From: Octopus vulgaris
Lineage: Eukaryota
NCBI GenBank assembly: GCA_951406725.2
Contig: OX597830.1
Span: forward strand, 33,108,001 to 33,172,000
Reading direction: 5' to 3'
Length of the DNA: 64,000 bases
A model generated the notes under the pieces. That model made no database searches and had not been told where the DNA came from. It worked only from the letters and a program-made list of their open reading frames with translations. Position numbers and translations under genes: made by a program. Below, one piece after another: positions 1 through 64,000 of the stretch (position 1 is its first letter; each line of letters opens with the position of its first letter).

Positions 1-158
1 TCAAATTCTGCCAAGGTCGACTTTTCCTTTCATCCTTTTGGGGGACGATTAAATAAGTACCAGTTACATACTGGGGTCGATGTGATCAACTTAATTCCTT
101 TGTCTGTCTTTGTTTGATTCCTCTATGTCTAGCCCCCTGTGGGCAATAAAGAAATAAA
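1..158 (+). mobile_element. SINE family B, 3' part, cut by the window edge
   Basis: Contains ggtcgacttttcctttcatcc...aataagtaccagtt...ctggggtcga and the tail agccccctgtgggcaataaagaaata. Matches the reverse complement of the copies at 41732-42150. Other copies lie at about 186-388(-), 27660-27830, 54895-55110 and 62330-62630(-). Confidence 0.8.
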
Positions 159-708
159 TAATAATAGTAAAAATAATAAATAATCTTTTCTACAATAGGC
201 ACAGGGCCTGAAATTTGGGGGAAGGAGGCTAGTTGATTACATCGACCCCAGTGTGAAACTGGTACTTATTTTATTGGCCCCAAAAAGATGAAAGGCACAG
301 TTGAATTCAGCAGAATTTGAACTCAGAATGTAAAAATGGATATAAATTCTGCTGCGCGTTTTGCCCTGCCTGCTAACGATTCTGCCGATGAGAAGAAGAA
401 GAAGAAGAAGAAGAAGACAATAATGAAAAATTTTTTCATTAATATTATTACGAAGTTGATAGATGAGGGGACATTACAGTGACAAGTTACAAAAATGTGT
501 GTGTGGAGGGCAGTTTAATACAAACAGTTACACCACGAGCAACTCTCACACTAGTACCACCCATCACCACTACTACTACTACTACTTCTAATAATAATAA
601 TAATAATAATAATAGTAAGAATAATAATAGCAATAATAACTGATTCCATTACTTGTTCATTATTATTAATAACATCAAAGGTAATAATTAGAAAAAGGAA
701 AAAATGTG

Positions 709-742
<34 letters not shown>

Positions 743-860
743 CGACGACGACGTTGATGATGACGACGATGATGGTTATGAAAAACAATGACATTGATTA
801 TGTCGATAATGCTGATGATGATCTAAATCAACAATCAGACAAGAGAACAAACAAAACCAG

Positions 861-893
<33 letters not shown>

Positions 894-1351
894 GTGATGA
901 GGAGGAGTGGAAGGGGCTGGAGGTCGGAGGGGGGTTGGAGATGCAGTGTATGTGAGTGTGTGGGAGTGTGTGCAGTAGTTGCAACTTCGCTCCAGTTCAC
1001 TCATTGTCTCATTGAAATTAGAAATATCCAAAAATCTGCTGAGAAATTCTTCTACATCCACACATGGTTGATTTCGGTAATTAAAGCCTCCTTGATTTGT
1101 CTCTCTACTCTTTTTAGATTCCGCAAACTGACTGCCATTTATTACTCTTAATTTCTTCTGTGTCTCTTTTTACCGATCTTCACAAATGATCTTCTCTAGT
1201 GGATGATGCCAACCAAACAAAGCGCACGCATTGCTATAAGATCACAGCACAAAAGAAAAGATTTGACTAATCTTATATCTGGACTCCTATAGAATTCATG
1301 GGAAGATGAAATGGTTGGCTTGGTGTGTATGTGTAGGAATGTGTGTATGTA

Positions 1352-1396
<45 letters not shown>

Positions 1397-1495
1397 TAGT
1401 TGTAGAAAGGGCTCAGGGTTGGGGAAGAAAATAAATAAACTTCCATCTCAAGTCGGAAAATAAATGAAAACAGTGCAAAACTGACTATGATGATG

Positions 1496-1571
<76 letters not shown>

Positions 1572-1705
1572 TAGTGTTGGTGATGATTAAAATAATAATA
1601 ATAATAATAAATGATTATAATAATGGTAATAATTTAAAGGGACTGGTTGTGAGAAATACAATCAATTAGATGTATTAGGCTAAGTTTATCCATCTATCAT
1701 CTATC

Positions 1706-1770
<65 letters not shown>

Positions 1771-1912
1771 GTTTGTCTATCTATTTATCTCCCTCTCTCT
1801 CCCTCTGTGAATGTGTGTATACACATATAGATAGATGTACAGATATAAGATGTGTGTAGTTACATACATATTTTCATATATATATACATACATTTGTAGG
1901 TATATGTGTGTG

Positions 1913-1987
<75 letters not shown>

Positions 1988-2369
1988 GCACACTCACACA
2001 TATATATATATACATACACATAAAGACAGATAGAGAGAAAGGTAGATAAATAGATTAGATAGATAGATAGATAGATAGATAGATATGCATATATGAAGTC
2101 ATTTGCATACTCTTTCATTTTCATTATCATTGCTGCACTTTCCAGAAGATGTTTCATTTCATATGTGTGTGTATGTGTGTTTGTGTGCATGTGTATATGT
2201 GTTTGTGCATGTGTGCGTGCATGTGTGCGTGCATGTGTGCATGTGTGTAAAAGATTGTCAGGATGAAATCGAAAACATGAAACTGAAACTAAATATACAA
2301 AATAAAATAAAGAAAATGAAATAATATAAAAATAAAAGCAATTCATACATATTCCACCGTTCTGCAAAG

Positions 2370-2406
<37 letters not shown>

Positions 2407-2589
2407 TGTGCACATGGAGACATGAATGTACACATAGACACGCATATATTTGATACTAAGTAAAGAAGGAAAAGTAGGACGAGCATAATTTTGACAGAGA
2501 AAAGATAAATGGATATCAGTAAATATTGAAACAAGTGGAATAATGGGGCCTACTGCAAGGCTGTGCTTGGGTAATGCAGTCGATAATAG

Positions 2590-3985
2590 ATGGGGATGAT
2601 GGTGGTAGTGTTGGTAGTGCAAAGGATGATGTTGATGGTGATGATGTTGTTGACAGTGATGATTATGACAGTGACGAGTATGTTGACGGTGGTGGTGATG
2701 TTGGCAGCGATGATGATGTTGGCAATGATGGTGATGTTGACAGTGATGATGATGTTGACAGTGGTGGTGATATTGACGGTGATGATGATGTTGGCAATGA
2801 TGGTGATGTTGACAGTGATGATGGTGTTAACAGTGGTGGTGATGTTGATGGTGATGATGTTGTTGACAGTGATGATGATGTTGACAGTGATGATGATGTT
2901 GACAGTGATGATGATGTTGACAGTGATGATGATGTTGACAGTGATGATGATGTTGACAGTGATGATGATGTTGACAGTGATGATGATGTTGACAGTGGTG
3001 GTGATGTTGTTGGCAGTGATAATGTTGACGGTGATGATGTTGTTGACAGTGATGATGACGTTGACAGTGACGAGGATGTTGACGGTGGCGGTGATGTTGG
3101 CAGTGATGATGATGTTGACAGTGGTGGTGATGTTGATGGTGATGATGTTGTTGGCAGTGATGATATTGACGGTGATGATGTTGTTGACAGTGATGATGAT
3201 GTTGACAGTGATGATGATGTTGACAGTGATGATGATGATGTTGACAGTGGTGGTGATGTTGACAGTGATGATGATGTTGACAGTGATGATGTTGTTGACA
3301 GTGATGATGATGTTGACAGTGATGATGATGTTGACAGTGATGATGATGTTGACAGTGATGATGATGTTGACAGTGATGATGTTGTTGACAGTGATGATGA
3401 TGTTGACAGTGATGATGATGTTGACAGTGATGATGATGTTGACAGTGATGATGATGTTGACAGTGATGATGATGTTGACAGTGGTGGTGATGTTGACAGT
3501 GATGATGATGTTGATAGTGATGATGATGTTGACAATGATGATGATGTTGACAGTGATGATGATGTTGACAGTGGTGGTGATGTTGACAGTGATAATGATG
3601 TTGACAGTGATGATGATGTTGACAGTGGCGGTGATGTTGATGGTGATGATGTTGTTGACAGTGATGATGTTGACAGTGATGATGATGTTGACAGTGATGA
3701 TGATGTTGACAGTGATGATGATGTTGACAGTGGTGGTAATGTTGACAGTGGTGGTAATGTTGACGGTGATGATGTTGGCAGTGATGGTGATGTTGACAAT
3801 GATGTTGATATTGAGTGATGATTACGTTGATGGTGGTGGTGAAAGTGATGGTAGGGTCGATGATGATAAAGATTATTATGATGGTGATGATGATGGTGGG
3901 AATGGTGGTGGTAGCGTTGGTATTGATAGTGCAAAGGATGATGCTGACAGTGATGATGATGTTGATGGTGATGATGTTGACAGTA
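2590..3985. repeat. 18-bp minisatellite, consensus GATGATGATGTTGACAGT, dozens of copies
   Basis: The tandem array is directly visible. It produces the DDDVDS, MMMLTV and LSTSSS ORFs. Confidence 0.95.
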
Positions 3986-4201
3986 TATTTTTGCCCTCAT
4001 AACAATAGTAATACCAGTCAGCGCTTTCACTGGTGGTTGGTATTCCCATTGGTACCAGTGCAGATCATGATGGTAGTCATGACCAATGTTATCAAACAGG
4101 TGCTTCTCTTATTTTTGTGCTCCTCCCCCAATTCTTGTTAATTAATCAGAATGAGTGGCAGCTATCATAATCTTGTAATGTCCTTCAGGTATTGTAATAC
4201 T

Positions 4202-4532
4202 GTGAAGGCACATGGCTAAGTGGTTAGAGGATTTGGTTCATGATTGTAAGGCTGTGAGTTCAATTCCTTATGATGGCATTGTGTTCTTGAGCAAGACACT
4301 TTATTTCATGTTGCTTCAGTTTTTTGTCAGCTGGCAAAAATGAATAGTACCTGTAATTTCAAAGGGCCGGCCATGTCACATTTTGCATCATGCTGAGTCT
4401 CCCTCAGAACTACGTTAGGGGTACACATGTCTGTGAAGTGCTCAGCCACTTGCACGTTGATTTCGTGAGCAGGCTGTTCCATTGATCGGATCAACTGGAA
4501 CCTCCCATCAGCGTAACTGACGGAATGCCAGT
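4202..4532 (+). mobile_element. tRNA-headed SINE, family E
   Basis: A-box-like tggctaagtggt and B-box-like gagttcaattcc, followed by the CORE-like segment ttgtgttcttgagcaagacactt. A homologous, interrupted copy lies at 14005-14720. Confidence 0.75.
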
Positions 4533-4574
4533 TATTGTCAGACTGGTGCAGTTGATGTTCATATTTATATTCTA

Positions 4575-5160
4575 TCTTTTATCCTTTACTTGTTTCATTC
4601 ATTGGACTGCAACCATGCTAGGGTCATGCCGGTGCCATGCTGGAGCCATGTTAGAGACCATGCTGGGACAATGCTAGGGCTATGCTGGGGCCATGTTGGA
4701 GCCATGCTGGAGCCATGTTGGTGCCATGCTGGGGTCATACTGGGGACATGCTACAGCCATGCTGGGGTCATTTGGGGCCATGCTGGAGCCATGCTGAGGC
4801 CCTGTTGGAGCCATGCCGGGGCCATGCCAGGGCCATGCTGCGGCCATGCCGGACCCATGCTGGACCCATGCTAAAACCCTGCTGGAGCCATGCTGGGGAG
4901 TCATGTCATGGCTAAGCTAGGGCCATGCTGGGCCATGTTGTAGCCATGTTGGAGCAACACTTTGAAGGATTTAGTTAAAGAAATTGACTCCATTACTTAT
5001 CTTTAAAGCCTGGTACTTATTCTACTGGTCACTTATTTGTCAGACTGTTAAGTTATGGGGATGTAAACGAACCAACACTAGTCCTCAAGCAATGGTGGTG
5101 ACAAACCCAAAATGGTGGTGACAAAGACAAAGATACATCGGTACACACAAAAACACACAC
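4575..5160 (-). mobile_element. SINE family C 3' half with an internal expanded 11-12 bp tandem repeat (CCATGCTGGRG) at about 4612-4955
   Basis: The flanks match family C (tttacttgtttca...gactgcaaccatgct and ggagcaacactttgaagg...tacttattcta). The middle is a degenerate array of the motif ccatgctggag. Confidence 0.75.
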
Positions 5161-5584
5161 ATCCAGCTGTAAGAACCTTCGCCGAAACTGACCTTGTGTG
5201 TGCTGGTGCCACATAAAAACTACTCAGTCTACTTTGTTGGGTGATTGGCATTAGGAAAGGCATCCCAGCCATAAAATCCATGCCAAAACAGACACAGAAG
5301 TTTGGTGCAGCCCCCAACTTTGCCAACTCCTGTCAAACAGTCGAACGCACGCCAGCATGGAAAACAGATATTAAATGATGATGATGGTAATGATGATGAT
5401 GATGATGATGAAATCCACTCATATGACTTTGGTTAGCCTGGATCTGTAGTAAAAGACACTTGCTCAAGGTGCCATATAGAAACATAATGATGGTTTCGGT
5501 GATTATGGTAAAACGTGAGATGGCGCTGATGACATTAGGTGAATCTGTTATGATTACATAAAGAGGTGACGAATGTAATGCTGG

Positions 5585-5622
<38 letters not shown>

Positions 5623-5891
5623 GTGATATGGGTTGTACTAATGTAAGGTGTAAGAATGTCGTTACCAAAAGGGCATTTCTTGCAGCGCTAATTTTAGAGA
5701 TGGTGATGTATTTTGCACGACAAGGCAATGATTATGACGTCAGTGGTGATAATCAATGGAATTGATGATATTGGAGCCATGAAACTAAACGAAACCACTG
5801 AAGTTTGTTCAGAAAACTTTTCTTCTATGTATAATTGTTAGATACATGTATGAACATTATATATCCATATCTATATCTATATCTGTATCTA

Positions 5892-5977
<86 letters not shown>

Positions 5978-6659
5978 ATTATATATATATATATATAATA
6001 TATATACATATATTTTATATATTATATATTTTGTATATGCATATATATACATATATATATATTGCATTGATCTATGATAGTTTTTATATGTCTGTGCAAT
6101 TCATGCATCTGCTTATTTATTTAAAATATATGTCCCGGTTATTTTTTAAACCATGACAGATGTCTCCTACTGGTGCCATTTACCATGCAGTCTAATTGAA
6201 ATCAATGCCAATATGAGAAGATTAAATGGGAAATTTGGCGCCAGTATTATCTATGTGAAAATTTTCTATATTTCCCTTCAGTTCTGTGTATTTTCTTTGC
6301 CTATGCATGTATGCATGTTTACAAGTATGTGAGTGTGTGCATGCATATAGTATGTCGTAAATATTTGTATTTTCGTTATCATCATCATTATGTCCATTTA
6401 AGTTCACTGTGGTCTGTATACATACATACATACATACATACATACAAACATACATACACATATATATGTCTATATATATATATATATCAATATAAATATA
6501 TATAGACACACATACATACATATACATATATATATTATATATATGCATATATGTATATATATATATATGTGTGTATACATATGAGAGGGATGACCACTAA
6601 GTGGACATCCATTATGCTAGATATAGACCCCATACATATACATATATACATATATATAT

Positions 6660-6718
<59 letters not shown>

Positions 6719-6944
6719 GTATATATGTATAAGTATATATATATGTATATATGTGTGTGTGTGCATATATATATATACACATACAGGATAGTTAGTTTAA
6801 AAAATTTGCTATCGGACAGTGTGGGGAGTGGTTTCAGGTTTGGTTCCACCATGTGGCAATTTGGGCAAGCGACTTGTACTAAAGCTTTGGGCCAATGAAT
6901 AGATTTGATAGATAGAAACTGAAAGAAATCCCTAGCATGTACAT

Positions 6945-6994
<50 letters not shown>

Positions 6995-7477
6995 ATGTGT
7001 ATTTGTAATCCTTTCACCTCGGTGTTACCTAAGCACTTCCAACAGCAGTCCTATTTTTATTTTTATTCTTTGGTTTAACGAAATGGCTTTTCAGTTTAAC
7101 GAAGTTATAAAATTATCTTCCTATACTCATTGACTCTTTGGAGCACTGCATATAGGCTGCAAAATGAATAAACTGTTTTTAGGTCTATCAACCAAGAATA
7201 TTCCCATACCTTCAAAGAAAATGCACATGGAGTCGCTTATGCACAGAACTCTTCATTCGACTTCACTCGCATTACCCTTTTTGGTTTTATAACATTTTAT
7301 TCTTGTGTATGTTTATATTTTATACTGTTGGGTTTTAGCATTGGGTGCCCTGTTGTTTTAGTGTATATTTATATTTGATTTAAGATAATTTGGGAATGAT
7401 TATAAAGTTGTTTTGACGGATTGGAGTGTTTATTCATTATACCGTTCATTTTATTTGTAACTATATATATGTATATA

Positions 7478-7535
<58 letters not shown>

Positions 7536-7603
7536 CATATATATATATATATACATATGCATATATGTATGTATATATATATATATATGCATATGTATAT
7601 ATG

Positions 7604-7668
<65 letters not shown>

Positions 7669-7697
7669 TACATATATAATTATATACATATATACAA

Positions 7698-7728
<31 letters not shown>

Positions 7729-7818
7729 TATATATATAGATATATGTATATATATATATGCATATTTGGATAAAAATTGATGGTAGAAAATGGTAAAATA
7801 ATTTTATAAAAGTCATTT

Positions 7819-7854
7819 CAATACCGGTTTCGGTCGTTGAGACTTTTTCAACTG
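7819..7854 (-). other. Degenerate minimal hammerhead-like motif, Penelope-like remnant
   Basis: The minus strand reads cag TTGAAAA agtc-tcaac-gacc GAAA ccgg TA ttg. The core deviates from CUGANGA at two positions. Confidence 0.35.
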
Positions 7855-8119
7855 TAAGCATGGAAAACAATAAAATTTTGAAAAAATTAAATGAAAAGTA
7901 TTTTAAGAGAATATTTGCATAGTATTCAAATACAATAATCCCTAAACTACTGCAAGTGTTATGTTCCAAAACCTGCCAGAGAAATAGTTAAAATATATAA
8001 AATATAAATACCTATTGATATTCTGAGGAGTCAGTGGTATGAATTTACTTCTATTTGCCAGAAACATCTGAGTGCACAGTAGCTCAACTGTGATATGACT
8101 AGGGATTACTGCATATATA

Positions 8120-8170
<51 letters not shown>

Positions 8171-8172
<2 letters not shown>

Positions 8173-8720
8173 GAGTGAGCGAGCAGAGCATGCAATCAAA
8201 GTGACACTGGGGTAAAATATACGAAGCCCAGTATACCCATCATGACTACCCGTCTGATAAGGGTACACCAGACACATGCATCACAACCATATGTGCGTGA
8301 CATGGTGATCTCATATCAAGATAAACAGCACATGACCTTGCAGGTGGAGCCCAGTTAGAATTTTCTTCAGATCGAGTAACCCATCCTGCTCAAAAGGTCC
8401 CTGAATAAGGGTTGTTTAAGGACGTTGAACGAAACACCCATGTTTCCAGAGGTGAATTATTCAAACCCCAAAGAATCCTTCTCAACACATGGCTATGATG
8501 CTCCCCCACTACTTCTGCTCGTGATCAGAGATGCACATATCGTCAGCCACTAAGGGACATGCTCAACTGGTTAAGGTCAAACAACTGACAAGCAAATCTG
8601 TGGTATTGAGCAGAATATTTGCTGTAGCCCATCTTTTATACCAAGACAAAACAATGTACATGATAACACTTCCAATCAGTTAAGATCAGAAGCCATGAGA
8701 GCCACTGCCTGGTACTGCAT
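8171..8720. mobile_element. ~550-bp non-coding interspersed element embedded in (TTA)n, copy 1
   Basis: Highly similar to 55183-55722 and to the reverse complement of 24634-25258. Flanked on both sides by TTA repeats. Confidence 0.9.
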
Positions 8721-9064
8721 ATTATTATTGTTATTATTATTATAATAAAGCACAAAAACAAACACTAACACATATACATATACATACATATATGTATATG
8801 TGTGTGTCTGTGTGTTGCTGTGTTGTAACCACATGCTTCTAGGTTCAGTCTCACTACATAGCACCTTGGGCAAGTGTCTTCTACTATAGCCTTGGTCCAA
8901 CCAATTCCTCGTGAGTAGATTTGTTAGACGGAAACAGAAAGAAACCCAACGTATGTATACATACATATGTATCTATACATACATACATATGTATACATAT
9001 AGATGTAAGTATGTACATATATGTATGTATATATGCATATGTTTTATTTATTATATTGTTATTA

Positions 9065-9770
9065 TATGACCGAATGCACGCGTTGTTTTCTCTTCTCCAA
9101 GTAAGTTTTTATTTGAATAATCATGACGCGCACTCTTACTCTTTACTTGACCTTTCCTCCCTGCCTGTCTGTCTTCCTCTCTACTTGTCTCTCCTTCTTA
9201 TTTTTCACCCTTTCTGGCTTCTTTTCCCCTCTCTTTCTCTCTCTCTCTCTCCTCCTCCTCTGGCCGTTGACCGGAGTGCTACAAAAACTTTCTTTCTGCC
9301 CGTGCTTTCAACAAGCTAACATCGACTTCTCTGTCTTTCACAAGCCGATTTTTCACATGCGTTCTAACTAATTTTTCCACCGTCTAGGCTTAAAAAAAAG
9401 CCCTTATTGTTGGTTTCCTTGTCCTGTTATTCTTTATTTGTACTGTTTTTCCTACTGTTTTTTCTTCATTTGTATTGTTTTTACGTCCTGTTCTTGTCAC
9501 TTGTTTTACCCCTCTGCAGAAGAATTTTATTTAATTCTTTTTGCAGGAAGGATTGCATCAGCCGGGTCGTGTTCTGCCCTTACCTTCGAAACACGCATTG
9601 AGTCGAACCAGGGGCAGCTGATGAAGGGAAATTTCCTTGTATTGTTTGTCCTGTAATCTGTTTTTTCGTTGTTAAAAAAAGGCCGTTTCCTTGTTTGATT
9701 TTATGTCTTCATTTCTCGTTGTGTTCTACGTTTTTTTGTGGTGTCCTGTACTCATATATGCATGTATATA
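9065..9770 (+). mobile_element. Probable Penelope-like element terminal remnant
   Basis: CpG-richer, pyrimidine-rich block between TA/TATG repeats. It contains ccttcGAAAc...gTC and CTGATGAaggg-aaattt-cctt half-motifs at about 9580-9640. The assignment is inferential. Confidence 0.3.
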
Positions 9771-10717
9771 TACATATAAATGTAAGTATGTATATATATG
9801 TATGTATATATGCATATGTTTTATTTATTATATGTATATATACATATATATAAATATATACATATATACACATACAGTTGTATGTATGTATGTATGTGTG
9901 TATGTATGTATTTATGGTCTTAGGCCACCCCACCCAATGGCAACTGCTGGGTATGTTTTGATGTCCCTGTAACTTAACAGTTCAGCAAAAGAAACCAACA
10001 GAATAAGTGCTAGGCTCACAAAGAATAAGTCCGGGGCTCAATTTCTTTGACTATAAAATCCCTTTAAGACGATGCTCCGGCACGGTCGCAGGCAAATGAG
10101 TGAAACAAGTAAAAGAATATGTATGTCTGTCTGTATGTATGTATGTATGTATGTATATTATTCTAATAATCAGGGACCTTTTGCTTCCCGTTCCTTCAGG
10201 GTAAATTCCCTTGAATTATTCTCTACACCAACAGACTTATGGTTTTATTACTATGCATGGAAGCATAATTTTTAATAATTGTGAGTTTCAAATTTTACTA
10301 CCTGACTGTTTGATCTTAATTCTATTTTATTTCATTTTCTAATTTAATTATTGTTCATAGAATTTAATTGCCATCTTTTACTTTCCACTAAAACTCGATC
10401 ATAATATATCAATTTTTTTTTTTATTTTGTGGCATGTAAAGTACTTTTCTACATCAGTTTACATAAATACATATTTTTTTATTATTGTTGTACATCCTTT
10501 TTTTTTGTTTTTTACAGACATGAATGGGTATGATCAAGCTTTGTTATATTTTGTTGGCTTTGTTTTTAGTTTTCATCACCATCATCATCATCATCATCAT
10601 CATCATCATAGTCCTCATCGTCCTCATTGCCATCATCACCAACATCACCACCACCACCACTGCCATCATCATCATCATGATCCTCACCACCAACAACACC
10701 AGCATCACTATCAGCCC

Positions 10718-10755
<38 letters not shown>

Positions 10756-10805
10756 CTGACATCATCATGATCATCATCACCGTAATCATCGTTGCCTTCT
10801 TCTAT

Positions 10806-10837
<32 letters not shown>

Positions 10838-11369
10838 CTTCTTCTTCTTCTTCTTCTTCTCCTCCTCCTCTTCCTCTTCCTCCTCCTCCTCCTCCTCGTT
10901 CTTCTTCTTCTCCTCTTCCTCCTCCTTCTTCTCCTTCTCTTCCTCTAAACGTCCGCTTTTCCATACTTGCATAATTCCAGTGTAGTTTCTTTGAGCAGAT
11001 TTTCAATGGACAGAGGCCTTTCCTGTCACTAACCCTCACCTGTATTCAAGCAAGGTAACATTTCGCCATGGTTGGTGGTCATATTTTCATGGAAACAAGC
11101 AAGATCACACTTATGGTTTACAATCATCATGAGATGTCGAGACAAGAGTACACACAAATACATGCACACACACATATATATATATATACACAACAGGCTT
11201 CTTTCAGCTCAAGGCTATAATAGAAGACACTTGCCCAAAGTGCCATGCAGTGTGACTGAACCCTGAACCATGTAATTGGGAAGCAAGCTTCTTACCACAC
11301 AGCCACTCCTGCACCTATATATATATATATGTATATTAGAAGGTTTGGAGGTGATGTACAGGTATTACA

Positions 11370-11447
11370 TATTAGAAGAAATATGGTACTAAGAAATCTG
11401 TAAATATAAAACCATCCAGATTTCTGAGTACCTTATTTCTTCTAATA
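11370..11447. repeat. Inverted repeat (hairpin) with 31-bp arms, 2 mismatches and a 16-nt loop
   Basis: tattagaagaaatatggtactaagaaatctg (11370-11400) pairs with cagatttctgagtaccttatttcttctaata (11417-11447). Confidence 0.85.
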
Positions 11448-11559
11448 CATATGTATATAAATAATGTACTCAGAAATCGAGTGGTTAGAGCATCAAGCTT
11501 ATGATCGTAATGTTGTGAGTTCGATTCCCAGACTGGTATGCATTTTGTGTTCTTGAGCA

Positions 11560-11845
11560 ATGCCAGCCCTCTTGTCCTGAGTGGATCCTGTGCTGGTGGC
11601 ACATAAAAAGCACCATCTGAACGTGGCTGATGCCAGTGCTGTCTGATTGGCTCCCCTGGTGGTGGCACGTAAAAAGTACCTACTACACTCTCGGAGTGGT
11701 TGGTGTTAGGAAGGGCATCCAGCTGTAGAAACACTGCCAGATCAGACTGGTGCCTGGTGCAGCCTCCTGGCTTACCAGTTCTCAGTCAAACCATTCAACC
11801 CATGCTAGCATGGAAAACGGATGTTAGATGATGATGATGATGATC
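11560..11845 (+). mobile_element. RTE-associated 3' UTR/tail repeat, family D, ending in (GAT)n
   Basis: The same sequence directly follows the RTE ORF remnant at about 16340-16520. Other copies lie at about 5165-5410, 28640-28860, 42160-42370, 49380-49690 and, reversed, at 27040-27280 and 42690-43020. Confidence 0.8.
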
Positions 11846-11916
11846 ATCATCATCATCATCATCATATACATATATAACATATATATGCATATCTGCACAC
11901 ATGTGTGTGTGAGTGA

Positions 11917-11948
<32 letters not shown>

Positions 11949-12668
11949 TTGTGTGTGTGTGTGTTTGTGTGTAATTGGTTTTCTCCAGTTCCAGTCTTCC
12001 AGTTCCACACACAAAACTTTGGCTGGAACTATAGTAGAAAATATTTAGCCAAAGTGCTGTGCAGTGGGATTGAACCCCTATGCACATGGTTGGGAAGCAA
12101 TAGCATTATGCTACAAAGTCAACATGAAATTTGCTTTCTGTTAGGTAAACAAATAGAACAAGCAATGCTTCGTGACTTCATTAAGGCACACCTGAACATT
12201 TGTTGTTCATGAATAGATGCAATGATATTTCAATTAATAACTTAGTTGTTAATTATCTAGCATCTTAACCTCTAATCAACTGTGCTTTTGATTATACAAT
12301 ACTCTTGGCTAATTAATGTTTTGCTTAATAATAATCACATCTGGTCTAAATGATCCATAACAGTGAAACACCTGGATGAATAAAATTGAAATAAATGGAA
12401 TGAGAAAGAGAGAGAGAGAGAGAAAGAAAGAGAAAGCATGAGTGGGAGTGGGTTGGAAAACCCTTTATATCTGATTGGATTCAGTTTTAGCCCTGTTATG
12501 GCTGCGTATTCCTCATTATTCATGTCTTGTTTCCAAACTACATGATTCTGAGTTCAGTCTCACTGAATGGCATCTTGGGAAAATGTCTTCTACTATAACC
12601 CGCGGCCAACCAAAGTGAATTTGTGAGGCAGGAACTGAAAGAAGTCCATTATATATGTATATGTGTGG

Positions 12669-12700
<32 letters not shown>

Positions 12701-12702
12701 TT

Positions 12703-12800
12703 TTACTTTTTTAATAAAGTTGCAAAGACATCAGAAAAACTATTACTCAGAGTTTCACGTTCCCATTTGTTGGACAGTTTTGGTTGAGAATAGTACAAAA
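12703..12800 (-). mobile_element. Penelope-like terminal remnant with a degenerate hammerhead motif (12736-12781)
   Basis: The minus strand reads aaaactgt CCAACAA atg-ggaa-cgt GAAA c-tctga-g TA atagtttt. It is an inverted homolog of 13285-13385. Confidence 0.55.
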
Positions 12801-12802
12801 TA

Positions 12803-12843
<41 letters not shown>

Positions 12844-12845
12844 AT

Positions 12846-12929
<84 letters not shown>

Positions 12930-12931
12930 TG

Positions 12932-13016
<85 letters not shown>

Positions 13017-13284
13017 AAGAAGAAGAAAAGAAGAATAAAAGAAGAAGAAGAAGAAGAAGAAGAAGAAGAAGAAGAAGAAGAAGAAGAAGAAGAAGAAGAA
13101 GAAGAAGAAGAAGAAGAAGAGGTATTATAATGATGATGATGATGATGATGATGATGATAATATTTCTTAGAGCAAGGTGTCCGGAAGACACTTGGCAAGG
13201 AATGGAAACAGAATTGAAAGAAGATGGTAATGAAAATGATAATAATAATAATAATGATAAAAATATAAATGAAAATAAAAATAA

Positions 13285-13458
13285 AATATTTTTTTGCTCC
13301 ATTGTCAACCAAAACTGTCCAACGAACAGGAACATAAAACTCTGAGTAACAGTTTTTGTGATGTCTCTGCAGCTTTATTAATAAAGCATACTGATCTACC
13401 TCCAGTATTTGAGAATTATTTTTTCCACCTTGTTTCACATTTATGTCTTTACGCTGGA

Positions 13459-13460
<2 letters not shown>
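13285..13460 (+). mobile_element. Penelope-like terminal remnant with a degenerate hammerhead motif (13311-13356)
   Basis: Reads aaaactgt CCAACGA aca-ggaa-cat AAAA c-tctga-g TA acagtttt, with a perfect 8-bp stem I. A third partial copy is reversed at 37795-37920. Confidence 0.55.
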
Positions 13461-13530
<70 letters not shown>

Positions 13531-13641
13531 GTCTGTCTGTCTATCCATCCATCCATCCATCCATCCATCCATCCATCCATCCATCCATCTATCTATCTAT
13601 CTATATATATATATATATATATATACAACACACACACACAA

Positions 13642-13895
13642 AGAGGTACCCAAAAGAAACAAGAATTTTGCAATATTGTTTTGTTCACTTCGTTTTACAT
13701 GTTTACACTTTTATCGCCTTCAAAGCAATGTATCAATCCAGATGCATTTTCCACTGTTGGAAAAAGTGCTGGAACTCTTCCAAAGTGATGCCTTTTAATA
13801 TCCCTATTACTTTTTTCTCCTCTTCTTCCAAATCGGCAAAATGTTCCTCTTTGAGGACTTTTTTCATTTGGCAGAACAAAAAAAAATTGCCGGGA
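13642..13895 (-). mobile_element. Mariner transposase C-terminal remnant with its 3' end
   Basis: The minus strand translates as [53 protein letters not shown]...FEGD. This resembles the mariner C-terminus (DFFLF..MK..LKG.RF...WK.R...CI...G.YFEGD). Confidence 0.8.
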
Positions 13896-14004
13896 CCAAG
13901 ATCAACAAGTAAAAAATAAAAGTTTAAAGCTACTAGGATGGGATACTTCAGTTTCAGAAATATACAGGGTTAGCCACATTTGGATTCAGATTTGAAATTC
14001 AGGA

Positions 14005-14720
14005 AGTGAAGATGCATGGCATTGTGGTTAGGGTACAAAGCTGACAATTGTAAGGTCACGAGTTTGATTCCTGGTGGTACGTCAGGGATGGACCCAAGGA
14101 TGGCAGGGACTGAGAGGCATGTTCCTCACTCAAGAAATAAAGTGCACCTTCCCAGACAATGTTATTACACCTGTTTTTTCTGGAGTTGTATTCCCTCGTG
14201 ACCTTGTGCCCACCCTTTGGAAAGTTCCTGGGAGCGTACCTGCATGGAGTGTCCTTGAGCAAGACATTTTATTTCACGTTACCCCAGTCTGTCTCAGCTG
14301 GCAAAAATTACTTGTGCCTGTAATTGAAAGACTTACTTTTTCCACATTTAGTGTTTCATACTAAATCTCCTGAAGAACTACATTAACCCTTTAGCATTTA
14401 AACCGGCCGTATCCGGCCAAAAGTGTTCTACCTGTTTTATGTTCAAACTGGCCAGATCTGGTCTCTCACACCAGCCCTACAATATGGTTTCAAACATTAA
14501 CAGCTACCTCATCAAAATCTCATAACTCCAAGATAATGCCTGATTAGTTCAAGGTAATGTGGATAAAAAAGGATTAATTTTGGCAGAATAATGTGAACAT
14601 TAAAGGGTTAAGGGTATTTGTATCTCTAGGGTGCTCAGCCGCTTGCACAACAATTTCATGAGCAGGCAATTCATTTGATTGCATCGACTGGTGCACTCAT
14701 TGTTATAATTAATGAAATGC
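14005..14720 (+). mobile_element. SINE family E copy interrupted by two insertions (about 14080-14243 and 14387-14607)
   Basis: Removing the inserts restores collinearity with 4202-4532. Confidence 0.7.
14387..14607. mobile_element. piggyBac-type MITE
   Basis: Reads TTAA|CCCTTTA...TAAAGGG|TTAA. The TTAA duplication is at 14383-14386 and 14608-14611. The homologous SINE at about 4405-4420 shows the uninterrupted site. Confidence 0.85.
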
Positions 14721-15276
14721 CAGGTCAATCAGGACTTGTTTGACACTTCTAAACAAAATATCGGAAAACTAACTACCAGACTATTAGGATACAGAGAGAT
14801 GTAAAAACCAATGCTAAGAGGAATCATACAACAGTACTTCTACATTAAAAATGAGTCTAATGTAACAAAATCTTAAAGTATAAGATTAACTGTAACATAA
14901 CTGCTACAAAAAACAAAACAAAAGAACATGAAACGCTGTGTGCACCAGAGCGTGGAGGGGAGCTTTGTATTGGAATTGAAAAGTTTATATGAAACTAATG
15001 TCATGCTTTACTGACCATAGCATGACAGACATAGTAAAACTATATGTACTTTGAACTTACAGAGGGCTGGATTTTCACTGCTTGTACTCTATCAGCCACA
15101 ACACATTTAATGAGGATGAGCCAATAAAGGAGTTTCTGCCTATGTTATCACCCAACTTGCTAGAAATAGCAGACAAATCATCCTCAGGGAGGGAGACAGT
15201 AGATAATGTAGGCCACAGATATTATGTATGCATATGTAACCACACACAAACACACATAAGCACGTACAAACACACA

Positions 15277-15329
<53 letters not shown>

Positions 15330-15609
15330 TATTGAACCTGGTGAAGGCCAGTTTACAGTAATAAATATAGACTGCTATACTTCTTAGAGTCTGCTTCTTC
15401 TCTGGATTTATGTTTTTCTAAAGAATGTTATATATATATTCTTTTATTCTTTTACTTGTTTCAGTCATCTGATTGCAGCCATGCTGGAGCACCACCTTTA
15501 GATCAGATTGGAGCCTGGTGTAGCCTTCTGGCTTGCAAGCCTTCAGTCAAACAGTCCAACCCTTGCCAGTATGGAATGTGAACGTTAGACAATGATGATG
15601 ATATATACA

Positions 15610-16520
15610 GAAAACAGATTCCATCACATCACATACCAGAGGAAAAACTAGAAGTAGTTAATAGCTTTCACTACCTAGGTGACCAAGACTGTAGTGGGGG
15701 TGGTTGCTCTGAGGGTGTAGCAGCTAGAATAAGAATAGTCTGGGCAAAGTTCAAGGAGCTCCTACCTCTGCTAGCAACTAAGTGACTCTTGCTCAGGATG
15801 AAAGGTAGACTGTATGATGAATGCCTGTGAACTGCCATGCTTCATAGCAGTGAAACATGGGCCATGACTGCTGAGGACATATGTAGGCTTGAAAGAAATG
15901 AAGCTAGTATGATCCGGTGGATGTGTAATGTCAGTATGCATACATGACGGTGTAAATGCTCTGATAGAAAGTTGAGCATAAGAAGTATCAAATGTGGTGT
16001 GCAAAAGAGACGACTGCACTGGTATGGTCATGTATTACGTATGGATGAGGACAGCTGCATGAGGAAGTGACACTCTCTAAGTGTGGAAGGAACCTGTGGA
16101 AGAAGTAGACCCAGGAAGACATGGGATGAGGTGGTGAAGCATGACCTTCGAACATTGAGCCTCACAGAGACAATGACAGGAGACTGAGACCTTTGGAGAT
16201 ATGCTGTGAATGAGAAGACCCATTAACTAAAGTGTGTTCACAGCCATGCATGCCCGGCCCAGTTAAGAGTACCCCTGATGCGTCGTGCAATATGATATGC
16301 TTGAGAAGATCTGTTGAGTCAAGAAAAACCAATATCATAGCTGTGGCCAGTGCCCCCTAACTGGCTCCTGTGCTGGAGGTATGTAAAAAGCACAATCCAA
16401 ATGTGGTTAATGTCAGGGCCGCCTGACTAGTTCCTATGCTGGTGACACATAAAAAGCACCCACTATACTCTCGGAGTGGTAGGCGTTAGGAAGGGCATCC
16501 AGCTGTAGAAACATGGCCAG
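15610..16520 (+). mobile_element. 5'-truncated, decayed RTE-clade LINE (end of RT, C-terminus and 3' UTR)
   Basis: Translates as EKLEVVNSFHYLGD...AARIRIVWAKFKELLPLL...MLHSSETW...RLERNEASMIRWMCNV...RRLHWYGHVLRM...GRSRPRKTW...DLWRY, with internal stops. Confidence 0.9.
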
Positions 16521-18073
16521 GAGAGTAGGAACATGTCTCATCAGAGTGGCTGTACTACCACCCCTTCTGGAAAGGAAAGTCAGCTTTTGTGGTTCATCTG
16601 CACTGTTCAGTCTGAGGTTGGATGCAAAATAGAAGATGAATCCCCCACTCTCCACCACTTATATCATCAGCAGTGGCACTGGTGGTGGTGGTGGTGGTGG
16701 TGGTAGAGGTAGCAGTGGTATTATTGTCATCATCATCAAATGTCAACTTTTGCATGCTTTCTAGAGTTTATTTCTATATATATATATATATATATGTATA
16801 GACACATATACATAATTATCTATCCATTTATCTATCTAACTTTTTGTCTGTCTGTCTGTCAGTCTATCTACATATATCTATCTATCTATAAATATATACA
16901 CACTGACATATTTATATATAACTGTTTATATAAATATATATACATATATATATACACACATATTTATGCATGTATATGTGTGTGTGTGTTTTTTGTGTAT
17001 GAGAAAAACAAATATATATATACACACACATACATATATATGTATGTATATGTGTACCTTCTATCTATTTATAAATCTATTGATTACTCTTAGTCATGTT
17101 GAGTAGAGCATTTTTTGCTGAGAAGGCTAAATAAGATTGAAACAATTACACTGCTTTTACCAGTTGGATTTGCAGACCGAATCCATTCTGATTTACATTG
17201 TGCATATTGCCTAAAAATTTCAATCAAATGTCCTTATTTGAGTTTTATGCCCTGCTTCTTGCATTTAGATTTTAAACTCCCCTTGAACGAGATTTTTGCC
17301 CTCTAATAACTTGGATATTCCCAGTTGATCAAAGTTTTTAAACTGACTATATTACATATGAGATGCCCTACTCTGTTGGTATTTAGTATGCAGAATGCTC
17401 TCCCGAGGTAATTTCACTCAGCTATATTGGTTTATCAACTAAGTTGAAAGACTAAGTAAACTATAACAGCTTTTGAATTCACAATTTAGAGGGCTGAAAC
17501 TAAATAGAATAAGGCATTAGAGTTTTATTGTTTTCGCTAACTCACCGCTCTTATTCACAATAACGATAACGATACCAATATTAACAAATTCTTGACTATA
17601 ACCACGCATGCATTTACAAAAACATGCACATGCACAAACAAATTTATATAGACGTATACACTCGTGTGTAGTCTTTGATGTATAGATAATAAAGTAGTTT
17701 ACTTTCCACCCTATTTTATATTTATGCTTCCATGCTGGCATAAACGTGAAAAATTTAGTCTTTTCCATGTGATTTAGAGCAGTTATTCCATGGCATGATT
17801 TCATTCCTAAATCTAATCACTCTATTTTAAAGTGTGACAAGTATTTATCTTCCACATTAGGTAGACACAAAGTATTAATTTGCCTATCCATGTACATCAT
17901 AAGAACTACTGACAACATGAATTTGGACCCATAATCTACATGCCAGTATATCCCTCATATCCACAAACCGCAATCTACTCAATATTATTTGCTGAAATTT
18001 TTTTGTTTTTTGAAATTTTAATTTATTATTATTATTATTATCATCATCATTATTATTATTATCATTATTATTA

Positions 18074-18111
<38 letters not shown>

Positions 18112-18392
18112 TTATTATTATTATTATCATCATCATCATCATCATCATCATCATTATTATCATTAGTGTATACCATGTATACTTACTTTTTTCCATTTCT
18201 TTTTTTTATCATTTCATTATATGGAAACCCCCCACACTTTATGTATCTCTTTGTATTGTCTCCTTCATCCTTTGCCCTTGTGGCAAATAAACGAAATCAT
18301 CCTCATCGTCCTCATTGTCATCAGCATTATTATTATCATTATCATAATTATTATTATTATTATTATTACTATTATCATTATTATTATTTTTA

Positions 18393-18459
<67 letters not shown>

Positions 18460-18717
18460 CATCATTATTATTACTATTATTATTATTATTATTATATTTA
18501 CTTAACTCACAACATAATGCCAGTGAAAATGGCTGAGTTCTTACAATTCTCTACATCTAACCTACATTATGCAGAGGATTAATCTTATAAATTAAAACAA
18601 TGCATTCAAGTTTAGGGCCTCGAGCAACTTCGCCTCACCCCCTCTTTCCTTCACACTGACAAAAATTCAACCCACAACCTTCTACTTCTATACCCAAATA
18701 TGCAAAAAAATAATAAA

Positions 18718-18785
<68 letters not shown>

Positions 18786-18961
18786 TAATAATGAATAAAT
18801 AAAAGTAAGTAAGTAATAATAATAATGATGGGTACATAAAATGATTTCATATAACCTCCCACATACATGTACAAGCCCGCAGACAAAGTGTTACACATCT
18901 TAAGACCAATAAGGATTAGGAGCTCATATATATCTGCAAGCAAATGAATAGAAAAAAAGGC

Positions 18962-19009
<48 letters not shown>

Positions 19010-19200
19010 ATACATATACACATATGCACACACAGATATGTATACATACGTACACACATATATATATATATACACACAAAGCTGTTAGCAAAATAGACAA
19101 AATAATGATAACATCAAATAACAAAAGAATGAGCAACCCTGCTTCAAACTTTACTGCCATTGAGATGTGGATGAATTTTATATACATACGTAAGCACACA

Positions 19201-19290
<90 letters not shown>

Positions 19291-19376
19291 CATACATACA
19301 CACACACACACACAAACACACGCATTTATATATCCATATATATATATTGTTACAAGGGGATGCTTTTGTGTGTAAC

Positions 19377-19428
<52 letters not shown>

Positions 19429-19433
19429 TTATG

Positions 19434-19468
<35 letters not shown>

Positions 19469-20387
19469 ATATATATACATATATATATGTATATATATGT
19501 ATATATATATATATATGTATATATATGTGTATATATATATATATATGTATACATATGTGTGTGTGTGTGTGTGTGCATCTTTGCTCGTATGTAACAATAT
19601 ACATAAATATATATTTATATAAGTATATATATATATATATGTATCTTTGTATGTAAGTATAACTATATATTTATTCATGTGTGTATATACATATATGTAT
19701 ATATTTATGTGTATACTTATGCGTGTGTGTCTACATACATACATATACGTATATGTATAATCTACATACGTATAAATATATGTATGTATGTATGTATGTA
19801 TGTATATGATGATAATGCAATATTTTAGCTGCATTCAATTAAGCATAGCAAGATAGATATGAATGATTGAACTTCACTGCAATGAAGCACAGAGACGAAC
19901 GAGGTTTTTAAAAAGCAAACCCTTTGATGTTTCAGACATTAGCACAGTGAAATAATTGGAAGTAAAAGAAGACAAAAAAAAAAAAACAACAACAAAAAAC
20001 CCCAACAAACAAAATAAACTAAACAAATAAATAAAAATAAAACATAAAAAATAAATAAATACATATAAAAAAACCACACACACACACACACATATATATA
20101 CATATATATATATATATATAATATATATCTGCCAATCTGTGTAGCTTCAGTGTGACATTGGAGCTGGGAAGCCATATTTTGTTGTAGTTTTTGTTAAAAT
20201 TGCTGTTATTTTTGCTGCAGTATTTATAATTGTTGTTGTCATTGCGTCCTTAATTCTGTTCTTGTTTTAGTTGTTGATGCCATGGTGACAGTTGTTGTGA
20301 TGGCGATTATGTTTTTGTGTCATTATATATAGACATATATATATACATGTATGTATGCATGTATGTATGTACATATAAACTTATATA

Positions 20388-20444
<57 letters not shown>

Positions 20445-20846
20445 GTATATATATGTATATATATATATTATATCTACTGTTGTTGTAGTTCTTATAGTTG
20501 TCACTGTGCTGTCATCATTGCTGTTTCTCCTAACGAAAATCTTTTTTCGTTCATTTATATACTTGCTCATATTGTTCGAAAACCTTACAAATGTTTATCA
20601 TTATTATTTTTGAATCTGCTGTACAAAACAAAATGCTGATGAAAGTAGCGAAGGTGGTGGTGACGGGGGCGGCGGCGGCGGCAGTTTTGGTGCTGGTGCT
20701 GGTGTTGGTGTTGGTGTTGGCGGTAGTGATGTTAGGTACAAGTTTAATTCTGTCCCCAAATTGAATGGCAAATTTGCTGAATAATGACATAAATATACAC
20801 ACATATTAACATACATACATACATACATACATACATACATACATAC

Positions 20847-20892
<46 letters not shown>

Positions 20893-21639
20893 GTGTGTGT
20901 GTGTGTATGTGTATGTATATATATGTATATATATATGCATACATAGAAAAAGCCATACAATGTCATTCAAAAGATCTCAATGTTACTTTTGTTTCCTGCA
21001 TTTGTCCTAGTTATGTGTGTAAGTGTGTGTGTATATTTGTGTGTGTGTATATATGTACATACATTGTATACATGTAATCATGGATGTATGTTTATATATA
21101 CTTTACACACATCACGCAAAGACACAAGTATATGTATATATATGTATATATATATTGGCATTTCACATTCTTTACCCTTTGCCCTCTCATCTGCTTCCTC
21201 TTTTCTTATAAAAGTGCATTCATAAAATATAATTATACATATTATAAGAATTAAAGAAATATATAAAATCTAATTAAAGAAATACATGAAATCTGAAATC
21301 TATATAAAAACCTCTGAGAAAGAAATATAATGAAAAGCTAGACAATATAAAATATTAAGGATAAAAAGCAGTGACTTAATCAACTAATTTATTTCATCTT
21401 TTTAATACTTTCCTCTCATTGTTTGTCTTGTTTTGTCCTTTTCCTTTCTTCTTCTTTATTCTTTTGATTAAATATGTTTCAAAATGAAAATAGGAAGAAT
21501 TTTTCAGACAGATTTAAATAAAACCAAAGAAAATAGAATGCTTTTAAAATTAGGTCCTGCAGGTTTGAATTCTAAATTTGAAACAAGCCAAATATTGCTG
21601 TTCAATATGGACATAATCAAAATACTCAAAGACTACGAA

Positions 21640-21686
<47 letters not shown>

Positions 21687-21711
21687 GATGTTGATGATGA
21701 TAATGATGATA

Positions 21712-21755
<44 letters not shown>

Positions 21756-22167
21756 AATAAAACTCGTAAAATAGGGTGAAAGAAAACTTGTGTCAAACAA
21801 CAGTTAATATAACAATAGCTATATTTCTTTTAATGTTGAGCATTTTTAAAAAATAAAATTTAAAACAATTTTTTTTATGTGGTGTATGTTTGAATTTGTG
21901 GTGTGTGTGTGTGACTCTATGACACTGTCTGTTTCAGATTTTGGGTAGTATTTATAGACTAGTATATAGTCATTAAAATTCAAGCCGTTTATTTTATGAA
22001 ACCATGAGATTATTAATGATCATAATGCTTAATATCCATAGTATACAATATTATCAATAGCTCTTGTGTAACTCCTCTTCATGTTCTTCTCTATCTGACT
22101 ATGTCTCTGTATTTTTCTAAATACAAGTATATATATATGTGTGTGTGCATGTATGTATGCATGTTGT

Positions 22168-22416
22168 TTTATTCTTTTATTTGTTTCAGTCATTTGACTG
22201 CGGCCATGCTGGAGCACCGCCTTTTAGTCGAGCAAATCGACCCCAGGACTTATTCTTTGTAAGCCTAGTACTTATTCTATTGGGCTCTTTTGCTGAACCG
22301 CTAAGTGAAGGGGACGTAAACACACCAGCATCAGTTGGAAAGTCATTTTGGGGGGACAAACACAGACAGACAAACTTATACACACATACACATACATGTA
22401 TGTATATATATATATG

Positions 22417-22470
<54 letters not shown>

Positions 22471-22622
22471 TACATATATCTGACGGGCTTCTTTCAGTTT
22501 CCATCTACGAAATCCACTCACAAGGCTTTGGTCGGTCCGAGGCTATAGTAGAAGACACTTGCCCAAGGTGCCATGCAGTGGGGACTGAACCCGGAACCAT
22601 GTGGTTGGTAAGCAAGCTACAC
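22168..22622 (-). mobile_element. tRNA-headed CORE-like SINE, family C, with an internal microsatellite
   Basis: The minus strand has gggttcagtccc (B-box-like) and gcaccttgggcaagtgtctt (CORE-like), and ends gactgaaacaaataaaagaa. The window holds many copies. Confidence 0.85.
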
Positions 22623-23129
22623 ACACATATACATATATATACATATATACACATATGGATATATATGCATATGTATACACACATATGTATATACATACAT
22701 ATATATATATATACACACACATGCATACATATAAATATATGTATAGATATACATATACATGTTTGTGTGTGAATGTGTGTTTAAGTAAATAGAATTATCA
22801 ATTGTCCAATTGTATAGAATATGTGCACTCTCTCTCACGCACATACACACACATACTCTCTTTGACCTGCAGGCAAAAACACTAAATAAGATTCCTCATT
22901 TGGAGACAGCATATTAAAAGATAAATAGAATTATTTCATAAAAGAGCATTGGAAAGAAACAAGAATGGTAAATTTCAAATATTTCCAATATTATTCTGAT
23001 TCTGTTTAGCTTGATACACATGGTACTTTTGGTGCTGGTTTAAGGCTGACACGTGATGCAGAGAATGGTAAATAATTCTTGTGATATTGGCATGTCAAGA
23101 GGAATATCAGATTCCAAAGCTTGGGGCTG

Positions 23130-23261
23130 AAAGGTAAGAAGCTTGCTTCCCAACCACATGGTTCTGGGTTCAGTCCCACTGCATGGCACCTTGGGCAAAG
23201 TGTCTTCTTGCGCTGACCAAGGCCTTGTGAGAAGATTTAGTAGATGGAAACTGAAAGAGGC

Positions 23262-23312
<51 letters not shown>

Positions 23313-23535
23313 CATACATATATATATATATATATGTATGTATATATCTATGTGTGTGTGTCTTTGTGTCTGTGTTTGTCCCCTCACCACTGCTTGGCAT
23401 CTGGTTTTGTTGTGTTTACATCCCTGTGACTTAGTGGTTTGAAAAAGTGACTGATACATTAAGTATTCAGCTTTAAAAAAAATAAGTGGTGCTCCAGCAT
23501 GGCCATAGTCAAATGACTGAAACAAGTAAAAGATA
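23130..23535 (+). mobile_element. SINE family C
   Basis: Same layout as 22168-22622, in the opposite orientation. Confidence 0.8.
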
Positions 23536-24544
23536 AGTAAAATATACCTCTGCTGTACATTCAATATACTTATTGAGAACGCTCTCTCATCCCCCTCACA
23601 CTGTCATCTTCATCATCATTATCGTCATCACCATTTAAGATCTATGCTACATTATTGCAGGGGTTGGTTGCTGCGACAGAATCTCATGGATCCGCAAGGA
23701 ACACAACGAGTTCTAGTAACACCTTAGGCATGGTTTCTATATCTGGATGTTTTGCCTAATGCCAACCACTCTTCTGTGGTTACAGAGTGCTTTTTCGCCT
23801 ACCACTGGCACTAATGAGGTCACCATACAGCTTGAAAACCTACAAAACACAATAAATTTAGAACAGTTTGACTCAGCTCCACATGATTTCAAGTTTCATG
23901 TGTGTGTAAAACACTTGCATCTCATCAGATGTTAGGTGATAGAGTCATATGGTCGAGGGAAATTCAGGATGGCTTCTAGGTGTTTAGGCCCGTTATGGTC
24001 TGCTTAGATCATATCATGTGATATTTATACTATCAAAGTGAAACCAGAAATTTTCTACATTTTCTACAAGGCTCACATGCTTGGACAGGAAATTGTCAGA
24101 TTCCTGGGGACACTTTGGCGGCAGTCTGCAGCATAGAGCATTATCAGTGACATCAGTTACTTTCAATGATAACACATATGGTGGGAGGTGGGGTGTCAGT
24201 GAGTGTCAGTTCGGTTAGTGTTCAGTGGAGTATGACCGTATCATCAATATCACCATCATCATCACCGTCTTCGTCATCGTTGTTGCCATTGTTGTCGTCG
24301 TTGTCGTTGCCATCATCATCATCGTCGTCATCATCATCACATCATCATCATCATCATCATCATCATTATCATCATTGTCATCATCATCATCATGATCGTC
24401 ATCATCATCGTCGTCATCATCATCACATCATCATCATGCCTGTGGGCATAGTGGCATAGTGGTTAAGAGCGCAGGCTACTAACCCCAAGATTCCAAGTTC
24501 GATTCCAGGCACTTACCTGAATAATAATAATAATAATAATAATG

Positions 24545-24595
<51 letters not shown>

Positions 24596-24633
24596 GTAAT
24601 AATAATAATAAAAATAATAATAATAACAATAAA

Positions 24634-25256
24634 ATGCTCTGATGCAGTACCAGACAGTGGCTCTCATGGCTTCTGATCTTAACTGATTGGAAGTGTTATC
24701 ATGTACATTGTTTTGTTTTGGTATAAAAGATGGGGTACAGCAAATATTCTGCTCAATACCTATTTCTTTATTACCCACAAGGGGCTAAACATAGAGGGGA
24801 CAAACAAGGACAAAATTCTGCTCAATACCACAGATTTGCTTGTCAGTTGTTTGACCGTAACCAGTTGAGCATGTTCCTTAGTGGCTGACGATATGTGCAT
24901 CTCTGACCACAAGCAGAAGTAGTGGGGGAGCATCATAGCCATGTGTTGAGAGGGATTCTTTGGGGTTTGAATAATTCACCTTTGGAAACATGGGTAGTTC
25001 ATTCAACATCCTTAAACAATCCTAACTCAGGGACCTTTTGAGCGTGATGGGCAACTTGACCAGAAGAAAATTCTAACTGGGCCCCACCTGCAAGGTCATT
25101 TGCTGTTTATCTTGATATGAGATCACCATATCGCACATATGGTTGTGATGCACGTGCCTGGTGTACCCTTATCAGGCAGGTAGTCGTGATGGGTATAATG
25201 GGCTTCGTATATTTTACCCCAGTGTCACTTTGATGGCATGAACTGCTTTCTCACTC

Positions 25257-25258
<2 letters not shown>
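24634..25258. mobile_element. (TAA)n-embedded ~550-bp element, copy 2 (opposite orientation), carrying a nested SINE tail
   Basis: Reverse complement of 8171-8720, with TAA runs on both sides. Confidence 0.9.
24761..24814 (-). mobile_element. Severely 5'-truncated SINE family B tail with a 15-bp TSD
   Basis: attctgctcaatacc is duplicated at 24746-24760 and 24815-24829. The insert matches the tail at 41732-41785. Confidence 0.85.
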
Positions 25259-25308
<50 letters not shown>

Positions 25309-25880
25309 GTAATAATTACAACAACATCGAAAAATGCCTTAGGAATGAGAACCCAGATTCAAATTTTCCCCAAGACACTGCATGTCACCCCGGGTGTGTG
25401 TCTTCTACTATAGCCTCAGGTTGATCAATACCTTGGGAGCATATTATGTATTATATATATATATGATTCAATTGAATCACATGCCCCTACATGAGCAGTA
25501 CCAGCATTCAGAGGCTCTGCTAGATCACTTGTCTGCTGTCTTTTTTGCAAGTTTATATCTCACATCCAAGAAACTATGGTCACTTAAGTTTTTCTTCAGA
25601 AGCTCCCAACAGATTTTTCACATTCAGTGCCCACATCTCCCTCTACTGTATAGCACAATGTTCCCCTCATACAAGCTTCATTCAGTCTGCTATTTTTACA
25701 TACAGAGAAACCTTTTGTTGTCAGCAGAGACAAAATTTCCCTTCATTCTCTTCTTTCTTTGCTCTAACTCCTGTCCTGTCATTATTTTACAATCACCTTC
25801 AGCCCTATTTGTATCTCCTAGGTAACAAACTTTCAATTATGCTGTGTATTAGTGAGTCATGAATACACATGCATCTCTAA

Positions 25881-25914
<34 letters not shown>

Positions 25915-26352
25915 ATACATGCTGTTGGTTCAGTAGCACCAATGAGAGTGCTCTCAGTAAATAAAGCGAATGACCCAGGCTTGAAATTCTCTCCTCACAA
26001 CTGGAAAAGCATGAATGCCACAACTCATGATTCCTCTTTATTTGAGTTTATCAGCAGAGCATTTTATCTTTTAACTTTTGGGCTGTGGCCATGCTGGAAC
26101 ACCACTTTGAAGAACTTGTTTGTATTTGTGTGTTTTGTTCGTTCCCCTATCATCGCTTGACAACAAATATTGGTGTGCTTATGTCCCTGTAGCTTAGCAG
26201 TTTGGCAAAATAGATGGATAAAATAAGTACTAGGCTTACAAAGAATAAGTCCTGGGGTAGATTTCTTTGACTAAAGGCAGTGCTGCAGTATGGCCACAGT
26301 CAAATGACTGAAACAATTAAAAGAATAAAAATATACATACAAAGATATATAT

Positions 26353-26595
<243 letters not shown>

Positions 26596-28125
26596 TTTCT
26601 TTCAGTTTCTGTCACCTAAGTCCACTCACAGGGCTCTGGTCTACAAAAGAAGGCACTTGCCCAAAGTAACATACTGTGGGACTGAACCTGGAGCCATATG
26701 GTTGGGAAGCAGGCTTTTTTTTTACCACACAGTCATACCTACACCTAGTTTCCTCCCAATTTTTACTGCAAGGTATTTTGAGATTTGTCACACTCTTTAT
26801 GTTGATTTACTCAGTCTTATGCCAACAATGGTACCTCAGAGAATTTACCTCAGCAATCAAATTTACTAAACAACATCACAATCTCATGTTGGCAATATTC
26901 TCTCTCTAAATATTTGCGAATATTCATGCTCAATTACATACTTTAATAAATTAAGATGTAGCTAATCTGAGTAATTTCCCTTTGCTCATCAACATCATCA
27001 TCGTCGTCATCGTCGTCGTCGTCAACATCGTTGTCATTGTCGTTTAACGTCCCCTTTTTTCTGCTGGCATGGGTTAGACGGTTTTGACTGGAACTAGTAA
27101 GACAGAGAGCTGCTCCAGGTTCCAGTTTTATTTAGCATGGTTTCTACAGATTAATGCCTTTCCTAATGCCAACCACATTACAGAGTGTAATGGGTGCTTT
27201 TTTCGTGCCACCTGCATGGTGCCATTTACGTGACACCAGCAAGGACCAGAGCTATAATTCTACGGGTGCCATTTACATGACACTGGCAACAGACACAATT
27301 ACAATTTCACTTAGCCTGATGTGTGTTCTCAAGTGCCACCTAGATGTATTCCATTCCTCTGTATATAAATTCTAAGTCCTTAGGCTACAGACAATAAAGT
27401 AAAACAATTGCTGTCCTGATGACAGTTATTTCAGCTGGAACATATATCCATGACTGTTCTCTTGTCTCCTCAATGTCATTTCTTTTCTTTTTTTTTTTCT
27501 CTCTAGTTTCAGCTCAGAGCTGCGGCCATGCTGATGCACCGCCGTTTAAAAATGTAAAGTCGACTTTGGTGGAATTTGAACTCAGAATTAATAGACAGAC
27601 GAAATACTAACTAACGTTTCTACCAACTTGCCGGGATGTCATGCCAATAATGGAAAATTCTAAAGTGGCAAGTCTGCAGAATCCTTAGCATGCTAAGCAT
27701 GTTCAGTGGCATTTTGTCTGTCTTTATGTTCTGAGTTCAAATCCCATCAAGGTTGACTTTGCTTTTCATCCTTTTGGGGGTACGATAAAATAAGTACCAG
27801 TTGTTAACTGGGGTTGATATAATTAACCTACCTCTCCTTCAAGCTTGTGGAGTTGCATGGTTTAGTGGTTTAGGTGTTGAACTCATCTCCTAAATCTACT
27901 CACAAGGCTTTGGTTGGTCTAAGGTTACAGTAGAAGACACTTGTCCAAGGGGCCATGCAGTGGGACTGAACCCAGAGCTCTGCGGTTGGGAATCAAGCTT
28001 CTAACCACACACACACACACACACATATAGATAGGTTGATATATACATATGTGTATGTATGTATATCTATCTATTTATCTATCAATCTATCAATCTAATC
28101 TATCTCACCCCCCTCTCTCTCTCTA

Positions 28126-28198
<73 letters not shown>

Positions 28199-28335
28199 AT
28201 AAAACAAGAAAGCACAAAAAATATACAACAACGCGATACGTGGAACAAATATAGTATTATTGGACGCTCAGGAAAGAAGGAAAGAAGGAGGGTTTAACGA
28301 TATATATATAGACAGACATATATATATATATATAT

Positions 28336-28410
<75 letters not shown>

Positions 28411-29257
28411 TTTGTCAGTAGTTCATGTATCTGAAAAGATGCACACTCTTAAACATTAGAGTAGTAATACTGAGAAGGTTGATTGTTGTGGCTGGTCAAA
28501 GAGACGGAAAGAGTGAGAAAGAGAGAGAGAAATAGAGAGATAAAGAGAGAGAGGGAAAGAAAGAGAGGGAAAGAGAGAGAGAGAGAAAGAGAGATAGAGA
28601 AAGAGTGTGTGTGTGTGTCTGGTGGGGGTGACTTGTGAATTGTCTGGTGACCTCAGTGATACTGGTGGCATGGAAAAAAAGGCATCCATTACACTGTGTA
28701 AAGTGCTTGATGTTAGGAAGGGCATCCAGCCATAGAAAGCATACCAAAGCACCGAAGCCGACACTGGAAGATCCTGCCATCCTCAACTCGTTGGACCTTC
28801 GTCAAACGATCCGACATATATCAGCAGAGAACATGGACCTTAAATGATGATGATGATGACGTTGATGATGATGATGATGATGAGGGGAGGAGGAGGATAA
28901 GCAACGTTTTTGCAAATTTATAAGAAAAACAAAGTAATGATAAATATTACTTTGATTAAAAGTTACTTTTAAAATTTTATCGTGAAAGAAAGGAATAACA
29001 GTTGTTTTCCTGTTTTGTTTCTTTCTTTTCCCCTTTTCTTTCGGAAATCATAGTTCTCGTATCAATCTTCACTTTCTTAACAAGCTTCTCAAGTAGCATT
29101 TGTGCTTCAGACATAACTCTTGGCAATATCCTAGAAATTAAATATGACCTTTGACAGTAATAACTTGTCAAAATTCTCAGCTCTGATCTTTGAAGATCTG
29201 TGGAAGTTTTGAAATAAATTAGCAACAATTTTATAATTGATTGTTAAATGTAGGAAT

Positions 29258-29294
<37 letters not shown>

Positions 29295-29652
29295 CATATA
29301 TATATATGTCAATTGAACTTAAGGTTCATGGCATAATATTTAAATATTTAAATAATTGTCACATCTACCTTTCAAAGAAAGTATTTGAAAGGTCTGATGG
29401 CTTTTAGGGTGTCTATTCTACTTAACACCGATCAAAGAAGGTGGGAAATACCATCTTGCTTAGCTTAAAGAAATTATTCTGTTGATAAGTGGTTTCGGTA
29501 ACTTTTAAGTATATTGGTACCTTTGCCTTTCCAAATTGAAATATAATGTATACATACATACAAACAAACATACAAGCATACATACTTACATACATATAAA
29601 CACACAGATATACACATATATAGACACACACATATATATATATACAAACACA

Positions 29653-29690
<38 letters not shown>

Positions 29691-29819
29691 TACATATATA
29701 TTTGTGTATATATATATATGTGTGTTTGTGTGTGCGTATATATATATATATATGTATATATATACATATATATATGTGTGCATCTGTGTATGTATATATA
29801 TGCATATATATATCTGTGT

Positions 29820-29865
<46 letters not shown>

Positions 29866-30689
29866 AAGTCTGTATTTGCATGTATTTGAGTGTTATTTCT
29901 AGTTTGGTTTTTGTTGTTGTTTATTTGTAAGTTTCAAGTGAGAAAGGCCTATGTGCTAGTGTTCCATAAAAATGAGGCAATTTGCAACAAATGAAAAGAA
30001 GAATTTGTTGACATACAGCATGTTGCTTTAAGTGCTATGTTAAGAATTTGCATGTGTATGTGTACCTCAGTGTGTATATGAGTAGCTATCAGTTTAACGC
30101 GAGGGATATGCTTAGTCAAGGATAATAATTTCATTGAGCTTATTTATTGATATTTTCACATCAAAACCTTTAAAATCTGCATTTAACCTCAATTTAAGAA
30201 CCCAAAATCGAATTGATTATTATTATTATTATCATCATTATTATTATTATTATTATTTCCATGTGGATATTTCTTATGTCAAAATCATGGCTAACATATG
30301 ATTTCAGGTTTTACTTTGAAACTGTATGATGTATTAGTAACCTTCACGCTGTATACTACTTATCTGGAAAATAGAAAAAAGAAAAGTACTTCTAATTTCA
30401 ATAAGATATATTCAATTGTAAAATATTTGCTTCGACACATTGATTTCTAAATGTGAAAATATAATAAAGGTTAATTGAAAATATGGGGATCGGAGCCTAA
30501 ACTTTAAAATGTTGTTTTATCTGATTTGAAGATTAAAAGCATTTTTTCTTTCACATAGAATTTAGATTTCTAACAAATTGTGTAGTTTCAAATTTGAGTC
30601 TTTTATATTTATCTGCTATGTCACAGTATCACATTATGAACCAGATCATCAGATGCTGTTGTACACCACTGGTCACAATACACTTTCAA

Positions 30690-31190
30690 TTCTACTTGGG
30701 AGCACACAATAAATATGTGCCGAGATACGGATGGTGAAATCTCAAAGAGAATAAAGGCAGGGTGGAAAGCAAAACTAGACAATACCATACATGCCAAACT
30801 CTTTCATAGAACCAACCTACATGTACTCTTATATGCAAGTGAGAAATGGGCTATTATGAAGATAGAACATTGACTAATAATGGCACCAAGGGCCATGGAA
30901 AGATCCATGCTAGGGACATCATTATGAGAGCACATTCAAAATGAGATATTTCGAGAAAAGAGTAAAGTGAATAATGCAATTACAGAGTACCAAAAGCACA
31001 AGTTCCCCTGGGTAGGACATGTCACAAGGGTCACAGACAACAGGTAGGCTCATGCAGTTGCTATCCAAGAAATTAGAAAAAGGTCAGTTGGAAGGCCCTC
31101 GGCAATGATCAGAGGACAATTTAGCTAAGTAATTTTGGGTCAAGAGGAAAAAGAATGGTGCGATCAAGACAAAATGGTATCTGCTATGTA
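30690..31190 (+). mobile_element. Decayed RTE-clade LINE fragment, second family
   Basis: Translates as GEISKRIKAGWK...LLYASEKWA...RAMERSMLG...IQNEIFREKSKV...KFPWVGHVTRVTDNR...KRSVGRP. Confidence 0.8.
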
Positions 31191-31883
31191 GGAATGTGTT
31201 TTAAAGAAGATCGAAGTGTTGTAATGTACCTTCTTCTTCATCATCATCATTGTTTTAATGTTCACTTTTCCATGCTTGCATGGATCGGATGGAATTCATT
31301 GTAGAAGATTTTCTATTGATGGATTCCTTTCCTGTCACTAAACCTTGCATGCTTTCCAGTGAAGGTTGGCCACAGTATTGTCCCAGTACTTTTCTAAGAC
31401 TAGTACTTACTCTATCAGTCTCTTTTGCCAATGCTGCTAAGTTACAGGGATATAAATACAACCCCCTCCACACACACACACACATGACAGGCATCTTATA
31501 GTTTCCATTTACCAAATAAACTTACAAGTAACGGTAAGGTAAAGCCATTAGGGCTGGTTCCTCAGTTTCCCTGGTGTATATATTCCTACCCAGGTAGTGG
31601 TGCCAGTCTGTCACAGGATTGCTCTGAGTGGGGTGGAGCAATTTGAAAGGAAATGTTTCGTTCGAGAATACGTGTTGCCAGGCCCAGGAATTGAAACCAC
31701 AATCTTATGATTATGAGTTCAATATGAGTTCAACACTCTAACCACTAAGCCACGTGCTTGTACATCCATTTGATCGAGGCTATAGTAGAAGATAGCTTAC
31801 CCAAGTTGCCACGCAGCAGGACTGAACTCAGAACAATGTGATTGGGAAGCAAGCTTCTTACCACACAGCCATGCCAGCATCTA

Positions 31884-31916
<33 letters not shown>

Positions 31917-32011
31917 GTGTGTGTATGTGTGTGTATATTTATATATATATATCATCATCAATATATATATATATAATATATATATATATCATCATCAATA
32001 TATATATATAT

Positions 32012-32046
<35 letters not shown>

Positions 32047-33491
32047 AGACATACATACGCACACACGTGCATACATACTTACATACATACATGCATACAT
32101 ACATACATACATTACACACACATGCATACATACATACATATATACATACAGTGGAAGATTTATAATAATTAAAAAATAGAAGAGATATACACACATATAT
32201 TATATATACATACACACATATATGAAATAACAAATTAAAGATGCTGAAATGCAAAAAAAACAATGATTCTTTAATAATATGGTTCCTTCATCCAAGTAAA
32301 CCTTCTCCATATTAGTAAACAGATTTGTTCTGCAACAGCACCGAGAGACCTCTTTATTTGACCAATTCAATCACCACCAGTCACTGCACTTTAAGCATCT
32401 TTCTATTGAAGTAGAAATTTAAGAAATCTTCTCTCATGATGACCCCTCTGATTCTTATGTACCTGATGACATATTGCTGCCATCTTAGAATCCAGCCCCC
32501 AAATCAACAGTGACTGGCTTAAATTTGACTGCTTTCTTTTCCTGCTTAGAGATAAGATTGCCAGAAATCATGTCACATTTAATCATGCCAAGCTTTCCTC
32601 CATCCTAATCTGTCTCAAGCCATCATCATCTTTGCCAAAAAGAAGATTCGAGGCATAACAAAAAAAAAAAAAGAATGGAAAAAAGAAAAAAAAATGAAAG
32701 TAAACAAAAATTGTGATGTGAAATGGAATGAAAATGCTCACATCTTATCTTAAATAGCCTAAAAGACTTGAGTATTTTTGCTTGTCGAAATCTTTTATTC
32801 CATGTTGCTTCTGAAATAAAATCTTAACTGCCACGATGCTTTTGACAAAGATTTCACATCAAAAACAAACATAAGTAAAAATAGGTAAATATAGAGCAAT
32901 TAGAATATCATTTTGTCAAACTAGTTTTACAAAAAAGAAATCTACAGGAATCTCTTGTTCGTGAACAAAGAATATAAATTGTATGTTGTAGAACTAAATA
33001 TAATAGTCAGCCCATGGTAGAATGTTTGAGATTTGCCTCTGATAAATATTGGCAGACTTAAGAAAAATCCCAGAGTAAAGTCTGTGTATGTTTATTCACA
33101 TATGCATGTATGTCTTTATGTACCACTGTGTGTGTGTGTGTGTGTGTGTGTGAGAGCATATAGTACATGTGGAAGTGTGGTAAGAGGTTAGCATCCTATC
33201 CACATGTTTCCAGGTTCAGCTCCACTGTATGGCCCCTTGGGTAAGCATCTTTTTCTATAGTTCTGGGCTGACCAAAGCTTTCTGAGTGAATGGAAACTGA
33301 AAGAAGCTTCTGTGTGTGTTTGTGTGTGTTTATGTTTGTCCACCACCACCACTTGACAAACGGTGTTGGTGTGTTAACATCCATGTAACTTAGTGGTTAG
33401 GCAAAAGAGACCAATACAATAAGTACAAAGATCAAGAGAAAAAGAAGAATTAGGATAGATTTGTTTACCGAAATCTTTCAAGCTTGCTTGC

Positions 33492-33560
<69 letters not shown>

Positions 33561-34115
33561 AAGTGTATGTGTGTATATATGTATATATCTGCACATATAT
33601 CTTTGTGCATGTGTTTATTCTCCACCACTGCTTGTGTTGGTTTTTTTACTTGTCCTCACTTAGCAGTTTGGCAAAAGAGACCAATAGAATAAGTACTAGA
33701 TTAGAAAAAGTGCTGGGGCTGATTTTTATGACTAAATAAACCCATTAAGGTGCTGCATCAGCATGGCCATAGTCCAATGACCGAAGCAAGTGAAAACTAA
33801 AAGATATATATGCATGTATGTTTATATGTATGTATATATGTATGTATGCATGTTTGTTTGTATGTATGTATGTATGGATGGATGCATGTTTGTATGTATG
33901 TATGTATGTATGTTTGTATGTATGCATGCATGTATGTATGTATGTGTGTGTGTATGTATGTATGTATGTGTGTGTATGTATGTATGCATGTATGTGTGTG
34001 TGTATGTATGTATGTATGTATGTATGTATGTATGTATATTTGTATGTATGTATGTATGTATGCATGTATGTATGTGTGTATGGATGGATGGATGTAAGTA
34101 TGTATGTATGTATGT

Positions 34116-34360
34116 AGGAGAGTCCAGTTTGCTGGACATTGTTGTAGAGCTGAAAAAGAGGTAATTTCTACTCTTCTCCCCTGGAAGCCATCTACTCGCA
34201 ATGCCAGAGGGCGCACATTCTCCTACCCTGATGTAATCTCCAGGGATATGGGCATCCAGCAACAGGACCTCCGTAATGCCATGATGGACTGTGAAGTCTG
34301 GCGTAGCATGGTAAATTCCATTGTCTCGACCACGGTCGAACAATGATGATGATGATGATG
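34116..34360 (+). mobile_element. 3' end of an RTE-like LINE with a (TGA)n tail, inserted in (TATG)n
   Basis: Translates as RRVQFAGHCCRAEKEVISTLLPWKP...RGRTFSYPDVISRD...DLRNAMMDCEVWR. The stop codon runs directly into a TGA-repeat tail. Confidence 0.75.
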
Positions 34361-34372
34361 TATGTATGTATG

Positions 34373-34685
34373 TCTCTTCTCTTTTTTAATTATTATAAAT
34401 CTTCCACCGAGGAGGGAACCAGTTCCCATCAAAGATACAAGGATCCATCTTTGGGATGTAGTTAACACAGGCAAATTCACATTTGGGACTTGAGTAAAGT
34501 CTTGCATATTTATACTGCGCCAATTACTGATTGCACTTGTAATGTACGAATCAGCCGGTTGAGTTCTTTTTCTGAAAATACCAGTTTATCCAGATTCCCC
34601 TTTAAGCATTTACTAAGAAAACCTAGTACTCCATTTATTGTTGGTATTGTTGGTAATCTGGATATAGAAACTGGAGATTTCAAAG
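34373..34685 (-). mobile_element. 3' end of a restriction-like-endonuclease (R4/Dong-like) non-LTR element
   Basis: The minus strand translates as NLQFLYPDY / IPTINGVLGFLSKCLKGNLDKL...LQVQSVIGAV*ICKTLLK, resembling the RLE C-terminal IPIVIGALG...IQK...GT..I.R..L motif. A short 3' UTR follows and abuts (CATA)n. Confidence 0.65.
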
Positions 34686-35012
34686 CAGTTGCATCCACAT
34701 TTTTACATTTATTTTTCATCATGGCTTAGTTTGAAGAGGTCATCACAGTTTTAGTCCTAGATGAGTCACAGGATTGTTTTTACTCATAAATTCCATATTT
34801 GGCATAATTTTCTGACTGGATGTCCTTCCCAACAACAACTGCTTTACAAAGTGTACATATCATCATCATCATCATCGTCATCATCGTCGTCATCGTCGTC
34901 ATCGTCGTTATCATCATCATTGTCATCACCATCATCACCACCACCACCATCATCATCAAGATTATCATCCTCATTGTCGTCGTCATCAGCGTAATCATCA
35001 TCACCGTTGTCG

Positions 35013-35075
<63 letters not shown>

Positions 35076-35096
35076 GCATCATCATCATCATCATCC

Positions 35097-35147
<51 letters not shown>

Positions 35148-35149
35148 CC

Positions 35150-36020
35150 ATCCAAAGAGCTGAGGAGAAGAGAAAAGAAGACCTTGAAATCAGAATGTAT
35201 GAACAGTTTGAAAGGAATACACAAGACGTTAAAGATAATACAGCATCGTGGGCATGGCTTGAGAGAGGTGATTTGAAGCATACCACTGAAAGACTGATCA
35301 TTGCTGCACAAGACTAGGCTCTCGCTACCAATTCAGTGAAGTATAACATCTATAAAATTTCTGACACCTAGGAATGCAGACTCTATGGAAAGAGTGTAGA
35401 AAATGTGACCCACTTGGTAAGTGGATGTGTGAGTCTTGATCAAAAAGAATACAAGCACTGCCATGATAAAATGTGTGTGTATCTTCATTGGCTCTTATGA
35501 CGTTAATACTAATATGAAATAACAGAGAATTGGTATGAGCATGTACCAAGTAAAATTATGCAGGAGGATGGAAAAGTAACGATACTCTGGGACTATGATT
35601 TTTCAGATGCATCGTGTAATTGAACACCCTCAGCTGGATATTGTCATGTTGAGTAAGAGAGACAATTGCTGTCAGATCATTGATGTAGCTATACCAAATG
35701 ATATGAATGTTGTGAGTAAAGTGCTTGAAAAAATCACCAAGTACTCCGGATTGAAAATGGAAATGGCAAAACTTTATGGAATGCAAGGGGGTAAGGTAAA
35801 AGTGATACCAGTGGTGATCAGAGCGTTGGGCTCGATCCCATTGAAACTTCAAGACTTCTTAAGGCAACTGGAAATCCCATGCAAGATTGATGTCTTGCAA
35901 AAAGCAGCCTTATTGAGTACAGCACACATCTTAAGGAAAGTATTATCTGTCTGAGGTACTTGTTGTGACTTGACAGATGACTAAAGACTCCGGGGCATTT
36001 TTACCTACACTATGTTATGA
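35150..36020 (+). mobile_element. 5'-truncated R4/Dong-clade non-LTR retrotransposon (CCHC zinc knuckle and RLE domain), decayed
   Basis: Translates as WLERGDLKHTTERLIIAAQD*ALATN...CRLYGKSVENVTHLVSGC..L...EYKHCHD...ILWD...DIVM...IIDVAIPND..V..K..EKITKY..L..E...VIPVVIRALG...LQKAALLSTAHILRKVL. A TAA-like run follows. Confidence 0.9.
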
Positions 36021-36067
36021 AGGAATAATAGTGATAATAATAGTAATAGGAGGAGGAGGAGGAGGAG

Positions 36068-36405
36068 ATCCCCTTCGGTCATGAATGACCATGTGATTGC
36101 ACCTAGAAAGTTACCCTCTGAGGCACAAGTCCAGGCAAAGTTATTTGTGGAAGGCCAGCAGTCACCCGTGCATACCAGCCTCCCCTCTCCACACCACTGA
36201 TGGTATCCAAGGGAAAGGCAAAGGAGGCCGATACAGCTTAGCACTAGTGATGTCGCAACTTATTTCTACAGCTGAGTTTTAACTGGAGCAATGTGAAATG
36301 AAGAGTCTTGCTCAAGAAGACAACACGCAGCCTGGTCCACGAATCGAACTCACAACCTCACGATCATAAGCGCGACACTCTAACCATTGAGCCATGCGCC
36401 TTCAC
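36068..36405 (-). mobile_element. tRNA-headed SINE with a family E head and a different tail
   Basis: The minus strand begins gtgaaggcgcatggctcaatggttagag...gagttcgattc...cttgagcaagactctt. Confidence 0.75.
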
Positions 36406-36944
36406 TGATAGTAATAATAATGATGATGATGATAATAATAATAATGATTGAGAAAGCACCGGCACAGGTGCTTTTATGTGCCACTAGCATGGGTGCTGGT
36501 TATGTGACATCGGTATCAGTCAGAGCTATGACTTGTCTTGACAAGTCTTCTCAAGCACAGGATATTGCCAAAAGTCTCTGTAACTTGTCATCACCTCTGT
36601 GAGGCCCAAATTCATAGACCATACTTCATATCTATCTATCTATGTGTATCTTCTTATCCTTACCCTTATTGTTTCTTCTGCTATTCTCTAAATTATAATA
36701 GACTTGACAAGATATACATTACATTCTAAACTCATTCTGCCAGAGATATGACAATAGAAACAATGTAAATATTTTGAGTTCCATTATTGATGTGAATATG
36801 TTAAAGCAGTGGTTTTTATCCTCTGTGTTTGAAGTCTATGCTGTCATCTGATCAGAACGGTTTCTTTCAAAATATATAATCAATTAAAGGAGTTGCTTGA
36901 AGTGGCTGTAATGAATTAACACCTGTATACTTTCGTTACTCATT

Positions 36945-36990
<46 letters not shown>

Positions 36991-37235
36991 CACACACACA
37001 CGCACGTGCACGCACACAAACACACACACATATATATATACATATATAAAAATAGGATAAGACCTTAATTTAAATTAATGATCATAACAAATAGCCAGCA
37101 TGAAAAGAAAAACCTTGCAGGTGATAATTATCATTAAAATTATAATCAAGAGTATCAAGGAGATGAATACTTGATGTGGTTTTAGAGTCAGGTTTTTGAC
37201 TGCTATCACTGGCATGGTGATATTTCCTTGATACA

Positions 37236-37362
<127 letters not shown>

Positions 37363-37374
37363 ATGTATACTCTT

Positions 37375-37756
37375 TCTCTTTTACTCTTTTACTTGTCATT
37401 TGACTGTGGCCATGCTGGAGCACCACCTTTTGTCAAGCAAATCGACCCCAGGACTTATTCTTTGTAAGCCTAGTACTTATTCTATCGGTCTCTTTTGCCA
37501 AATCGCTAAATTACGGGGACATAAACATACCAGCATCGGTTGTCAAGCAATGTTGGGGGGCAAACACAGACACACAAACACACACATATATATATATATA
37601 CATATACACGACAGGCTTCTTTCAGTTCATGTCTACCAAATCCACTCACAAGGCTTTGGTCGGCCAGAGGCTATAGTAGAAGACACTTGCCCAAAGTGCC
37701 ACGCAGTGGGACTGAACCCAGAACCATGTGGTTGGTAAGCAAGCTACTTACCACAC
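37375..37756 (-). mobile_element. SINE family C
   Basis: Near full-length match to 22168-22622 and 61932-62318. Confidence 0.85.
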
Positions 37757-37944
37757 ATGTGTGTATGTATGTATATGTATATATATGTATTTGTATACCA
37801 GAGTAAGCACATAAATGTGAAACAAGGTGGAAAAAATAGTACTCGAATACCAGAGGTAGAGTAATATGCTTTATTAAAAAGCAACAAAAATACCACAAAA
37901 ACTGTTACTCAGAGTTTTTAATAAAGTATATATATTCATATTTG

Positions 37945-38200
37945 CCTGGAGTTGACCATGCCTTCTCTTCATTCAGCCACCTCTTGTAACAACACTTCCT
38001 TACCTCTTTCTTTTCAATGTCTGCAAGAGTGCTATTACCATTGTGTACACACCTCTCAGTCATGTCCTGATCTTTCTTCTTTGCATTTCGTTACAACAAG
38101 GAACACCTCATGCCTTTGATCTTTATGTCTTCGAACTTTGGCAGACTTCTCCCTCTCAGCTTCTCTTGCTGGGTATACCCTGGTGTCTAGTCTAGTCACT
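37945..38200 (-). mobile_element. Internal RTE ORF fragment (endonuclease-RT linker), decayed
   Basis: The minus strand translates as VYPAREAEREKSAKVRRHKDQRHEVF...EKKEVRKCCYKRWLNEEKAW, resembling the RTE linker W..HFE.LLN.E motif. Confidence 0.55.
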
Positions 38201-38997
38201 CTACTTAAATCATGATATTGCTCCATGTTACCAATTTTCTTCTCTGTGTGCAGAATCAGACAATTTGTCAGTATTCTTCTGTAATAGCTCTCATTCATTT
38301 ATTTATTTATTGGTGTACTGAGAAGCTTAAGCCCTTCTCCTGTTTGATTTTGTTCTTATAAGTCTGCTATAAGTGTATTTAAAGTTGCATGTTTCTGTCT
38401 TTGTTAGTCTGTTCACTAATAAGTTTTAATAAATATTTGTGTCGGTGTATATCTGCATGCAAGTATATATGTGCATGTGTTTGTGTGTGTATGTTTGTGT
38501 TTGTGTGTGTATGTTTGTGTTTGTGTGTGATATGTTCACAGAGCAAGCAAGATAGATAACTAAAACAGTCATGCACAATTAGAATAAAACTGTAAAAACA
38601 AACAGACAAGAAAACAAAATTAAAGAACTTACTGCTCCAATGATTCTTGGCAATCAATCAAAATAAACCATCACTTACCACTTAAACAAAATGGCTGGCT
38701 ACTGCACTAATCTTCGTCAAATAAAAGCCGATGGAAATGAATAAAATCCCCTTTAGATGTCAGAAATATCATGATTTTCATAGTTCCAATTTTCTATTTG
38801 AACATAAGCAATAATAAATAAATAAATAATTTAATAAAATAAATTAAGATAAAAAAAAATAAACAAAAACGCTAAAAGAATATGTGTAATGGTAATAAAA
38901 TTAATCAGATACACTAAATAACAAACAGGAAGTTTGTTTTTAGCTTGTCTAAACAAAAGATGGCTACCCAGATTTGCTAAAACACATAAATAGTTAC

Positions 38998-39063
<66 letters not shown>

Positions 39064-40208
39064 GTCTGTCTATCTGTCTGTCTGTCAGTCTGTCAGTCTG
39101 TCTATCTATTAATCTATCTATCTATGTTTGTTCACACATGAAAGCTATTAATTGCTATAAATATTAAAGAATAATTTTTCTCCAGATCTCATTAGAGAAA
39201 ATTAATTTGAATAACTTTTGATAATTTTACATGAAACGGGATTCCTGGAAATTATCAAAGGGACATTTCAACCCCATTTCCCAACTCCAGTTTTGCATAT
39301 TTTATCAGGGGATTATAAGTTGATCTCATAAGGGAAGTTACTCTAAAACAGATTACAACAAACAAAATGCCATTGTTGTTTTTGTTTGTATTAATGTTGT
39401 TCTTAATTTTTTTTTTGTTTTTAAAATTCATTTGGTTTATTTATCTACTTAATGATTTATTAAAATATTTTTTTTCCCCCTTTTAATTTCTTCGTGTTTC
39501 AGATGAAAAGCTTGTATATCAAAATCTGTTTTTAGAGAAACCTATTCATTGAAAAGTGTGCACACGTGCTGTTGCTCATTTCATTTTTAGTTTTGTATTA
39601 AATTACATCTGAGTTGCTTAAAATGATGGCATGAAACCCACCCCCTACCCAACCTCGTTTACACACACACACACACATAGAGATACAACAGATTCACACA
39701 CACACACACAAACACAAAAAGCACACACATACATATACATATACATATATATATATGTGTGTGTGTATGTGTGCACACACCTATGTAGACAGATACGCTT
39801 ACGCAATCTTGAACAAGCACACACCTATTTACCTATATTCATTCTCCACCCTGACCTGCACGCCACCCTACAGCAATTAGTAGTTTCTTTTATTCATTTG
39901 CAAATTAAGGCAGCGAAGAGAAGAAGCGGCGCATTATAACAACAGTTAACATATTCGACTGAAAACATTAGCACCACGAAGAGACAGACAATAATGAGCA
40001 ACAATAACAACAACAGCAACAAAGATTATGACGAGGAAGATAATGATGATAATAGCGATAACCGAAGATTGTCTGTTTGTGTATGTGTATACATTAGACA
40101 GTTTCTTTGGAAAACTCTCTTCTCTCTCTCTCTCTCTCTCTTTTCACTTTCTCTCTCTATCTCTATGTAGACATATATACATTTATACATACATACATAT
40201 ATATATAC

Positions 40209-40251
<43 letters not shown>

Positions 40252-40508
40252 CATACATACATACACATATATATATATATATACATATATATACATATAT
40301 ATATATGTGTGTGTAGATATATATATATATATGGATGCATATATACACATATATACACACGTACATAAACTATCGATTCATTTAACTATGTATAGGTGCT
40401 AAACAATTTTCCATAAATTTGTTCATTGTTATTAATAGAGATGAAATTACACTTTGTATGTGTATGCACAAGCCTCACACATGAATAAACACATATAAGC
40501 ACAAATAC

Positions 40509-40541
<33 letters not shown>

Positions 40542-41731
40542 GTATATGTAAATATATATATATGTGTGTATATATATATACATGTACATATACATATATG
40601 TATATATATATGTATGAATGTATACACACATACACATATATTTACATATACTAATATATATATATATATATATATATGTATATGAACATATATATATTTA
40701 TATATGTGTGTATACATATGTATGTGCGTATGTATGCGCACATACACATAACATTAGCATGTAGACATAGGGATATGTTCATTTATATATATGATAGCAA
40801 AATGTTGGATTATTATAACATCGTTGACTTGGACAATAACTACGAAAATAGGATTGAATATAAATAAACACATGCACAAATAAATTTCATTCACTCGCTC
40901 ATTCATTATTTATTTATTTATTTATTTTTTGTTTCATGAATTCTTTCATACATTCGTTTATCCGTCCATCCATTTTTTTTATTTTGTTTTGTTTTTGTTT
41001 TTGTTTTTTTGCCATCTTCTGTTTTTCTCCATGCCAACACATGTTAGAAAGTGAGTTTATTTGAAGCAGGATTTTTTAAAGCCAGATGATGCTCTCCTCA
41101 TTGCTGGTTTTTTTACCGGGTTTCCAAGCAAGAGGAGACTTTAAGCAAAAAGGGATTTGAAAGTGCAGAGCTCTCCACGCACAGTATGCTCTTTTATTTG
41201 TTTCTGTAATTTCACTGCAGCCATGCTGGAGCACTGCCTTAAAGGGTTTCAGTCGAAGAAATCAAGCCCAGGACTTATTCGCTGCTTGTGAACCTAGCAC
41301 TTATTCTATCAAACTCTTTTGCCGAACTGCTAAGTTACAGGGACATAAGCACACCAGCATCAATTGTCAAGCAATGGTGGTGGCGGTGGTGGTGGTGGTG
41401 AGGACAAACACAGACACACACACACACACACATAAATACAAACAAACACACACACATATATAGGCGGCGGGTTTCTTTCAGTTTCTGTCTATCAAATCCT
41501 GAGGCTATATTAGGAGATACTTGTCCAAGGTGTGATACCGTCAGACTAAAACTGGAACCGTGTGGCTGGGAAGCAAGCTTCTTACCACACATCCACACCT
41601 GCACCTGTTGATGAGAAATATTAACATGAGTGTTGGGTCTCACAGTGGCAATGACTGAGACCTTTGGCATTATTCTGTGCTTGAGAAGAAGACCCATCAA
41701 GCCGAACAGAATCGCAGTCATGGCAGATACC

Positions 41732-42150
41732 TATTTCTTTACTACTCACAAGGGGCTAAACATAGAGGGGACAAACAAGGACAGACAAACGGATTAAGTC
41801 GATTATATTGACCCCAGTGTGTAACTGGTACTTATTTAATCGACCCCGAAAGGATGAAAGGCAAAGTCGACCTCAGCGGAATTTGAACTCAGAACTTAGC
41901 GGCAGACAAAATACCTACTTCTTTATTACCCACAAGGGGCTAAACACAGAGGAGACAAACAAGGACAGACATAGGTATTAAGTCGATTACATCGACCCCA
42001 GTGCGTAACTGGTACTTAATTTATCGACCCCGAAAGGATGAAAGGTAAAGTCGACCTCGGCGGAATTTGAACTCGCAACGTAATGGCAGACGAAATACCG
42101 CTAAGCATTTCGCCCGGCGTGCTAACATTTCTGCCAGCTCGCCGCCTTCA
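41732..42150 (-). mobile_element. SINE family B: a full-length copy plus a partial tandem copy inside one 12-bp TSD
   Basis: atggcagatacc is duplicated at 41720-41731 and 42151-42162. The minus-strand head ggcggcgagctggcagaaatgttag...gagttcaaattcc is A/B-box-like. CpGs are retained, which suggests a young insertion. Confidence 0.9.
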
Positions 42151-43691
42151 ATGGCAGATACCAGTGTCATGCAAACTGGCATACATGCTGATAACACATA
42201 AAAGTACCCGTTACATGCTCGGAGTGGTTGGCATTAAGAAGGGCATCCAGCCATAGAAAACCATGCCAGATCAGACTAGATTCTGGCACAGCCTTTCAAT
42301 ATGACAGCCCAGTCACACCCTCCAACCCATGCCAGCATGGACAATGGACGATAAGTGATGATGATGGTGAGGATGATGATGATGATGTTTGTAGTCCAGC
42401 ATCAATTATGAATATTCAAGCAGTTACAGATGCATACACGTACACACAGATGTGTGTGTGTGTGTGTGGGTATGTTTGTAAGGCTGAGGCATAGCTGAGA
42501 GTGAGAGAAAGTGAGAGAGAGAGAGAGAGAGATAGGCACAGTCAGCATTGCAAGTTTGTGGAGGTTTGCTGGATATCTGCATGTAGCAATTTTGGTGTAT
42601 TTGATGGAACTACAGTCTGTTACTGTCAATAATCCTATAGAGAAACATAATCTGATGCATCATCATTACTGCCAAAACCACCATCATCATCATTTAACAT
42701 CCGTTTCATTTTCCATGCTTTCATAGGTTGGACAGCTTGATATAAGCTGGCAAGCTGCACCAGGCTCCAGTTGTCTGTTTTGGCATGGTTTCTACAACTG
42801 GATACCCTTCCTAACACCACCCACTTTACAGAGTGTACTGGGTGCTTTTTTTTAGTGGCACCAGCACCAGTGCTTTATATGTGAAACCGACACCATTATT
42901 TGAAACATGGCACCAGCGCAAGTGCTTTCTATGTGACACCAGCATGGGTGCTTTTTATGTGACTCCAGCATGTGAGTATTTTATGTGGCACCAGTAGAGG
43001 TGCCTTTCACATGGCACTATGTACCAAAAAAATATATAAATAGAAAACATGGTTTATGTGTGTGTAGAGAGAGAATATAATGTCGAGTATCTGCAGAAGG
43101 AAGAGTCAGATTTAACCTGTTAGAGTTAATTCATGGAGCAGTTTAAATGCAAGGAAGATGAGAAAGCAGATGGACAGATTTCTGAGTGGCTGATGAAGGC
43201 AGTGATATGGACATTACGACGTAAAGAGGTTTTGCTTGTTTGTCTGAAGTGTGATGTGAGTCTGTGACATGAATGCTAACTTTGGTAGTGTAAAGGACCA
43301 AAGAAATGCCAGGAGGAAATTTTCCTATATATGATTTCAATATGCTAACATATTGCTGCAATGCAGATTGACGCAAAATATGCCAATTTGGTATAAAAAA
43401 ATAAACGACAAAACAAAAATAGAAAAACAGTCAAGAAGCAGGGACTAATGTCTGATGATGTTTGCATGTAAGTTTTTTTTTTATATGTATGTATTCGTTA
43501 TACACATGAGGGTAAAGTTTTAACAGTTTCATGATTATGTGTTATATGTTTGTGTCTATGTGCCCACAAATGTATAGGTACACACATACATACGTTTGTA
43601 GACATATATACATATTCATGCATACAAATGTATATATATATTTTTAGCCTACATGTGTGCTTTTATAAATATATGCATGTGTTTATACTAC

Positions 43692-43732
<41 letters not shown>

Positions 43733-43904
43733 ACAAACATACATGTATATATATGTATATATATATATATATATATATACATATGTATATGTGTGTGTGT
43801 ATGTGTATATGTATAGATATATGTATATATATAACGGACGCTAAATGATGATGATATATATATATACAAATATATATGTATATGTTTATATATTATATAT
43901 ATAC

Positions 43905-43983
<79 letters not shown>

Positions 43984-44677
43984 TATATCTATCTATCTAT
44001 ATATATATATTTGTGTGTGTGTTGCTGTTAGGGACACCTTATTTCGTTTTGCACCCATAATGTACTACCAAGAATATATATATATATATGTATGCATATA
44101 TACGTTTATATGTGCTTGTCTGTCCATACCCACACACATACACACATACACATATATATGTGTGCGTGTGTATATATATATATATATGTATAGATACACA
44201 CACACACACACACACCTACGCACACACACACACACGCACACGCACACACACACACACATATACTTCCACGTATACATATATATATACAAACAAGCACTGT
44301 TATGAATCTGTATGCTGTATGCAAACACCACCTAGCAACTTGTACAAAAGAAAATGCAAATGCTATCATTGACAGACGTTTGCTGAGTATTGAACCAACA
44401 ACTAAAGCAGCAAGACTAAAAGACGATAAATAAATAGCAGAGAATGGAATGAAAATTGGAGAATTAAGCGAAAATGTCCTGAAGACTTTCTGCTGCATCT
44501 CCTTATGTTTCCATAACTATGAATTATTGGTTTTGTGTTTCACCTTCTAAGTAATGGTGTTATTTATCACATACCAGATTGCGGGCACCTTTAATTATCG
44601 GAAAAATAAGTTTATTTGCTTGTTATTTATGCAAATCTCTAGATGGAGATCCCACTCCTCTCTTTCCTTCTCTATGT

Positions 44678-44751
<74 letters not shown>

Positions 44752-44888
44752 TATGTACATATATATATATATGGATATATGGATATATGTACAAATGTAT
44801 ATATATATATATGTGTGTGTATATAGAAATGTATATATATATATATATATGTATATGAATGTATACATATATGTGTGTGTGTATATGT

Positions 44889-44927
<39 letters not shown>

Positions 44928-44928
44928 G

Positions 44929-44960
<32 letters not shown>

Positions 44961-45060
44961 TACACATGTATGTATATATGTATATATATAGATGTGTATA
45001 TATATATATATATATGCATGTATATATGTATATATATATATATATATATATGTGTATATA

Positions 45061-45099
<39 letters not shown>

Positions 45100-46464
45100 C
45101 TCTATGGGAGTGTGGTGAGTGTCAGTGTGTATAAATATATGAGTGTGTAAGTATACTTATGTGTGTGTGTGAGTGTGTGTGAGCATGTGTGTGTGTGTGT
45201 GTCCGTGCGCTTGGGTGTGTGTGTGTGTGTGTGTGTGTGTGCAGGGGGGGCGGGGGGCGAGTGATTTTTCCGTATGTGTTCTTGTGTGTATTTGTCATTC
45301 TCCCATAATTCAAAGCAGATATTCATAACATAACAATGCAATGTTTTGTCAGTGTGAGCAACAATGTAGCTGGAAAAATTTACATATATTTACATATGTT
45401 TTTAGCACAACACTCGAACGTGCATACATGCAAACAGCTAACATACAATGAATATATAAATAACTGACAATGAATATATAATGTGGAATGAGTTGAATTA
45501 TCGTCAGCATCATCATCACCATCATCATCATCATCATCATCGTCGTCGTCGTCATCGTCTTCATCATTACCATCTATCATCAGAATTATTATGACCAGTT
45601 TATTGCTCATTTTGTCATACAACCATAGCCAAAACAGTTTTTGGAGTATTGTGAGAAATTGCTTTTCATTTCACTAAGCTTTTATCCTTTCCGTTCCTTA
45701 ATTTCGGTTTTAATGCAATCTCTCTGATGTAAGGGATTGTTTTTACTCTTATTTGTGGGATCCATAAATACATAGGTAGGTTCAAACCTTACTAAAGGCA
45801 TTCATAATGCCACATCACCATGAATGTGCCATTAATTTAGCTACACCAATAATCAGTATAAGAAAGTTAATGTTTGATAATGTCCCCAAAAATATAAACA
45901 TTTTGTCTGCTATTTATTATTTTTATTTTTGTAATTCCTGCTGCTCTATAGAAATTTTTGGCCAGTGAAGTGTATTAGATATTTTATCATTTATTTTTTG
46001 CTTGTTTCCATCGTTAGACTGTGGCCATGCTGGGGCAACACATTGAAAGAATTTTTAGTGGAAGCAATCAACCACAATACTTATTTTTTTGTTTGTTTTT
46101 TAAGCCTGGTTCCTATTCTGTTGGTCACTTTTAGTGAACCGCTAAGCTCTGAGGAATGTAAACTTACAAACACTGTTATCCATCAGTGCTGTTGGTGGGG
46201 GTCAAACACAGACACAAAGACAGAAACACACACAGCCACACATACATTTGATTAATGAGAGATGGAAGATGGAAGATACATGAATTTTTATTAATCACTA
46301 TGATTGGACTCTCTCGAGTAAGATACTTAACAACTGGTTCAGGAGCATCTGATGGTGCAGATGTATCTCTTCAGCTGTTTTTTGCATGAATTTGGTATAT
46401 AAAAACTGTCTGGAAGTCTGTAATATATGCATTCATATATCAATCTATCTGGAAGTCTGTAATA

Positions 46465-46576
<112 letters not shown>

Positions 46577-46628
46577 CCAACCTGTGCTAGCATGGAAAGC
46601 AGATGTTAAATGATGATGATGATATATA

Positions 46629-46691
<63 letters not shown>

Positions 46692-46844
46692 ATGTATATT
46701 TATATACATAATATATATATACAGATAGATAGGAATATATATATGTATATATATGTATATTATATATATATATATATGTGTGTGTATTATGGATCTATCT
46801 ACCTACCTATATTTCTGTATATATATATATATATATATTTATAA

Positions 46845-47040
46845 ATCACGAAAAGAAGAACAAACAAAGAACAACAACACAAGTATGTGGTACATATAAA
46901 GTATTAGTAGATGCTCAGGGAAGGAAAGAAAGATGGTTTAACATTTCGAGCAGGCGCTCTTCTTTGGAAAGATAAGAAAGTGCAATAGAAGGAAAGACAG
47001 AGGAAGAAAATAGCCAATGATTCACATGGGGTTATACATA
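46845..47040 (-). mobile_element. Penelope-like terminal remnant with a degenerate hammerhead-like motif (about 46935-46972)
   Basis: The minus strand reads ttt CCAAAGA agagc-gcct-gctc GAAA tgtTA aac. A homologous fragment lies at 28200-28300. Both sit next to (TA)n. Confidence 0.4.
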
Positions 47041-47816
47041 TTTTTTATCGGGTGAATATGAATTCATTCTTTAATTGGAATTATTTCCATGTTGGATTTC
47101 TTTCAGTTGCCATCTGTCAAATCCACTCACAAGGCTTCAGTCGACCCGAGGCTATAGTGGGAAAAATTGCCCAATGTGCCATGAGGTGGGACTGAACCTG
47201 GAACCATGTGATTGAAAAGCAAGCTTCTTGCCACACTGTCACACCTGCGCCTCTATGTTAAGATGTCAAGATATCTTTTTTTCACGTTTCTTGTTTACTT
47301 GTTTCAGTTACTGGAGACTGCAACCATGCTGGGGCCCTGCCTTAAAGAGTTTTAGCCAAACGAATTGACCCTCCCCACCATCATCACCACCACAACCACT
47401 ATGACTAACATCAGGTACTTATTCTCTATTATCAAACCACTAAGTTACACATGAATGTAAATATACCACTATCAGTTGTCAAAGGGAGTAGTCCAAATAG
47501 ACACAAATACAAGCACACGCAGACACACACACACATATATATATATAAACAGATAGAGATATATACATACTCACACACACTCATATATATGTATGTATTT
47601 GTGTGTGCGGGTGTGTGTATATATATATTTATATATAGATATGTAAAAAAAAAAATACAAAAATGGGACCAGAACGTAAAACATCAGACAGTTAAGTGAT
47701 ACAAAAAAGGGACAACAAAACACCCAAACAGACGATGCAAAGAAAACAAGGATGGGTCATTTGGAGTTTTCTATCCTCAGTCGAGTTCCAGATTATCTTT
47801 GCACTTTCAGCTGGTT

Positions 47817-47871
<55 letters not shown>

Positions 47872-49076
47872 TAGATATAGACATGTGAAGGCATATATGG
47901 CAGACTTACACACAATCTCTAAGCACCAAATTCATGCACAAAACAATCGTCAGCCCAGGGTTAAAACAAAAGATTCTTCGACAAGGTGCTGTGCAGTGTG
48001 ACTGAATGTAAAACTACATGACTGCAAAGCAGTCTTAAAAGTGTTTTAGTTTTTTTTTTCCCCAAAAAAAACATCCAGTCAAATGTTTCGTCATTAATTG
48101 AGCTGACTATACTCTATTCACTGGCGCTTAATCATCAATCCTTTACCTAGAATGGAAGATAATGTCAACCCAAAAGGATTTGAACTTGAAATGTTGAATT
48201 ATAAGAGTTAATCAAAGAAAGTCATTAGTTTTCTTAATTTCCATTTCTACTAACTTGCTAGCCTGAAGAAATATCTCCAGAATGTAATAGTTGGAATGTA
48301 TGTCCCATCTGCAGTAGATGTGTTTTTGGAATCTTACTAGATGTTGTGCATTTTTCTTTGAATCATAATGTTTACATACATGCATTTGTCAGTAGTAATT
48401 TTTATAATGGCAGGGAGTTGGCAGGAACGATAGGGAGTTGGATTAAATATCTCACATGTTATTATTTGGTCTTTTTACAGTGTTGACTTTGCTTTCCCTC
48501 CCTCAAGGATCAATAAAATTAATACAAATAATGTACAAGAGTCATTCCTAGCAAACCTGACTTTCTGCCACATGAAAAATAAATCAGTTTATCTTGCTTG
48601 GATTATTATTTATGATCATGGGGTCTTGGTTGCATGGTTCTTTTATTGGCTAAATTCAAAATGATTTGTTCTATAAAAATTTGATGACAAAGTAGACCTT
48701 GAAGTATGTAGGTTATGAAAATTTGTAGACCAATTTCGAAGACAAAATTATAAACAATTTTGTAGGTTTACCAAAGAATGAGAATGTTCCTGATTTCATC
48801 CTTGCAAGTGTGTATAATTTTAAAAAATTTTTCTAAAGTATAAGCTGCAGTAATGCTGGGACCCTGCCTTAACAAGTTTTAGTCAAAAGAATCAACCCTC
48901 CCCACCACCACCACCACCACCAGTAACGTCTAATTTTTTAAAGTCAGGTACTTATTCTCTCAAGCTCTATTGTCAATCCACTAAGTTACACATAAATGTA
49001 AATATGCCACTATCAGTTGTCAAGGGGAGTAGTCCAAATAGACACAAATACAAGCACACACAGACACACACACATA

Positions 49077-49184
<108 letters not shown>

Positions 49185-49313
49185 AATGTATGTATTTGTG
49201 TGTGTGTGTGTGTGTGTATATATTTATATATATACAGAGATTAATGTTGATTATAGAACAATCACAGGTTTTAGATTGGAGTGTGTGTGTGCATATATAT
49301 ATATATATATATA

Positions 49314-50949
49314 CTAGCTGAAGGTGACCCGCTCTGCGCGCGGGTAAGAGTGTGGTTGTTACTTTCTGTTGCTTCCTTTCAGCACGTAAAAAGTACCATC
49401 CGAACGTGGCGGATTGCAGCGCCGCCTTGACTGGCTTCTGTGCCAGTGACACGTAAAAAGCACCAACCGATCGGGGCCATTGCCAGCCCCCCTGGCACCT
49501 GTGCCGGCGGCACGAAAAATGCACCCACTACGCTCACAGAGTGGTTGGCGTTAGGAAGGGCATCCACCTGTAGAAACACTGCCAGATCAGACTGGAGCCT
49601 AGTGCAGCCTCCTGGTTTCCCAGACCCTGGTCAAACTGTCCAACCCGTGCTAGCTCGGAAAACAGACGTTAAACGATGATGATGATGATTCTCCCTCTTT
49701 GTTTCTCTCTCCTTTCTCTCTCACTTTCCCCACTCTCTTACTCTTCCTTTCTCTCGGACTCTCCCTCGCTTTCTCTTACTCTCTATCTTTATCTATCTCT
49801 CTCCCATTTATAAACAACAAAATATCTTGAGTAAGTTGAGAAATAAAATATTTAGAAAGATCAATCATAAATATCAGGCAGTAACAACGGAAAGGTCTGC
49901 TTCAAGGCAGACAGCAAAACACTAACATTTAAAAGGGACAGACGAACTTGCGAGCTGAATAAAAATAATAAAATATTGGAAACCAAAGTTTGAAGGGATA
50001 GAATCTGAGGGTAGTAGAGTCAGCATGGCTGGCATTTCTTAACGTCGAACAGCAACGTTTTGACAGTTTAACGGCTGGCGTAAAATTTTGAACTTGATGT
50101 AAAAGAAAATCCCTAAACACCAAGTTTTGAAGTGATTCTTTTTCACAACAGTAGACTCACCATGGCAAGCATTCAAAACATCTTCATCATGGACGGCAAC
50201 ACATTGACGATTAAAAGGCTGGCGCAAATTTTTTAGCTTGATGTAACAGAGAATTGCTAAACACCCGCTCCTTTAAATTTTAATCCCCTTCCAGCCCCAT
50301 TTATACTCCTTTTCACCTTTTGGTTAATATAACCCGATTTCATTTGGGTCTACTGGGGCCACATTTTATAAGATGAGGACTCAACCCAGTTTCCCAAGTT
50401 CTGGTAATAGACCATAGAACACTCAACCAAGTTTCCCGATTTCTGGTCATAGACCATAGAACAGTCAAGCAAGTTTCCCGAGTTCTGGTCATAGACCATA
50501 GAACACTCAACCAAGTTTCCCGAGTTCTGGTCATAGACCATAGAACACTAAACCAAGTTTCCCGAGTTCTGGTCATTTGCAGAATAAATAGAGACGGCGG
50601 AGGTGGCAGACGTCGTTGCAATGTAAACATGATTTGTTATAAGAGAAAGATTGTCCAGATTGTGTGTTGGTGGTGTTGGTGGTGGCAATGATAATTATCA
50701 TTAGGAAAAAGAGTGAGTGAGTGAGGAAGACACATAAGTTGTGGCGATGATAATTGTAGACCCCTTTTCACATTTTGATGAAGAGAACCCGATTTCATTC
50801 GGGTGTACTGGGGCCACATATAGGTGTGTGTGTGTGTGTGTGTGTGCACGCTGTAGAAATTAAATTAGAGATAAAACCACTAATAGGGAAATGAAACAGT
50901 AAAAAACCAAAAACAAAAACATAAAAATAGAAATATAATATTAGATATA

Positions 50950-50991
<42 letters not shown>

Positions 50992-51410
50992 GACAGGTAG
51001 ACAATAGAATGCGATGGCGATGGGGATGGCTATGTAATATTTGTTACTGTCCATGAACGCTGATAGATACATGAGTAAAATGTATAGGAAGGTAAGCGAT
51101 AAGAGTGAGTGAAAATGTTCTTGGAAGAGAGTAAATAGCGACAGAGTGATTTGAGGAAGACTTTACATTAAATAACGGTAGTTGCATTGTCAAATGAAGA
51201 GGAGTGACAGAGTACTGGAGGAAATAGGGTGAGGTAGGAAGATGGCCCGTAGCAACCACACCTTTTAAGATAGGGATTTCTAAGGTAGCCCACGCGCATC
51301 GTCACCTCATTCTACATGTCCCTGTAAATTTTGGAGCGAATCGGACGGGATGTAGTGGCATTGAAAGCGAACCAAGCGGTAAAAACGCATTTCAGTTTTA
51401 TATATAGAGA
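49314..51410 (-). mobile_element. Non-autonomous Helitron, about 2.1 kb
   Basis: The minus strand starts A|TCTCTATATATAAAA at 51410 and ends CTAG|T at 49314. A GC hairpin acccgc-N7-gcgggt (49327-49345) lies 9 nt from the CTAG. The target is A|T with no TSD. Confidence 0.75.
50379..50576. repeat. 42-bp minisatellite, about 4.7 copies, inside the Helitron
   Basis: The unit actcaaccaagtttcccgagttctggtcatagaccatagaac starts at 50379, 50421, 50463, 50505 and 50547. Confidence 0.95.
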
Positions 51411-51489
51411 TATATATATATATACGTATGTATATATGTATGTATGTTACCAAAATCACATAGAAATATCTTGAAATACTAAAGAGTAA

Positions 51490-52659
51490 ATTTATTCAAT
51501 AAGATCGCTATTGGCTTCAACTATGACCTCCACATGACTTCAGAATCTTCTGCAATGCTTCTGGATGTTCTCCTTGTTTAAGTTGGTGAATGCTTCCATA
51601 AAACTTGCCTTCAGTTCATCTTTGGTGTTACAAGTTTTGTTGGTCTCTTGCTCAACTGCATCCACACATAACAACTAAGGCAGTTGCAGTCTAGAGAGTC
51701 ATGTGGCCAAATGTTAGGGGTGGTGTGGTCGTAGAAATTGTTTGACTGCCATGACTGGGTTCTCCTGCTTGTGTGGTATGGTGCAGAGTCCTGTTGCAAG
51801 ACATAGGGTTTTCCAGCAGCCACCCTCTTGACCCAAGGCAACACTACCTCCTCCAGGCACTTAATGTAGGTCTCCGTGTTGAGTGTGAGGTTGTGTGAGA
51901 AGATGAATGGAGGCATAACATCACCATTACTAGTGATCAGTCCAAACACCATGATGTTGACTGGATGTTTGCTTTTTATCACTCTTGGTACATGTTTAGG
52001 GAACACAGCAAGCCAACGGTTGTTCTGTGTGTTCACCATCTGATCCTGGCAGAATTTTTTTCTTGTCTGGGAAAAACCAAAGCATGTTTGGTTGGAGGGG
52101 ATGCTTCAGTTTTTCAAAAGCTTTGTAGTACGGTTTGCCCTCTTGTCCTTGATGGCTTAGATAAAAATTGGTTCATTCTTATCTTGTATGAGGAATACCG
52201 AATGTCTTCATGCACTACCTGCTTGATAAGAAACTCAGACACTCCTATATCCCTGGTGATGGACCTGACTGACTTGGAGGGATCGTTGTCAATCATGGCC
52301 TGGATCTCATCAAAAAATTCAAAAGTTCTTTTCTTATCAGAATGATTGGTGTGAGTTTTCTGAGCTGCCATACCTTCCTAATCACCATTAGACTCATCCA
52401 TGTCTTGCCAAATCCTCTGTAATGTCCTCAGATTGACACCCAATCACTCTGGAACGTTTGTATTGGAGCTTCTGGTGTGAATGCCAAGTATATCATTACC
52501 AAATTTCTGGCAGAGTGAATTGTGTTGTGGTGATGTTTTTCTTACACACATTGCACAACTGACCCCACCATACTGAGTAGTAAACAAAATCAAGAAGAAA
52601 CAATGCACATACACAAAATTAAAAATATAAAATGCCAGCGGTTTACCCATCGCACCCTG
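51490..52659 (-). mobile_element. Tc1/mariner maT-type (DD37D) transposon relic with a transposase pseudogene
   Basis: Translates as WFFPDK..FCQDQMVNTQNNRW...IMVFGLI...QQDSAPYH...WPHDSLDCNCLS, with 37 residues between the QQD aspartate and the mutated third-D position, and a C-terminal EANSDLIE*. The 5' end TA|CAGGGTG is at 52659. Frameshifts are present. Confidence 0.85.
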
Positions 52660-52809
52660 TATATGTGTGTGAGTGTATATATATATATATATATATATAT
52701 AGTATATGTGTGATGTGGTGTGTCTATCTACCTGTCTGTCCATCTACCCATCTATCCACCCTCCTATCTATTTAAATATTCTCAGTATATATATATATAT
52801 ATATATAAA

Positions 52810-54063
52810 CAGGGTGCATAAGATATTTGAGGACAGATTTATGTTTATAAAAACATAAATATATAACAACAGATAACAATTTTATTTTTCAAAAAATGCT
52901 ATGAGGATAAAAATAAACCTTCTTTCTATAATGTTAATTCAATAAAGTCACCTTCAGCATCAACAACTGGTTCTGTATGAGATCTAAATCATCTACATGC
53001 TCAATTCAAGTGATCCTGGTTCATTTTGGACATTACTCTGACTATTCCAGGTTTCAAAGAATCTTTGGTGTTATAGACATGTTCATTGACCTCTCTCTCT
53101 CAACAATGTTACACATGTGATAGTCCAATGGATTGAGATCTGGGGAATTAGGAGGCCAAATGTTAGGTGTTATGTGATCATGAAAATTTTGAGCCATCCA
53201 TTCCTTTGTTATTAGAGCCATGTGTGATAGTGCAGAATTTTAGTAAAAAACATATGGCCTTCTATTGCATACACTATCTATCCAGGGTTTAAGAATTATT
53301 TCCATGACCTCAATGAAGGTGGCAGATTTAACTCTAAGGCCTATGGGGAAAGATGTAAGGAGGCACCACATGTCCTTCATTGCTGAGAACCCCTAAAACC
53401 ATGACAGTTGCAGGAAATTTTGTATGCATAATACTTGTAACTTCAGAAAGGTCTACACATAACCATCTGTCATTTCATCTGTTAACTTTTTGATCTTGGT
53501 CGAAGTTTTTCTCATTTAAGAAAAACCAAACCAAATCTTCTTCTGCTGGATTTTCCAGTTTGTTTAAGAGCCTTTTAGATCTGATGCAGGGATTTTCTTT
53601 TGCTTTTTCTGACAAACTGACCTTTCCTCATCATATAAGACTTATATCTGATGTCTTCATGGACAACATTTCTGACTTTTCCTTCTGACACATGGGGATC
53701 TTTTGCAATTGACCTCATGGACTTTCTGGGATTGTAATCAATGGTCTCTTGAACTTGGTGGATAAATTCAGGTGTTCTGATGATTTCAGAGCATTTAGAA
53801 TACATTTTATGCTTTGATACTGGGGATACATTTCCATCTTCTGTCTCTAACTCCTTACAAACTTTATTGACGAAAGAAGTGGCAACTTTTAAGAATTGAA
53901 ATATTTCTAAATCGCTATGTTCAGCATTTATAACCACAATAACAGCATGCTTCTTCATTTCTTGAGTAAGTTGAGGGTCTGTCATTATTATTTTCTAAGA
54001 CAAAGATTATACAGCATTATCAAAAAATGCAGCAATGACCCAAAACAGATATGTCCTCAAAAA
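52810..54063 (-). mobile_element. Second, distinct maT-like Tc1/mariner relic
   Basis: The N-terminal HTH ORF is at 53575-53985 (NPRKSMRSIAKD..VSE...RNVVHEDIRYKSY), followed by WPPNSPDLNPLDY and a C-terminal DAEGDFIE. A TIR cagggtgcataagatatttgaggaca is at 52810, and a partial partner tgtcctcaaa is near 54052. Confidence 0.85.
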
Positions 54064-55109
54064 CCATTACATCAGGGGTGGGGAAAACCCCACTTGTGGG
54101 TGCAATCATGCTTACATGCTTAGCACACTGGGTGAAATGCCTAGTGTTACTTTGTCTTTACGTTCATTTCAGGATCGATAAATTAAGTACCAGTTGCATA
54201 CTGGGGTCGATCTAATTGACTGCCCCTCCGTCCCCCAAAATTTCGGGCCTTGTGCCTAGATTAGAAAAGAATTGTACCCACAGCCCCATCTTATTTCACT
54301 CGCAGGATGATATACTTGTTTGTACAAAATATAATAAATTTTTCAATTATAAAATTTATACAATATTCCTAAGCCTATTTATGACATAATTCACATTTCT
54401 ACGACAACTTACAATGGTTAGACTCGAATGGAAAATCATCTGGTAATTGCCAATTGAATGGAAATTTTGTTTTCACTATGAAACACATATTGCTAGGTTT
54501 GTACCATCCCCTACACTCCAGCTGAAAAATATAGAATAGCTCATAAGTAATATCACCATGATCATCGTGACCGACCAGGCAATCAGATGTTGCTATGCAT
54601 CGCTGGTCACAATGCGCTTCACATTGTTTTAGCCTTCAAATGACGCCACCCCACTGGCTAAGTGAGCAAGCCAACAGAAGAAAGAGTGAGAGAAAGTTGT
54701 GGCGAAAGAGTACAGTGGGGATTGCCACCACCCCCTGCCGGAGCCTCGTGGAGCTTTTAGGTGTTTTTGCTCAAGAAACACTCACAATGGTCGGTCTGGG
54801 AATCGAAACTGCAATCCTATGACTAACAACAGCCACATGATTGGGAAATTAGCTTCTTAACTGAAGATTCATGCCTGCGTCAATCATCATCATTAAGGTG
54901 GCAAACTGGTAGAATCATTGCCGCACCGGGAAAAATGCTTAATGGTATTTCGTCTGTCTTTATGTTCTGAACTCAAATTCCACCAATGTCAACTTTATCT
55001 TTCAATCTTACAGGGGTCAATAAAATAAGTACCAGTTGTATACTGAGGTCGACGTAATCGAGTATCTCCTCTCTCAAAATTTTCAAGCCTTATGCCTTTA
55101 GTAGAAAGG

Positions 55110-55182
<73 letters not shown>

Positions 55183-55184
<2 letters not shown>

Positions 55185-55721
55185 GAGTGAGAGAGCAGTT
55201 CATGCCATCAAAGTGACACTGGGGTAAAATATACAAAGCCCAATATACCCATCATGACTACCCGTGTGATAAGGGTACACCAGGCACATGCATCACAACC
55301 ATATGTGCACGACATGATGATCTCATATCAAGATAAACAGCACATGACCTTGCAGGTGGGGCCCAGTTAGAATTTTCTTCAGGTTGAGTAGCCCATCCCG
55401 CTCAAAGGTCCCTGAATAAGGGTTGTTTAAGGATGTTGAACGAAACACCCATGTTTCCAGAGGTGAATTATTAAAACCCCAAAGAATCCCTCTCAACACA
55501 TGGCTATGATGCTCCCCCACTACTTCTGCTCATGATCAGAGATGCACATATCGTCAGCCACTGGTTAAGGTTAAACAACTGACAAGCAAATCTGTGGTAT
55601 TGAGCAGAATATTTGCTGTAGCCCATCTTTTATACCAAGACAAAACAATGTACATGATAACACTTCCAATCAGTTAAGATCAGAAGCCATGAGAGCCACT
55701 GCCTGGTACTGCATCAGGGCA

Positions 55722-55722
<1 letters not shown>
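55183..55722. mobile_element. (TTA)n-embedded ~550-bp element, copy 3
   Basis: Highly similar to 8171-8720 apart from a short internal deletion. TTA runs lie on both sides. Confidence 0.9.
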
Positions 55723-55773
<51 letters not shown>

Positions 55774-56352
55774 GGTGGTGATCTGGTAGATCTGTTTGCA
55801 TGTGAGACAAAATGTTTAGGAGCTGTTTTGCCTGTCTACACTTTCTGAATTCAAATTCTTCTGAGATCGATTTTGTCTTTCATCCTTTCAAGGTTGACAA
55901 AATCAGTACCAGTCAAGCACAAGAGTGGGGCAGGGGGATATGTAATCATAAAACACCTTCCCCACCTCACGATTAGTTGGGGTGTCTGTGGTTATACTAG
56001 AAGATACTTGTTCAAGGTGCTGTGCAGTAGGACTGAACCCAAGACCACATGGTTGGGAAGCAAGCTTTTAAACCACACAACTAAACTTGCATACACACAC
56101 ACACACACATGCGTGTGTTAATATGGTTTCTGATTTTCTGAGTGTGATCAAGGGTATTCAAACCATGACCATCACACCTCAATTTCAAACATGGTCAGAG
56201 TTCTAGAATACATTATTCAATCAATCCCTCTTGTTGCATGTCTGTAAGACATAATTTAAAGGAAATTCAGTTGCTATTTTCAGCAGGCTGACTGACCATG
56301 TAGCTGTGGCAATGCCGAAACATTTTTTCTTGTATTTGTGTGTGTATGTCTG

Positions 56353-56420
<68 letters not shown>

Positions 56421-58689
56421 TTGTGTGTATCTATTAATATCCAAAATTAAACTTACATCTTTATTTAAGGTGTTGGGGTAAGGACTAACTCCATGTATAC
56501 CTCACACACTTCACACATCTTCCGAAGTACACACACTTAAACACACACCTACTCTCATACACACATGCACACATACTTGTGTTTGCCAAGAGAGAATGGA
56601 GAGAGAAAGAATACACATACATAGAAAATCTCAGATGGAAAAACCATAAATTTCCTTTAGTTTAAATGTACGTTGTGTTCTTGACAGAAAATTATATAAT
56701 AATTAAATGAACAATTAGATATTATCTCAGGTCTATACACATATTAGCAATCATAATTTCTAACTTTGATACAAGCCTACATATTTGTTAAAAAGACCAC
56801 ATATTCGTGTTTGTGTGTGTGTGTGAGTGTGTGTGTACGTGTGTGTGTGTATTTATTTATTTGTTTCTACTCCAACTTTCCTACATTAAAAATTATGAAA
56901 ACAACAATAAGAATAAATTTAACAAACGGTGATAATTTTTTTGTCTTTCTCTGCTAAATGATATATTGTATCAATACCAGCGTTGAATAAAATCTAAAAA
57001 TAAAGTAAATTTGGAACTAAATTCTAAACAAACTGAAAGCACAATAGACGATTCTTGATTGGTTAAGAATTCTATGTATTTTGGTCTTGTTGACACACAA
57101 ATGGCTGCTTTAACTTCAGCTATAATTGATCTTCAAACACAACTGCAATAGTAAGAATAATGAAAATAATAACAAGTAATTTTTAAAAAATTTTCCTTTG
57201 TATCTCTAACTCTTTCACACACCCTCTTTCTTGCTGTCTTTTATTCCATTTTATTTATTTATTTTTTTCCATCAAAAGAATATTTGAGGAACTTTTGAAG
57301 AATTTAATGTTTGATGTAATTTAAAATGAGATATTATTTATAATTAAACTATTTAAAAATAAAAAAAAATAAAGGAAATGGTAAAAACATCTTGTGAGAA
57401 TTTTCTATAAATTATTGTCATCTGTGTTATATTCTATGTTTGTAAGTATGTATTGAGATATGTATGCACATATGTTTGTATGTATGCATGAGTGTGTATG
57501 TGTGTGTGTAGAAAAGCATACGTGCATCTTTACTGACAAACACACTCGTACACAAACGCATGCATACACATATATAAACAGACACAGCTTGTGCATGAGC
57601 ATATAAATGAGAGTGAAGTTGAAGTTGATTCATTAACTTGTATTTTTCGTTGTCTATTCAAGCTTTCTATCTCAATACAAAACTGCTTATTAGTGAAGAA
57701 GTGTTTGTTTTGGTGTTGGAGAAAGAGTAAGAAGTATGTGTGTGCAGAGTGGGGGGTAGTGGTGCAGATTGTCATATGCTTTTTCCTTATAATTTTACAC
57801 ATTTTGTTTTTGTTTTTGTACATTGTCTTTATTTATATATCTATTTATTGTAGTATGGTTTTCTTTTGTCTTTTGTGAGTTTGTATTCTTTGTAATCGAT
57901 GGCAGATGCTTGATAAATACCTTCAACTAAGCAATCAGTGAAATTCTGTCACTTAACAAAAGGTGTTCAGGAATGCATGATGTTGGCGTCCTGGGAACAA
58001 AAGAAAAAGGTCAAAGTTTGGTACCATTTCTTGTCATTATTTCGTAAAGGTTGTTAGGTTTTCCAGCAGTGCTCTCCATTCTTGTTGCTTTTTGTTTTCA
58101 TTGTAACAGTTGTATTTCTTGTTGCTGCTGTGTATATAATTGCTGTTGTTATTTTGTTGATACGGTAACAGCCACTGTACAAATTCTCATTACATTTGTT
58201 TGTCTTGGTGCTTTTATTTCTGATAAACTTCAGTTGGTTTTCTTAGATTTTTCTCCTTTTGTTTGCTTATATAACACCGAGTTCCTTGCTGGTTTCTATT
58301 GCATATATTATTTGCAGTTTCTCATTACAGCTGTTGTTATAGTTTCTCATTATATATGCTGTTGTCATTTTGTTTGTTATTGTAAAAAGGCAAAGACAGT
58401 ATAAATTCTTATAATAAGAGACAAAAATGGATAAATATCATTTATCTCCTGTACTTGAGAGAAAAAATAGTATCAAATTAGGGATCTTTTGTGACCGAGA
58501 ACATTAGCAACTAAAATGAGTTAAATTTCATATCTTTTGTCACCAGTATTATCCATCAATAGGAGATCAGTTCCATTGGGTTTCCTGGATGTTGTGACAT
58601 TCATGCCTTTCCTCAAGAACTTAGCATCTAAAGTGAAAAAAAAGTAGAAGTAAAAACCTTGAATTGAAACAATCTTAAGTGTTTCTGTT

Positions 58690-59060
58690 CTAAGAAGCTT
58701 GCTTACCAACCACATGGTTCCGGGTTCAGTCCCATTGTGTAGCACCTTGGGCAAGTGTCTTCTACTATACCCTCGGGCCAACCAAAGACTTGTGAGTGGA
58801 TTTGATAGCTGGAAACTGAAAGAAGCCCATTGTATATATGTATATATATATACATATATATATGTGTGTATGCATATGTTTGTGTGGCTGTGTTTGTTCC
58901 CTGCAACATTGCTTGACAACCGATGCTAGTGTATTTACATCCCCGTAACTTAGTGGTTCAGCAAAAGAGACTGATAGAATAAGTACTAGGCATACAAAGA
59001 ATAAGTCCTGGAGTTAATTTGCTCAACTAAAGGCGGTGCTCCAGCATAGCCACAGTCAAA
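58690..59060 (+). mobile_element. SINE family C
   Basis: Same head, CORE-like segment, internal microsatellite and tail as the other copies. Confidence 0.85.
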
Positions 59061-59619
59061 GAGTATTTCCTACAATTTTCCACATATCCTCCCATGATTG
59101 TTTCCAATATATCTAGGGATTAATATTCATGTAAAACAGGAGTGGGGAAACTTTTTAGTGTGGTGGGCAAAAATTTCTAACAAAAAAAAGGTGAATCACA
59201 AGTTCTAACTCTTAAATCTGTGTAGGTCTTCTACATATCTATGTATAATTCAAACTACATTAATAAAGATAAATTTAACACATTAAACTAACATGTAGCG
59301 TCTTCATTATTGCAGCCACTGAATTTAGGACGTTTTTATTACTTATGGTGGAGTGCAATGGCCCAGTGGTTAGGGCAGCAGACCCCGGAAATATCAGCTA
59401 AGACTAGGGTAGCAACATTGATAAACAGATAAATAAAACACATTGTCAGCTAAGAGGAGATAATTCTGTACATAATGAACAAAAGAGGGAACTATAAAAA
59501 CTAAGCTCACCCTTATTAGAAGAGGAATATTCTAAAGGGGGCTCATTGTCTCTTCTCTCTCTCTCCCTCACTTCTTTCTCTCTCTCTCTCTCTCTTTCTA
59601 TGTCTCTCTTTTTTCTTTC

Positions 59620-59930
59620 TTGCATGGTTCTTAGTACATTTAACTGGGTTGCTAAATAGGACCAGATGCTTATACTGTAATGGTAAGACAGTCGACTGTC
59701 TTTTGTGTATGGACAGCCAAAAATTGTATGTTGCAAATAATAAACAACTGGAAATATAACACAGATTTATTAGGAAAATTGATATGAGATTTGGATTAAG
59801 AGAATGTGCCAAGACAGCTTTGAAGAGAGGAATATTAAGAACATTAATATCATACGAGAAAAAGACACAGAAATAAGAGAATTACAAAAAAACACAGACA
59901 TAACAATTGCTTAGGAATCAATGAAGTGTA
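59620..59930 (+). mobile_element. Highly decayed R4/Dong-like reverse transcriptase fragment
   Basis: Translates as LLNRT...NGKTVDCLLCMDSQKLYVANNKQLE...IDMRFGLRECAKTALKRG...IREL...LGINE. This resembles SHLLYMDDLKLY...IGMEFGLDKCAK...YKYLGI.E. Confidence 0.7.
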
Positions 59931-59992
59931 CAACACAACGCACACACACACGCACACACACACACATACACACACACACACTGTAAGGGGTT

Positions 59993-60299
59993 TGTTGTTT
60001 GTTCCTTCTCGAGCCATGCCTGGCTCATAAGTGCCGGTTTCCTGGTTTCTTGGCGTATAGGTTCCCCACCTGGACGGGACGCCGGTCCGTCACAGGTGAG
60101 TTGCAAGACGCAGGAGGAAAGAGTGAGAGAAAGTTGTGGCGGAAGAGTCAGCAGAAGTTTTGCCATTACCTTCTGCCAGAGCCGCGTGGAGCTTAGGTGT
60201 TTCACTCATAAACACACACATCGCCCGGTCTGAGATTTGGACCCGCAATCCCTCGACCGTGAGTCCGCTGCTCGAACCACTAGGCCATGTGCCTCCACT
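59993..60299 (-). mobile_element. Full-length tRNA-headed SINE (family F) with a 12-bp TSD
   Basis: ctgtaaggggtt is duplicated at 59981-59992 and 60300-60311. The minus-strand head is gtggaggcacatggcctagtggtt. Related partial copies lie at about 54660-54830 and 31540-31760. Confidence 0.85.
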
Positions 60300-60825
60300 C
60301 TGTAAGGGGTTAGAAAGGACTGTTATAGATGTATTAGTTTAATCAACACTCAGGCTGTCCCCGTAATGAATTTTAATTATAATATTCTCAACTGAATGCT
60401 AAATGAGCTCCTAACACCAGATGTACATACACTAATGACATTCACATCATCATCATCATCATCGTCATCGTCATCATCGTTGTCGTCGTCATCATCACCA
60501 TCATCATCATCATCATTTAACATCTATTTTTCTATGCTCTTATGCATCCAATGCAATTTGTTGAGGCAGATTTTCAATGGTCAGCTGCCCTTCCTGCCAC
60601 CAGCCCTCACCTGTTGACAAAGAGGGTAATATTTCCCCATGGCTTGACGTGTTTTCCGTGAAAGACTAGAACTGAATAACCCTGCATGTATAATGGTGAT
60701 ACTTATTTACAGCTGCCACATGATGTTAAGATGAGGGCAAACACGTACACATGCATGCTTAAGCAGTCCAAAGAAAAGTCACAATATGGACAATATTTAG
60801 CAAAAAAATGGAAAAAGAACAGAAT

Positions 60826-60861
<36 letters not shown>

Positions 60862-61008
60862 AAATAAATATAAGAGAGTGGTCACTATATTGCTCACTCT
60901 AGCACCAGTTAATCCAAAAGGTTTCAACCACGAAAATACATGCTTACCATGAAAGTCAGTACGATTGTTAGCTCACACGGACAGGGCAAATAAAAAATAA
61001 CAAAAATA

Positions 61009-61106
61009 CAGATTATTTTGGGACAATTGTTTCGCTATTAATGAATTAAATGTAATTTTACTTACAAAAAAAAATCCATTTGTAGCTCGTCAGCCAAGAC
61101 TATCTG
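61009..61106 (-). ncRNA. Minimal type I hammerhead ribozyme motif (inverted copy)
   Basis: Reverse complement of 61541-61639 with an identical core. Confidence 0.8.
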
Positions 61107-61540
61107 GATGAAACCCACTCAATCACACGCCAGATTTTACCATAACGATAAATACTTTCATGGTAAGCATGTATTTTCGTGGTTGAAACCTTTTGGATTA
61201 ACTGGTGCTAGAGTGAGCAATATAGTGACCACTCTCTTATATTTATTTTGTAAAAATATTATAATATGTTATAAAATATTATAATAATCCAGGTTTCTCG
61301 AAGCACTAGGCCACTTGGTGTTGAATAAATATACTATTAAATTAGTATCTAATTCTCTCACCCTTATTAATTAATTATAATTATGCTGCATTTATTTCTA
61401 AATGCTGTATTTGTTTTCCGTGAAAGTTTGGCGCGCTGTTGGTTGGGGCATTTGAATTATAACGTCGGATGTAATCAATTGAACCACACGCGTATTTATC
61501 GTTATGGTAAAATCTGGCGTGTGATTGAGTGGATTTCATC

Positions 61541-61639
61541 CAGATAGTCTTGGCTGACGAGCTACAAATGGATTTTTTTTTTGTAAGTAAAATTACATTT
61601 AATTCATTAATAGCGAAACAATTGTCCCAAAATAATCTG
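61541..61639 (+). ncRNA. Minimal type I hammerhead ribozyme motif, predicted cleavage after GUC at 61626
   Basis: Stem I is cagatagtcttgg paired with ccaaaataatctg. The core CTGACGA is at 61554-61560. Stem II is gcta...tagc with an extended hairpin. GAAA is at 61615-61618. Stem III is c-aatt-g, followed by TC. Confidence 0.8.
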
Positions 61640-61931
61640 TATTTTTGTTATTTTTTATTTGCCCTGTCCGTGTGAGCTAACAATCGTACTGACTTTCATG
61701 GTAAGCATGTATTTTCGTGGTTGAAACCTTTTGGATTAACTGGTGCTAGAGTGAGCAATATAGTGACCACTCTCTTATATTTATTTTGTAAAAATATTAT
61801 AATATGTTATAAAATATTATAATAATCCAGGTTTCTCGAAGCACTAGGCCACTTGGTGTTGAATAAATATACTATTAAATTAGTATCTAATTCTCTCACC
61901 CTTATTAATTAATTATATATATATATATATA

Positions 61932-62318
61932 CTCTCTTTTACTCTTTTACTTGTTTCAGTCATTTGACTGCGGCTATGCTGGAGCACCACCTTTAGTCGA
62001 GCAGATTGACCCTAGGACTTATTCTTTGTAAGCCTAGTACTTATTCTATCAGTATCTTTTGCCAAAACGCTATGTTATGGGGATGTAAACACACCAGCAT
62101 CAGTTGTCAAGCGATGTTGGGGGGGACAAACACAGACGCACAAACATATACACACACACATATACATATATATGATGGGCTTCTTTCAGTTTCTGTCTAC
62201 CAAATCCACTCACAAGGCTTTGGTCGGCCTGAGGCTATAGTAGAGGACACTTGCCCAAGGTGCCACACAGTGGGACTGAACCCGGAACCATGTGGTTGGT
62301 AAGCGTACTACTTACCAC
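61932..62318 (-). mobile_element. SINE family C
   Basis: Near full-length match to the other family C copies. Confidence 0.85.
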
Positions 62319-62774
62319 AACGATAAAATTTCAAATTTTAGCATAAGAACAGAAAAATTAGGTAGGGGTAAGCGATTACATTAACCCCAGCATTCAACTG
62401 GTACATATGTTAATTAAAAAGCGGAAAGCAAAGTCGAACTTGTTATGTGATCTAATTTTGAACTCAGAATGTAAAGACATACAGACTGCTGCTACACAAC
62501 TGGTACTTAATTTATCAATTCTGAAGGGATGAAAGGCAAAATTGACGTTGGCAGAATTTGAACTCAGAATGTAAAGACAGACAAAATGCTACTACTCATT
62601 TTGTTTGGTGTGCTAATGATTCTGCCAGCTTGCAGTGCTAGAATAACGATAATAATAATGATGATGATAATAATAATAATAATGGTATTAATAATAATAA
62701 TGATATTAAATATAATAATGATAATAATAATAACAATGATGATAATAACAATAACAATAATAATAATAATAATG

Positions 62775-62822
<48 letters not shown>

Positions 62823-63610
62823 TTAATAATAATAATGATAATAATAATAATGATAATAATAGTAATAATAATAATCCCTTCTAGCACAAGTACAAGGCTG
62901 ATCCAATACTATTATCAGGGTGGTGAATAATAACAATTAACAATAATAATAAAAATGATGATGATTATGATCATGATGAGTAGGAGGAGGAGGATTTCTA
63001 GCTTTGGCACATGGCTATAAATTTGTTGATAAGAGGCATAGCAAAGATTAAATGAAAGAAAAGACAAAATTAGCATCAATACAATTTGAAGTAAAATAAA
63101 AAAAAAATCATTAAAACAAAATACAAAATTAACATCAATATTTTACCATTTCTAATCTTAACAGCATTAGAATAATTAATATTGGTTTTTTAACATTGGC
63201 AGAAGGCCAGAAATTCATACTGGAAGAACATAAAAAGAAGAGCCCCCCCCAATCAGTTCATGGGATTGTTCTGGGACTGGATTATGAAGTGATTTGAACG
63301 CAGAAAGTAAAGTAATTTTAGTTTTTGAAAGATCAAACTATTTGTTGTATCTGTATTTACCGATAAATCCAGTGAGTTTTGCGTCTGATTCTTTTTTTTT
63401 TGCTCACCCATACCCTTAAATGTATTCACTTTTTCTCTTTTATTTTCAATGGTATCGAGTTTTGTCTTGATCAACTCAAAGATCCAGTTTGACCTTTAAC
63501 GAGCAAGTCTACTTAGTCTTTTATCTATGGATAGATGTTTTATTTTCCTTGCTTAGCTGCGTATACATACACATGCATCTGATTATCTATCTATCTATCT
63601 ATCTATCTAC

Positions 63611-63718
<108 letters not shown>

Positions 63719-64000
63719 ATATACATATACATGTATGATGTATGTATATATACATATACATGTATGATGTATGTAAATATATATATATATGTATGTATAT
63801 ATGTACATGTACATACACACATATATATATATATATATATATATGCATATATACATATATATGTATGCATGTATGTATGTAAATATATGTATATATGTAT
63901 GTATATATGTACATGTACATACATATATATATATATATGCATATATACATATATATGTATGCATGTATGTATGTATGTATGTATGTATGTATGTATGTAT

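Follow-up and report, generated by a model that had tools for sequence, protein, structure and literature searches.

The window, a stretch of 64,000 nucleotides of Octopus vulgaris DNA, contains a short repeat that lacks an open reading frame (ORF), carries a predicted hammerhead ribozyme and lies within a (TA)n microsatellite, which raises the questions of what kind of element it represents and how it came to be inserted there. The family to which it belongs, here called family A, is very probably a non-LTR retrozyme. The reading that best fits the data as a whole, to which we assign a probability of roughly two in three, is that ribozyme monomers circularize and that the reverse transcriptase (RT)-endonuclease of a Penelope-like element (PLE) copies them into (TA)n from two sites.

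The element, its genomic family and its ribozyme

An earlier, sequence-only reading described 61154-61917 as 1.42 copies of a 538-bp unit whose overlap shows no differences, and a repeat comparison agrees: the direct repeat 61154-61379/61692-61917 has a period of 538 and 0 mismatches over 226 bp. The unit has a GC content of 32% and, as also claimed, contains no ORF, the longest stop-free frame read round the circularized unit being 58 aa on the plus strand and 88 aa on the minus strand. Right about the unit, that reading missed an inverted partial copy at 60861-61155, which carries a second hammerhead and differs from the unit by one substitution and one T-run difference. Its placement of the array between two (TA)n runs does not hold for the 1.42 copies alone and does hold for the head-to-head element 60861-61917 as a whole, which is what these runs flank on both sides (Table 1).

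Table 1. Features of the element in the window, and loci of related families. Positions called q are nucleotides after the ribozyme cut, counted in the natural 537-nt monomer; L070 is the locus label of the window's own copy.
Feature	Position or loci	Strand	Remarks
(TA)n target remnant, left	60828..60860	.	
Inverted arm, 0.55 unit (q404-537 then q1-161)	60861..61155	-	3' end at 60861 = site 1 (q161)
Second complete type I hammerhead, inside inverted arm	61009..61106	-	mirror of 61541-61639; predicted cut 61022/61021
2-nt microhomology where the 5' ends of both arms meet	61154..61155	.	L070 overlap 2
Forward arm, 1.42 units (q66-537 then q1-291)	61154..61917	+	3' end = site 2 (q291)
Type I hammerhead	61541..61639	+	predicted cut 61626/61627; stem II extended, loop 3 a palindrome
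Hairpin and CTTAT motif ending at site 1 (q161 = 61787)	61748..61787	+	putative priming site for site 1; position conserved in sister family B
16-nt block that families A, B and C share unchanged	61845..61860	+	between the end sites
CTTAT motif with an AT-rich stretch, up to site 2 (q287-291)	61895..61917	+	putative priming site for site 2; last bases common to TA target
(TA)n target remnant, right	61914..61932	.	
Sister-family loci (B, C, D)	L124-L150, L224-L226, L231, L234, L235, L189:5858-5950, L186:4054-4116		
PLE family 1 loci	L101-L117, L183-L222		26-mer in its repeat: 702 exact matches
PLE family 2 loci	L243-L271		open frames of 784 aa; opposite-strand pairs frequent; 40-nt tail akin to the family 1 tail

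Elsewhere in the window, very high-copy short interspersed repeats occur at 58690-58800, 60100-60300 and 61935-62310, the first reaching about 500,000x single-copy depth in a DNA-like sequencing run. Broken frames at 51611-52345 and 53575-53994 resemble, as judged by eye, a Tc1/mariner-type transposase, and 2544-4108 is a long low-complexity tandem repeat with stop-free frames of 390-480 aa on both strands, probably a minisatellite.

The genome searched comprises 2.8 Gb in 227 contigs. A 26-mer spanning the predicted cut has 2,080 exact matches in it, against 0 for a control pattern, so the element is not an assembly artefact, and its dispersed arrays settle the concern, raised earlier, that it might be single-copy. 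The first 100 matches sit in 32 loci, from which we estimate about 670 loci in all. Of 997 candidates from a similarity search, 40 were scored; they gave 228 matches, and full-length matches are 95-100% identical. Family A arrays reach about 16 units, with single arms of up to 12.7 units; dispersed copies match those of 12-16 units at 99-100% identity, and the arrays have no terminal repeats except partial units, hence no LTR structure. Family A is a young, multicopy, protein-free tandem repeat.

Four sequencing runs appear RNA-like, their nature being guessed and the data being assembled contigs. In these, 25-30 of 30 bins of the element are covered, and the repeat at 58690-58800 far more deeply. 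Unique window DNA is nearly uncovered in three of the runs, which thus behave like RNA runs, its depth in a DNA-like run being about 47x. Contigs span the cut in three of the four RNA-like runs, a pattern that read-through of 2,000 copies would equally produce.

The complete type I hammerhead reported by the sequence-only reading is present, with every part at the positions given. Stem I (61541-61553/61627-61639) has two mismatches (A.A and C.A) and one G.U; the core CTGACGA, stem II GCTA/TAGC, GAAA and the GTC triplet follow, and the 2-bp stem III is capped by a 4-nt palindromic loop. The C.A mismatch belongs to the commonest form of family A. Covariation redraws stem I, previously given as 13 positions with 2 mismatches: a helix of 6 bp is followed by a 2x2 internal loop and a second helix of 5 bp. 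Stem II runs on into a long hairpin.

At least three further hammerhead repeat families share this layout. Family B, with a 528-nt unit, was found through a chance match beside a PLE and has 101 exact matches to its cut-site 26-mer in the genome; families C and D were found after it. Across 17 hammerheads from the four families, which represent four lineages and not 17 independent events, 91% of cells are paired, compared with 30-39% in slid controls. The stems also covary, as the earlier reading had anticipated for a genuine ribozyme: 12 of 25 base pairs are altered on both sides, including all six of proximal helix I, and family D is shifted by one column in the stem II alignment, which lowers these counts. 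The unit RNA folds with z = -5.9, and 0 of 100 shuffles are equally stable. The proposed Rfam check returned no hammerhead at E<=1 in 58000-64000, probably because stem II is about 45 nt longer; its 53 matches there are all small-RNA models on simple repeats.

Some variation among the sister families deserves record. Family C has the cut triplet GTT, family D a differing loop 3, and a U4C core variant is present in family B and in one A subfamily. The family-B array at L121-L123 (G000:C13:22646000-22647900) consists of three repeats of a rearranged unit with a period of 594 bp, an internal inversion and a hammerhead whose 5' half is mostly missing.

Canonical and minimal hammerheads are defined in PMC4209133. 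There, the minimal PLE form has helix III reduced to the core, an extra base at the foot of helix II, a helix I of 4-5 bp and a poorly defined loop 1. The hammerhead of family A instead has a 6-bp helix I with an internal loop and a 2-bp helix III with a 4-nt palindromic loop, so it does not belong to the minimal class; judged by its sequence, it is the canonical metazoan type described in the same paper.

Insertion anatomy and candidate enzymes

Seventy-two loci were mapped: 40 from top-scoring matches, including the window's own, and the 32 that hold the first 100 exact matches. In 110 of 112 cases, (TA)4 lies within 40 nt of the outer 3' end, and (TA)n occupies both flanks in most loci, so a target-site duplication is not readable. 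The 112 outer 3' ends form two classes, 56 at q145-195 and 56 at q278-296, with modes at q161 (site 1, 37 ends) and q291 (site 2, 48 ends); none falls at the ribozyme cut. The 32 non-inverted loci use the two sites 16:16. The remaining 40 are head-to-head, and all 40 have one end of each class, which would have a probability of 0.5^40 if ends were independent. All five further inversions among eight family-A loci, part of a set of 20 loci from another motif list, are also one-of-each.

Both end sites are preceded by a CTTAT motif and site 1 additionally by a hairpin. Site 1 terminates in TTTT, and hardly any ends fall in the TATA-rich stretches at q170-195; the ends are therefore not explained by simple annealing to TA. 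Family B ends at homologous sites (q~162 and q~278), and its 18 distinct inverted loci comprise 14 that are cleanly one-of-each, 4 that are disturbed and 0 with two ends alike.

The 117 5' ends are uniform over 12 bins round the unit (p = 0.56); 5 lie within 10 nt of the cut (4.4 expected) and none within 2 nt. The earlier reading saw the array begin and end mid-unit relative to the cut and suggested looking for permuted endpoints among genomic copies. The 5' ends are indeed spread round the unit; the 3' ends lie off the cut but are not arbitrary, being fixed at two sites. The related idea that copying continued beyond the cut, on a circular or multimeric RNA, is supported by the 100 of 122 arm segments that cross it. 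The joints of 35 of the 40 inversions share 0-6 nt, and in 20 of the 40 both opposed arms exceed one unit. The longer arm may carry either end type, and the two junction points are unrelated.

This anatomy resembles that of PLEs. In the anole Poseidon element PAc, both target strands are extended, two internal start sites bound the tail and a dimer is predicted (PMC11167929); in that assay the start site was equal on both strands, and ribozyme mutants inserted normally from unprocessed RNA, both of which count against our best reading. Inverted PLE copies and one-sided tails, often on one end only, are reported and left unexplained in PMC8557442. Family A has the same traits: it inserts into an AT-rich or microsatellite target, has two putative start sites within the unit, forms partial tandems and shows an inverted upstream copy and a tail confined to one end. 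Inversion is seen at 40 of its 72 mapped loci, each with both kinds of end, and this is the anatomy expected of a non-autonomous PLE. Unlike them, it lacks an ORF, has many units per arm and carries a canonical rather than a minimal hammerhead. Its two sites are 130 nt apart, and this “tail” of 130 nt, compared with 30-40 nt in PLEs, counts against our best reading. Non-autonomous elements of Chlamys such as MRC1 (PMC8557442) are similarly PLE dependants with multicopy head-to-tail insertions, but MRC1 resembles its autonomous partner at the 3' end, and no such resemblance was found for family A. Insertion by a Penelope-type enzyme is highly likely.

Twin priming of LINE-1 offers a further comparison. 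In that process a single RNA is copied from primers on both target strands, and the resulting inversion carries microhomology; the position of the second start varies, and the two arms meet without overlapping. In family A, by contrast, the second start is fixed and the arms cover the same sequence, often several times.

Candidate enzymes were sought through the GIY-YIG domain (PF01541), a minority of 6,136 and 14,240 candidates being examined. Two young PLE families emerged, with many open frames of 781 aa (family 1) and 784 aa (family 2) that include GIY-YIG. Both the RT and GIY-YIG domains were demonstrated in the family 1 frame, which has a C-x4-C-x2-C motif ahead of the nuclease, as in Neptune/Nematis. 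Its homologue search returned 543 proteins, the few named ones coming from bivalve gill-symbiont assemblies. Both families contain a U3-A8 hammerhead core, a form described in PMC4209133, where circles are proposed as PLE templates.

Both families end in (TA)n, with either a short end or a 40-nt tail. Among 57 loci of family 1, every one of the 8 head-to-head copies combines a tail with a short end; four of the eight had been selected as opposite-strand pairs without regard to their ends. Of 49 plain copies, 5 bear the tail. In family 2, three opposite-strand pairs, assumed to be contiguous, follow the same rule. Having the same target and intact frames, the two families are candidate partners for the retrozyme RNA. 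No sequence kinship between the unit and PLE repeats was found in 118 PLE-holding loci, mostly of these two families, so the partner enzyme is named by its behavior only. The upstream repeat begins at -451 to -510 in 5 of 8 full-length copies of family 1, and in 7 of 8 inversions the tail is on the longer arm; this suggests a linear RNA primed at both repeats. That family 1 looks like a user of linear RNA counts against our best reading.

Template of the arrays and alternative explanations

When the longest arm per strand is compared, the outer fragment of L182 being set aside, a single difference is seen among 823 informative comparisons of arms within a locus, whereas the figure between loci is 20% (permutation test: 0 of 5,000). 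One RNA, or one source, thus serves both arms, and we consider it very probable that both derive from a single template or a single source array. Haplotypes are mixed in 2 of the 72 loci, L043 and the outer fragment of L182, so template switching occurs, which speaks against a strictly single template. The switch in L043 lies within the array, whereas in L182 about 70 nt of unrelated sequence separates the two haplotypes; deletions and short jumps are seen in L065 and L169.

Variants within arrays fall into three groups: 44 distinct ones fixed through whole arrays, 92 private ones, and 11 common to some units. The contrast of the fixed variants with the partly shared ones, each of the latter limited to one locus, points to a monomer bottleneck and counts for our best reading. 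The 11 partly shared variants compare with 0.45 expected by chance; 10 occur in non-adjacent units, and those of L034 and L042 are present in both arms. At q503 of L045 the minor base is C twice and T once, that is, two different minor bases at one site. Such recurrences would be expected if one monomer circle bearing a modified or damaged base were copied several times over; gene conversion or assembly error could also produce them. On the ribozyme strand, whole-array variants lean toward A>G (15 versus 6 T>C; binomial p = 0.01), as A-to-I editing of the RNA template might produce; private variants do not (7 versus 12), the contrast between the two groups being borderline (Fisher p = 0.055). 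A monomer circle is the probable template.

Our best reading can be set out in five steps. Arrays would be transcribed, and the hammerhead would excise 537-nt monomers that are ligated into circles, as structure, covariation and published retrozymes suggest. A Penelope-like RT/GIY-YIG protein, likely a dimer, would then nick (TA)n, the target being read directly from the flanks. Reverse transcription would begin at q~161 or q~291, where the ends are observed. If both target strands are extended, the two would use different sites of a single RNA molecule; unlike ends and a shared haplotype are what is seen. Finally, each cDNA would circle for a fraction of a turn up to about 12 turns and halt at random, after which two cDNAs would be joined through 0-6 nt of microhomology, or a single cDNA joined to the target. 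The lengths, the random 5' ends and the microhomology are observed, and the circle is the part supplied by reasoning.

The main rival keeps the same Penelope-type enzyme and start sites and replaces the circle by a long, uncut linear array transcript, making ribozyme and circles dispensable for insertion. The anole PLE's main substrate in vitro is indeed unprocessed RNA (PMC11167929), and read-through transcripts would have no fixed 5' end. Fully homogeneous arrays also exist (L031, L180), so linear copying would likewise yield homogeneous daughters and matching arms. Against this, new variants appear already fixed in all units, and despite 92 private variants no order of them is common to different mapped loci. 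A multimer with many copies of both sites would permit inversions with two like ends, of which there are 0 in 40; incomplete cleavage would make 5' ends accumulate at the cut, yet 0 of 117 lie within 2 nt of it; and one site reading as several bases within an array is left unexplained. We therefore regard the linear multimer as unlikely.

Local DNA amplification and fold-back fit worse. In the former, a monomer or dimer would be retrotransposed and the array would then grow by unequal crossover or slippage, as has been proposed for retrozymes as satellites (bioRxiv 10.64898/2026.07.22.740005). Whole-array variants would be expected here too, but growth of this kind sits poorly with opposed arms that both exceed one unit in half of the inversions and have variants in common, with shared minor variants that are non-adjacent (10 of 11) and do not carry neighboring variants along, and with the near-identity of 12-16-unit arrays to dispersed copies (99-100%). 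It is very improbable. Slightly less probable still is a single cDNA whose inverted arm is its own fold-back copy, with the endonuclease trimming at the other site. Such an intermediate would account for the shared haplotype and the short microhomologies, and PMC8557442 ascribes the tail to endonuclease resolution of an intermediate. However, either end type may lie on the longer arm, the junction points are unrelated, both end types also occur alone (16:16), and the minor variants of one L034 arm are not mirrored in the other.

The suggested linkage to an RT and GIY-YIG ORF was not seen: no array is joined to a PLE frame among the loci examined (flanks of 1.5-6 kb), and such an ORF is absent between repeats of the unit, contrary to what defines an autonomous PLE. 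The match at L120 proved to be a separate family-B array. That the units are nothing but an autonomous Penelope element's terminal repeats, or stem from faulty assembly, is hardly credible and at this locus largely refuted: four of the 72 array loci do contain PLE fragments, and a PLE is found 2.3 kb from one family-B array, but the fragments sit downstream, at a great distance or beyond intervening microsatellite, 0 of 20 further loci have a PLE match, 5' ends enter TA runs, other flank or the opposite arm, and the unit is present in sequencing runs of three organisms from 8 studies.

Relation to known retrozymes and significance

Non-LTR retrozymes were defined by Cervera and de la Pena 2020 (PMC7229834), who showed circles in coral, mussel and axolotl and proposed reverse transcription of circles into tandem cDNA, naming PLEs as candidates. 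Family A shares the traits of these elements: ORF-less tandem units that measure a few hundred bp, with one type I hammerhead each, low GC, a self-paired RNA, no LTR, and PLEs in the same genome. The retrozyme or Penelope-dependent identity first proposed for the locus is accordingly upheld by tandem ORF-less units, a covarying hammerhead, and a multicopy, young family without any copy found attached to a PLE frame. Family A differs in its 537-nt unit (about 170-400 there), its long stem II, its insertion into (TA)n, its two fixed 3' ends and its head-to-head arrays; and circles, shown in those animals, are inferred here. The main text of PMC7229834 makes no mention of the terms inverted, microsatellite, TPRT, octopus or cephalopod.

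Vertebrate retrozymes have been interpreted by Li, Clavereau, Pollet 2026 (bioRxiv 10.64898/2026.07.22.740005) as PLE derivatives and kin to pLTRs. The unit of family A lies within their size range of 51-972 bp, and co-occurrence with PLEs and claimed dependence on them are common to both. The link to PLEs is pLTR kinship in that study, which suggests local DNA amplification, and insertion anatomy here; its sample is without molluscs. It also reports no in vitro cleavage in 8 of 9 frog retrozyme dimers, which, like the C.A mismatch in helix I of the commonest form of family A, counts against our best reading. In the literature covered, we found no cephalopod retrozyme and no retrozyme ends of this two-site or inverted kind, while subscription papers, supplements or repeat databases may list the family. 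We regard the retrozyme family as new and as an element of an expected kind; its insertion anatomy is the new part.

These findings bear on two mechanistic questions. The return of animal retrozymes into the genome is still a hypothesis in the literature covered, where the origin of tandem, inverted and one-tailed Penelope insertions is called undefined. Family A offers a 537-nt substrate, two mapped start sites, a strict one-of-each rule and about 2,000 young units, and the same genome also holds three sister families and two intact candidate enzymes. With all of these in one genome, both questions can be tested in the tube and by census.

The insertion anatomy links the spread of retrozymes to Penelope chemistry. 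Whether each head-to-head array is the record of one reaction, a PLE RT-endonuclease dimer acting on one ribozyme circle, is to our minds evenly balanced. The two halves of the dimer would each nick one (TA)n strand, start at their own site and both travel round the ring, and modified or damaged bases of the single RNA would be recorded as recurring misreads. If true, the arrays would be direct evidence, written in the genome, that animal retrozymes retrotranspose by a rolling circle, and the inverted repeats and one-sided tail found in Penelope elements generally would be explained as well.
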